From positions 1 to 36,443 of the forward strand of contig CAZOYD010000034.1 of assembly GCA_964583985.1 (NCBI GenBank): a stretch of 36,443 nucleotides of DNA. The letters are read 5' to 3'. Of the stretch, positions 1 to 36,443 are shown in pieces. The position numbers and the translations under genes are program-made. This DNA is from an uncultured archaeon. Its GTDB lineage: Archaea > Asgardarchaeota > Lokiarchaeia > Sigyniarchaeales > SOKP01. Under the pieces are notes generated by a model, which was not told the origin of the DNA, ran no database searches, and saw only the letters and a list, made by a program, of their open reading frames with translations. How positions within the stretch are numbered: position 1 is the first letter of the stretch; every line of letters starts with the position of its first letter.

Positions 1-2
1 AA

Positions 3-857
3 ATCCGTAAAAATATAGAATTTATGAATAATATTGATGAAAACGACGATTTCACATTTCAGATCTTATCATCTAAGGAACAAGATAAAATTATTAAAGA
101 TTTAAAGTCTGAAAACATACCAATACATCCAGATCCTCACATTCCACGCCTTTATCATTCACAAAATAAATATAAAAAGAAAATCTTGTCAATTAACTGG
201 TATCGTGAAGGATATATCATTTTCCAAGATAAATCTTCAGCGGCAGTTGCTGATATATTATCATTAGATCAATCAGATTTTTATTGGGATACGTGTGCAG
301 CACCAGGAATAAAGAGTATTGTGATTTCAAAAGTTTCTGAAGATAATTTTAAGATGATTGGTGGGGATTTTGATATTAATCGATTGTATCAATCTAGAAC
401 TTTAATGATCAATCACCATGTTATTAATATAAATTTATGCCAGATGGATAGCATTCTACCTCCTTTTCGGTTTAAGAATTTTTTCGATAAGATCCTCATT
501 GATGCTCCATGTTCTGGAAGTGGAAGCTTTCGAAATAATCCGGAGTTAAAATGGAAACAATCAAAATATTATCTCAAGACAACGACCATTCTTCAAGAAA
601 AGTTACTTGCAACAGCAATAAATTACCTCAAACCAGATGGCATATTAGTATATGCTACATGTAGTTTATATCCAGAAGAAGGAGAGTTGCAGTTGATAAG
701 ATATGTCGATGATTTAGTTCCAATGAGTCTTCCAGATTGGTTTTCTAAAAGTTATAAGATTAACGGTAGCTATTTAAGAGGGACAGGACGATTATTTCCC
801 GCGATTCACCACTCTCAAGGATTTTTCATCGGAAAATTCAAAAAAAAAGCTGCATAA
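3..857 (+). CDS. RsmB/NOP2/Sun family RNA m5C methyltransferase, probably 5'-truncated by the window edge
   Basis: Motifs DTCAAPGIK (motif I), ILIDAPCSGSG (motif IV), LVYATCSL-PEEGE (motif VI) and GFFIGKF. The frame is open from position 3 to the ATG at 24. Confidence 0.9.
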   Translation: MRKNIEFMNNIDENDDFTFQILSSKEQDKIIKDLKSENIPIHPDPHIPRLYHSQNKYKKKILSINWYREGYIIFQDKSSAAVADILSLDQSDFYWDTCAAPGIKSIVISKVSEDNFKMIGGDFDINRLYQSRTLMINHHVININLCQMDSILPPFRFKNFFDKILIDAPCSGSGSFRNNPELKWKQSKYYLKTTTILQEKLLATAINYLKPDGILVYATCSLYPEEGELQLIRYVDDLVPMSLPDWFSKSYKINGSYLRGTGRLFPAIHHSQGFFIGKFKKKAA

Positions 858-894
858 TTTAAAATAACATCTATTAATACAAAAAAAAGATTAA

Positions 895-1707
895 ATGAAT
901 CATAATACGAAATTTTGGACTATTGGCGAGATTGATGCCACGGGGGTTCGAGGACCTCACGAAATGGAATTACGCAATATCAGTAATGCGAATTATCCTC
1001 TTTTTATCAATATCGACATGGATAGACTTAGATCTATTGTCAAAGATGAAATAGGTGGGAAAATAGAAAATTTAGGTTTTAATGAAGATTGGACTATTTC
1101 ATTGGAGATGTTTCCTCAAGTAAACATACATCTTGCGTTTACTGATTATGGTGATGAATTTGGAGATAAGGATGAAGGAGAATTTAAGTTTTACTTGTCA
1201 GGTGAACGCGTGCATTGGGTACCTGGAGAAGATAGTGCTACTTATATTGATATTATTATGGATTTTTTAGAAAGAAAAATAGAAAATAAAACTCCGTTTG
1301 AAGAAAATTATGATTCTAAGACAGAACTAATGAAAAAAGTACTTCTTCAAAGAAGTGAACCTTTCAAATTTTTAAAAGATACTGATAAACAAGCACTCTC
1401 TGAATTTCTTGGGGCAGAAGTCTGGAAAGTGCCATCTGGATGGAAAATAAAAAAAGAAACTTTCCCGAAAATTAGTATTGAGATCATTTGGGATGACAAA
1501 AAGGGATTAGACATTGGGTTTTCAGGCGAGAATTTATCAAAAAATCTAGATCGCTATCATGTGGAATTTCTTGGAATATTTTTAATTAACCACGTACTCC
1601 GTTTTATTACGATTCGAAATGAAGAGAAGGATTTACCCGATATTTGCAAAATAATGTTCTCAAGATATTTTACTAAACAAAAAAATTGGGTACATAGAAC
1701 TCGTTAA
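895..1707 (+). CDS. Hypothetical protein with two tandem DUF3786-like units
   Basis: Internal similarity W-x-I-x-x-E-x-FP-x-(V/I)-x-I-...-SGE occurs twice (WTISLEMFPQVNIHL...LSGE; WKIKKETFPKISIEI...FSGE). The GDEF motif recalls DUF3786. Confidence 0.55.
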   Translation: MNHNTKFWTIGEIDATGVRGPHEMELRNISNANYPLFINIDMDRLRSIVKDEIGGKIENLGFNEDWTISLEMFPQVNIHLAFTDYGDEFGDKDEGEFKFYLSGERVHWVPGEDSATYIDIIMDFLERKIENKTPFEENYDSKTELMKKVLLQRSEPFKFLKDTDKQALSEFLGAEVWKVPSGWKIKKETFPKISIEIIWDDKKGLDIGFSGENLSKNLDRYHVEFLGIFLINHVLRFITIRNEEKDLPDICKIMFSRYFTKQKNWVHRTR

Positions 1708-1728
1708 AAAATAGAAAGAATTATTAAA

Positions 1729-2283
1729 TTAAATAGCTGTCCAATAAATGGCACGACCTCTTTTTTCCGTGCGCTTGATGACCTTATTTGCTTCCAATTC
1801 AGTCATTAATTTCCAGATTTGAGCATTACTGAGTTTAAAATATCTCCTCAACTCAGGGGTAGACATCTCTGTATTATTTAGTAAATTGATTATTAATCGT
1901 GTTATCTCGTCAATTTCATCGTCGTTTGAATCAGAAGGATCATCTTCTTCAGTTTGATCTGTATCCATCTCGTTCATAATGCGCGATGCTATTTTATTTA
2001 GTTGTTTTATATTATTATCAACATCTTGCGGTTTCATAAAAAGACAACATAGCTCTAAGTCATTTGGGAATGCCACAATATAGAATTCATCGTATAAAAT
2101 AGCTCTTGGTTTTTTACCTGAATTACCTCCTCTGAAGGCAAGGTAAAAATTCATTGCAAAATCGTTAAGATCAATTATAGAATTTGCATTTTGATAAGCT
2201 TTTTTCCATTTTAAGAAAGGGCCGTCGATCATGTCGAATCCTATAAGAGCAGCTCCAAAGATTTCATTTTCATTAAAGTTCAA
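1729..2283 (-). CDS. Longin/uDENN-like domain + acidic linker + C-terminal winged HTH protein
   Basis: TTG start with AGGAGGCGAT RBS upstream. N-terminal hhh-FD-xx-GP motif and a beta-beta-alpha-beta-beta-beta-alpha pattern. D/E-rich linker. C-terminal wHTH (IINLL..MSTPELRRYFKLSNAQIWKLMTELEANKVIKR..GRAIYW). Confidence 0.65.
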   Translation of the reverse strand: MNFNENEIFGAALIGFDMIDGPFLKWKKAYQNANSIIDLNDFAMNFYLAFRGGNSGKKPRAILYDEFYIVAFPNDLELCCLFMKPQDVDNNIKQLNKIASRIMNEMDTDQTEEDDPSDSNDDEIDEITRLIINLLNNTEMSTPELRRYFKLSNAQIWKLMTELEANKVIKRTEKRGRAIYWTAI

Positions 2284-2818
2284 TTTCTTTAAATCGCCTC
2301 CTAATTGCAGTTTTGTTTAATTCTTTTCGGATCATATTTTCTAATCGTTCCCTTTCTCCAGGATTGATTGCTGTAAGGCCAAAAGTCTTAACATTTAGTA
2401 TTTCTTCAACCCTTTCTGGCGTCATTCTTCCATTCACTTTGTTTAAGTCTTGTTTGTTCGCAATAGCTATGATAGGGCAATCTTTTTCAACAAAATGAGT
2501 TGCGTATCCAATTAATTCTTGAGATCGTAATACGTTTTTAGGAGATGAATCCGTTATAACAAGTATTAAATCAGAACCCAACAGATGATCTCTTGAACAC
2601 TTAAAATAATGACCTTGTCCTCCAAAATCCCACACTCGTATTGTATAATTACCTATCTGAACAGTTTTTAAATCTAAACCATGAGTAGGCAGATACATTC
2701 GATCAATCGTATTTTGAGATAACAACTTCAGTATGGTCGTTTTACCTACAGCGGGATAGCCTATAATTGATAATTTCCTCAATGAGTGTATCTCTGAACT
2801 GAGCAAAAATAATACCAT
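2273..2818 (-). CDS. Small GTPase (Ras superfamily, Arf/Rab/Roc-like)
   Basis: G1 GYPAVGKT, G2 YLPTHG, G3 WDFGGQ, G4 NKQD, G5-like LTA. No C-terminal CaaX motif. Confidence 0.93.
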   Translation of the reverse strand: MVLFLLSSEIHSLRKLSIIGYPAVGKTTILKLLSQNTIDRMYLPTHGLDLKTVQIGNYTIRVWDFGGQGHYFKCSRDHLLGSDLILVITDSSPKNVLRSQELIGYATHFVEKDCPIIAIANKQDLNKVNGRMTPERVEEILNVKTFGLTAINPGERERLENMIRKELNKTAIRRRFKEIEL

Positions 2819-2864
2819 ATTGAAAAGAATTTATTAAAGGAAATAGAACGATCGATAAATATGA

Positions 2865-2894
2865 ATCTCGATAATATCGTCATATTATCAAGAT
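2865..2894. promoter_or_regulatory. Inverted repeat, candidate operator upstream of the GTPase/longin-wHTH pair
   Basis: atctcgataatat-cgtc-atattatcaagat: 13-bp arms with 1 mismatch, 47-76 bp upstream of the GTPase ATG. Confidence 0.45.
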
Positions 2895-3032
2895 ATTATT
2901 TGTTTCGAATTTTTTCATATAATAACATTGATGATTTAAAGAAGAATTAGTACTTCCTGCCAACAACAACATTATTACTAGAATTCCGCATTTTATTCCA
3001 TTAATTACCCACTTAAATTCTTCGGGATTAAT

Positions 3033-4952
3033 TTAGAACAAATTGAAAAAAGAGGGCAGATCTACATTAAAAAAGAAAATTAATAAAATTAATGAAATTA
3101 ATGCTGGTGCTATCAAACTGAGAGTTAATAATCTCTGAGAAATCCTAATGCATTCTTGAAGGGTTTTCATAATTACATCAAAATATTTAGGGTCCCCCCA
3201 AATTTTCACGTTTTCCTCAATAGAATCGTAATAATAGAATTCAACCTCTTCCAGATTGTTCTCAGCTTCTATAATCAATTTATCTAATTTATCTAAGATT
3301 TTATCAAGCTTGATCTTTTCTCCTATAGGAGAGTAACCTCTACGCGAAAATTTTCGGGCAACTATATGTGAATCCGATGTAGTCACTTCCCCACGTTCAA
3401 TTCCTCTATTTTGCAGCATGTTCAAGATATACGATCGAACTTCAAGATAGGCATTATTAGCATCAAAATGAATAAAAGCAGTTTTCTGATTTGTAGTAAC
3501 ATTTTGAAAAAGATGCACTGACAAACCTCCTGGTCCAATTCCATCTTTTTCTGTAAACTCCTTTAACAGATCTTTCGCGACACCATAATGGATAATGCTT
3601 TTATTTTTTTCAACCTCATTCTTAATACTCTTCATAAAATTTTCAGCAACATGAATTAAATCATTCGATTCAATTGAACCCATTTTAATTAAGCATTCAT
3701 CATCAATGATTGCATTATGAGAATCAATGATAATAATTTCTTTGAAACCTTCTGATTTAGCATAATTTCTGATTTGATCTCCTATTAAAGCTTGCATATC
3801 ATCTGAAGGTAATGGATGTCTAGTTAAAAAAATGATAGGAATATCATTTATATCAATCCCAATCAATTTAGCAGAGTTAGACATCTTGCGAGTAATATTT
3901 TCAATTTCATGTATCCATTTCTCACTTCCGATATTTTCAATTTTCTTCACATCTTCTTTAATTCGTAATAAAATTTTATTAACTTCTTTTTGAGATGTCA
4001 AATTCTGAGTATGATCATTTGTTGTGTGATACACGGTAATACCAGGGATATTTGAAAATTGCTCATATATTTTAGCGGGTAAATCTGAAGAGCCACAAGT
4101 CTTAAAAGGACCGAAATGGACGTGAGGAATGACAAATAATCCCTTGAGTCTCTTTGAATTAGTTGTTCTGATAAAAAGATATTGAATTTTTACGTTTGAG
4201 ATAATCCCAACATCCTCAAAAAAACTTTCAATTAACTGATCATTCCCATCTGTCATCATAGAAAGTACAAATGCTCGGATAAAAGGGTATCCCCCTATTC
4301 CAGTGAGTTCTCTATATATATTACTAACCCGAACCATACTTCTAGCATAAGGAACGGCGAAAATGAAAGCACATAAACAAAAAAAGATAGTAGCTCGAAT
4401 AAAAAATACGAATGAAAATGAAGTTGTTATTATTCCATATAGAATGATTCCAACGACGGGTTGAATTAATGCTAAAACAAAATTTCCATATTTTCCTGGA
4501 GTCGTAAATGAAAAATAGATAACATAAGCAATGATATAAACAATAACGGTACCCAACATAAAAAGTGCGTCTTGAAAAGTTGTATTTCTAAGAAAAATGA
4601 CCAAACCTTGACCAATTAATAATGAAATTCCAATAATTCCACTTAGAAACGCATTCAATTGGAGTCCCCAGCCTCTTATTTTAGGAGGACCTAAAATTGG
4701 TGATTTTTTAACATAAAAAAATATTGATAAAACTGCTCCAGAACCAGAGATCGTAAAAAAAATGGATATATTTATGAATAAATAAATAAAATTCCATATT
4801 CCCGTATAAATAGCATTTAAAATCATTGATATTATTCCTATAATCACGGGTAAGCTAAAAAAGACGGAGTATGCTAATTTTTTAGTTGAAAAGAAATCCA
4901 TGTAAGAAATTATTCCAGGAATTTCTCGACTTGGTGGTTTTTGAGAATACAT
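3033..4952 (-). CDS. DUF2070 family archaeal membrane protein
   Basis: About 6 N-terminal TM segments, then a soluble domain with PHVHFGPF..GSSDLP, DSHN, FDANN and TTSDSH motifs, and a C-terminal TM. Confidence 0.8.
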   Translation of the reverse strand: MYSQKPPSREIPGIISYMDFFSTKKLAYSVFFSLPVIIGIISMILNAIYTGIWNFIYLFINISIFFTISGSGAVLSIFFYVKKSPILGPPKIRGWGLQLNAFLSGIIGISLLIGQGLVIFLRNTTFQDALFMLGTVIVYIIAYVIYFSFTTPGKYGNFVLALIQPVVGIILYGIITTSFSFVFFIRATIFFCLCAFIFAVPYARSMVRVSNIYRELTGIGGYPFIRAFVLSMMTDGNDQLIESFFEDVGIISNVKIQYLFIRTTNSKRLKGLFVIPHVHFGPFKTCGSSDLPAKIYEQFSNIPGITVYHTTNDHTQNLTSQKEVNKILLRIKEDVKKIENIGSEKWIHEIENITRKMSNSAKLIGIDINDIPIIFLTRHPLPSDDMQALIGDQIRNYAKSEGFKEIIIIDSHNAIIDDECLIKMGSIESNDLIHVAENFMKSIKNEVEKNKSIIHYGVAKDLLKEFTEKDGIGPGGLSVHLFQNVTTNQKTAFIHFDANNAYLEVRSYILNMLQNRGIERGEVTTSDSHIVARKFSRRGYSPIGEKIKLDKILDKLDKLIIEAENNLEEVEFYYYDSIEENVKIWGDPKYFDVIMKTLQECIRISQRLLTLSLIAPALISLILLIFFFNVDLPSFFNLF

Positions 4953-5071
4953 GTTTGAGTTTCTATTTTCCTTTTAATTTGATCGTTAACTATAATATAA
5001 TTCAACTATTTCTAATGAAAGAAGCATTTCTTTCATATAAAATTTATATGGTTAGAAAAATTTAAAAGTTT

Positions 5072-6088
5072 ATGTCAGAAGATCCACTAGAGTTAAATAG
5101 AATAGCAAATAAACGTTATAGTGAATTATTGATCGAAGGGTTTCGATTATTTGGAAGGCATTTCGTAACTATTATCGTTCCAATTAGCTTTTTTTATATT
5201 CTCTCTATATTAATAAGGGTTGTACTACTTGCAAATGCCAATTGGGATTTAATATTATTGGAAGCTACTGTAGCTCCACTTGCTAGTCTAGATCCATCAA
5301 CTCTTACTGAATCGCAATTATATGCAATGCTATCTTATATTTTAGCTACTTGGGCAATAGATACATTAAATTATATCATTGGTGCTCTTTTTACGACATT
5401 AGGACTTTGTTCTGTTGCCATATATTTATATAGAAATTATTTTGGTGAAAAAATATCATTACGTGAAGCAATGAAAGGAGCATTCAATCGTAAAATACTT
5501 ATGGTACTTTTAATCTTGGGATTATTCATTCCCCTAGGAAATTTAATGCTAGTAATACCCGCAATAGTCATATTTGGATTTTATATATTCTCTATTTATA
5601 CTTATCAATTGGATAATCAAGGAGGATCAATAAAGGAAGCGAAAATGTTATCAAAAGGAGCTTTTTGGAAAATCATTGGTACTTTTCTTGTCTCTGTTTT
5701 GATAATGTCGATTGCAAACACATTATATCAAATAATTATTGATACGTTGGTTCCTGTCAGTTATTCTACATATGTATCTTGGTATAATCCCTCAAATCGA
5801 CGATTTGATATGATATTTATTTATAGTTTAATGAGTAATGCAGTATCGATCTTGTTAGAACCGCTATTTATTTGTTTGTTAACGCCCCTTTTCATTCAAT
5901 TGAAAACTCGGAGAAGATTAGGATACGGTCACCATAAAGAATATAACAATCAACGGATTTATCTACCTCCAACTCAACCTGAATATGTTGAAAAAGGAAT
6001 TTTCTGTCCTTACTGTGGACAACACATGGATTTTAAGTTAAAATATTGTCCAAGCTGTGGAGAATCAATGGAATTTTTGACAAAATGA
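5072..6088 (+). CDS. Multi-pass membrane protein with C-terminal zinc ribbon
   Basis: 5-6 hydrophobic segments; C-terminal FCPYCG...YCPSCG. Confidence 0.75.
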   Translation: MSEDPLELNRIANKRYSELLIEGFRLFGRHFVTIIVPISFFYILSILIRVVLLANANWDLILLEATVAPLASLDPSTLTESQLYAMLSYILATWAIDTLNYIIGALFTTLGLCSVAIYLYRNYFGEKISLREAMKGAFNRKILMVLLILGLFIPLGNLMLVIPAIVIFGFYIFSIYTYQLDNQGGSIKEAKMLSKGAFWKIIGTFLVSVLIMSIANTLYQIIIDTLVPVSYSTYVSWYNPSNRRFDMIFIYSLMSNAVSILLEPLFICLLTPLFIQLKTRRRLGYGHHKEYNNQRIYLPPTQPEYVEKGIFCPYCGQHMDFKLKYCPSCGESMEFLTK

Positions 6089-6101
6089 TGGAGAATTATT
6101 A

Positions 6102-6893
6102 ATGGAAATAAAAATAGATAAAAAATTTGAAATAAATGCTGAGGGATTGCACGATCCTGTAGTTTTGGTAGGATGGCCAGGAATTGCTCTTGTCGCTAAA
6201 CTTGCTATTACCTCTATTAAAGATTCTATCGACGCGGAAGAATTTATGGAGATCATGTCTTATGATTTTCCTCCAAAATCTAACGTAGAAAATGGGAAAC
6301 TAGAAATACCGAGTGCAAAAATATATTACAAACCTAAATATGAGAAAACTATGAATGATTTTTTCATTTTAACCGCAAATTATCAACCTCAAACATCTTT
6401 TGGTGTTTTTGAATTTTCTCAAAAAATATGTGAAGAATTGGACAAGATAACTAAGGGCAAAATCAAAATGTATTTGAGTACTGGGGCAATGGTATCTGAT
6501 AGAGTCAAGGATGTCCCGACTGTATATGTCTGCGGAACGGATCCAAGTCTTGTAAACACTTTTCTTGAACATGAGAATACAAAATTAATGGAAACGGGAG
6601 TTATAGCAGGAGCAAATGGTATCCTTCCAGCTTGGGCAGGGCATAATAATTTCGCTCCAGGGATATGTTTACTTGCTGAAACACTTCCATTACCAATGAT
6701 GACGATAGATCCTCGTTCATCCAAAGCGTTGGTAACTTTACTCAAAAATTACTTTAAAATTGATATGAATTTTGATGAATTAAATAAAAAGATTGAAGAA
6801 ATGGAAGACGTTGTGGATAAATATAAAAAACAAGCAGAACACTTCATGAAGGCCATTGAGGACGATAAAAGTGCCGACTCGTATTACAGATAG
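6102..6893 (+). CDS. PAC2 family proteasome assembly chaperone-like protein
   Basis: GWPGIALVAKLA N-terminal motif, YQP, G-x-I-x-G-x-x-G, CLLAET, DPRSS and a C-terminal coiled segment. Confidence 0.85.
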   Translation: MEIKIDKKFEINAEGLHDPVVLVGWPGIALVAKLAITSIKDSIDAEEFMEIMSYDFPPKSNVENGKLEIPSAKIYYKPKYEKTMNDFFILTANYQPQTSFGVFEFSQKICEELDKITKGKIKMYLSTGAMVSDRVKDVPTVYVCGTDPSLVNTFLEHENTKLMETGVIAGANGILPAWAGHNNFAPGICLLAETLPLPMMTIDPRSSKALVTLLKNYFKIDMNFDELNKKIEEMEDVVDKYKKQAEHFMKAIEDDKSADSYYR

Positions 6894-6951
6894 AATGAAA
6901 TTCTTTGCATGTTTCTATATTATGTTTGCAATTAATTAAATAGTAAATTGA

Positions 6952-7944
6952 ATGATCTTGCAAGACTCGAAGAATACGGAAGAATTAACTGATGAGAATA
7001 TAAAAAAAAAGATTTCTTCTAATTTGGAAGGAATAAACACGCAATCTAAAAATTATATTAAGGATATTGTGGATTTAATAAATAGAGAAATTGGAATCAA
7101 CAAAATTGTGTCTATCCTCTTATTTGGAAGTCAAAGAAAAGATCAAGAAAAGACACCTATTTCAGATTGTGATTTATTATTTATTTTTAAAAACAGAGTC
7201 TCTAATCAGCATATTCGAGATATTGAAAAATATTTTATCGCTTTAGAAATTAAACACGATTTTCGAGATCCACGATCTGACATTCTTCATTACATTTTAG
7301 GGGTTCTACAAAACACAACAGGAATGTTCATGAGTCATTTTCTAACTAAAGAACGTTTTTGGAAAGAACTGATTTTTTATAAGATATTCCGCGTAAATCG
7401 TGTGTTTTCGGCAATATTTGCCCCTAAGAACATAGTTCTTGGAAATGTCATTCAAAATAGTACAGTTCTATATGGAGTTGACCTCAGAGGATTCATTAAA
7501 CCGAAGATTCATACATCTATAAACGAGATGTTTAAGAGCATGGTGATGAATCTCTTTATTTCATTCTTTGCTCTTATGATTGGCCCTCCACGGGATTTAA
7601 ATGGCATGAGATATCAATTAGAAGCAATAAAATGGTCTTTAAAAGCTTCGAATTTTTATTGTTTCGGCGATACCGCGCCGATACTTCAAGTAATCGATCG
7701 ATTTGTATCGCTGGAAAAAACTAAAAACCAAGAAAAGGCTCGTAAATTCTATGAGAAATTTTTGGCTTTAAGAGAGACTCCTTTAAATGATTTTAGATTC
7801 ATGGCACGATGTCCCGTTAGAATCCTTAAAATACATGCAAAAGCTATAAATTATAGAAAAATTATTAAGCGGAAAGAAATCCGTATCCCATCAAAACCAC
7901 CTAATACTCCCTCTAGGAATTTTTATTTTCCCATACAATTTTAG
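6952..7944 (+). CDS. Pol-beta superfamily nucleotidyltransferase domain protein
   Basis: ILLFGS-x(10)-SDCDLLFIF signature followed by a helical C-terminal domain. Confidence 0.7.
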   Translation: MILQDSKNTEELTDENIKKKISSNLEGINTQSKNYIKDIVDLINREIGINKIVSILLFGSQRKDQEKTPISDCDLLFIFKNRVSNQHIRDIEKYFIALEIKHDFRDPRSDILHYILGVLQNTTGMFMSHFLTKERFWKELIFYKIFRVNRVFSAIFAPKNIVLGNVIQNSTVLYGVDLRGFIKPKIHTSINEMFKSMVMNLFISFFALMIGPPRDLNGMRYQLEAIKWSLKASNFYCFGDTAPILQVIDRFVSLEKTKNQEKARKFYEKFLALRETPLNDFRFMARCPVRILKIHAKAINYRKIIKRKEIRIPSKPPNTPSRNFYFPIQF

Positions 7945-8102
7945 ATGTATGAAATCAACTATCATTAAATTTTCTTGAAATTTTGACCGTTAATTCCGTT
8001 CATATCTTCCATACTTTAGATATTTGAATTTGATTATAAATTCCTTATAGTTAATTTCTTAAATTAATAAAAATTAGATCGAATTAGATATAATTCTAAT
8101 TA

Positions 8103-8672
8103 ATGAAATTAATCATGGCAAACGATGATTTTGATATAAAGGAGTTATTTCTTGATATTTTAGCTATTATGAAGTTCGAGCTAAAGTTCTATACTAGTAA
8201 AGAATCGCCTATGTTTGAAAGAATTGTTAAAACTAGAGTGTTCCAGCAAAAACTCCAGAAATTGAAAGATTTTATTAATACTTACTTTGAAATAATGTAC
8301 CGGGATGAAGATAGTCCGATTAATCAAGCAGCCCTTCATACACAATTAGACAATATTGCTCGAATTACCAATTACTACGATGACCTTTCTGGATTCTACA
8401 AAGATCATACCAAGACTCTTATTTCTAAAGAAAAATTGCAAGGAATCGTCGATTATAGCCATATTGAGACGCTCTTTATTATTTTTACAGGTATCCTTGA
8501 TTGGGAACATTACAAAAGTAGCTTAATCTTTCCCCACGATAAGCATAAAGAGAAATTGTTGAAAGAATTTCTAAATAAAGTTGCGAGCTCAGAAATAACG
8601 GATATTGATAGTTTAATTGATCTTGAGCAAACAATTGATAATTTCATAGAAAGCATTGAAGTGGAGCTTTAA
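8103..8672 (+). CDS. Hypothetical all-alpha protein
   Basis: 189-aa ORF with host-like composition, followed by a T-rich tract; no motif recognised. Confidence 0.65.
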   Translation: MKLIMANDDFDIKELFLDILAIMKFELKFYTSKESPMFERIVKTRVFQQKLQKLKDFINTYFEIMYRDEDSPINQAALHTQLDNIARITNYYDDLSGFYKDHTKTLISKEKLQGIVDYSHIETLFIIFTGILDWEHYKSSLIFPHDKHKEKLLKEFLNKVASSEITDIDSLIDLEQTIDNFIESIEVEL

Positions 8673-8935
8673 CATTTCTTCTTTTTTTCAATGTTTTTAG
8701 AATTCCCCTTTTTCAAGGTACTTTTTAATCATTTCACAAGCATTTTTTTCATACTTGATTGATAAGTAAACTCATCTAAATGATCAAAAAAGTTGATTTT
8801 CCCTAATGTCTTGGGAAAATAATTCAAGAATGTTTATATATTAAGAACGTCATGTCTAGTAGGAATAAAAATTTAATGAGTGAGAATTATCATTTAGTAA
8901 TTGAATTCCGATAAGGTAAATGGGTTTAGCGTATA

Positions 8936-9235
8936 ATGGACTGCGTAAGTCAGATCATAGATTTTTATAATAGGAATATGATTAGTGAGGATACTAATTC
9001 AGTAGATATGAGAAAAATATGGCTTAGTAAGTTACTTGTTAAACTGATGACTAGTTTTAATAATAATCAAACAGATGAGTTAAATCTAAAAAATTGTTTA
9101 ATCTTATTAGTAAATTTATTTTCAGATAATTATGGTCCAGATCATTATTGTAGCAGTGGAAAAGATGTAAATAATCTTCCTTCTAATGAAAAAAGTTATT
9201 TTAAAGAGATATTGACGGCTGAATTCTTAAATTAA
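8936..9235 (+). CDS. Small hypothetical protein
   Basis: 99-aa ORF filling the gap up to the convergent MFS gene; TTTATATA box at 8833-8840. Confidence 0.55.
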   Translation: MDCVSQIIDFYNRNMISEDTNSVDMRKIWLSKLLVKLMTSFNNNQTDELNLKNCLILLVNLFSDNYGPDHYCSSGKDVNNLPSNEKSYFKEILTAEFLN

Positions 9236-9242
9236 CTTATTA

Positions 9243-11495
9243 TTAAAATATATTTGGGTGAACGTCTTTCCAAGTATCATATTCATCAAAGATCGTACTT
9301 ACTTTATTTAAAATATCAAAGAAAGCAAATTTAATATTTTCATCTTCACCAAACGTTTCTACAATGATTTTATTTAGATCTATACCATATTCTGAAGTCA
9401 AGTCAGAAATTTTTATTAGATCTTGTCTCTTAATACCTTTATCTTCAAGTTGATGAATTAGCTCTTCAAATTCATCTTTCAATTTGTTAGTTGCATCTAA
9501 AGATTTTGTGCATCTTTGTAGTAATTCTCTTTCTTTCTCAAATACAAATTTATCTTCTTCAGAAATTTCAATATTATCTCTAATTATTTCAATTCTTTCA
9601 ATCAGCAAGCTTTTCACTTTTTCGTAAATTTTTATTGCCATGTAAATCCTATCAAGACTCCTTGTGAGATTACTTTTTCTAAAAAGACGAGCTTCAATAA
9701 TTTTGAGATAAGCATCCTCGTAATAAATTTGTAGTTGACCGAATGTACTTTTCTCACCTTCACTAATCATTAACTCAATTTGTTGAAGATCTTCTTTTAA
9801 TAATTCTCGTTCTGCAGGTGTAACTTCTTCTCCTTTTAAGATAGAAAAAATTTGAGTCGCCATTTGTTTTATAGATGATGCTTTTATATTCAATTCATTT
9901 GCCTTTTTTTGAATTTCAGTAATGCTCCTAGAACTTCCTAATCTCTCGATATCATCCAATATCTCAATCGCATCATCTAATAATTTATTAAATTTATTAG
10001 GATTATCAAAAATATAATATTTTGAATCTTGAAATTTCTGTATAGCTCGATCCATTTGTATTTCTAATTCAAAAATGTAATCGATTATGGTAACTTGTTT
10101 TCTTTCTGATAAGATTCGAGTTTTTTCATCCATATCCTTTTCTACGCTGTTACTGGCAAAAATCCATAAAATAGCAGCAGGTAACCAGAAAAATATTGAG
10201 ATAAATGATAAGTTAAAAATACTTCCAAGTAATGATATTAATGGATATGATATAAATAGGGTAATGCTCTTTCCTAATTGTTCTGAAAGCTTAAAAAAGG
10301 AGGCGGCAGTTCCTTTATGTTCGGGTAAGTTTATATCTATCATTACGGCATTCCTGTTAGCAACTGGTCCTGCAGATAGCGTTGAGCCAATAAGGGCAAA
10401 TATCAGGAAAACGATATAACTTGGGTACGTTAAGAAAATTTGACCTATCGTTTGAAGAATGAAAGAAAACATTTCTCCAGTTGGAATTGTATCTGGTGGT
10501 ATTGGATAATTGATATTAAGAAGGTTAACATCGATTGGTTGCAATGAAAGAAACATTACTATTGCAAACGGAATGGAAAGAATGAGACAAATAGTTCCCA
10601 ATCTTACTCGATTTTTTTTATTTCTACGAAAAAGGAAATCTCCTAATTGAGAAAAGATGCTATTTCCAAGTATGTATCCTATACCTATCATCCCAGCAAA
10701 GATAGTCGAAGTCTGTATTCGAATTTCGGTCGGAATTTGATAAAAAAATTGAAGGGATAACATTGATGTCGTAAAATACACTAATACTGTACCAGGTATT
10801 ATCGCAAAGAAACCTTGGATAATTAGATAACGATTGGATTTTTGTTTTACAATGTTTATCAAATCTTTCTTAGAAATTTGATAACTATATTCTAAATCCA
10901 ATTCTATTAACTCTAATAATTCATCTTCACTCGCTCCTCTTTGGGGGATTTTCACGAAAAAAAGAACAATTATTACGACGATGCTTATCCCAGCAAATAA
11001 AAGAAATGGAAACCTCCACGTCAAAATCGGTCCTATAAATGATGATAATCCTTGACCTGCACCATTTGAAAAAGAACTTAAAATAGCTAACGTGCCAAAC
11101 CATCCTGATCTCTCCATTGGAGGAATAGCATCGGAGATAATAGAATAACCAACGGGTAAAACACATCCAAGTCCTGCACCGCTTGCTACCCTTGAAATGA
11201 TTAACATAAAAAAAGAATTTGAAAATGCAGTTAATATCATTCCAAATGTCCACGAAAAGGCGCCAGCCATAATTACTTTTGTTCTATTAATTTTGTCAGT
11301 AAAATACCCCCATACTAAAGCAAAAAGGGCACTTATTAAGACAAAGAACGCATCTGGAATCGCAATTAAAGCCTCACTGATGTTAAACTCTTTTTGTATT
11401 GTGGCATAACTAGGAATTAACATGCTAGCACACGCCGTAGAAATAAAAAGTAACACCATAACTAATATGATGGGAGCAAAATCCTTTAATTTCAC
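9243..11495 (-). CDS. MFS transporter (Spinster-like) with a ~290-aa cytoplasmic helical extension
   Basis: Motif A WGYFTDKINRTK, RVASGAG, WRFPF and about 12 TMs in residues 1-450, then a charged helical tail. GTG start. Confidence 0.85.
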   Translation of the reverse strand: MKLKDFAPIILVMVLLFISTACASMLIPSYATIQKEFNISEALIAIPDAFFVLISALFALVWGYFTDKINRTKVIMAGAFSWTFGMILTAFSNSFFMLIISRVASGAGLGCVLPVGYSIISDAIPPMERSGWFGTLAILSSFSNGAGQGLSSFIGPILTWRFPFLLFAGISIVVIIVLFFVKIPQRGASEDELLELIELDLEYSYQISKKDLINIVKQKSNRYLIIQGFFAIIPGTVLVYFTTSMLSLQFFYQIPTEIRIQTSTIFAGMIGIGYILGNSIFSQLGDFLFRRNKKNRVRLGTICLILSIPFAIVMFLSLQPIDVNLLNINYPIPPDTIPTGEMFSFILQTIGQIFLTYPSYIVFLIFALIGSTLSAGPVANRNAVMIDINLPEHKGTAASFFKLSEQLGKSITLFISYPLISLLGSIFNLSFISIFFWLPAAILWIFASNSVEKDMDEKTRILSERKQVTIIDYIFELEIQMDRAIQKFQDSKYYIFDNPNKFNKLLDDAIEILDDIERLGSSRSITEIQKKANELNIKASSIKQMATQIFSILKGEEVTPAERELLKEDLQQIELMISEGEKSTFGQLQIYYEDAYLKIIEARLFRKSNLTRSLDRIYMAIKIYEKVKSLLIERIEIIRDNIEISEEDKFVFEKERELLQRCTKSLDATNKLKDEFEELIHQLEDKGIKRQDLIKISDLTSEYGIDLNKIIVETFGEDENIKFAFFDILNKVSTIFDEYDTWKDVHPNIF

Positions 11496-11598
11496 CTGAG
11501 TTAACTTTAAAAGTTTGATAAGAAATTACCATCAGTTAGTTATTATGATAAATAGCATTTGGGACTTAAAAAAGGTTACAACCATATAGAATAACCAT

Positions 11599-12318
11599 TC
11601 AATCGTCAGTTTTAAATTGCTCTAAGGTAGTCATTTTGAAATAATAATTAAGAATCGTGTTAACATGTAAGTCCAAAGTATCCAAGACGTTAACATCAAC
11701 ATCTTCTTGACTAATAATTAAGGGAAGTTCAGTACATCCTAAAATGACTCCATCAGTCTTGTATTTATTAATAATACATAAAATCTCGTATTTGGATTCA
11801 TCTTTGAAAAGACCGATGACTAATTCTTCAAGAATGATGCGATTTATTCTATCTTGTTCCTCATTTGTGGGTGTTATCACTTCTATTCCCTCCTTTGCAA
11901 AAAAATTCTGATAAAAAGTTGACTGCATGGTATATTTTATACCTAATAGCAATAATTTCTTCATATTTTCTTGCCGTGCTTTCTCAGCGGTAGCTTTAAC
12001 AATGCTAATTAATGGAACTTTCGTAAGTTGGGCTAAAGCATCATATACTGCGTGGGGTGAGTTTGCAGCCATGGCGATAAAACTGACTCCTGCTTGTTCT
12101 AATGCAGTAATACTATCCAATAAATATTCGATATATCTCTCTCTATTATCGCCATATTCAAGATCTATTATTTTTTGAAAGTTTAGGCTGAATATTATTA
12201 CTTCTGGATAATTATAATCATGTTTTCTTTCAAAGTACTTTTCTAAGATTTGAACATAATATTTTACTGTAGAAGCATAACTCATTCCACCTATAATTCC
12301 AATCCTATTTGAGTTCAT
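11599..12318 (-). CDS. Aspartate/glutamate racemase family protein (single catalytic Cys variant)
   Basis: IGIIGGMS..ST..YY and ILGCTELP; the first catalytic motif reads AANSPH. Confidence 0.88.
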   Translation of the reverse strand: MNSNRIGIIGGMSYASTVKYYVQILEKYFERKHDYNYPEVIIFSLNFQKIIDLEYGDNRERYIEYLLDSITALEQAGVSFIAMAANSPHAVYDALAQLTKVPLISIVKATAEKARQENMKKLLLLGIKYTMQSTFYQNFFAKEGIEVITPTNEEQDRINRIILEELVIGLFKDESKYEILCIINKYKTDGVILGCTELPLIISQEDVDVNVLDTLDLHVNTILNYYFKMTTLEQFKTDD

Positions 12319-12395
12319 TTTTCTTGTAAATCTTCATTTCAATTTCTTATAATTCGAATAATTAAGAATGATAACTTAGATTATTTTTAAAATCT

Positions 12396-12417
12396 TCGTG
12401 AAATCGGGATTTCACGA
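12396..12417. promoter_or_regulatory. Perfect inverted repeat in a divergent intergenic region
   Basis: tcgtgaaatc-gg-gatttcacga, 10-bp perfect arms. Confidence 0.45.
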
Positions 12418-12553
12418 TCTTTTATGTATTTCAGTATATTATCATAATATTACAATTTATCATTAATAACAATTTAATCTAAACAAAAAAAATAAAATCA
12501 TTCTGAAATAATTCTTCCTATATCTTTAACCAATTTTAAAAGAACTTACAATC

Positions 12554-13336
12554 ATGAGATCTCACCATCTACTTGCAATAGAAAAATTTACCCAATATAT
12601 AAAGGAAGACCCTAAATTCATTGCTCTTATTATTGGTGGTTCAATAGCTAAGGGATTAGAGCGTGAAGATTCCGATATCGATGGAATAATTATCGCTACT
12701 GATGAAGAATTTAACAAAAGAAGTAAAAGAAATCGATTTTTATTTTATGATCCATCATTTTGTGATTACCCTGGAGGATATGTTGAAGGGAAGATAGTAA
12801 ATCTTGAATTTTTAGAAACTGTAGCTGAACGGGGGACCGAGCCAGCACGAGATGCGTTTAGAGGTGCGTGGATATCATATTCTGAAATTCCAGAACTTGA
12901 GGATCTCTTGAAAAAAATTCCTGTTTTTCAAAAAGAGGAGAAAATTGAAAAAATACAGAAATTCCACGCTCAATTAGAAGTAGCAAATTGGTATGTTAAA
13001 GAAGCAGAAAGAAGAAATGATCCTTACTTATTAAACCGCGCAATTTTAGATTTAGTATTTTTTGGTGGAAGAATGATTTTAGAGCATAATGAAATTCTCT
13101 ATCCTTATCATAAATGGTTCATGAATGCATTAGAATTTGCACCTGATAAGCCTAAAGGGTTAATAAAGTTGATAGAAAACGTTTTAATGGAAAGAAACTC
13201 TACGAATGCTCAAGCTTTATATGATGTAATTAAAAGTTTTAGAAAGTGGGAAACTCGAGGTATTGCCAATGTGGGATTTTTACTTGATACAGAATTAGCA
13301 TGGTTAGAGGGAAAACCATACATAGGCGATATATAA
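12554..13336 (+). CDS. Nucleotidyltransferase domain protein
   Basis: IIGGSIAKG-x(4)-SDID signature; helical C-terminal domain with YPYHKW. Confidence 0.78.
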   Translation: MRSHHLLAIEKFTQYIKEDPKFIALIIGGSIAKGLEREDSDIDGIIIATDEEFNKRSKRNRFLFYDPSFCDYPGGYVEGKIVNLEFLETVAERGTEPARDAFRGAWISYSEIPELEDLLKKIPVFQKEEKIEKIQKFHAQLEVANWYVKEAERRNDPYLLNRAILDLVFFGGRMILEHNEILYPYHKWFMNALEFAPDKPKGLIKLIENVLMERNSTNAQALYDVIKSFRKWETRGIANVGFLLDTELAWLEGKPYIGDI

Positions 13337-13431
13337 CTTTTCTTTGTTATAAACGTGATAAATTTTCTGTAATTTTATTAATAAGAACATGCTAATCTTA
13401 TTATTAAAACTCTTTTTAATGGTTAGTGATT

Positions 13432-13845
13432 ATGAAAGGAAAATTGTTAGGTGGGATCTTAGCAATTGTCGGTGGAGCAATAATGCTTATTGCCGGGTTT
13501 ATGACACTTCTTACTATACCAGGTATAGAAGCTAATTTGGTTATTGCTGGTCTTACGTGGGATGACGTTGGAATCTCTCCATTCATCTTTTATTTGAGAT
13601 CGATACTTACATTTCTCTGGGCTTTATTAGGTATTATTGGTGGAATTATCTTAATAGTGAGTAAAAATATTGGTGGCTATTTAGCGTTGATTGGAGGTAT
13701 TTGTGGAATTGTAGGTAATTTTATAATTGTAGGGACATTGACAATCTATGTAAGCATTCCTGTTTCGCTATCTACATCGTTTTTGTTAGTAGATCCAATA
13801 TTAATAGCTCTAGGCGGTCTATTAGGGTTAATCTTTAAAAAATAA
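13432..13845 (+). CDS. Small Gly-rich membrane protein (4 TM)
   Basis: Hydrophobic throughout; internal repeat GGILAIVGG / GGYLALIGG. ATG 13432 preferred over GTG 13426. Confidence 0.7.
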   Translation: MKGKLLGGILAIVGGAIMLIAGFMTLLTIPGIEANLVIAGLTWDDVGISPFIFYLRSILTFLWALLGIIGGIILIVSKNIGGYLALIGGICGIVGNFIIVGTLTIYVSIPVSLSTSFLLVDPILIALGGLLGLIFKK

Positions 13846-13853
13846 TTACCTCC

Positions 13854-13862
13854 TTTTTTTTT
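13854..13862 (+). terminator. Oligo(T) archaeal-type terminator
   Basis: T9 run starting 9 nt after the stop codon. Confidence 0.4.
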
Positions 13863-14054
13863 GATCTTTTCAAATTAGACTTCGCCATATTTTGGCAAGA
13901 AAATAATAACAAATTTAAAAGAAATAAAACTAAATAAATAAAAAATATTATAAATGCTATTTTTAATTATTTAGTTAATTAGTAATTAAGAAAGTTGCTT
14001 TTATTAAATTTTAAAATCAAACCTCTTAAAGAAGGATAACTGAGGAATTAGAAA

Positions 14055-14432
14055 ATGCCAGTCGGAATACTAATTATTCGTTGGGATAATGAAATTGGAC
14101 CAATTAACGAAGGATTTTATCCAGAAAATCTGAAGATTACAAATAATTTATTAACACAAGTATATTCTTCTCATCGATATCAAAGTTTGAAACCTGGTTT
14201 TGCATCAATTAGTTTAAAGAACAATAAAGTCGTCTCATTCTTTTCAGGCGTCGGTGCAGATCATATTAGCATTGAAAATTACGTTGTTGCACTATTGTTG
14301 CGAAGAGATGAAAAACCTGCCTTATATCGGGAAATATTAAAGACTATTGCTGCCGAAATTCTAGATAAAATTCCGGATGGTAAGTTCAAAAAAGTATTAC
14401 CGGATCTTTACAAGGAATTGGCAAAAATTTAA
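14055..14432 (+). CDS. Stand-alone longin/uDENN-like protein
   Basis: GILIIRWDNEIGP...YP N-terminal motif and a beta-beta-alpha-beta-beta-beta-alpha-alpha pattern in 125 aa; GAGG RBS. Confidence 0.62.
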   Translation: MPVGILIIRWDNEIGPINEGFYPENLKITNNLLTQVYSSHRYQSLKPGFASISLKNNKVVSFFSGVGADHISIENYVVALLLRRDEKPALYREILKTIAAEILDKIPDGKFKKVLPDLYKELAKI

Positions 14433-14522
14433 GTTCATTTCTTACCGTAAAGGATATTACTTTACTTGCCAACACAAAAAGAAATAATAAATAAGTGAAA
14501 GTATATCCTTCAAAAATGAAAT

Positions 14523-15557
14523 TTACTGTTCAATTTTTTTCACGTGGATCTTTCCAATATCATCAATATCCAATAAATCAACTTCTTGAAGATTTTGTAC
14601 TATTTTTTTTACTAAAACAATTGGAGATCCCATTGCATTTCTTAAATCTTCTAAGGAAATGGATCCGACCTTTTCTATTATTAAAAATGCTTTGAACTGA
14701 GCTTCTTGCTCCATTAAAGGTGCGAGCTTGTTATAATAGGTGATTTTTGCTATATTTTTTTCCTTAAAATTTCGGAGTTCTATCATCGCTTCGTCGAATT
14801 TTCTTATTTCTGCTTCCAATTTTCTTTTTTCATCTCGTAATTCTTCATTTTTCTTGATTAAATCTTCTTGTTTATTTCGAATTTCCTCAAACCGTGATTT
14901 AATATCTTTCGCATCTGAAGAGGCTTCAGTTGAAACTAACTTACTATCTAGTAAAATTTGATCCATTTCTCTCAATCTAGCATTAGTTTCATTTTTTTCT
15001 TCCAAATGTAATCTTTTAATCGTTTCAACTTCTGATTTCCATTTTTGATCCATTTCATTTAATATTTTTACTTGTTCATCTTGTAATTTATCAGCAAAAG
15101 TTTGAATCTCTCTAATTTTATTTTCTAAATTTTTGATCCTTTCGGTCTTTAATAGAACTTCTGATTTTTTTTCAGCTAATTCGGCCTTGATCGTGCCAAT
15201 AATCTCGTAAGTTTCATCCAATCTTTTTTGAATTGGTTCCGATTGTTTTTTATATTGATCTAACTCCCGTTCTATTTGAATTGCAGTTCCTTTAGCATGA
15301 TCTAATTTCATTTCTTTCTCATTAAGTAAAGCTCTTTGAGTACCAATTAACTCCTTTAACTCTAAGATGTCCTCTGGGATATCATACATCTGAGAAATTT
15401 TCGCTTTTTGTTCTTCAATGATAATTTCTTGATCACTGATAATTCTTTTCTGCTTTTCAACCAATTCTTGGAGCCTATCTGCTTTTAATTTTGCCTCGGC
15501 AACTAAATTTTCACTTGATTCGATATTATCAAGAATATTTTTTATATCTTTTGACAT
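14523..15557 (-). CDS. Long coiled-coil protein with C-terminal winged-helix domain
   Basis: About 275 aa of E/K/Q/L-rich heptads, then FKAFLIIEKVGSISLEDLRNAMGSPIVLVKKIVQNLQEVDLLDID. Confidence 0.7.
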   Translation of the reverse strand: MSKDIKNILDNIESSENLVAEAKLKADRLQELVEKQKRIISDQEIIIEEQKAKISQMYDIPEDILELKELIGTQRALLNEKEMKLDHAKGTAIQIERELDQYKKQSEPIQKRLDETYEIIGTIKAELAEKKSEVLLKTERIKNLENKIREIQTFADKLQDEQVKILNEMDQKWKSEVETIKRLHLEEKNETNARLREMDQILLDSKLVSTEASSDAKDIKSRFEEIRNKQEDLIKKNEELRDEKRKLEAEIRKFDEAMIELRNFKEKNIAKITYYNKLAPLMEQEAQFKAFLIIEKVGSISLEDLRNAMGSPIVLVKKIVQNLQEVDLLDIDDIGKIHVKKIEQ

Positions 15558-15775
15558 TATAATCTTTGGCCTTTTCTTAATCGTTAAAATATTTCAAGGA
15601 ATAATTTTATTTTTAATTTACCTTTAAAAGATATTAAACAAATAATAGAAGGAATTTAAATAGTTATCGATATGAATATTAAATTTAAAAAACAAGTATT
15701 ATAATTTTAAAATTAGCTTATTCTCGTATCATTACTTAAGATTTGAATCTATTTTATTAAGCAGATACCATTAAT

Positions 15776-16978
15776 ATGCATATTATGGTTAAAATATCTC
15801 CTTTAACGCCCTATTTGCCAAACAATCCAGAAGAATTTACTACGAATCCTTATGATGTGATTGAGGATGATGAAGAAAGAGAATTGAAACTTAATTCAAA
15901 CTCATTAATTCATCTTATCTTACCTGATGGTGAAGATGAAGAAATATATGCGAATGCTGCTAAAGCGTATCAACGTTATAAAGATGAGGGAATAATAACC
16001 AAAGAATATCACCCAAGCATTTTTGTTTATAGGCAAGAATCAAAATTCTTTAGTCATCAAGGTCTGATTATGGGTTTATCCTTACACGATTATGAGTTGG
16101 GGAATATTGTAAAACATGAACATACTCGAGATAAACCACTAAAAGATCGAACTAATCATATTGTAGCAACTAACGTATCTGCGGGACTTGTGTGGAGTGT
16201 GTTTTCAGCAAATAAAAAAATTGACAAAATAATTGATAAAATTAAGAAGAAGGATCCCATATTCAGTTTTTCAAAGTATGATTACAAACATTTGTTATGG
16301 CAAGAAACAGACCAGAAGATTATTGAAAAATTGATTGAGTTATTTAAAAATGAGAAGGTTTATATTGCAGATGGGCATCATCGTGCTGCTAGTGCTGCTG
16401 AATACCGTAAAAAGCAATTGAGTGGAGTGAATAAAGAAGAATTAGAAAAACCTTGGCAATATCTCCTTTCTTATGTCGCTTCTGATGATCAAATTCGAAT
16501 CCTACCTTATAATCGGGTGATTAAAAAATTATCCATGGATGTTAAAGATTTTCTGAAAAAGTTGGAGGAAATATATGAAGTTCGACAAAGAGAAAGAGCT
16601 TTCGATCCAAAAAGAAAAAATCAAGTAGCCATGTGTCTCAAGGGAAAATGGTATGAATTAAATGTCAAGAATAAAAACTTCAAATCAAGAAGGGATAGCT
16701 TGGATGTTGCTATACTTCAAGATAAGGTATTAACTCCAATTTTAGACATTTCTGATCCAAAAGCAGATGAGAATATATTTTTTGTAGGAGGCGTATTGAA
16801 TCCTCTTGAAATGGAGAAATATGTAACAGAAAAAGGAAATGATATTTTTTTTAATTTATATCCCGTGAATATTAAGGATTTGGAAGCTATTGCAGATCTT
16901 GGAGAAGTAATGCCACCAAAATCAACTTGGTTTGATCCGAAAGTATTATCTGGGTTAGTTCTTCACGATTTGAAATAA
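15776..16978 (+). CDS. DUF1015 family protein
   Basis: PYDVI, IVKHEHT, YIADGHHR, and C-terminal MPPKSTWFDPK..SGL. Alternative start at ATG 15785. Confidence 0.9.
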   Translation: MHIMVKISPLTPYLPNNPEEFTTNPYDVIEDDEERELKLNSNSLIHLILPDGEDEEIYANAAKAYQRYKDEGIITKEYHPSIFVYRQESKFFSHQGLIMGLSLHDYELGNIVKHEHTRDKPLKDRTNHIVATNVSAGLVWSVFSANKKIDKIIDKIKKKDPIFSFSKYDYKHLLWQETDQKIIEKLIELFKNEKVYIADGHHRAASAAEYRKKQLSGVNKEELEKPWQYLLSYVASDDQIRILPYNRVIKKLSMDVKDFLKKLEEIYEVRQRERAFDPKRKNQVAMCLKGKWYELNVKNKNFKSRRDSLDVAILQDKVLTPILDISDPKADENIFFVGGVLNPLEMEKYVTEKGNDIFFNLYPVNIKDLEAIADLGEVMPPKSTWFDPKVLSGLVLHDLK

Positions 16979-16996
16979 ATAAAATATTTTTTTTCT

Positions 16997-17926
16997 TTAT
17001 TTTTTCAGAAAATGTACCATTTTTTCTGCGATCATCGTTGCTGCGGCATCTTGGTTTTCATTTGTTTGACTTCCAATATGAGGGGTTAATATTAGATTAT
17101 CAAAGCAATTTATTAGATTTTCATCCTTTAATGGTTCTTCCCTATATACATCCAAAGCAGCTCCACCAATTTTTTTATTTTTTAATGCCTTAATTAAAGC
17201 TTTCTCATCTATCAGTTTTCCTCTCGCAGTATTGATTATTATCGAATTAGGTTTCATCAATTTAAGCGTGGATTCATTGATTATATTGTTGGTATGCGGT
17301 GATGAGGGTAAGTGAAGAGAAATTATTTGTGCATCTTTCAGCGCATCTTCTATAGATTGATAAATCTCACATCCCATATTTTTGGCTTCATCAATAGCAA
17401 CTTGACCCTTACTAAATCTTGAATAAACGCCAACACTCATTCCCAATGAAATAGCACTCTTCGCCAATTGTTTAGCAATATTACCGAAGCCAATCAATGC
17501 TAACTTCTTACCATTGAGAGTATACCCTAAGTAATCATTTTTATTCCATTCACCTTGATGCATAGTTTTATCTGCAACAGTTATATATCTTGCTAAAGCA
17601 AACATCAAACCTAAAGCTAATTCCGCTACAGAAATTGAAGGTGCTTCTGGTGTATTTAATACAGTTATATTTAATTCTTCAGCTTTCTTTAGATCGATAT
17701 TATCTAGTCCAACCCCGGCTCTTCCTATTACTTTTAGGTTTTTAGCATTCTTTAAAATATCAGCGGTTAATTTAGTTCTTGATCTGATAACAATACCATC
17801 ATACTCAGCAATTTGATTGAGTAGTTCATCTTTTGAAAGGGTAAATTTTCTTACGGCTTCGAAACCGTTATCTTCAAATATTTTGATTCCTGCTTCATCA
17901 AGAGTGTCACTTATTAAAATCTTCAT
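16997..17926 (-). CDS. serA: D-3-phosphoglycerate dehydrogenase (short form, no ACT domain)
   Basis: IGRAGVGLDNID, SVAELA, IGFGNIA, INTARG, AALDVY.EEP and LTPHIG; lies downstream of a class V aminotransferase. Confidence 0.85.
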   Translation of the reverse strand: MKILISDTLDEAGIKIFEDNGFEAVRKFTLSKDELLNQIAEYDGIVIRSRTKLTADILKNAKNLKVIGRAGVGLDNIDLKKAEELNITVLNTPEAPSISVAELALGLMFALARYITVADKTMHQGEWNKNDYLGYTLNGKKLALIGFGNIAKQLAKSAISLGMSVGVYSRFSKGQVAIDEAKNMGCEIYQSIEDALKDAQIISLHLPSSPHTNNIINESTLKLMKPNSIIINTARGKLIDEKALIKALKNKKIGGAALDVYREEPLKDENLINCFDNLILTPHIGSQTNENQDAAATMIAEKMVHFLKK

Positions 17927-18016
17927 TTTGGATCACATACATGTTGAAATGATTTAATATTATTTGTAATGTTACTATTGTTTTAAAATAATTCTACAAA
18001 AAAAGATAAAAAAAAA

Positions 18017-19132
18017 TTACTTTAATCCTTCGATAATCTCAGAAAGAACCTTTAACATCTTATTCAAATCCTCTAAAACAATTTCACCCATGTGACCAAT
18101 TCGGAATGTTTTATCCTTTAAGGATCCATACCCATTAACTATTCCATATCCTTTATTACCTAAAACGGAAACCATTTTGGATATATCGATATTGATTGAA
18201 TTTTTCATCGTAGATACGGTATTGGAATAATATTGCTCGTTATTAGGGAACATATCAAAGCCTAAAGATCTAGCCCATTCTTGTGTGCGTTTAGCTAACT
18301 TAGCATGTCTTTCAAATCTATTTTCTAAGCCCTCCTTATTCAAGATATGATGAATTTGGTACTCTAAAACTCTTATTTGAGGTATGGGAGGCGTTGTTGG
18401 AGTTTGATGTACTTTATTTTTCTTGAGCATATCTTCAAAATTAAAATACAACCCTCGATTTTTAACTTGGGCTGTTTTTTTTATAGCAGCTTCAGAAATA
18501 GAACAAACTGCTAATCCTGGGGGTACGGTGAAACATTTTTGTACGGATGCTAAGCAAACATCGATTCCAAGTTTATCCACTTCTAGTTTAACTCCTGCCA
18601 TTGAAGACGTGGCATCTACACATACTAATGCATCATGTTCCTTAATAATTGGAATGACTTTCTCAATTGGATTGTATACACCCGTAGATGTTTCATTAGA
18701 TTGAATGAAGACAACAGCATATTTGTCTTTTTCCAATACTTCTTGAGCAAATTCAGGGGTAATCGCATCTCCCCATTCAACACTTTCCTTTATTGAATTT
18801 TTACCATTTAAAAGACCAATTTCATGCCACCGGTCTCCAAAAGCCCCAACTGAAAAAAAAAGAGCCTTTTCATCGTCTTTTATGAGGTTTCTTACACAAG
18901 CTTCCATCAAACCAGTCGCACTTGATGTCGATAGCAAACATTCATTTTTTGTATATAATACTTTTTTTAATCCTTCTGTAACAAGTTGATGCATTTCAGA
19001 ATAAGCTGTTGAGCGGTGAGTATCGTTTGGTAGAGCCAGTTCCTTAAGAAGGTTCGCTGGTACTTGAACAGGTCCAGGAGTAAATAGAAATAATTGAGAG
19101 CCTTTTTCTCTATTGTAATGAATATCAGTAAT
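18017..19132 (-). CDS. Class V PLP-dependent aminotransferase (archaeal phosphoserine / serine-pyruvate type), apparent ATT start
   Basis: NETSTG, VDATSS, ASVQKC..VPPGL (PLP Lys) and FRIGHMG. The frame continues upstream of ATG 18994 through HRS and LFTPGPVQVP to ATT at 19132. Confidence 0.85.
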   Translation of the reverse strand: MTDIHYNREKGSQLFLFTPGPVQVPANLLKELALPNDTHRSTAYSEMHQLVTEGLKKVLYTKNECLLSTSSATGLMEACVRNLIKDDEKALFFSVGAFGDRWHEIGLLNGKNSIKESVEWGDAITPEFAQEVLEKDKYAVVFIQSNETSTGVYNPIEKVIPIIKEHDALVCVDATSSMAGVKLEVDKLGIDVCLASVQKCFTVPPGLAVCSISEAAIKKTAQVKNRGLYFNFEDMLKKNKVHQTPTTPPIPQIRVLEYQIHHILNKEGLENRFERHAKLAKRTQEWARSLGFDMFPNNEQYYSNTVSTMKNSINIDISKMVSVLGNKGYGIVNGYGSLKDKTFRIGHMGEIVLEDLNKMLKVLSEIIEGLK

Positions 19133-19269
19133 AGTTTTATCGCCTTTTTTAAATATTTATTATTGATATATTTAGTATTAGTGGATTCTTCTCTATTAAT
19201 ATTTATTACCTTAAAAATATAATATAATCATTCAAAAAAATTATATAAAAATTACAATGAGATAATATA

Positions 19270-19612
19270 ATGCATTATGCTGAAGGATTAGATAATCTTG
19301 GTACTGAAACTGCTTTGGAAGTTCTCAAGAGAATTCAAAATTTTCCTGAAAAGCGTAGAAATAACATAATATCGTTTGCGAAATGTGAACCAGATTTTCC
19401 TACACTAGATCACATTAAAAAAGCAGGAATAAAAGCAATCGAGGAAAATTTTACCCATTATAGTCCCTCAGCATGAATTCCAGAACTTAAAAAAGCAATC
19501 TCGCAATTATTTTGGAAGAAAAACACCGGAGGAATATGTTCGATTTTTTTATTGTATATCTGAAAAAAATATTGAGGAAGGAATGAAAAGAATTGAAAAA
19601 TTGATGTTGTAA
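19270..19612 (+). pseudogene. Class I/II (aspartate aminotransferase-like) remnant with a premature stop and a large internal deletion
   Basis: N-terminal IISFAKCEPDFPT..HI..A.I.AI..NFTHYSPSA*IPELKKAI is joined, in another frame from 19508, to C-terminal YFGRKTPEEYVRFFYCISEKNIEEGMKRIEKLML*. Confidence 0.85.
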
Positions 19613-19706
19613 AACCAAATCATCGAAATTATCAGATATGGTAAATTAAACTAAATAATACTCATTATATTCTTAAAAGTTCAACCACGCAATATTATAT
19701 ATCATC

Positions 19707-19727
19707 GGAAAAGCTATATATAGCTTT
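19707..19727 (+). promoter_or_regulatory. BRE/TATA promoter of the PAP2 gene inside a perfect 18-bp palindrome
   Basis: GGAAAAG-CTATATATA about 25 nt before ATG 19747; aaagctatatatagcttt (19710-19727) is self-complementary. Confidence 0.55.
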
Positions 19728-19746
19728 ACATCATTAATCATGATAA

Positions 19747-20394
19747 ATGTCAGCATTAGCAGATTATATCCAAAAATTAGAGGATTGGGACACAAAGACA
19801 TTTCTTGTTGTATATAAAAGTGATTTCTCAAAGCGTAGCATGATTTTTGCGAAAGTTTTCAGCTTTTTTGGTAGCCTCTACTTCTGGGGTATAGTCTGGC
19901 TAATATGGTTCATATATGGTTATATCACCAAGGATTATTACCTACTCGTTTTGTTCACTGGTGGATTCGAACAATCAATCATTATTCATTCGCTAATCAG
20001 GTACAAAATTATCAAACGAAATCGACCATATATCACTTTGAAAAAAGAAGGTGTTAAAAAACACGATGATTTCATTAGAATCCCATACGTAATGTCTGAT
20101 TCTGAGCATCGATCATTTCCAAGCGGCCATGTGGCTTTTTTATTGTTTTTTGGGTTTATTTTTAGCTTCTATTTTAATAATTTGATAATACTCTTTATTT
20201 TTCTTGTTTTAGATGTTGTAATGGCAATATGCCGATTAATCTTAGGAGTGCATTATCCGATTGATGTAATATTTGGTTTCATTTTTGCGATTTTTTATGC
20301 ATTTTTATATTTGGCTTGGACATCTCCTTTTTGGGTAGAATTTTACTATTGGATCGGTCCAATTATATCTAATATCATACATATAAGATTTTAG
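19747..20394 (+). CDS. PAP2 family membrane phosphatase
   Basis: K-x-x-x-R-x-RP, SFPSGH and R-x(5)-HYP-x-D catalytic motifs. Confidence 0.9.
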   Translation: MSALADYIQKLEDWDTKTFLVVYKSDFSKRSMIFAKVFSFFGSLYFWGIVWLIWFIYGYITKDYYLLVLFTGGFEQSIIIHSLIRYKIIKRNRPYITLKKEGVKKHDDFIRIPYVMSDSEHRSFPSGHVAFLLFFGFIFSFYFNNLIILFIFLVLDVVMAICRLILGVHYPIDVIFGFIFAIFYAFLYLAWTSPFWVEFYYWIGPIISNIIHIRF

Positions 20395-20525
20395 ATTCCT
20401 TAATTTCTCTTTAGAGCTATTTCAATCAAGAAGATAAGCTATTTTAATAAATCCGTTATTTTAAATTTTAAATTTAAGTAGACGGTCTCAAAATGTTTTA
20501 ATATGACTTATTCATTTTTCTTTAT

Positions 20526-21959
20526 ATGAATAGTGAAAAAATTTCTGAATCCCCACAAACTAGCTTTCTTAATCTTATTAAGAGATTATGACCTAGTTTT
20601 CTAATCTATAATTCATTCGCGTTTACTGTTTCAACGATCTTTATCAATTTTTTGATTGTCTCCAACATTATATGGCCAGGTGAGAGTTTTCATTCAGTTG
20701 AAATGGGAATTTTGGTTGGTACTACCACCTACATTATGGCTTTCTCAGGGTTATTATTTGGAATATTGGCAGACAGATATTCTAGAAAAACATTAATGGC
20801 AATAACGGAAATCATTTTTGGGCTAGCCTATATGTTGAATGGGTTTGTTAGTCAAGGATTGGGTTTGGAGACTTATGCTTTCTTTCTAATATTTAGTTTA
20901 ATACGAGGATTCGCATCAGGTGGTTTTTGGCCGATTTTAAATTCTTATTCTAATGATTCTACTAAGGAAGATGAAAAATCACATTTTTTTGGCTTATTAC
21001 AAGCTTTATTTCAGTTATTTCAGATAGTTGGGATGTTAATTTCAGCCATTTTATTCCAGAATTACCTCTGGAGAGAATTTTTCATAATTATTGGTATTCT
21101 ATATTTTATATTCGGTTTACTAATATTTTTAAGAGGCAAAGAACCTAAACGCGCCTCAATGCATAAAGATTTAAGCCTTATCTTAGCAAATGACAATATA
21201 AAATATGAATATAAATTGAACAAGACAACTATTAAATCGACTATTCTTAAACCTACAAATATTATTGCTTTTGTGGAAGGTCTTTTCACTACAGTCATGC
21301 TGATGATTCCCGATTTCTTATTCGTTCCTTATATTCAGTCTGAGCCCCATAATCTCTCTCCATTTGCCACTAGCATATTCATGATAATTTTTGGTTTACC
21401 TGGCGGACTATTAGGTTCCTTAGCATTAGCAAAACTCTCCGATAAGTTAGCAAAAAAAAATATAAGGAACCGAGTTTATATGATTGTATTTTCTATTGTT
21501 GGTCTATTTTCATTCTACATAGCTTTATTCTTTATGCCTCTACCCCATATATCTGTAACACAAGGTAATAACATAGGATTTTTATTAGGTATTCCTATAA
21601 TCTGGGTATTGGGTATGATATCATTAATAGCTAGAGCAGTAGTAGGATTATGGAATATAAATCAACCACCTATATTACAAGCTATCAACTTACCCGAGGC
21701 TCAGGGAGTAATCAGCTCTGCAAACCAGTTTCTTGAGAATATTGGAAGTGGAACTGGTCCGATTATTGCGGGAACAGTTTTATCTTTATTTTCTGGCAAT
21801 TACCAGCTAACGGTAATTATCACAATGAGTATAGGTATTATTGGAGGTTTATTATGGATGTTAGCAACACGGACGATAAATAAAGATGTTGAAACGATAT
21901 CTGAGATCATAAAACAACGAGGGATTGAACTTTCAAAAAATAGTCATACAGATCTATAG
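20526..21959 (+). pseudogene. MFS transporter interrupted by an in-frame TGA at codon 22 (or expressed from TTG 20652)
   Basis: ATG 20526 is in frame with ORF 20652-21959: MNSEKISESPQTSFLNLIKRL*PSFLIYNSFAFTVSTIFINFLIV. Motif A FGILADRYSRK; paralogous to the 750-aa MFS (INLPE motif). Confidence 0.65.
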
Positions 21960-22036
21960 ATAAAAATGATTTTTGAAACTTTTAAAACTATAAGGAAAAA
22001 AAATAGGAATTTACTAAATATGTAATTTAGCTTTTG

Positions 22037-23326
22037 TTATATTTTTTCAATTTGAATTTTTTCCTTAATATTATAGGTTTCTGTTAAGTATTTCTTTAAT
22101 GAATATACTGCTAAAATGTACATTGGAATGAGAGATAATTCCACTAAAATGGAAACAATAAATGGTGCTTTGTGTCCTAAAACATCCCATAAAAACCCTC
22201 CTATAATTGGTCCAATTATTCCTCCAAAATTAGATGAGAAGGATCTTAATCCAAGTACTTTTCCTCTACTTTTGATTGAGATTCTACTGAGAAAATTCTG
22301 AAAAACCAAATTTCCAACAGAGGCAATGGTAACATCTAAAACATAAAGAAGGGAAAAAATTATGACGTTTGGAGAATTAATCAAAATCCACGTTACCAAA
22401 GAACCTAACGCACTTGATAGAGAGATCCCTACAGCTGGGTGAAGTTTATCTACTATTCTGCCAAGTTTAGGAGAGAGAAATAGTGGAACAAAACCACTAG
22501 GAATAAAGGCTATCATCGCGATGGTTGGATTATTAACAATTTCATCAAGAATGTAAACATTAAAAAAAGGGCGTCCAATAGAACTATTAATGCTCGCCAA
22601 GATCAAGACTACCATCAGTATTATAATCCCAAGAATCATTCTTCTTGGGATCTTCGTCAAGAGATCCTTCTTTTCTGTTTCTTTAATCAAATCTTGATTA
22701 AATTTAATGCTTTCATCAACGTTGCGATAGAATCGAATCCCAGCATAAAAATTTGCGATTCCAAACAATGGTATTGCCATGTAGATAATAAAAGGATTAG
22801 TAGTTGCGGAAATTGCAAATCCAAAAATAGTGAATCCGACGATTGAACCGATGAGCATTCCCTTCCCTATAGCCGATTCTCTTCTCCCATAAGCATAAGA
22901 TCGGTGAATCTTGTTTGATTTTTCAGCTATCAATGTATCCAATGGTATCCAGAAAAAACCCGCAAAAAATCCGATTGAAAAGGTCCCAACATTCATTCCA
23001 ATTAAGGAGTTTAAAATAATTGCACTATAAAGTATGAAATAGCCACAACCCCTTCCAAGAGATCCGAGCAAGATCAACTTTTTTCTCGATTTTATCTTAT
23101 CCGTAATGAATCCCGTAAAAGAAGAACTGATTAAAAAACCAAATAATTGAACCGAAAAAATCAATCCAATTTCAATGCCAGTTGCATTTAAGATTTGGCT
23201 CGCTATGAAAGGAATTAAAAAATCCAAAAAAAAAAATCCCATGGAATTAAAAATTACGATGTTTAGCATTGAATTGAAGTCGGTAGTAAATTTCTCTGAG
23301 TCTCCGATGGTAATCACGATAATCAA
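22037..23326 (-). CDS. MFS transporter
   Basis: GFITDKIKSRKK, GRIVDK and RGKVLG..GGIIGPIIGGFLW; about 12 TMs. Exact start uncertain. Confidence 0.87.
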   Translation of the reverse strand: MIIVITIGDSEKFTTDFNSMLNIVIFNSMGFFFLDFLIPFIASQILNATGIEIGLIFSVQLFGFLISSSFTGFITDKIKSRKKLILLGSLGRGCGYFILYSAIILNSLIGMNVGTFSIGFFAGFFWIPLDTLIAEKSNKIHRSYAYGRRESAIGKGMLIGSIVGFTIFGFAISATTNPFIIYMAIPLFGIANFYAGIRFYRNVDESIKFNQDLIKETEKKDLLTKIPRRMILGIIILMVVLILASINSSIGRPFFNVYILDEIVNNPTIAMIAFIPSGFVPLFLSPKLGRIVDKLHPAVGISLSSALGSLVTWILINSPNVIIFSLLYVLDVTIASVGNLVFQNFLSRISIKSRGKVLGLRSFSSNFGGIIGPIIGGFLWDVLGHKAPFIVSILVELSLIPMYILAVYSLKKYLTETYNIKEKIQIEKI

Positions 23327-23384
23327 TATTTATATAAGGTAAAAATGCTCAATATCATTATAATATAATGAAATGATATGGTAA

Positions 23385-24077
23385 ATGAAGATGATTGGAC
23401 CAACTTGTCATAAATGTAATGGAATTAATTATTGTGCTGTAGGTCGGGCAAGTAGGATATTAGATAACTGCCCAATGAAAGTATCTCCTGAAATTGAGAA
23501 GAAAGCAAGAGAATTATATGAATCTGATGAATATATTAAGAAATCTACGGCAGAAGCATCCATAGTGGAAGCAAAAGGATACATCCATTGGCCACGTTTA
23601 AAAGATACTGTAGAATATGCCAAGGGCATGGAATATAAGAAATTAGGACTGGCATTTTGCGTGGGGATGCTTCGAGAAGTGCAGAGGGTCGCGGAAATAT
23701 TGGAAAATTATGGATTTGAAGTGATTTCAATCTGTTGCAAGACAGGGGGAGTTAAAAAAACTGCTGTAGGAATCCCCGAGGAATACACCATGTATTCAAA
23801 AACTGGATATACCATAGGATGGATCACGTGTAACCCCGTCGCACAAGCTCTATTACTAAACGAAGCAAAAACGGAAATGAACATCATAGTCGGGTTATGC
23901 GTTGGACATGATATAACTTTCACGCATCTTTCAAAAGCTCCCGTTACAACGTTGATTGCAAAAGATCGATCTGCACCCCACGATCCTACGGCAGTATTGT
24001 TTTCTCATTATGGAAACGAATTTTTTTCTAAAGAATTCAAAGAAATGAAAAAAAAAGAGCTTGAGAAAAAGATTTAG
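23385..24077 (+). CDS. DUF1847 family Cys-rich metal-binding protein
   Basis: CxxC..C..CP, GLAFCVG, CCKTG, CNPVAQA, GLCVGHD and TTLIAKDR. Confidence 0.87.
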   Translation: MKMIGPTCHKCNGINYCAVGRASRILDNCPMKVSPEIEKKARELYESDEYIKKSTAEASIVEAKGYIHWPRLKDTVEYAKGMEYKKLGLAFCVGMLREVQRVAEILENYGFEVISICCKTGGVKKTAVGIPEEYTMYSKTGYTIGWITCNPVAQALLLNEAKTEMNIIVGLCVGHDITFTHLSKAPVTTLIAKDRSAPHDPTAVLFSHYGNEFFSKEFKEMKKKELEKKI

Positions 24078-24086
24078 CTTAATAAC

Positions 24087-24617
24087 TCAATAAAATTCCA
24101 TAAATTCTTCCAATGGATATCTCTCTCTTCCTTTATCTTTTTGAGATTCCATCGGTTCATCAATCACGCCCGTGGCAATGATACCCATTAACTCAAATTT
24201 CTCTGGAGATAATTTAAAGATTTCATTAACTTGTTCCTTCTTTTTTAAAATTCCACCGATCCAAACAGCCCCCAAACCTTTTGAGTGAACGCCCAATAGA
24301 ATATTTTCGATAAAAGCTCCGATTGCTTGTGTATCTTTAACTCTTTCGACCCCTTTTTCAAGATCTAAAAATATAACGAAATTGACATATGCACTTTCAA
24401 TGATCCCGCCATCCTCAGATAGCTCTGCAATCATTCGTTTCACAGTAGGATGAATCACGACACATACTCTCCAAGGTTGACAATTGTTAGCAGAAGGAGC
24501 CCAACGACCACATTCAAGAATTTCTTTAATTGTATCATTGCTTATTTTTTCATAAATAAAATTTCGTATGCTTTTTCTTGATTTAATTAATTCAATTAAT
24601 TTGTGTTCATTCTCCAT
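24087..24617 (-). CDS. Nitroreductase family protein
   Basis: IKSRKSIRNF, WAPSANNCQPW and GLGAVWIG. Confidence 0.92.
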   Translation of the reverse strand: MENEHKLIELIKSRKSIRNFIYEKISNDTIKEILECGRWAPSANNCQPWRVCVVIHPTVKRMIAELSEDGGIIESAYVNFVIFLDLEKGVERVKDTQAIGAFIENILLGVHSKGLGAVWIGGILKKKEQVNEIFKLSPEKFELMGIIATGVIDEPMESQKDKGRERYPLEEFMEFY

Positions 24618-24671
24618 ATTGATTTATTTGGTTTTTAGGAAATATAAATCAAACGAAATTTATATTTGAAA
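24577..24671. repeat. Direct repeat copy 1 (nitroreductase upstream region + first ~13 codons)
   Basis: 24606-24671 matches 26606-26671 at 60/66 positions; weaker similarity extends to 24577. Confidence 0.9.
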
Positions 24672-24728
24672 CAGAAAATAAAATTAGGTAAGCATAATAA
24701 AAAAGATGAAATCTTATTTCTAAGTAAA

Positions 24729-26525
24729 TCAAATGAAAGATTTCTTATAAGAAATGATTTTATCGTATAAATCAGATTCTTTTTTAATTGGAAGGCTAAT
24801 ATTATTAATTTTTCGCCTTACTTTTATCTCGGAATCGGCATTGAAATTAACATGGATGACATTCGATTTTCGACCTTCATTTAAAAGAATTATTGAAATA
24901 TCTTTATAAGGTACCTGGTAATATTTTTTAAAGATTTTCAAGATTAATTTTTGATTGGTAAAGATGTAAATTCTATTAATGAAAACGTAATTATATAAGG
25001 ATATTGTAGTAAAAATTATTATTGTCATTCCAAATGTAAAAGTTATGACAAAATTAGGCATCATAAATAAGAATTCTAAAACGCTCCAAATACTAAACAA
25101 GATTAAAATAACACCGACACTAAAAATGATTAAATATATGAGTAATATATATGTCTTTCTCTCGTGTTGATAAATTGTTAATACTTTCTCATTAGTATTA
25201 AGAACTTTTTTAACGTTATCTTCTTGTTCTTCAGATAATCCGAATTTCTGGGAAGAAATAGTGTCTACGATGGGGGAGGAATCAATTTTTCTTTTTATGG
25301 ATTCCTTTGATTTTACCATACTTTTCTGATTCCTTAAACTTAAGATTTCCTCCTCATTCAAGAGGAGTTGATGATGATTTTTCCATGAAAGATAACTTAA
25401 GTATAAAAGTTCCAGTACTTTTATGATTTCTATTGTAGGTCCAAACTTTACTTTCAAATCGGGGTTATCAAAGGACTGAATGGTAATCGTGCCTATATAG
25501 GTAAAGTTCTCGGACATTTTATTGGGAATGATTTTAAAATCGAATCCTATATTTGAATTGAAATTGAAGATGATGGTTCTTTTCTCATTAATATATTTTA
25601 ATCCTTCTGGTGTTATTTGTATCATGCCATCACTTGAAGGTACGACTTGCCTGATATGAATATCGAATGATGCGATAAATATCACTAATGTAAGACTTGC
25701 TATTATTCCAAATATGCAAATTAAAGAGACAATGTTATTACCTAATGAAATAAAAATGGTGCAAAATATGAAATTTAAAATCCCAATTCCAAGTACAATA
25801 TTATGATTTCGGACCCGCTTCTTCAATCTGATACATTCTTGACTTGTAGGACTAATCTCGGGAGGCTTACTCAGATTTAATTCCTTGATAATAGTATCTA
25901 TTCGTCCTTTAACATCTTGATATACCCACATTATCGATTCAATAATGTTATATTTTAGAAGAACATCATTTGTTTCTCCTATAGCCATTCTATTGGTAGG
26001 ATCAGTTATGAATTTCAAATTAGATTCTTTAGGGTAAATGAAATCAATTAACCCGTTGGGAACTAAATCCTTCTTTTTTTTTAATTTTCTTAACAAAATC
26101 GCTTTTAATGAACTTAATTCGATCTTTTCAAGAGTCTCAGATTTATTCGAAGAAAAAAATCTCCTTGAATGATGATATACATATACAGCTCTATTGGAAA
26201 ATATGAAATAGTTAATGGAACTTAAAATATTCAATTTGACTAAAAATACCCAGTATATCCACATTAGAATTGATGAACCAAAAATGAAAATATTGATAAT
26301 CATATCTATCTCTCTTTTAACAATTTGAAATAAGATTAATAATTCGATTATGATTGCGATTTGAAGGATTGGAACAGCAAACTTAATAAATTTAGTACTG
26401 GAGGGATTATTAAAGCCTTTAGATTTATATAAAATTATCTCATCTGCTGATAGATTATTTTGTATGTTTGCGGGAACTTCTTTATCATAATCATTTTCCT
26501 CATCATTAACTTTTTGTCTTTTCAT
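24729..26525 (-). CDS. Membrane protein with repeated [2 TM + PH-like domain] units
   Basis: Three TM hairpins. L-x-x-x-E-x-(I/V)L ... Y-x-(I)F-(S/T)N-(R/Q) motifs in the N- and C-terminal units resemble prokaryotic PH-domain proteins. Confidence 0.6.
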   Translation of the reverse strand: MKRQKVNDEENDYDKEVPANIQNNLSADEIILYKSKGFNNPSSTKFIKFAVPILQIAIIIELLILFQIVKREIDMIINIFIFGSSILMWIYWVFLVKLNILSSINYFIFSNRAVYVYHHSRRFFSSNKSETLEKIELSSLKAILLRKLKKKKDLVPNGLIDFIYPKESNLKFITDPTNRMAIGETNDVLLKYNIIESIMWVYQDVKGRIDTIIKELNLSKPPEISPTSQECIRLKKRVRNHNIVLGIGILNFIFCTIFISLGNNIVSLICIFGIIASLTLVIFIASFDIHIRQVVPSSDGMIQITPEGLKYINEKRTIIFNFNSNIGFDFKIIPNKMSENFTYIGTITIQSFDNPDLKVKFGPTIEIIKVLELLYLSYLSWKNHHQLLLNEEEILSLRNQKSMVKSKESIKRKIDSSPIVDTISSQKFGLSEEQEDNVKKVLNTNEKVLTIYQHERKTYILLIYLIIFSVGVILILFSIWSVLEFLFMMPNFVITFTFGMTIIIFTTISLYNYVFINRIYIFTNQKLILKIFKKYYQVPYKDISIILLNEGRKSNVIHVNFNADSEIKVRRKINNISLPIKKESDLYDKIISYKKSFI

Positions 26526-26577
26526 GATTAGAATGTAGATTTCTTTCTAAAAAAAGATATCGGCTGATGAATTAATC

Positions 26578-26671
26578 CTTGATTTTATTTATTTAATTGA
26601 TTTGTTTCATTCTCCAAATTGATATATTTGGTTTTTAGGAAGTATAAATCAAATGAAATTTAAATTCGAAA
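26578..26671. repeat. Direct repeat copy 2 (degenerate; ATG changed to TTG, 1-nt deletion)
   Basis: Aligns with 24577-24671 at an offset of 2000-2001 bp. Confidence 0.9.
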
Positions 26672-26710
26672 AAGTTTAAAAAAAAATTAATTTATTAAAA
26701 AATTGAGAAT

Positions 26711-27238
26711 TTATTTTTTGTATCTTATATCATCTGAATCGTCTTTATATTTATCATAGTATTCAATGTCCACTAACCCGCCAACCCTTTCGTCCTTCCA
26801 ATGAGCAATGATTGGCATTCCCACATACGTATCTTTTACATTTACATCTGGACTTAACTCAGCAATGCTAACGGTGTCAGCTCCATCATGATGAACCAAG
26901 ACCATGGGTCTTTCTTGAACCTCGCCAGTTTCTGGATCCTTCAAGTATGAAATTGCATATGTTGATACACTCGCAGTTTCTCTTATGTCAACCCATTTAT
27001 CGGGCTTTACAAGGCATTTTCCACAAACTAATCGAGGTGGAAAAAAGACCCTATTACATGAAGAACATTGATTTGCCACTAGCTTTTTCTCTTTTAATTT
27101 TGCTAAAAACGGTTTCATGTGGGTAATATTAAATTTGTAGTTATAACTCGATAAATACCAGCTTCCAGGTTGGGTACGAGTTCTCACGTATTCTTTTTTA
27201 ACATAATCTAACGATTTTCTTTGAGTCATTTTTGACAT
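26711..27238 (-). CDS. DUF35 Zn-ribbon/OB-fold protein (thiolase-fold partner)
   Basis: CSSC..VFFPPR..CGKC, followed by OB-fold strands ending in VGMP. Confidence 0.88.
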   Translation of the reverse strand: MSKMTQRKSLDYVKKEYVRTRTQPGSWYLSSYNYKFNITHMKPFLAKLKEKKLVANQCSSCNRVFFPPRLVCGKCLVKPDKWVDIRETASVSTYAISYLKDPETGEVQERPMVLVHHDGADTVSIAELSPDVNVKDTYVGMPIIAHWKDERVGGLVDIEYYDKYKDDSDDIRYKK

Positions 27239-27244
27239 TGTCTT

Positions 27245-28492
27245 TTACCTCCACTTCCTTTGGGGCTGATCGCTCATTGCCATTAAAGTTATGAGATTGA
27301 GTGAGCCACCCCATCCAGATCCAATTGACGTATGAACTGTCTTTGGAACTTGATTGCTCGCCTTGCCCATAATCTGCAACGCCGCTTCGGCTGGTCTTTC
27401 CATTGCGGAAGCACCTATTGCATTGGTTGAATTCACACCACCAGAACAGTTTACGGGTAATTCTCCATTAAAGTCAGTAATTCCTGCTTCGTGCATAGCT
27501 GGTGCAGTACCTTCCTCGAAGAGTCCGAGCTTCTCTGTCCACAAAAGTTGTTGATTTGGGAATGGTGCATACACTTCCGCATAATCAATTTCCTTCCTTG
27601 GAAATGAAATTCCGGCTTGCTTATAGGCTAACTCAGAGGATCGAATCGCACCAAGTTGCATTGAAGGATCAATCTGGGCTGAACCGCTACCATCATAACC
27701 TAATACTGCGCTTTCATTGGCTACGCTTGCGACTCCATTGACATAAACTGGGATATCACACATCTCTTTAGCCTTCTCTTCTGTTGTGAAAAGCATTACA
27801 CATGCTCCATCGCTTGCAGGGCATACCATTCCATAACGTAAAGGGTACTGAACGTATGGCGTGTCTAAAACTTCTTCAATTGTGAGATTGGGCATTTTTA
27901 AATGCGCCCACCATGTTTTTGCAGCATTTCGTCTATTTTGGACAACCACTCTTGCCAAGTCTTCTTCAGAGATTCGTGTTTTATTCATGTAAGTCGTAGC
28001 TTGGTAAGCTGCAACCCCGATAGCTGCTCCTGCAGAAAGTAACCGTGAAATTCGTTCATATGGAATACCAAGTGTGTTAAGAATTGAAATTTCTCCATAA
28101 GCCACACTAGCTAAGCCAACACTGGTGTCTCCTTGAGATTGCTGTTCAAAAGCAACGGCTAACACCGTATCGACTCCAGGTAATCCGGCAGCCACGGTAT
28201 AATAACCGGATATGGCGACGGATCCACCCGTAGTTCCTCCAGTTGTTACGCGTAATAAAGGTTTATTTCTTGCACCCATCCAGTCAGTCATCCATAATTC
28301 AGGTATGTTTGACCCCTCAAAAGCGGGCATGTTACCGTTAACAAATGCATCAATGTCACCAAGTTCCACGCTTGGAGCATTTTTCAAACAATCCTCTATA
28401 GCTTCACTAACTAGTTCAGGCATGCTCACATCAGATCGTTTTGAAGCATGCTCGCTAAACCCGGCAGAAGCTATTGCTACTTGTCTTCCCAT
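27245..28492 (-). CDS. Thiolase-fold protein, Ltp3-like (no nucleophilic Cys)
   Basis: KRSDVSMPELV.EAI, FEG...PEL, KPLLRVTTGGTTGGS, CPASDGAC, AEVYAPF and SGGVNSTNAIGAS. Start at ATG 28492 with GGAGG RBS, 1 nt after the upstream stop. Confidence 0.85.
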   Translation of the reverse strand: MGRQVAIASAGFSEHASKRSDVSMPELVSEAIEDCLKNAPSVELGDIDAFVNGNMPAFEGSNIPELWMTDWMGARNKPLLRVTTGGTTGGSVAISGYYTVAAGLPGVDTVLAVAFEQQSQGDTSVGLASVAYGEISILNTLGIPYERISRLLSAGAAIGVAAYQATTYMNKTRISEEDLARVVVQNRRNAAKTWWAHLKMPNLTIEEVLDTPYVQYPLRYGMVCPASDGACVMLFTTEEKAKEMCDIPVYVNGVASVANESAVLGYDGSGSAQIDPSMQLGAIRSSELAYKQAGISFPRKEIDYAEVYAPFPNQQLLWTEKLGLFEEGTAPAMHEAGITDFNGELPVNCSGGVNSTNAIGASAMERPAEAALQIMGKASNQVPKTVHTSIGSGWGGSLNLITLMAMSDQPQRKWR

Positions 28493-28493
28493 T

Positions 28494-29633
28494 TTAATTT
28501 GCCTCCAATACATATAAAATATTATTTTGGGCACACATTCCTATTTGTCCCGATGCTACTGCTTTTTTAGCACCCTTTACTTGATATTGCCCTGCTTCAC
28601 CGGTTAATTGCTTAACCGCTTCAATAATGCGGATTAACCCCGTTCCACAGGGAGGATGCCCGCCAAGAGCACCTCCAGAAGGGTTTATTGGTAAATCTCC
28701 ATTTATTGCAGAATTAATTTCAGCTCCTTTTCCCTTCTTAGCAAATCCTAATTCTTCGGCAAAAATCAATTCTTCATGGGCACATGCTTCAAATAGTTCT
28801 GCTACATCGATTTCTGAACTTGGATCCTTAATGCCAGCACCAGCATATGCCATTTTTCCAGCTAAGTTCATTGATTTGCATCCAGATAAGTCACGATCCC
28901 CTAAATAATAAGGCTCTTGGCTGTATCCTACACCTTTTATCCACACGGGTCTATCAGTAATCTTTAAAGCTTGTTTTTCAGGTGCTAATAACAATGCTGC
29001 CACGCTATCACATGGTGGAGCTGCCATCAATTCGGTGACTGGATCAGAATATATCCCAGAATCTAAAACGTCCTTAACCGTTAAATTTGGTAATTGAGCC
29101 TCCTTCAGTGCTAATGGATTTTTAGCAGCATTTTTTTTGTTTTTTACAGCAACTTTCGCAATATCCTCCACAGTAACTCCGTATTTTTCCATATAAGCCC
29201 TCATTTGAAACCCTGCTGAAGTGATATCATTAACGTATGCTAAAGGACGTTCCCAGGTCGGATCCGTCTCATAAAGCCTTGCACTATGATAAGGATAGCA
29301 AGATGCCATGCTACCACCCCATACTAGAGCTAAATTATGGTTACCCGAGAGAACTCGCATTAATCCATATAAAACTGCGTGTGCTCCATCCATTTCAACC
29401 TTACTCTCATCAGCCATATATCCACCTCCAACTTCAACGGTAAAGCAATTAGAAATGGTGCGACCGTCATAATAATCATTTGTACAAGAAATAACTGTTG
29501 AAATGTCTTTTTTCTTTAGTCCAGCTTTATCTAAAGCACCTCGAGATGCCTCAAAAATCATTTCATAGCGCCCGTAATTTGCGTCTGAATATAATTTAAC
29601 CTGATAATAACCTACTATTCCAACTTTTTGCAT
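28494..29633 (-). CDS. Thiolase-fold protein, Ltp4-like (no nucleophilic Cys)
   Basis: DYYDGRTIS, ESKVEMDGA and PINPSGGALGGHP; GGAGGTG RBS. Confidence 0.85.
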   Translation of the reverse strand: MQKVGIVGYYQVKLYSDANYGRYEMIFEASRGALDKAGLKKKDISTVISCTNDYYDGRTISNCFTVEVGGGYMADESKVEMDGAHAVLYGLMRVLSGNHNLALVWGGSMASCYPYHSARLYETDPTWERPLAYVNDITSAGFQMRAYMEKYGVTVEDIAKVAVKNKKNAAKNPLALKEAQLPNLTVKDVLDSGIYSDPVTELMAAPPCDSVAALLLAPEKQALKITDRPVWIKGVGYSQEPYYLGDRDLSGCKSMNLAGKMAYAGAGIKDPSSEIDVAELFEACAHEELIFAEELGFAKKGKGAEINSAINGDLPINPSGGALGGHPPCGTGLIRIIEAVKQLTGEAGQYQVKGAKKAVASGQIGMCAQNNILYVLEAN

Positions 29634-29646
29634 TCTATCGCACCTC

Positions 29647-30108
29647 CTAAACCTTTATGAAACCCTTGATATCCGAAGGGTCTCCTTTAGTATTTTCGTT
29701 CCATTCGATTTTAACTTTCATGCCAATTTTTACATCTTTAGGTTCCATGTTCAATAATCTATAGATTATTGATGTATTGCTACCATCAATTTGAACTATG
29801 CCAATTATCCAATCTTTTGCTTTTCTCGAGCTCCTATCATTAATCCGATATGGAGTTATCGTGAAATTCTTGAGAATTCCCGTATCTGGCAAATCAACCC
29901 AGTTTTCTTCTAACGGAATCACTACATTGCACTGGCCACAAATTTTTCTTGGTGGTACAAACACATCTCCACATTTTGGACACTTATTTCCCATAATTTT
30001 TTTATTTTCCAATCCATCATAGAATTTATCTAAATACTGTCCAACCCAAAATGCAAAATCTGCTCGAACAAGACCCTTATTTGCAACTATAACTTTTTCT
30101 TCACTCAT
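29647..30108 (-). CDS. DUF35 Zn-ribbon/OB-fold protein
   Basis: CPKC..VFVPPRKICGQC and VKIGMKVKIEW. Confidence 0.9.
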   Translation of the reverse strand: MSEEKVIVANKGLVRADFAFWVGQYLDKFYDGLENKKIMGNKCPKCGDVFVPPRKICGQCNVVIPLEENWVDLPDTGILKNFTITPYRINDRSSRKAKDWIIGIVQIDGSNTSIIYRLLNMEPKDVKIGMKVKIEWNENTKGDPSDIKGFIKV

Positions 30109-30313
30109 TTTAATTTCATTTTTTGGATGATTAATATGATTATTAATATGTATCTATTGCATATATATTATTTTTATACGATATCCTTTAGAATTAATAC
30201 GAGGATAATATTCGCAATTTTATACCGTATGGTCTACATAATACATATATCCTAAATTTCTATAACGAATATTTAAGTTAGGAAATAATTTATAAGGAGT
30301 TGTGAAAGTAGAA

Positions 30314-30655
30314 ATGACAAGATTTTGGAAAAAGGTGGAGGATGATCTCTTAAGATCACCAGAAGAAACAATGGGATTCTCTAATGAACTAACATCACTC
30401 AAACAAAATTTTGTAATTAAGAAATTTGATTTTTCTTCTCTTGATCAAGTTGCGCAAATCAAGAAAGAGCTATTGAGCCGAAAGATTTTGATCATTAATG
30501 CACAAGATCTTCTTAAAAACGTGGACGTTACAAAATTAAAACGAGGAATAGAAGATCTAAAGATATTTTTAAGAGAGAATGGGGGTTCAATGGCTAGACT
30601 TGGAGAACAGTATCTCATCATGACTCCTAACTCTTATATAAAAATTTCCAATTAG
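30314..30655 (+). CDS. sepF: Archaeal-type cell division protein SepF
   Basis: IKKELL..KILIIN, L.R.IEDLK, and GGSMARLGEQYLIMTP..IKI, which matches the archaeal SepF C-terminal GG(D)I...TP signature. ATG 30314, alternative GTG 30302. Confidence 0.75.
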   Translation: MTRFWKKVEDDLLRSPEETMGFSNELTSLKQNFVIKKFDFSSLDQVAQIKKELLSRKILIINAQDLLKNVDVTKLKRGIEDLKIFLRENGGSMARLGEQYLIMTPNSYIKISN

Positions 30656-30734
30656 ATTAATTAGACCCCTTCGGCTAACCTTTAAATTTGATTGCATAAT
30701 CTTTTATATCAATCAGTAATTTTAAGGTGAAAAT

Positions 30735-31595
30735 ATGGAAACTCGTGTTTTTGGTAGAACCAACGCAAAAATTACAATAATTACCATGGGAGGATGTGGT
30801 CTCGGATATGTCGATCAAAATGAGGCTGACAATGCTGTTAAGCTTGCGATGGATCATGGAGTTAACATGATAGATGTGGCTCCAACTTATGGTAAAGCAG
30901 AAGAACGGTTGAAACCATGGATACAAGAATACCGGGACAAGTTTTTTTTAGCAGAAAAAACGATGAAAAGAACTAAGAAAGGGGCTTGGAAACAACTTAA
31001 CCGATCTTTAGAGCGTCTTGATACGACTCACTTTGATTTATACCAATTTCATGCGGTCTCTTCAATGGAAGAGTTACATCAAATTCTCGGAAAGGATGGA
31101 GCCATGGAAGCTTTCACGGAAGCTAAGGAAACGGGTTTAATAAAACATATTGGTATTACAGGACACAATGATTTAAGAATTCTTCAAGAAGCTCTCAAGT
31201 TATCAGATAATTTTGACACAGTTCTTCTTCCAGTATATGTTGCTTCGCTTGTAAATCCTGATCCCGTTAATGATTTTAAAAAAATTCTTCAAATTGCTCG
31301 TGAGAAAAATATTGGAGTTACTGCTATTAAAGCCATTTCCAAGAAAAGGTGGAAAGGAGATCCCACCTATAACACGTGGTATGAACCTCTCAATTCACAA
31401 GAATCAGTAAATCTAGCCGTATGGTTTACATTATCTCAAGAAGGTGTCACCACTTATTCTTTACCATGTGATGTGAGGATATGGTCATTAGTATTAAATG
31501 CCGCTAAGGAATATAAGAAACTAAATACCGAAGAACTAGAAAACATCGTTAATATGGCAAGAAATGAAGCATTTCAACCACTATTTCCAGAGTAA
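30735..31595 (+). CDS. Aldo/keto reductase
   Basis: GVNMIDVAPTYG.AE, SLERL.T.HFDLYQFH and HIGITGH; AAGGTGA RBS. Confidence 0.92.
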   Translation: METRVFGRTNAKITIITMGGCGLGYVDQNEADNAVKLAMDHGVNMIDVAPTYGKAEERLKPWIQEYRDKFFLAEKTMKRTKKGAWKQLNRSLERLDTTHFDLYQFHAVSSMEELHQILGKDGAMEAFTEAKETGLIKHIGITGHNDLRILQEALKLSDNFDTVLLPVYVASLVNPDPVNDFKKILQIAREKNIGVTAIKAISKKRWKGDPTYNTWYEPLNSQESVNLAVWFTLSQEGVTTYSLPCDVRIWSLVLNAAKEYKKLNTEELENIVNMARNEAFQPLFPE

Positions 31596-31668
31596 ATAAT
31601 TTTAAAACAAGAATTCATGAGAGTGAATTTATTTTTTTCCTTTATAAAGAAACACATAATCACGATTC

Positions 31669-32043
31669 ATGATGTATCAACAAGAAATTAAGATGAAAGA
31701 AAATAGAAGTTTTGTGAAGTGCGCTATATGCAAACAAGAAATAATTGGAAAACATCGATTTATAGAATTAGCAATGAATTACGGAGTAATTTGTCCTGAA
31801 TGTGATAGCAAGTTTAATGACGATGAGATTGAATTAATTTCAAATATCTTAACCGCTTTTGGAGGATATTTTGGTTCCAAAAAAGGCATTTCTGAGAATT
31901 CAACAAATCAGATAATGAAAAAGTTGTCAAACCTATACAAGGAATGTGAAAAAAACATCGATATAAATGCACTTGATATAAAAATACTTCATCAAGCGTT
32001 ACTTCACGGAATTTCTCCAAGCCAAATTGTTCAAGGATTTTAA
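31669..32043 (+). CDS. Hypothetical protein with N-terminal C4 zinc finger
   Basis: CAIC-x(19)-CPEC, then a helical region with AFGGYFG. Confidence 0.65.
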   Translation: MMYQQEIKMKENRSFVKCAICKQEIIGKHRFIELAMNYGVICPECDSKFNDDEIELISNILTAFGGYFGSKKGISENSTNQIMKKLSNLYKECEKNIDINALDIKILHQALLHGISPSQIVQGF

Positions 32044-32229
32044 TATTAGAGATCATGTAATATGCTCTCTTAGATCAAGAGAGTCTCTCCAATAGAGAAC
32101 TTTTATTGTTAAATTGATTCAAATTCAATAAGATTAAACTCCTTAAATCTTGCAGAATAGTTAAAAATTATAAGATCTCTCATTTTATACATCATATATA
32201 GTTTACATCAATTAATTAATTCAATTGAA

Positions 32230-33330
32230 ATGTTAAATAATAAGTTAAAGATCGGAATTATAGGCTGTGGAACAGTTGCGAATATTGGTCATTTACCTGT
32301 ATACCATAAATCACCGCTTGCTGAAATCGTAGCTCTTTCAGATCCCCTTGAATCTCACTTAAAGCATGCTCAACAACGTTATAGAGTCCCTAAAACATAT
32401 GAAAATCCCGTGGATTTGTTAGATGATCCCAAGATTGAGGCTGTGAGCATATGTTCTCCTCATTGGTTCCACGCTGACCAAGTAATTAGAGCTGCTGAAA
32501 ATGGGAAACATATTTTATGTGAAAAACCTATTGGTATAAACTTAGATCAAGTAAATGCTATGATTAAAGCTGTAGAGAAACACGATGTAATTTTTCAAAC
32601 AGCAACTCAGAAGCGATTTGATTTAGGATTTCAATTTCTTAAAGAAAAAATAAATGAAAAAGAGATAGGTAATGTTTTTCATACGGCAATCTCTTGGTAT
32701 CATTCAATGCCAGATCTTGGAGCTAGTCCAAGCCAAGATGTAATTCAAGAAGCGGGTTTATGGAGAATGACTGATGAAAAATGTGGAGGTGGAGATCTTC
32801 TGGATCATGGACCACATTATTTTGATTTATTTAGATGGTGGTTTGGAGATGTTAAAACTGTTAGTGCTCAGATTAGAAGAATAAATCAAAATCGAGTTAA
32901 TGAGGATCATTGTACGGTTCTTTTATCCTTTAAAAAGAGTGACGTTATTTCAGTTTTCGAGCGTTCTGAAGCTTTTATCGGAAGTACTTATGGAGAGGAA
33001 TTAGGCAGAATTCATGGGACTACAGGTACTTATTTTTTCAATGTTCCAAACGAATACTTCCTTAAACCGATGACAATTAAAAAGCGTTTTAGAGCCACCA
33101 AGACAAGTAAACTTTCAGAAGAAGAAAAAACCTTCCCAAAGGATCGTTGGAACGTTGCATATGCTCGAGAAGTACGGAGTTTCATAAATCAAGTATTAGG
33201 AAGATCAAATGAGGATGTTGGATTTCCTGAAGAATGGATTCCAACCATTCAAGATGGTAGAGCTGGTTTGGAAATCGTTCTCGCTTCTTATGAATCTCAA
33301 AGAACTCAAACCACTATTGAATTACCATGA
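32230..33330 (+). CDS. Gfo/Idh/MocA family oxidoreductase
   Basis: IGIIGCG, GKHILCEKP and GGGDLLDHGPHYFD. Confidence 0.93.
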   Translation: MLNNKLKIGIIGCGTVANIGHLPVYHKSPLAEIVALSDPLESHLKHAQQRYRVPKTYENPVDLLDDPKIEAVSICSPHWFHADQVIRAAENGKHILCEKPIGINLDQVNAMIKAVEKHDVIFQTATQKRFDLGFQFLKEKINEKEIGNVFHTAISWYHSMPDLGASPSQDVIQEAGLWRMTDEKCGGGDLLDHGPHYFDLFRWWFGDVKTVSAQIRRINQNRVNEDHCTVLLSFKKSDVISVFERSEAFIGSTYGEELGRIHGTTGTYFFNVPNEYFLKPMTIKKRFRATKTSKLSEEEKTFPKDRWNVAYAREVRSFINQVLGRSNEDVGFPEEWIPTIQDGRAGLEIVLASYESQRTQTTIELP

Positions 33331-33588
33331 AATTACAAAGCTAGATCAAATGCCAAGGATTTCCAAAACCAGATTAGGGGTTAAATACGGTCAATTTTTT
33401 ATTAAACCTTACCTATATTATGGATAAAAAAATCATTTTTTCTTTCTCTAGCAATTTTTTAAATTGTGTGGAATTTGGGCAAATATTAAAATAGCTTTTA
33501 AAAATTCAACTTTTAAATATTTTAAATTCTAATTTTCTCTTATTGCATTATATAGAAAAATGAATAGATAAAATTAAATGTGAGATTA

Positions 33589-33906
33589 ATGATTGCGAGA
33601 TTATGGCATGGTTGGACTACTTTTGAAAATGCTAAGTTATATGAAGAAATGTTGAAAACTAAAATTTTTCCTTCCATTCAAGAAAAAGGCGTAAAAGGAT
33701 ATCGGAAAATAAGTTTATTGAAACGTCTCTTGAAAGATGAGGTTGAGTTTATTACTATAATGATTTTTGATAATATCAAAGCAGTAAAAGAGTTTGCAGG
33801 AGAAGAGTATGAAAAATCATATGTACCTCAAATAGCGAGGGATGTTCTATTACGACACGATCAATCCTCTCAGCATTATGAAATAATTGGTGAATTTGAA
33901 TATTAA
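33589..33906 (+). CDS. Antibiotic biosynthesis monooxygenase-like (dimeric alpha/beta barrel) protein
   Basis: MIARLWHGWT, EF.TI..FD...AV..FAGEEYE..YVP and HYE. Confidence 0.8.
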   Translation: MIARLWHGWTTFENAKLYEEMLKTKIFPSIQEKGVKGYRKISLLKRLLKDEVEFITIMIFDNIKAVKEFAGEEYEKSYVPQIARDVLLRHDQSSQHYEIIGEFEY

Positions 33907-33918
33907 ACAAAATTCGGT

Positions 33919-35019
33919 TCAATTTGGTTGTTTTTTTTTCTTTCCAATTTGATATCGGAGAACTGAAGGCATGATTTTCCTCATGATATGGAGCCTATCC
34001 TTGAACGACATTTGACTTAAAAGCCCAAATATCCACTGTCGTGTAGAAATTGGAGACTTTTGTGAAAGAAAAGGATTATTTTCTTTTAACTGACTTTCAA
34101 TACGAGTTCGTCCATTTCCCATCTCAATCACAGGTATTGTGCTTAGATCAAAAGGAATTAAACCTCTTTGAGCCAATTCAATGAAATAACCGATTTCTTG
34201 AGGATTAAATCCCATAAGCTCTGCGGATACTGCATCTGTAATAGCAGTGTTTTTAGATATAGTGAGCAAGTTCCATTCAACGGGAGTTACTTTAACATTT
34301 TCGATCATTGCTCCTGCATAACGACCACCGTTAATTCCAACACACGTAACACCTGCTTCATAAATTTTATCTAAAGCATCGACGATATAGCCTTTTAATC
34401 CTAATCCAATATCTGAAAAAGCTAGATGCAATAAATTTTTCTTAGAGAACAAGGTAGAACCCATTATTAGCGATTTTCCACTGAGAGAGAATGGTAAACC
34501 TTTAAATCCGGCTACTTTCTCGGAAAACGGTGCTTTTGGATTGCTAAAACTAATAATTAAGTTTTTTTTATCAAAAAGAAATCCAGGGAGTTCAATGGGG
34601 GGATAATCAAATCCATAATTCAAGGAAACAATATCATTTTTATCCATTGTATCCTTTTCGAGAAAGAGAACTCGAGTTTGTGAATGTTTCTCGATAAGTT
34701 TATGATAACCTAATTTTTCAAATAGAATTTTAACGTCCCGATGGGCTGTTGCTGGTGCCTCGTAAAAAGTAATGGGTTTTCCGGAACAAACTGAAATAAT
34801 TGCTTCAGCTAGCTCAACATTCAAATATGTCGCCTCAAGGGGAACTCCATCGCGGAAAAAGGTAGCACCTAAAGGAATGTGTACAAATATTTCTTGAGCT
34901 TTTTGGATTAGACTTAAAATTCTTGCTTGTTCAAATGCTTTATAAATACTTTCATTTAAATCCTGATTTTCCATATCCACAATTACAGCATTTTCTAATG
35001 ATTTGTTTTCAGAACTCAT
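33919..35019 (-). CDS. Divergent DUF362-like protein
   Basis: IIS.SNPK, LSGKSL.MG..K..LH and TDAVSAELMGFNP..I.Y...A..GL resemble DUF362. ATG 35019 preferred over 35070. Confidence 0.55.
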   Translation of the reverse strand: MSSENKSLENAVIVDMENQDLNESIYKAFEQARILSLIQKAQEIFVHIPLGATFFRDGVPLEATYLNVELAEAIISVCSGKPITFYEAPATAHRDVKILFEKLGYHKLIEKHSQTRVLFLEKDTMDKNDIVSLNYGFDYPPIELPGFLFDKKNLIISFSNPKAPFSEKVAGFKGLPFSLSGKSLIMGSTLFSKKNLLHLAFSDIGLGLKGYIVDALDKIYEAGVTCVGINGGRYAGAMIENVKVTPVEWNLLTISKNTAITDAVSAELMGFNPQEIGYFIELAQRGLIPFDLSTIPVIEMGNGRTRIESQLKENNPFLSQKSPISTRQWIFGLLSQMSFKDRLHIMRKIMPSVLRYQIGKKKKQPN

Positions 35020-35191
35020 TCTTTTAACCACTTTTTTTAATTCAATTCTTACGTAAAAAAAATTATTCATTGTTATTAAATTACTTATTTAAAAACTAAG
35101 GGGCATAAAAAGCGTGTAAATCTAAACCTTATATTAGTTCGGAAAAACTTTATTAACAATAAGATTATTAGGAGAATTAAGGTGATAAAAT

Positions 35192-35395
35192 ATGCCAATC
35201 GTTCATGTCAACATGTGGAAAGGAATTTCTGAGGATAATGTAAAACAATTAATAGCAGGAATAACTAAAGTGTTTACTGATATGGGTATTCCTGCCCTAG
35301 CAGTAGAAGTTCTTATCCATGAAGTTCCTAAAGCTCATTGGGGAATAGAAGGGAAACCAGCTACAGAATCCCGTCCAGATGCACAACCATTGTAG
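35192..35395 (+). CDS. 4-oxalocrotonate tautomerase family protein
   Basis: N-terminal Pro (MPIVHV) and V.IHEVPK.HWGIEG; AAGGTGAT RBS. Confidence 0.92.
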   Translation: MPIVHVNMWKGISEDNVKQLIAGITKVFTDMGIPALAVEVLIHEVPKAHWGIEGKPATESRPDAQPL

Positions 35396-35478
35396 GGGAA
35401 AATAACTTTTTTATCTTATTTTTTATTCATTAACCTACTTTCTATAAGGTTATAGAGATATAGGAAATAAAATTAAAA

Positions 35479-36381
35479 TTATTTGCTTTTGCCAAATATA
35501 AACTTAAAAAAGATCTTCAATTTCGTAGGATATGGGAATATAGCTGGAACTTTTTTTTGGTATTCAATATAAGAATCTCCAAATCGCTTAATTAACTCTT
35601 TTTCTTCTATAAAATAGATGTGGAAGGAAAAACCAAGATAATATATAATAAAAAACAACACATGGTAGAGATTAAATTGCAAAATGAAACCAGCAGTACA
35701 TAAGTAAATTAATCCAGAATACATCGGATGGCGTATTACTGAATATATCTCATGTTCTTGAAGTGAGCTCTCTTCGGGAAAATATAAATAAATTACTGTC
35801 ATGTAATCAAACCCAAAAGTTGAAAGCGATCGACCCATCATGAGAATTGCGAGGATACATACTAATATTCCAATTACTATCCTAATAACGTCTAATATGA
35901 ATGAAATTGGTAGAAAATACGAAGTAAAGGTTTTAGTAAATAACGCATATACTCCATTTGACCAAAATTGAGAATTTATAGCACTGAAAGGAATGAACAT
36001 GTGAAATGAGATGGCGATTAAAATAAGGATCCCGGCAAATCCAGCAAGAAATACTTTTTGATAAGATAGGGCGCCATATTTAGCTTTTAAACGCTCACGC
36101 CAAAACCACATTTGATACGTCAAAATAATTCCAACAATTTCAACGCTTATTACTCCAATAACTGGAAGCCATGGACTAATCATTCCTAATAATCCTTCTG
36201 AATTGAGTAAGAGAGGGAGATTATCTAAAAAGAACAATATCATGAGACTACTTGATAATATAAATAAAACATATAGTCCAAAGAAGGCTATTTTTTTACC
36301 TGAAAATTTAGGTATTTTTTCCCGGAATTTATCCATTCCTTTTAACTTAATTGTCAATGCACCTTTGCGAAGATATCTCAC
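35479..36381 (-). CDS. ICMT/PEMT-like membrane methyltransferase
   Basis: IYSVIRHPMYSG and EEKEL..RFG..Y..YQKKVP; multiple TMs. Start uncertain (GTG 36381, TTG 36357, ATG 36336). Confidence 0.85.
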   Translation of the reverse strand: MRYLRKGALTIKLKGMDKFREKIPKFSGKKIAFFGLYVLFILSSSLMILFFLDNLPLLLNSEGLLGMISPWLPVIGVISVEIVGIILTYQMWFWRERLKAKYGALSYQKVFLAGFAGILILIAISFHMFIPFSAINSQFWSNGVYALFTKTFTSYFLPISFILDVIRIVIGILVCILAILMMGRSLSTFGFDYMTVIYLYFPEESSLQEHEIYSVIRHPMYSGLIYLCTAGFILQFNLYHVLFFIIYYLGFSFHIYFIEEKELIKRFGDSYIEYQKKVPAIFPYPTKLKIFFKFIFGKSK

Positions 36382-36443
36382 AAAATCGTTAATTTTGGGT
36401 TATGAAGTTTAAATTTTGTGATTCATTTAAACTTAATTTGTTA

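Follow-up and report, generated by a model that had tools for sequence, protein, structure and literature searches.

The window, i.e. the whole 36,443-nucleotide stretch of Lokiarchaeial DNA analysed here, carries on its minus strand a four-gene operon in the order DUF35a-thlA-thlB-DUF35b. The genes are separated by spacers of 13, 1, and 6 nt (Table 1), and their ORF coordinates bear out the tight packing reported in a preliminary description of this DNA. Both central genes encode thiolase-fold proteins with a Thiolase_N and a Thiolase_C_1 domain in Pfam (2e-29 for Thiolase_C_1 of thlA). DUF35a matches zf-ChsH2 (4e-6) and OB_ChsH2_C (3e-9), while DUF35b matches zf-ChsH2 (6e-9) and aligns with DUF35a at 64 bits in BLAST. 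For thlB, we use the ATG start codon of its orthologues, since a 429-aa version beginning at an upstream GTG is unsupported. A T-run just downstream of the last gene is likely an archaeal terminator; a scan for bacterial-type promoters and terminators returned nothing relevant at the operon.

Table 1. Genes and sequence-predicted signals of the operon (positions refer to the window).
Feature	Coordinates	Strand	Description
DUF35a	29647..30108	-	153 aa; Cys4 zinc ribbon (CPKC...CGQC) and OB fold; operon gene 1
thlA	28494..29633	-	379 aa; A-type (Ltp4-like) Cys-less thiolase-fold subunit
thlB	27245..28492	-	415 aa; B-type (Ltp3-like) Cys-less thiolase-fold subunit
DUF35b	26711..27238	-	175 aa; Cys4 zinc ribbon (CSSC...CGKC) and divergent OB part; final gene
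thlA ribosome-binding site, GGAGGTG	29641..29647	-	predicted from sequence; overlaps DUF35a stop codon
thlB ribosome-binding site, GGAGG	28502..28506	-	predicted from sequence; 9 nt 5' of ATG
DUF35b ribosome-binding site, GGAGG	27248..27252	-	predicted from sequence; adjoins thlB stop codon
Run of nine T	26678..26686	-	from sequence; just 3' of DUF35b stop codon

The operon is richer in GC than its surroundings, as had been noted before, with values of 0.38-0.43 across 27-30 kb compared to ~0.30 in the flanks. This excess sits at codon positions 1 and 2 (GC1/GC2/GC3 of 0.54/0.47/0.33 for thlB and 0.52/0.41/0.26 for thlA; genome mean GC3 of 0.25), which reflects a Gly/Ala-rich amino-acid composition and not foreign DNA. 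Recent horizontal transfer is ruled out by this distribution and by the average GC3 of thlA, and also by genus-wide synteny with the genes for a SepF-like protein and a nitroreductase. Together with an aldo-keto reductase gene, these two are the neighbours of the operon within the window, and none of them is a metabolic partner. Orthologues of at least 68% identity occur in one family only, plus three of 15 genomes of another genus. An essential housekeeping role, which matches of 86-95% identity might suggest, was rejected because these matches belong to the same genus or family. The nearest bacterial relative is a protein cluster (P0121) of Actinomycetota MAGs at 44% identity. We also rejected the operon as the mevalonate-entry complex, given that a canonical thiolase gene and an HMGCS-DUF35 fusion adjoin each other on a different contig (C39) of the same genome.

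Neither thiolase-fold protein carries the nucleophilic Cys, an early observation that is confirmed by alignment to the solved thiolases 6ESQ, 7YVY, and 6HRV, which anchored the catalytic positions of thlB. Gly86 of thlB takes the position of the nucleophile, YAPF that of the HDCF motif, and Asn357 that of the GHP His, with Tyr, Pro, and Asn standing where thiolases have His, Cys, and His. Thus, none of the residues that mark a true thiolase (the nucleophilic Cys, the His and Cys of HDCF, and the His of GHP) is present in thlB, and the Tyr of AEVYAPF highlighted in the preliminary description is retained as Tyr308. In thlA, which likewise lacks the site Cys, the Cys loop reads EMDG and has a three-residue deletion common to Ltp4, the HDCF site reads FEAC and varies among orthologues, and the His at the GHP site is a minority state (four of 83 orthologues, compared to Asn in 69). 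Across the A and B clades, none of the catalytic positions has a conserved Cys. Gly85-Gly86, Gln164, Tyr168, Tyr308, Pro310, and Asn357 of thlB are invariant in 83/83 orthologues, whereas the matching positions of thlA drift across the same set, including the HDCF and GHP sites. This difference suggests that thlB is probably the catalytic subunit, acting via Tyr308, and that thlA is probably a non-catalytic, structural partner. The Gly, Tyr, and Asn signature of the B clade is also found in 41 diverse relatives.

The family assignments point to the actinobacterial proteins Ltp3 and Ltp4. NCBIfam sets curated cut-offs of 514 bits for Ltp3 (NF006180/PRK08313) and 419 bits for Ltp4 (NF005924/PRK07937). 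The best family for thlB is NF006180, which leads by 158 bits, but its 348 bits remain under the cut-off, and thlA reaches 176 bits with NF005924, also under the cut-off, and matches PRK06065 (216) and PRK06066 (200) better. Proteins from Nocardia, Tsukamurella, and Streptomyces score 717-750 bits against NF006180, and actinobacterial Ltp4-type proteins 573-596 bits against NF005924. In a quick LG+G4 tree with true thiolases as the outgroup (SH-aLRT 97), the Cys-less A and B proteins form one clade (99), which divides into an A clade (100; 27 rows) containing thlA and Ltp4 and a B clade (94; 31 rows) containing thlB and Ltp3. The phylogeny proposed at the outset as a check therefore places both proteins outside the true-thiolase clade and supports two ancient paralogue clades shared by thlA/thlB and Ltp4/Ltp3. 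However, neither archaeal protein is sister to the actinobacterial ones, and thlB lies in a seven-row subclade (99) apart from that of Ltp3 (95). Judged by sequence, the operon is truly, if distantly, related to Ltp4/Ltp3, the "aldol-lyase" set that bacteria use on sterol side chains.

The DUF35-A-B-DUF35 order is the same in ~84 loci of Promethearchaeota/Lokiarchaeia, DUF35a always coming first and DUF35b last; the matches listed in a contig scan are Asgard orthologues, with no bacterial loci among them. In Hermodarchaeum-type loci, the module is preceded at 3-14 nt by a FabK-like gene and followed at 34-47 nt by an acyl-CoA ligase gene, and a FabK-like gene also lies 55 nt upstream of an orthologue with 44% identity. 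Genes for ECH, ACAD, BKACE, and a GntG/threonine-aldolase-like protein recur nearby in other lineages. The role of Ltp3/Ltp4 in C24-branched sterol side-chain removal goes with sterol catabolic genes and the partners fadD19/echA19; here, ligase and hydratase genes lie near the module in some lineages only. These neighbourhoods fit a function in CoA-ester metabolism. Sterol genes were identified beside the module neither in the window nor in the ~84 related loci. Together with the family scores below the cut-offs and the lack of a sister relationship, this leaves the initial view of the operon as a counterpart of the branched-sterol retro-aldolase unsupported where the substrate is concerned. 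A partner acyl-CoA carboxylase was also sought, but the genome, estimated to be 100% complete, yielded no carboxyltransferase (PF01039).

With moderate confidence, we favour a heteromeric, Tyr-dependent hydroxyacyl-CoA aldol-lyase, probably with a non-sterol substrate. The four-subunit aldol-lyase proposed earlier is partly supported in that the proteins are not thiolases, belong to the Ltp4/Ltp3 clades, share their gene order, and keep the aldolase Tyr; its sterol substrate is not. We infer how the complex is built, what it catalyses, and in which direction, as follows. thlA and thlB would form a heterodimer of SCP2-thiolase fold flanked on each side by one DUF35 zinc-ribbon/OB protein, i.e. 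the DUF35-thl-thl-DUF35 layout of the solved Ltp2/Sal complexes built from four different chains. The degenerate thlA would serve as the dimer partner and as a dock for DUF35. Given that thlB lacks the acylating Cys, thiolysis is impossible. Instead, Tyr308 would deprotonate a 3-hydroxyacyl-CoA at its beta-hydroxyl, and cleavage of the C-alpha/C-beta bond would yield an aldehyde or ketone and the enolate of a short acyl-CoA such as acetyl-CoA, which Gln164 and backbone amides would stabilise until it is protonated. An acyl-CoA ligase, an enoyl-CoA hydratase, and either ACAD or a FabK-like flavoenzyme as the dehydrogenase would supply the substrate, and the lyase would act where ordinary beta-oxidation cannot proceed.

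It is unlikely that the operon has another activity or none, whether the pair serves as a scaffold or binds lipids without catalysis, decarboxylates acyl-CoAs (an activity seen weakly for TbSLP), or transfers acyl groups in the manner of PhlABC/MucABC. Such roles are suggested by a fold equally near to PhlC, MucABC, BbsB, and TbSLP, by the scaffolding of several unrelated complexes by DUF35 proteins (PMC12329534), and by the lack of a nameable acid catalyst, as thlB lacks the residue that completes the catalytic pair in each of the two solved aldolases. However, the module contains no PhlA/KAS-III-type third subunit, and PhlC and BbsB keep their Cys. In addition, the polar pocket formed by Tyr308, Asn357, Gln164, and Tyr168, which is strictly invariant in the 83 orthologues and largely so across the B clade, argues for catalysis.

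Aldol reactions are reversible, and the enzyme could also work in the synthetic direction. Acetyl-CoA and an aldehyde, e.g. acetaldehyde from a threonine-aldolase-type enzyme, would be joined to a 3-hydroxyacyl-CoA, which ECH would dehydrate and a FabK-like enoyl reductase reduce, providing a Cys-free two-carbon elongation and an electron sink for fermentation. We consider this unlikely to a similar degree. The flavoenzyme of the same operon in other lineages does resemble the reductase FabK and not a dehydrogenase, and a GntG/threonine-aldolase-family gene (370 bits, above the cut-off) adjoins the module in ~27/84 loci and in two arrangements, but these loci are often close kin and the counts thus not independent. 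Moreover, the aldolase gene is mostly encoded on the other strand or separated from the module by more than 430 nt, and a nearby AMP-forming ligase and ACAD suit degradation better. To our knowledge, the synthetic direction is without biochemical precedent.

Quite improbable is a lyase for tertiary beta-hydroxyacyl-CoAs from branched lipids, such as the side chains of sterols or hopanoids or the 3-methyl-branched isoprenoid acids that archaeal lipids yield. The homologous Ltp3/Ltp4 are termed aldol-lyases and are needed only for branched (C24) sterol side chains according to PMC6273163 (citing Wilbrink 2012). Two synteny types combine the module with genes for a CrtI/phytoene-desaturase-family flavoenzyme, an FNR-like reductase, ECH, a long-chain-type CoA ligase, and ACAD, and a related cluster in this genome includes an SCP2 lipid-binding gene. 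A 3-methyl branch would also stop 3-hydroxyacyl-CoA dehydrogenase, a block that a retro-aldol step could bypass. On the other hand, the CrtI-family matches score below the cut-off, the neighbourhoods examined revealed no sterol catabolic genes, the tree shows no sister relationship between the module and the sterol enzymes, and relatives of the module are widespread in anaerobes and also occur in Streptomyces loci without sterol genes. Branch removal that depends on carboxylation is unlikely given the missing PF01039 carboxyltransferase. It is very doubtful, more specifically, that the operon supplies the C-C cleavage still missing from an anaerobic route by which Asgard archaea would degrade isoprenoid-derived acyl-CoAs with 3-methyl branches. 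Here, ligase, dehydrogenase, and hydratase would generate a tertiary 3-hydroxy-3-methylacyl-CoA, which a dehydrogenase cannot oxidise and from which the complex would release acetyl-CoA and a methyl ketone directly, with no carboxylation beforehand. If true, this route would allow isoprenoid lipids of archaeal or sedimentary origin to be turned over.

The database label, an acetyl-CoA C-acetyltransferase or beta-oxidation thiolase, follows from source annotations and the thiolase Pfam domains and is highly improbable for two proteins that have no acylation-site Cys, belong to clades without a catalytic Cys column, lie outside the true-thiolase clade, and share their genome with the canonical thiolase and HMG-CoA synthase-DUF35 set on contig C39. 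Metabolic reconstructions that follow such labels would misread these genes as thiolases of beta-oxidation or of the mevalonate pathway. The A/B-DUF35 family is large, and functional evidence, which is genetic in kind, comes only from the sterol enzymes Ltp3/Ltp4. The archaeal form consists of four small, separate, and strongly conserved subunits and is therefore well suited to a first structure determination and assay within the family. Knowing its substrate would show how these syntrophic archaea treat acyl-CoAs beyond normal beta-oxidation.

An AF2 model of thlB (113-sequence alignment; pLDDT 92) shows the SCP2-thiolase fold, and a fold search gives the archaeal acetoacetyl-CoA thiolase 6ET9, 7YVY, and 4YZO as the best matches and ranks Ltp2 19th; such a search of a model cannot tell an aldolase from a thiolase. 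The best match, 6ET9 (TM 0.85/0.90), is held by a DUF35 protein, but, unlike thlB, it keeps Cys, HDCF, and GHA/GHP and pairs with HMG-CoA synthase. The solved protein closest to thlB in sequence (E 8e-31) is likewise archaeal: ST0096 of Sulfolobus tokodaii (4YZO) has Ser in place of the nucleophilic Cys, yet retains the HDMA His and GHP, which thlB does not.

TcLtp2-ChsH2(DUF35) (6OK1) consists of an SCP2-thiolase fold docked to DUF35, to which the thlB model aligns with a TM of 0.78/0.84. TcLtp2 and CtSal-CtShy(DUF35) are steroid side-chain retro-aldolases and, similar to thlB, have Tyr as the first residue of the HDCF-equivalent motif. This Tyr, Tyr294 of TcLtp2 and Tyr302 of CtSal, is the proven catalytic base and equivalent to the Tyr of thlB. 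In CtSal, Gly likewise takes the place of the Cys, and Gln161/Tyr165 match the Q164-x3-Y168 spacing of thlB (PMC12329534). Only half of the catalytic pair is present in thlB, however, as the second residue (Tyr344 in Ltp2, Cys304 in Sal; PMC12329534) is not kept: Asn357 stands at the Tyr344/Gln352 position and Pro310 at the Cys/His position of the Y-D-H/C-F/Y motif. In sequence, the proteins are only distantly related (E 4e-11 and 3e-16), and Ltp2 and Sal are homodimers, whereas the archaeal operon encodes two different thiolase-fold chains.

Another close parallel is the actinobacterial set of Ltp3 (Rv3523), Ltp4 (Rv3522), and a tandem DUF35 protein (Rv3521). We found no assay or structure for any Ltp3/Ltp4-type protein, and the "aldol-lyase" label thus rests on genetics and on the analogy with Ltp2/Sal. 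The motifs given for Ltp4/Ltp3 in the preliminary description (ESHVEMDA, RVHTAGSVGGS, and AEIYVPF) are borne out by proteins of Nocardia farcinica and Tsukamurella, which satisfy the NCBIfam models of Ltp4/Ltp3; a Tsukamurella Ltp4/Ltp3 locus also contains NMO, ECH, and ligase genes. The archaeal host differs in being an anaerobic Asgard without sterol gene context, thlB has ~25 extra residues and reads TTGG, YAPF, and TNA for HTAG, YVPF, and S/TNP, and thlA lacks the HAPF motif of Ltp4. DUF35 occurs here as two separate genes bracketing the pair, as described previously, and in actinobacteria as one tandem protein upstream with two OB_ChsH2_C stretches. A one-to-one match to the tandem halves did not emerge, as these group together (88/85) and their BLAST scores against DUF35a and DUF35b are patternless. 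Both archaeal units keep the Cys4 ribbon, which is missing from the N-terminal halves of three actinobacterial tandem proteins. Shared by both systems are adjacent Cys-less paralogues in the order A then B, the ES-x-VEMD loop with its three-residue deletion in Ltp4 and thlA, the B loops of Ltp3 and thlB (xTxG-x-x-GGS with Gly for Cys, Y-x-PF, and S/T-N-P/A for GHP), and two DUF35 units for each A-B pair.

The four genes of the module (two DUF35 genes enclosing thlA, the A-type, Ltp4-like thiolase-fold protein, and thlB, its B-type, Ltp3-like counterpart) are co-oriented on the minus strand with gaps of 13, 1 and 6 nt, and our ORF and GC profiles bear out the tight spacing and the elevated GC content reported in the preliminary description. 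A GGAGG site can be read in the sequence a few bases upstream of each internal gene, overlapping or adjoining the preceding stop codon, and a run of nine Ts follows DUF35b, the last gene of the module. Given that its orthologues are 415 aa long, we placed the start of thlB at the ATG at 28492, rather than at an upstream GTG. GC content is 0.38-0.43 across the module vs ~0.30 in its surroundings; codon positions 1 and 2 account for the excess, and GC3 of thlA lies at the average level of the genome (3.8 Mb, 138 contigs). The raised GC reflects Gly/Ala-rich proteins and not a foreign origin. The closest relatives all stem from Promethearchaeota/Lokiarchaeia MAGs.

Features of the module in the window and of its apparent six-gene form in other loci (L numbers are extracted loci)
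Feature	Position	Strand	Basis
DUF35a	30108..29647	-	ORF; Pfam ChsH2-type zinc ribbon + OB domain
thlA	29633..28494	-	ORF; Pfam Thiolase_N + Thiolase_C_1
thlB	28492..27245	-	ORF; Pfam Thiolase_N + Thiolase_C_1
DUF35b	27238..26711	-	ORF; Pfam ChsH2-type zinc ribbon
Apparent six-gene operon	L125:9-5778; L128:6280-12368 (Hermodarchaeum-type loci)		NMO-family FabK-like + module + ligase, gaps 3-47 nt

Both thiolase-fold proteins lack the nucleophilic Cys. In an alignment of thlB to solved thiolases, Gly86 takes its position, Tyr308-Ala-Pro-Phe occupies that of the HDCF motif, and Asn357 corresponds to the His of GHP, while the Cys loop of thlA reads EMDG with a three-residue deletion. As to a compensating Cys, named earlier as grounds for abandoning the aldol-lyase reading, neither the A clade nor the B clade conserves a Cys column at a catalytic position. 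Across the 83 orthologues compared, identity reaches at least 98% in 42% of thlB columns vs 25% in thlA, and Thr83-Thr84-Gly85-Gly86, Gln164, Tyr168, Tyr308, Pro310, Phe311 and Asn357 of thlB are invariant. In the same set, the HDCF-equivalent positions of thlA vary (Phe in 86%, Ala in 58%, and mostly Tyr in place of the window's Cys284), and the GHP His seen in the window is a minority state (4/83). The EMDG loop of thlA is invariant, which argues for some role of this element. On sequence grounds, thlB would be the catalytic subunit and thlA its partner.

The order DUF35a-A-B-DUF35b is constant in all ~84 loci with a complete module, including 44%-identity orthologues from other Asgard families. 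We distinguished three types of synteny. A large share of the loci come from closely related genomes, and neighbourhood counts do not represent independent events. The first type is that of the window, where the neighbours are unrelated (SepF-like, aldo-keto reductase, GFO-type oxidoreductase, nitroreductase and MFS transporters). Between DUF35b and the nitroreductase gene lies a 598-aa ORF (24729-26525) without a match in Pfam; as the nitroreductase gene directly follows DUF35b in the closest relatives (L052-L054), this ORF is an insertion in this genome. The second type comprises ACAD, a 473-aa thiolase-like gene, BKACE, the module, a GntG/threonine-aldolase-family gene and an ABC transporter, or, in a variant, an FNR-like reductase, a CrtI-family flavoenzyme, ECH, ligase, ACAD, the module and the aldolase-family gene. 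In the third, the module is preceded at 3-14 nt by the gene of a FabK-like flavoenzyme and followed after 34-47 nt by that of a long-chain-type acyl-CoA ligase, which looks like a six-gene operon; a 44%-identity orthologue likewise carries a FabK-like gene 55 nt upstream. Together, the neighbourhoods fit a ligase, dehydrogenase, hydratase and lyase series acting on CoA esters.

Two further arrangements were observed. The CrtI/phytoene-desaturase-family flavoenzyme (~517-530 aa) and FNR-like 2Fe-2S reductase (~395 aa) form a conserved pair (L130:8085-10830; in the window's own genome, L019:821-3604), which recurs beside ECH, ligase and thiolase-like/DUF35 genes in several Lokiarchaeia. Another genome (locus L047; G143 contig C6, 60.5-80.5 kb) harbours three Cys-less A/B modules with two DUF35 genes each within 12 kb, two ordered A-B-D-D and one D-A-B-D, the last sharing 71% identity with the window; on the flanks of the three modules are an ORF of ACAD size (444 aa) and one of BKACE size (300 aa), both judged by size and position only.

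Partner genes were searched for in the window's own genome. It has ~14 crotonase-family matches (17 hits, some of which are fragments of one gene) and at least four NMO-family genes. No carboxyltransferase (PF01039) was detected in this genome, whose completeness is estimated at 100%; the same domain was matched in 12 of the 14 control genomes. Its absence speaks against carboxylation-dependent branch removal. No link of the module to sterols was found, with no sterol gene identified beside it in the ~84 loci, and as a statement on substrate the proposed counterpart of a branched-sterol system is not upheld.

The same genome contains several related genes. A second module, ordered A-B-DUF35-DUF35, is located on contig C2 at about 122.9-126.2 kb (L018:12879-16178), adjoining BKACE, a class-III aminotransferase and an old-yellow-enzyme-type reductase. 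Its second thiolase-like ORF has only 334 aa and may be truncated or broken, since the family match extends further upstream, across one TGA and one TAG. Additional thiolase-like/DUF35 pairs occur in the vicinity, accompanied by SCP2, ligase and ECH. Contig C39 (1-2432) encodes a 480-aa HMG-CoA-synthase-like ORF that includes an in-frame DUF35 zinc ribbon and has a thiolase gene after it; this looks like the canonical genes for mevalonate entry, with an HMGCS-DUF35 fusion. The thiolase-like protein encoded on contig C55 (7692-8876) falls among the true thiolases and retains HDAF and GHP, with Pro at the nucleophilic Cys position (ENGPASGGS).

The mycobacterial genes are given as Rv3521, ltp4 (Rv3522) and ltp3 (Rv3523) in PMC6429209. 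All three actinobacterial loci compared here (Nocardia farcinica, Tsukamurella and Streptomyces) encode a tandem-DUF35 protein with two OB_ChsH2_C stretches, followed by two thiolase-domain genes, and the Tsukamurella locus carries an NMO-family gene. Their Ltp4-type proteins match NCBIfam NF005924 with 573-596 bits (cut-off 419) and their Ltp3-type proteins NF006180 with 717-750 bits (cut-off 514). The motif resemblance noted in the preliminary description is real: these proteins contain ESHVEMD(A/G) and RVHTAGSVGGS, and AEIYVPF occurs in two of the three loci. NF006180 is also the best family of thlB (348 bits, under the cut-off), and thlA scores 176 bits on NF005924, behind PRK06065 at 216. 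In a quick IQ-TREE phylogeny of 73 rows (LG+G4, SH-aLRT only; Ltp2, Sal, BbsB and PhlC left out), Cys-bearing thiolases form the outside group (support 97) and all Cys-less pairs are united (99), with thlA and Ltp4 in an A clade (100) and thlB and Ltp3 in a B clade (94). The A/B duplication is therefore older than the divergence between archaeal and actinobacterial modules, A and B having been inherited as pairs. Within their clades, thlA and thlB are not sister to Ltp4 and Ltp3; outside Asgard archaea, thlB is closest to a 411-aa protein from uncultured Actinomycetota (44% identity). The module is a distant variant, in archaea, of the Ltp4/Ltp3-DUF35 system.

The predicted model of thlB (pLDDT 92, from a 113-sequence alignment) adopts an SCP2-thiolase fold, and its best fold matches (6ET9/6ESQ, 7YVY, 4YZO, SCP2 thiolases, PhlC, BbsB and Ltp2) are all DUF35-associated or SCP2-type proteins; no Ltp3/Ltp4-type structure was among the matches of the sequence search or of the fold search. 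The chemistry cannot be read from the fold alone. The aldol-lyase proposal is supported in part: no sign of a sterol substrate was found, the loss of Cys, the clade and the retained Tyr support C-C cleavage, and the module is probably a C-C lyase for hydroxyacyl-CoAs rather than a thiolase. In TcLtp2, the Tyr of YDHF acts as base and Tyr344 as acid, whereas CtSal employs the pair Tyr302 and Cys304; there, Gly replaces the thiolase Cys and the oxyanion hole contains Gln161 (PMC12329534). thlB differs from both in having Pro and Asn at the places of the second catalytic residues; it has in common with them the Tyr of the motif and shares Gly and Gln with CtSal. With this Tyr, the Gly and also a Gln-x3-Tyr pair retained, Tyr-initiated retro-aldol cleavage would be plausible.
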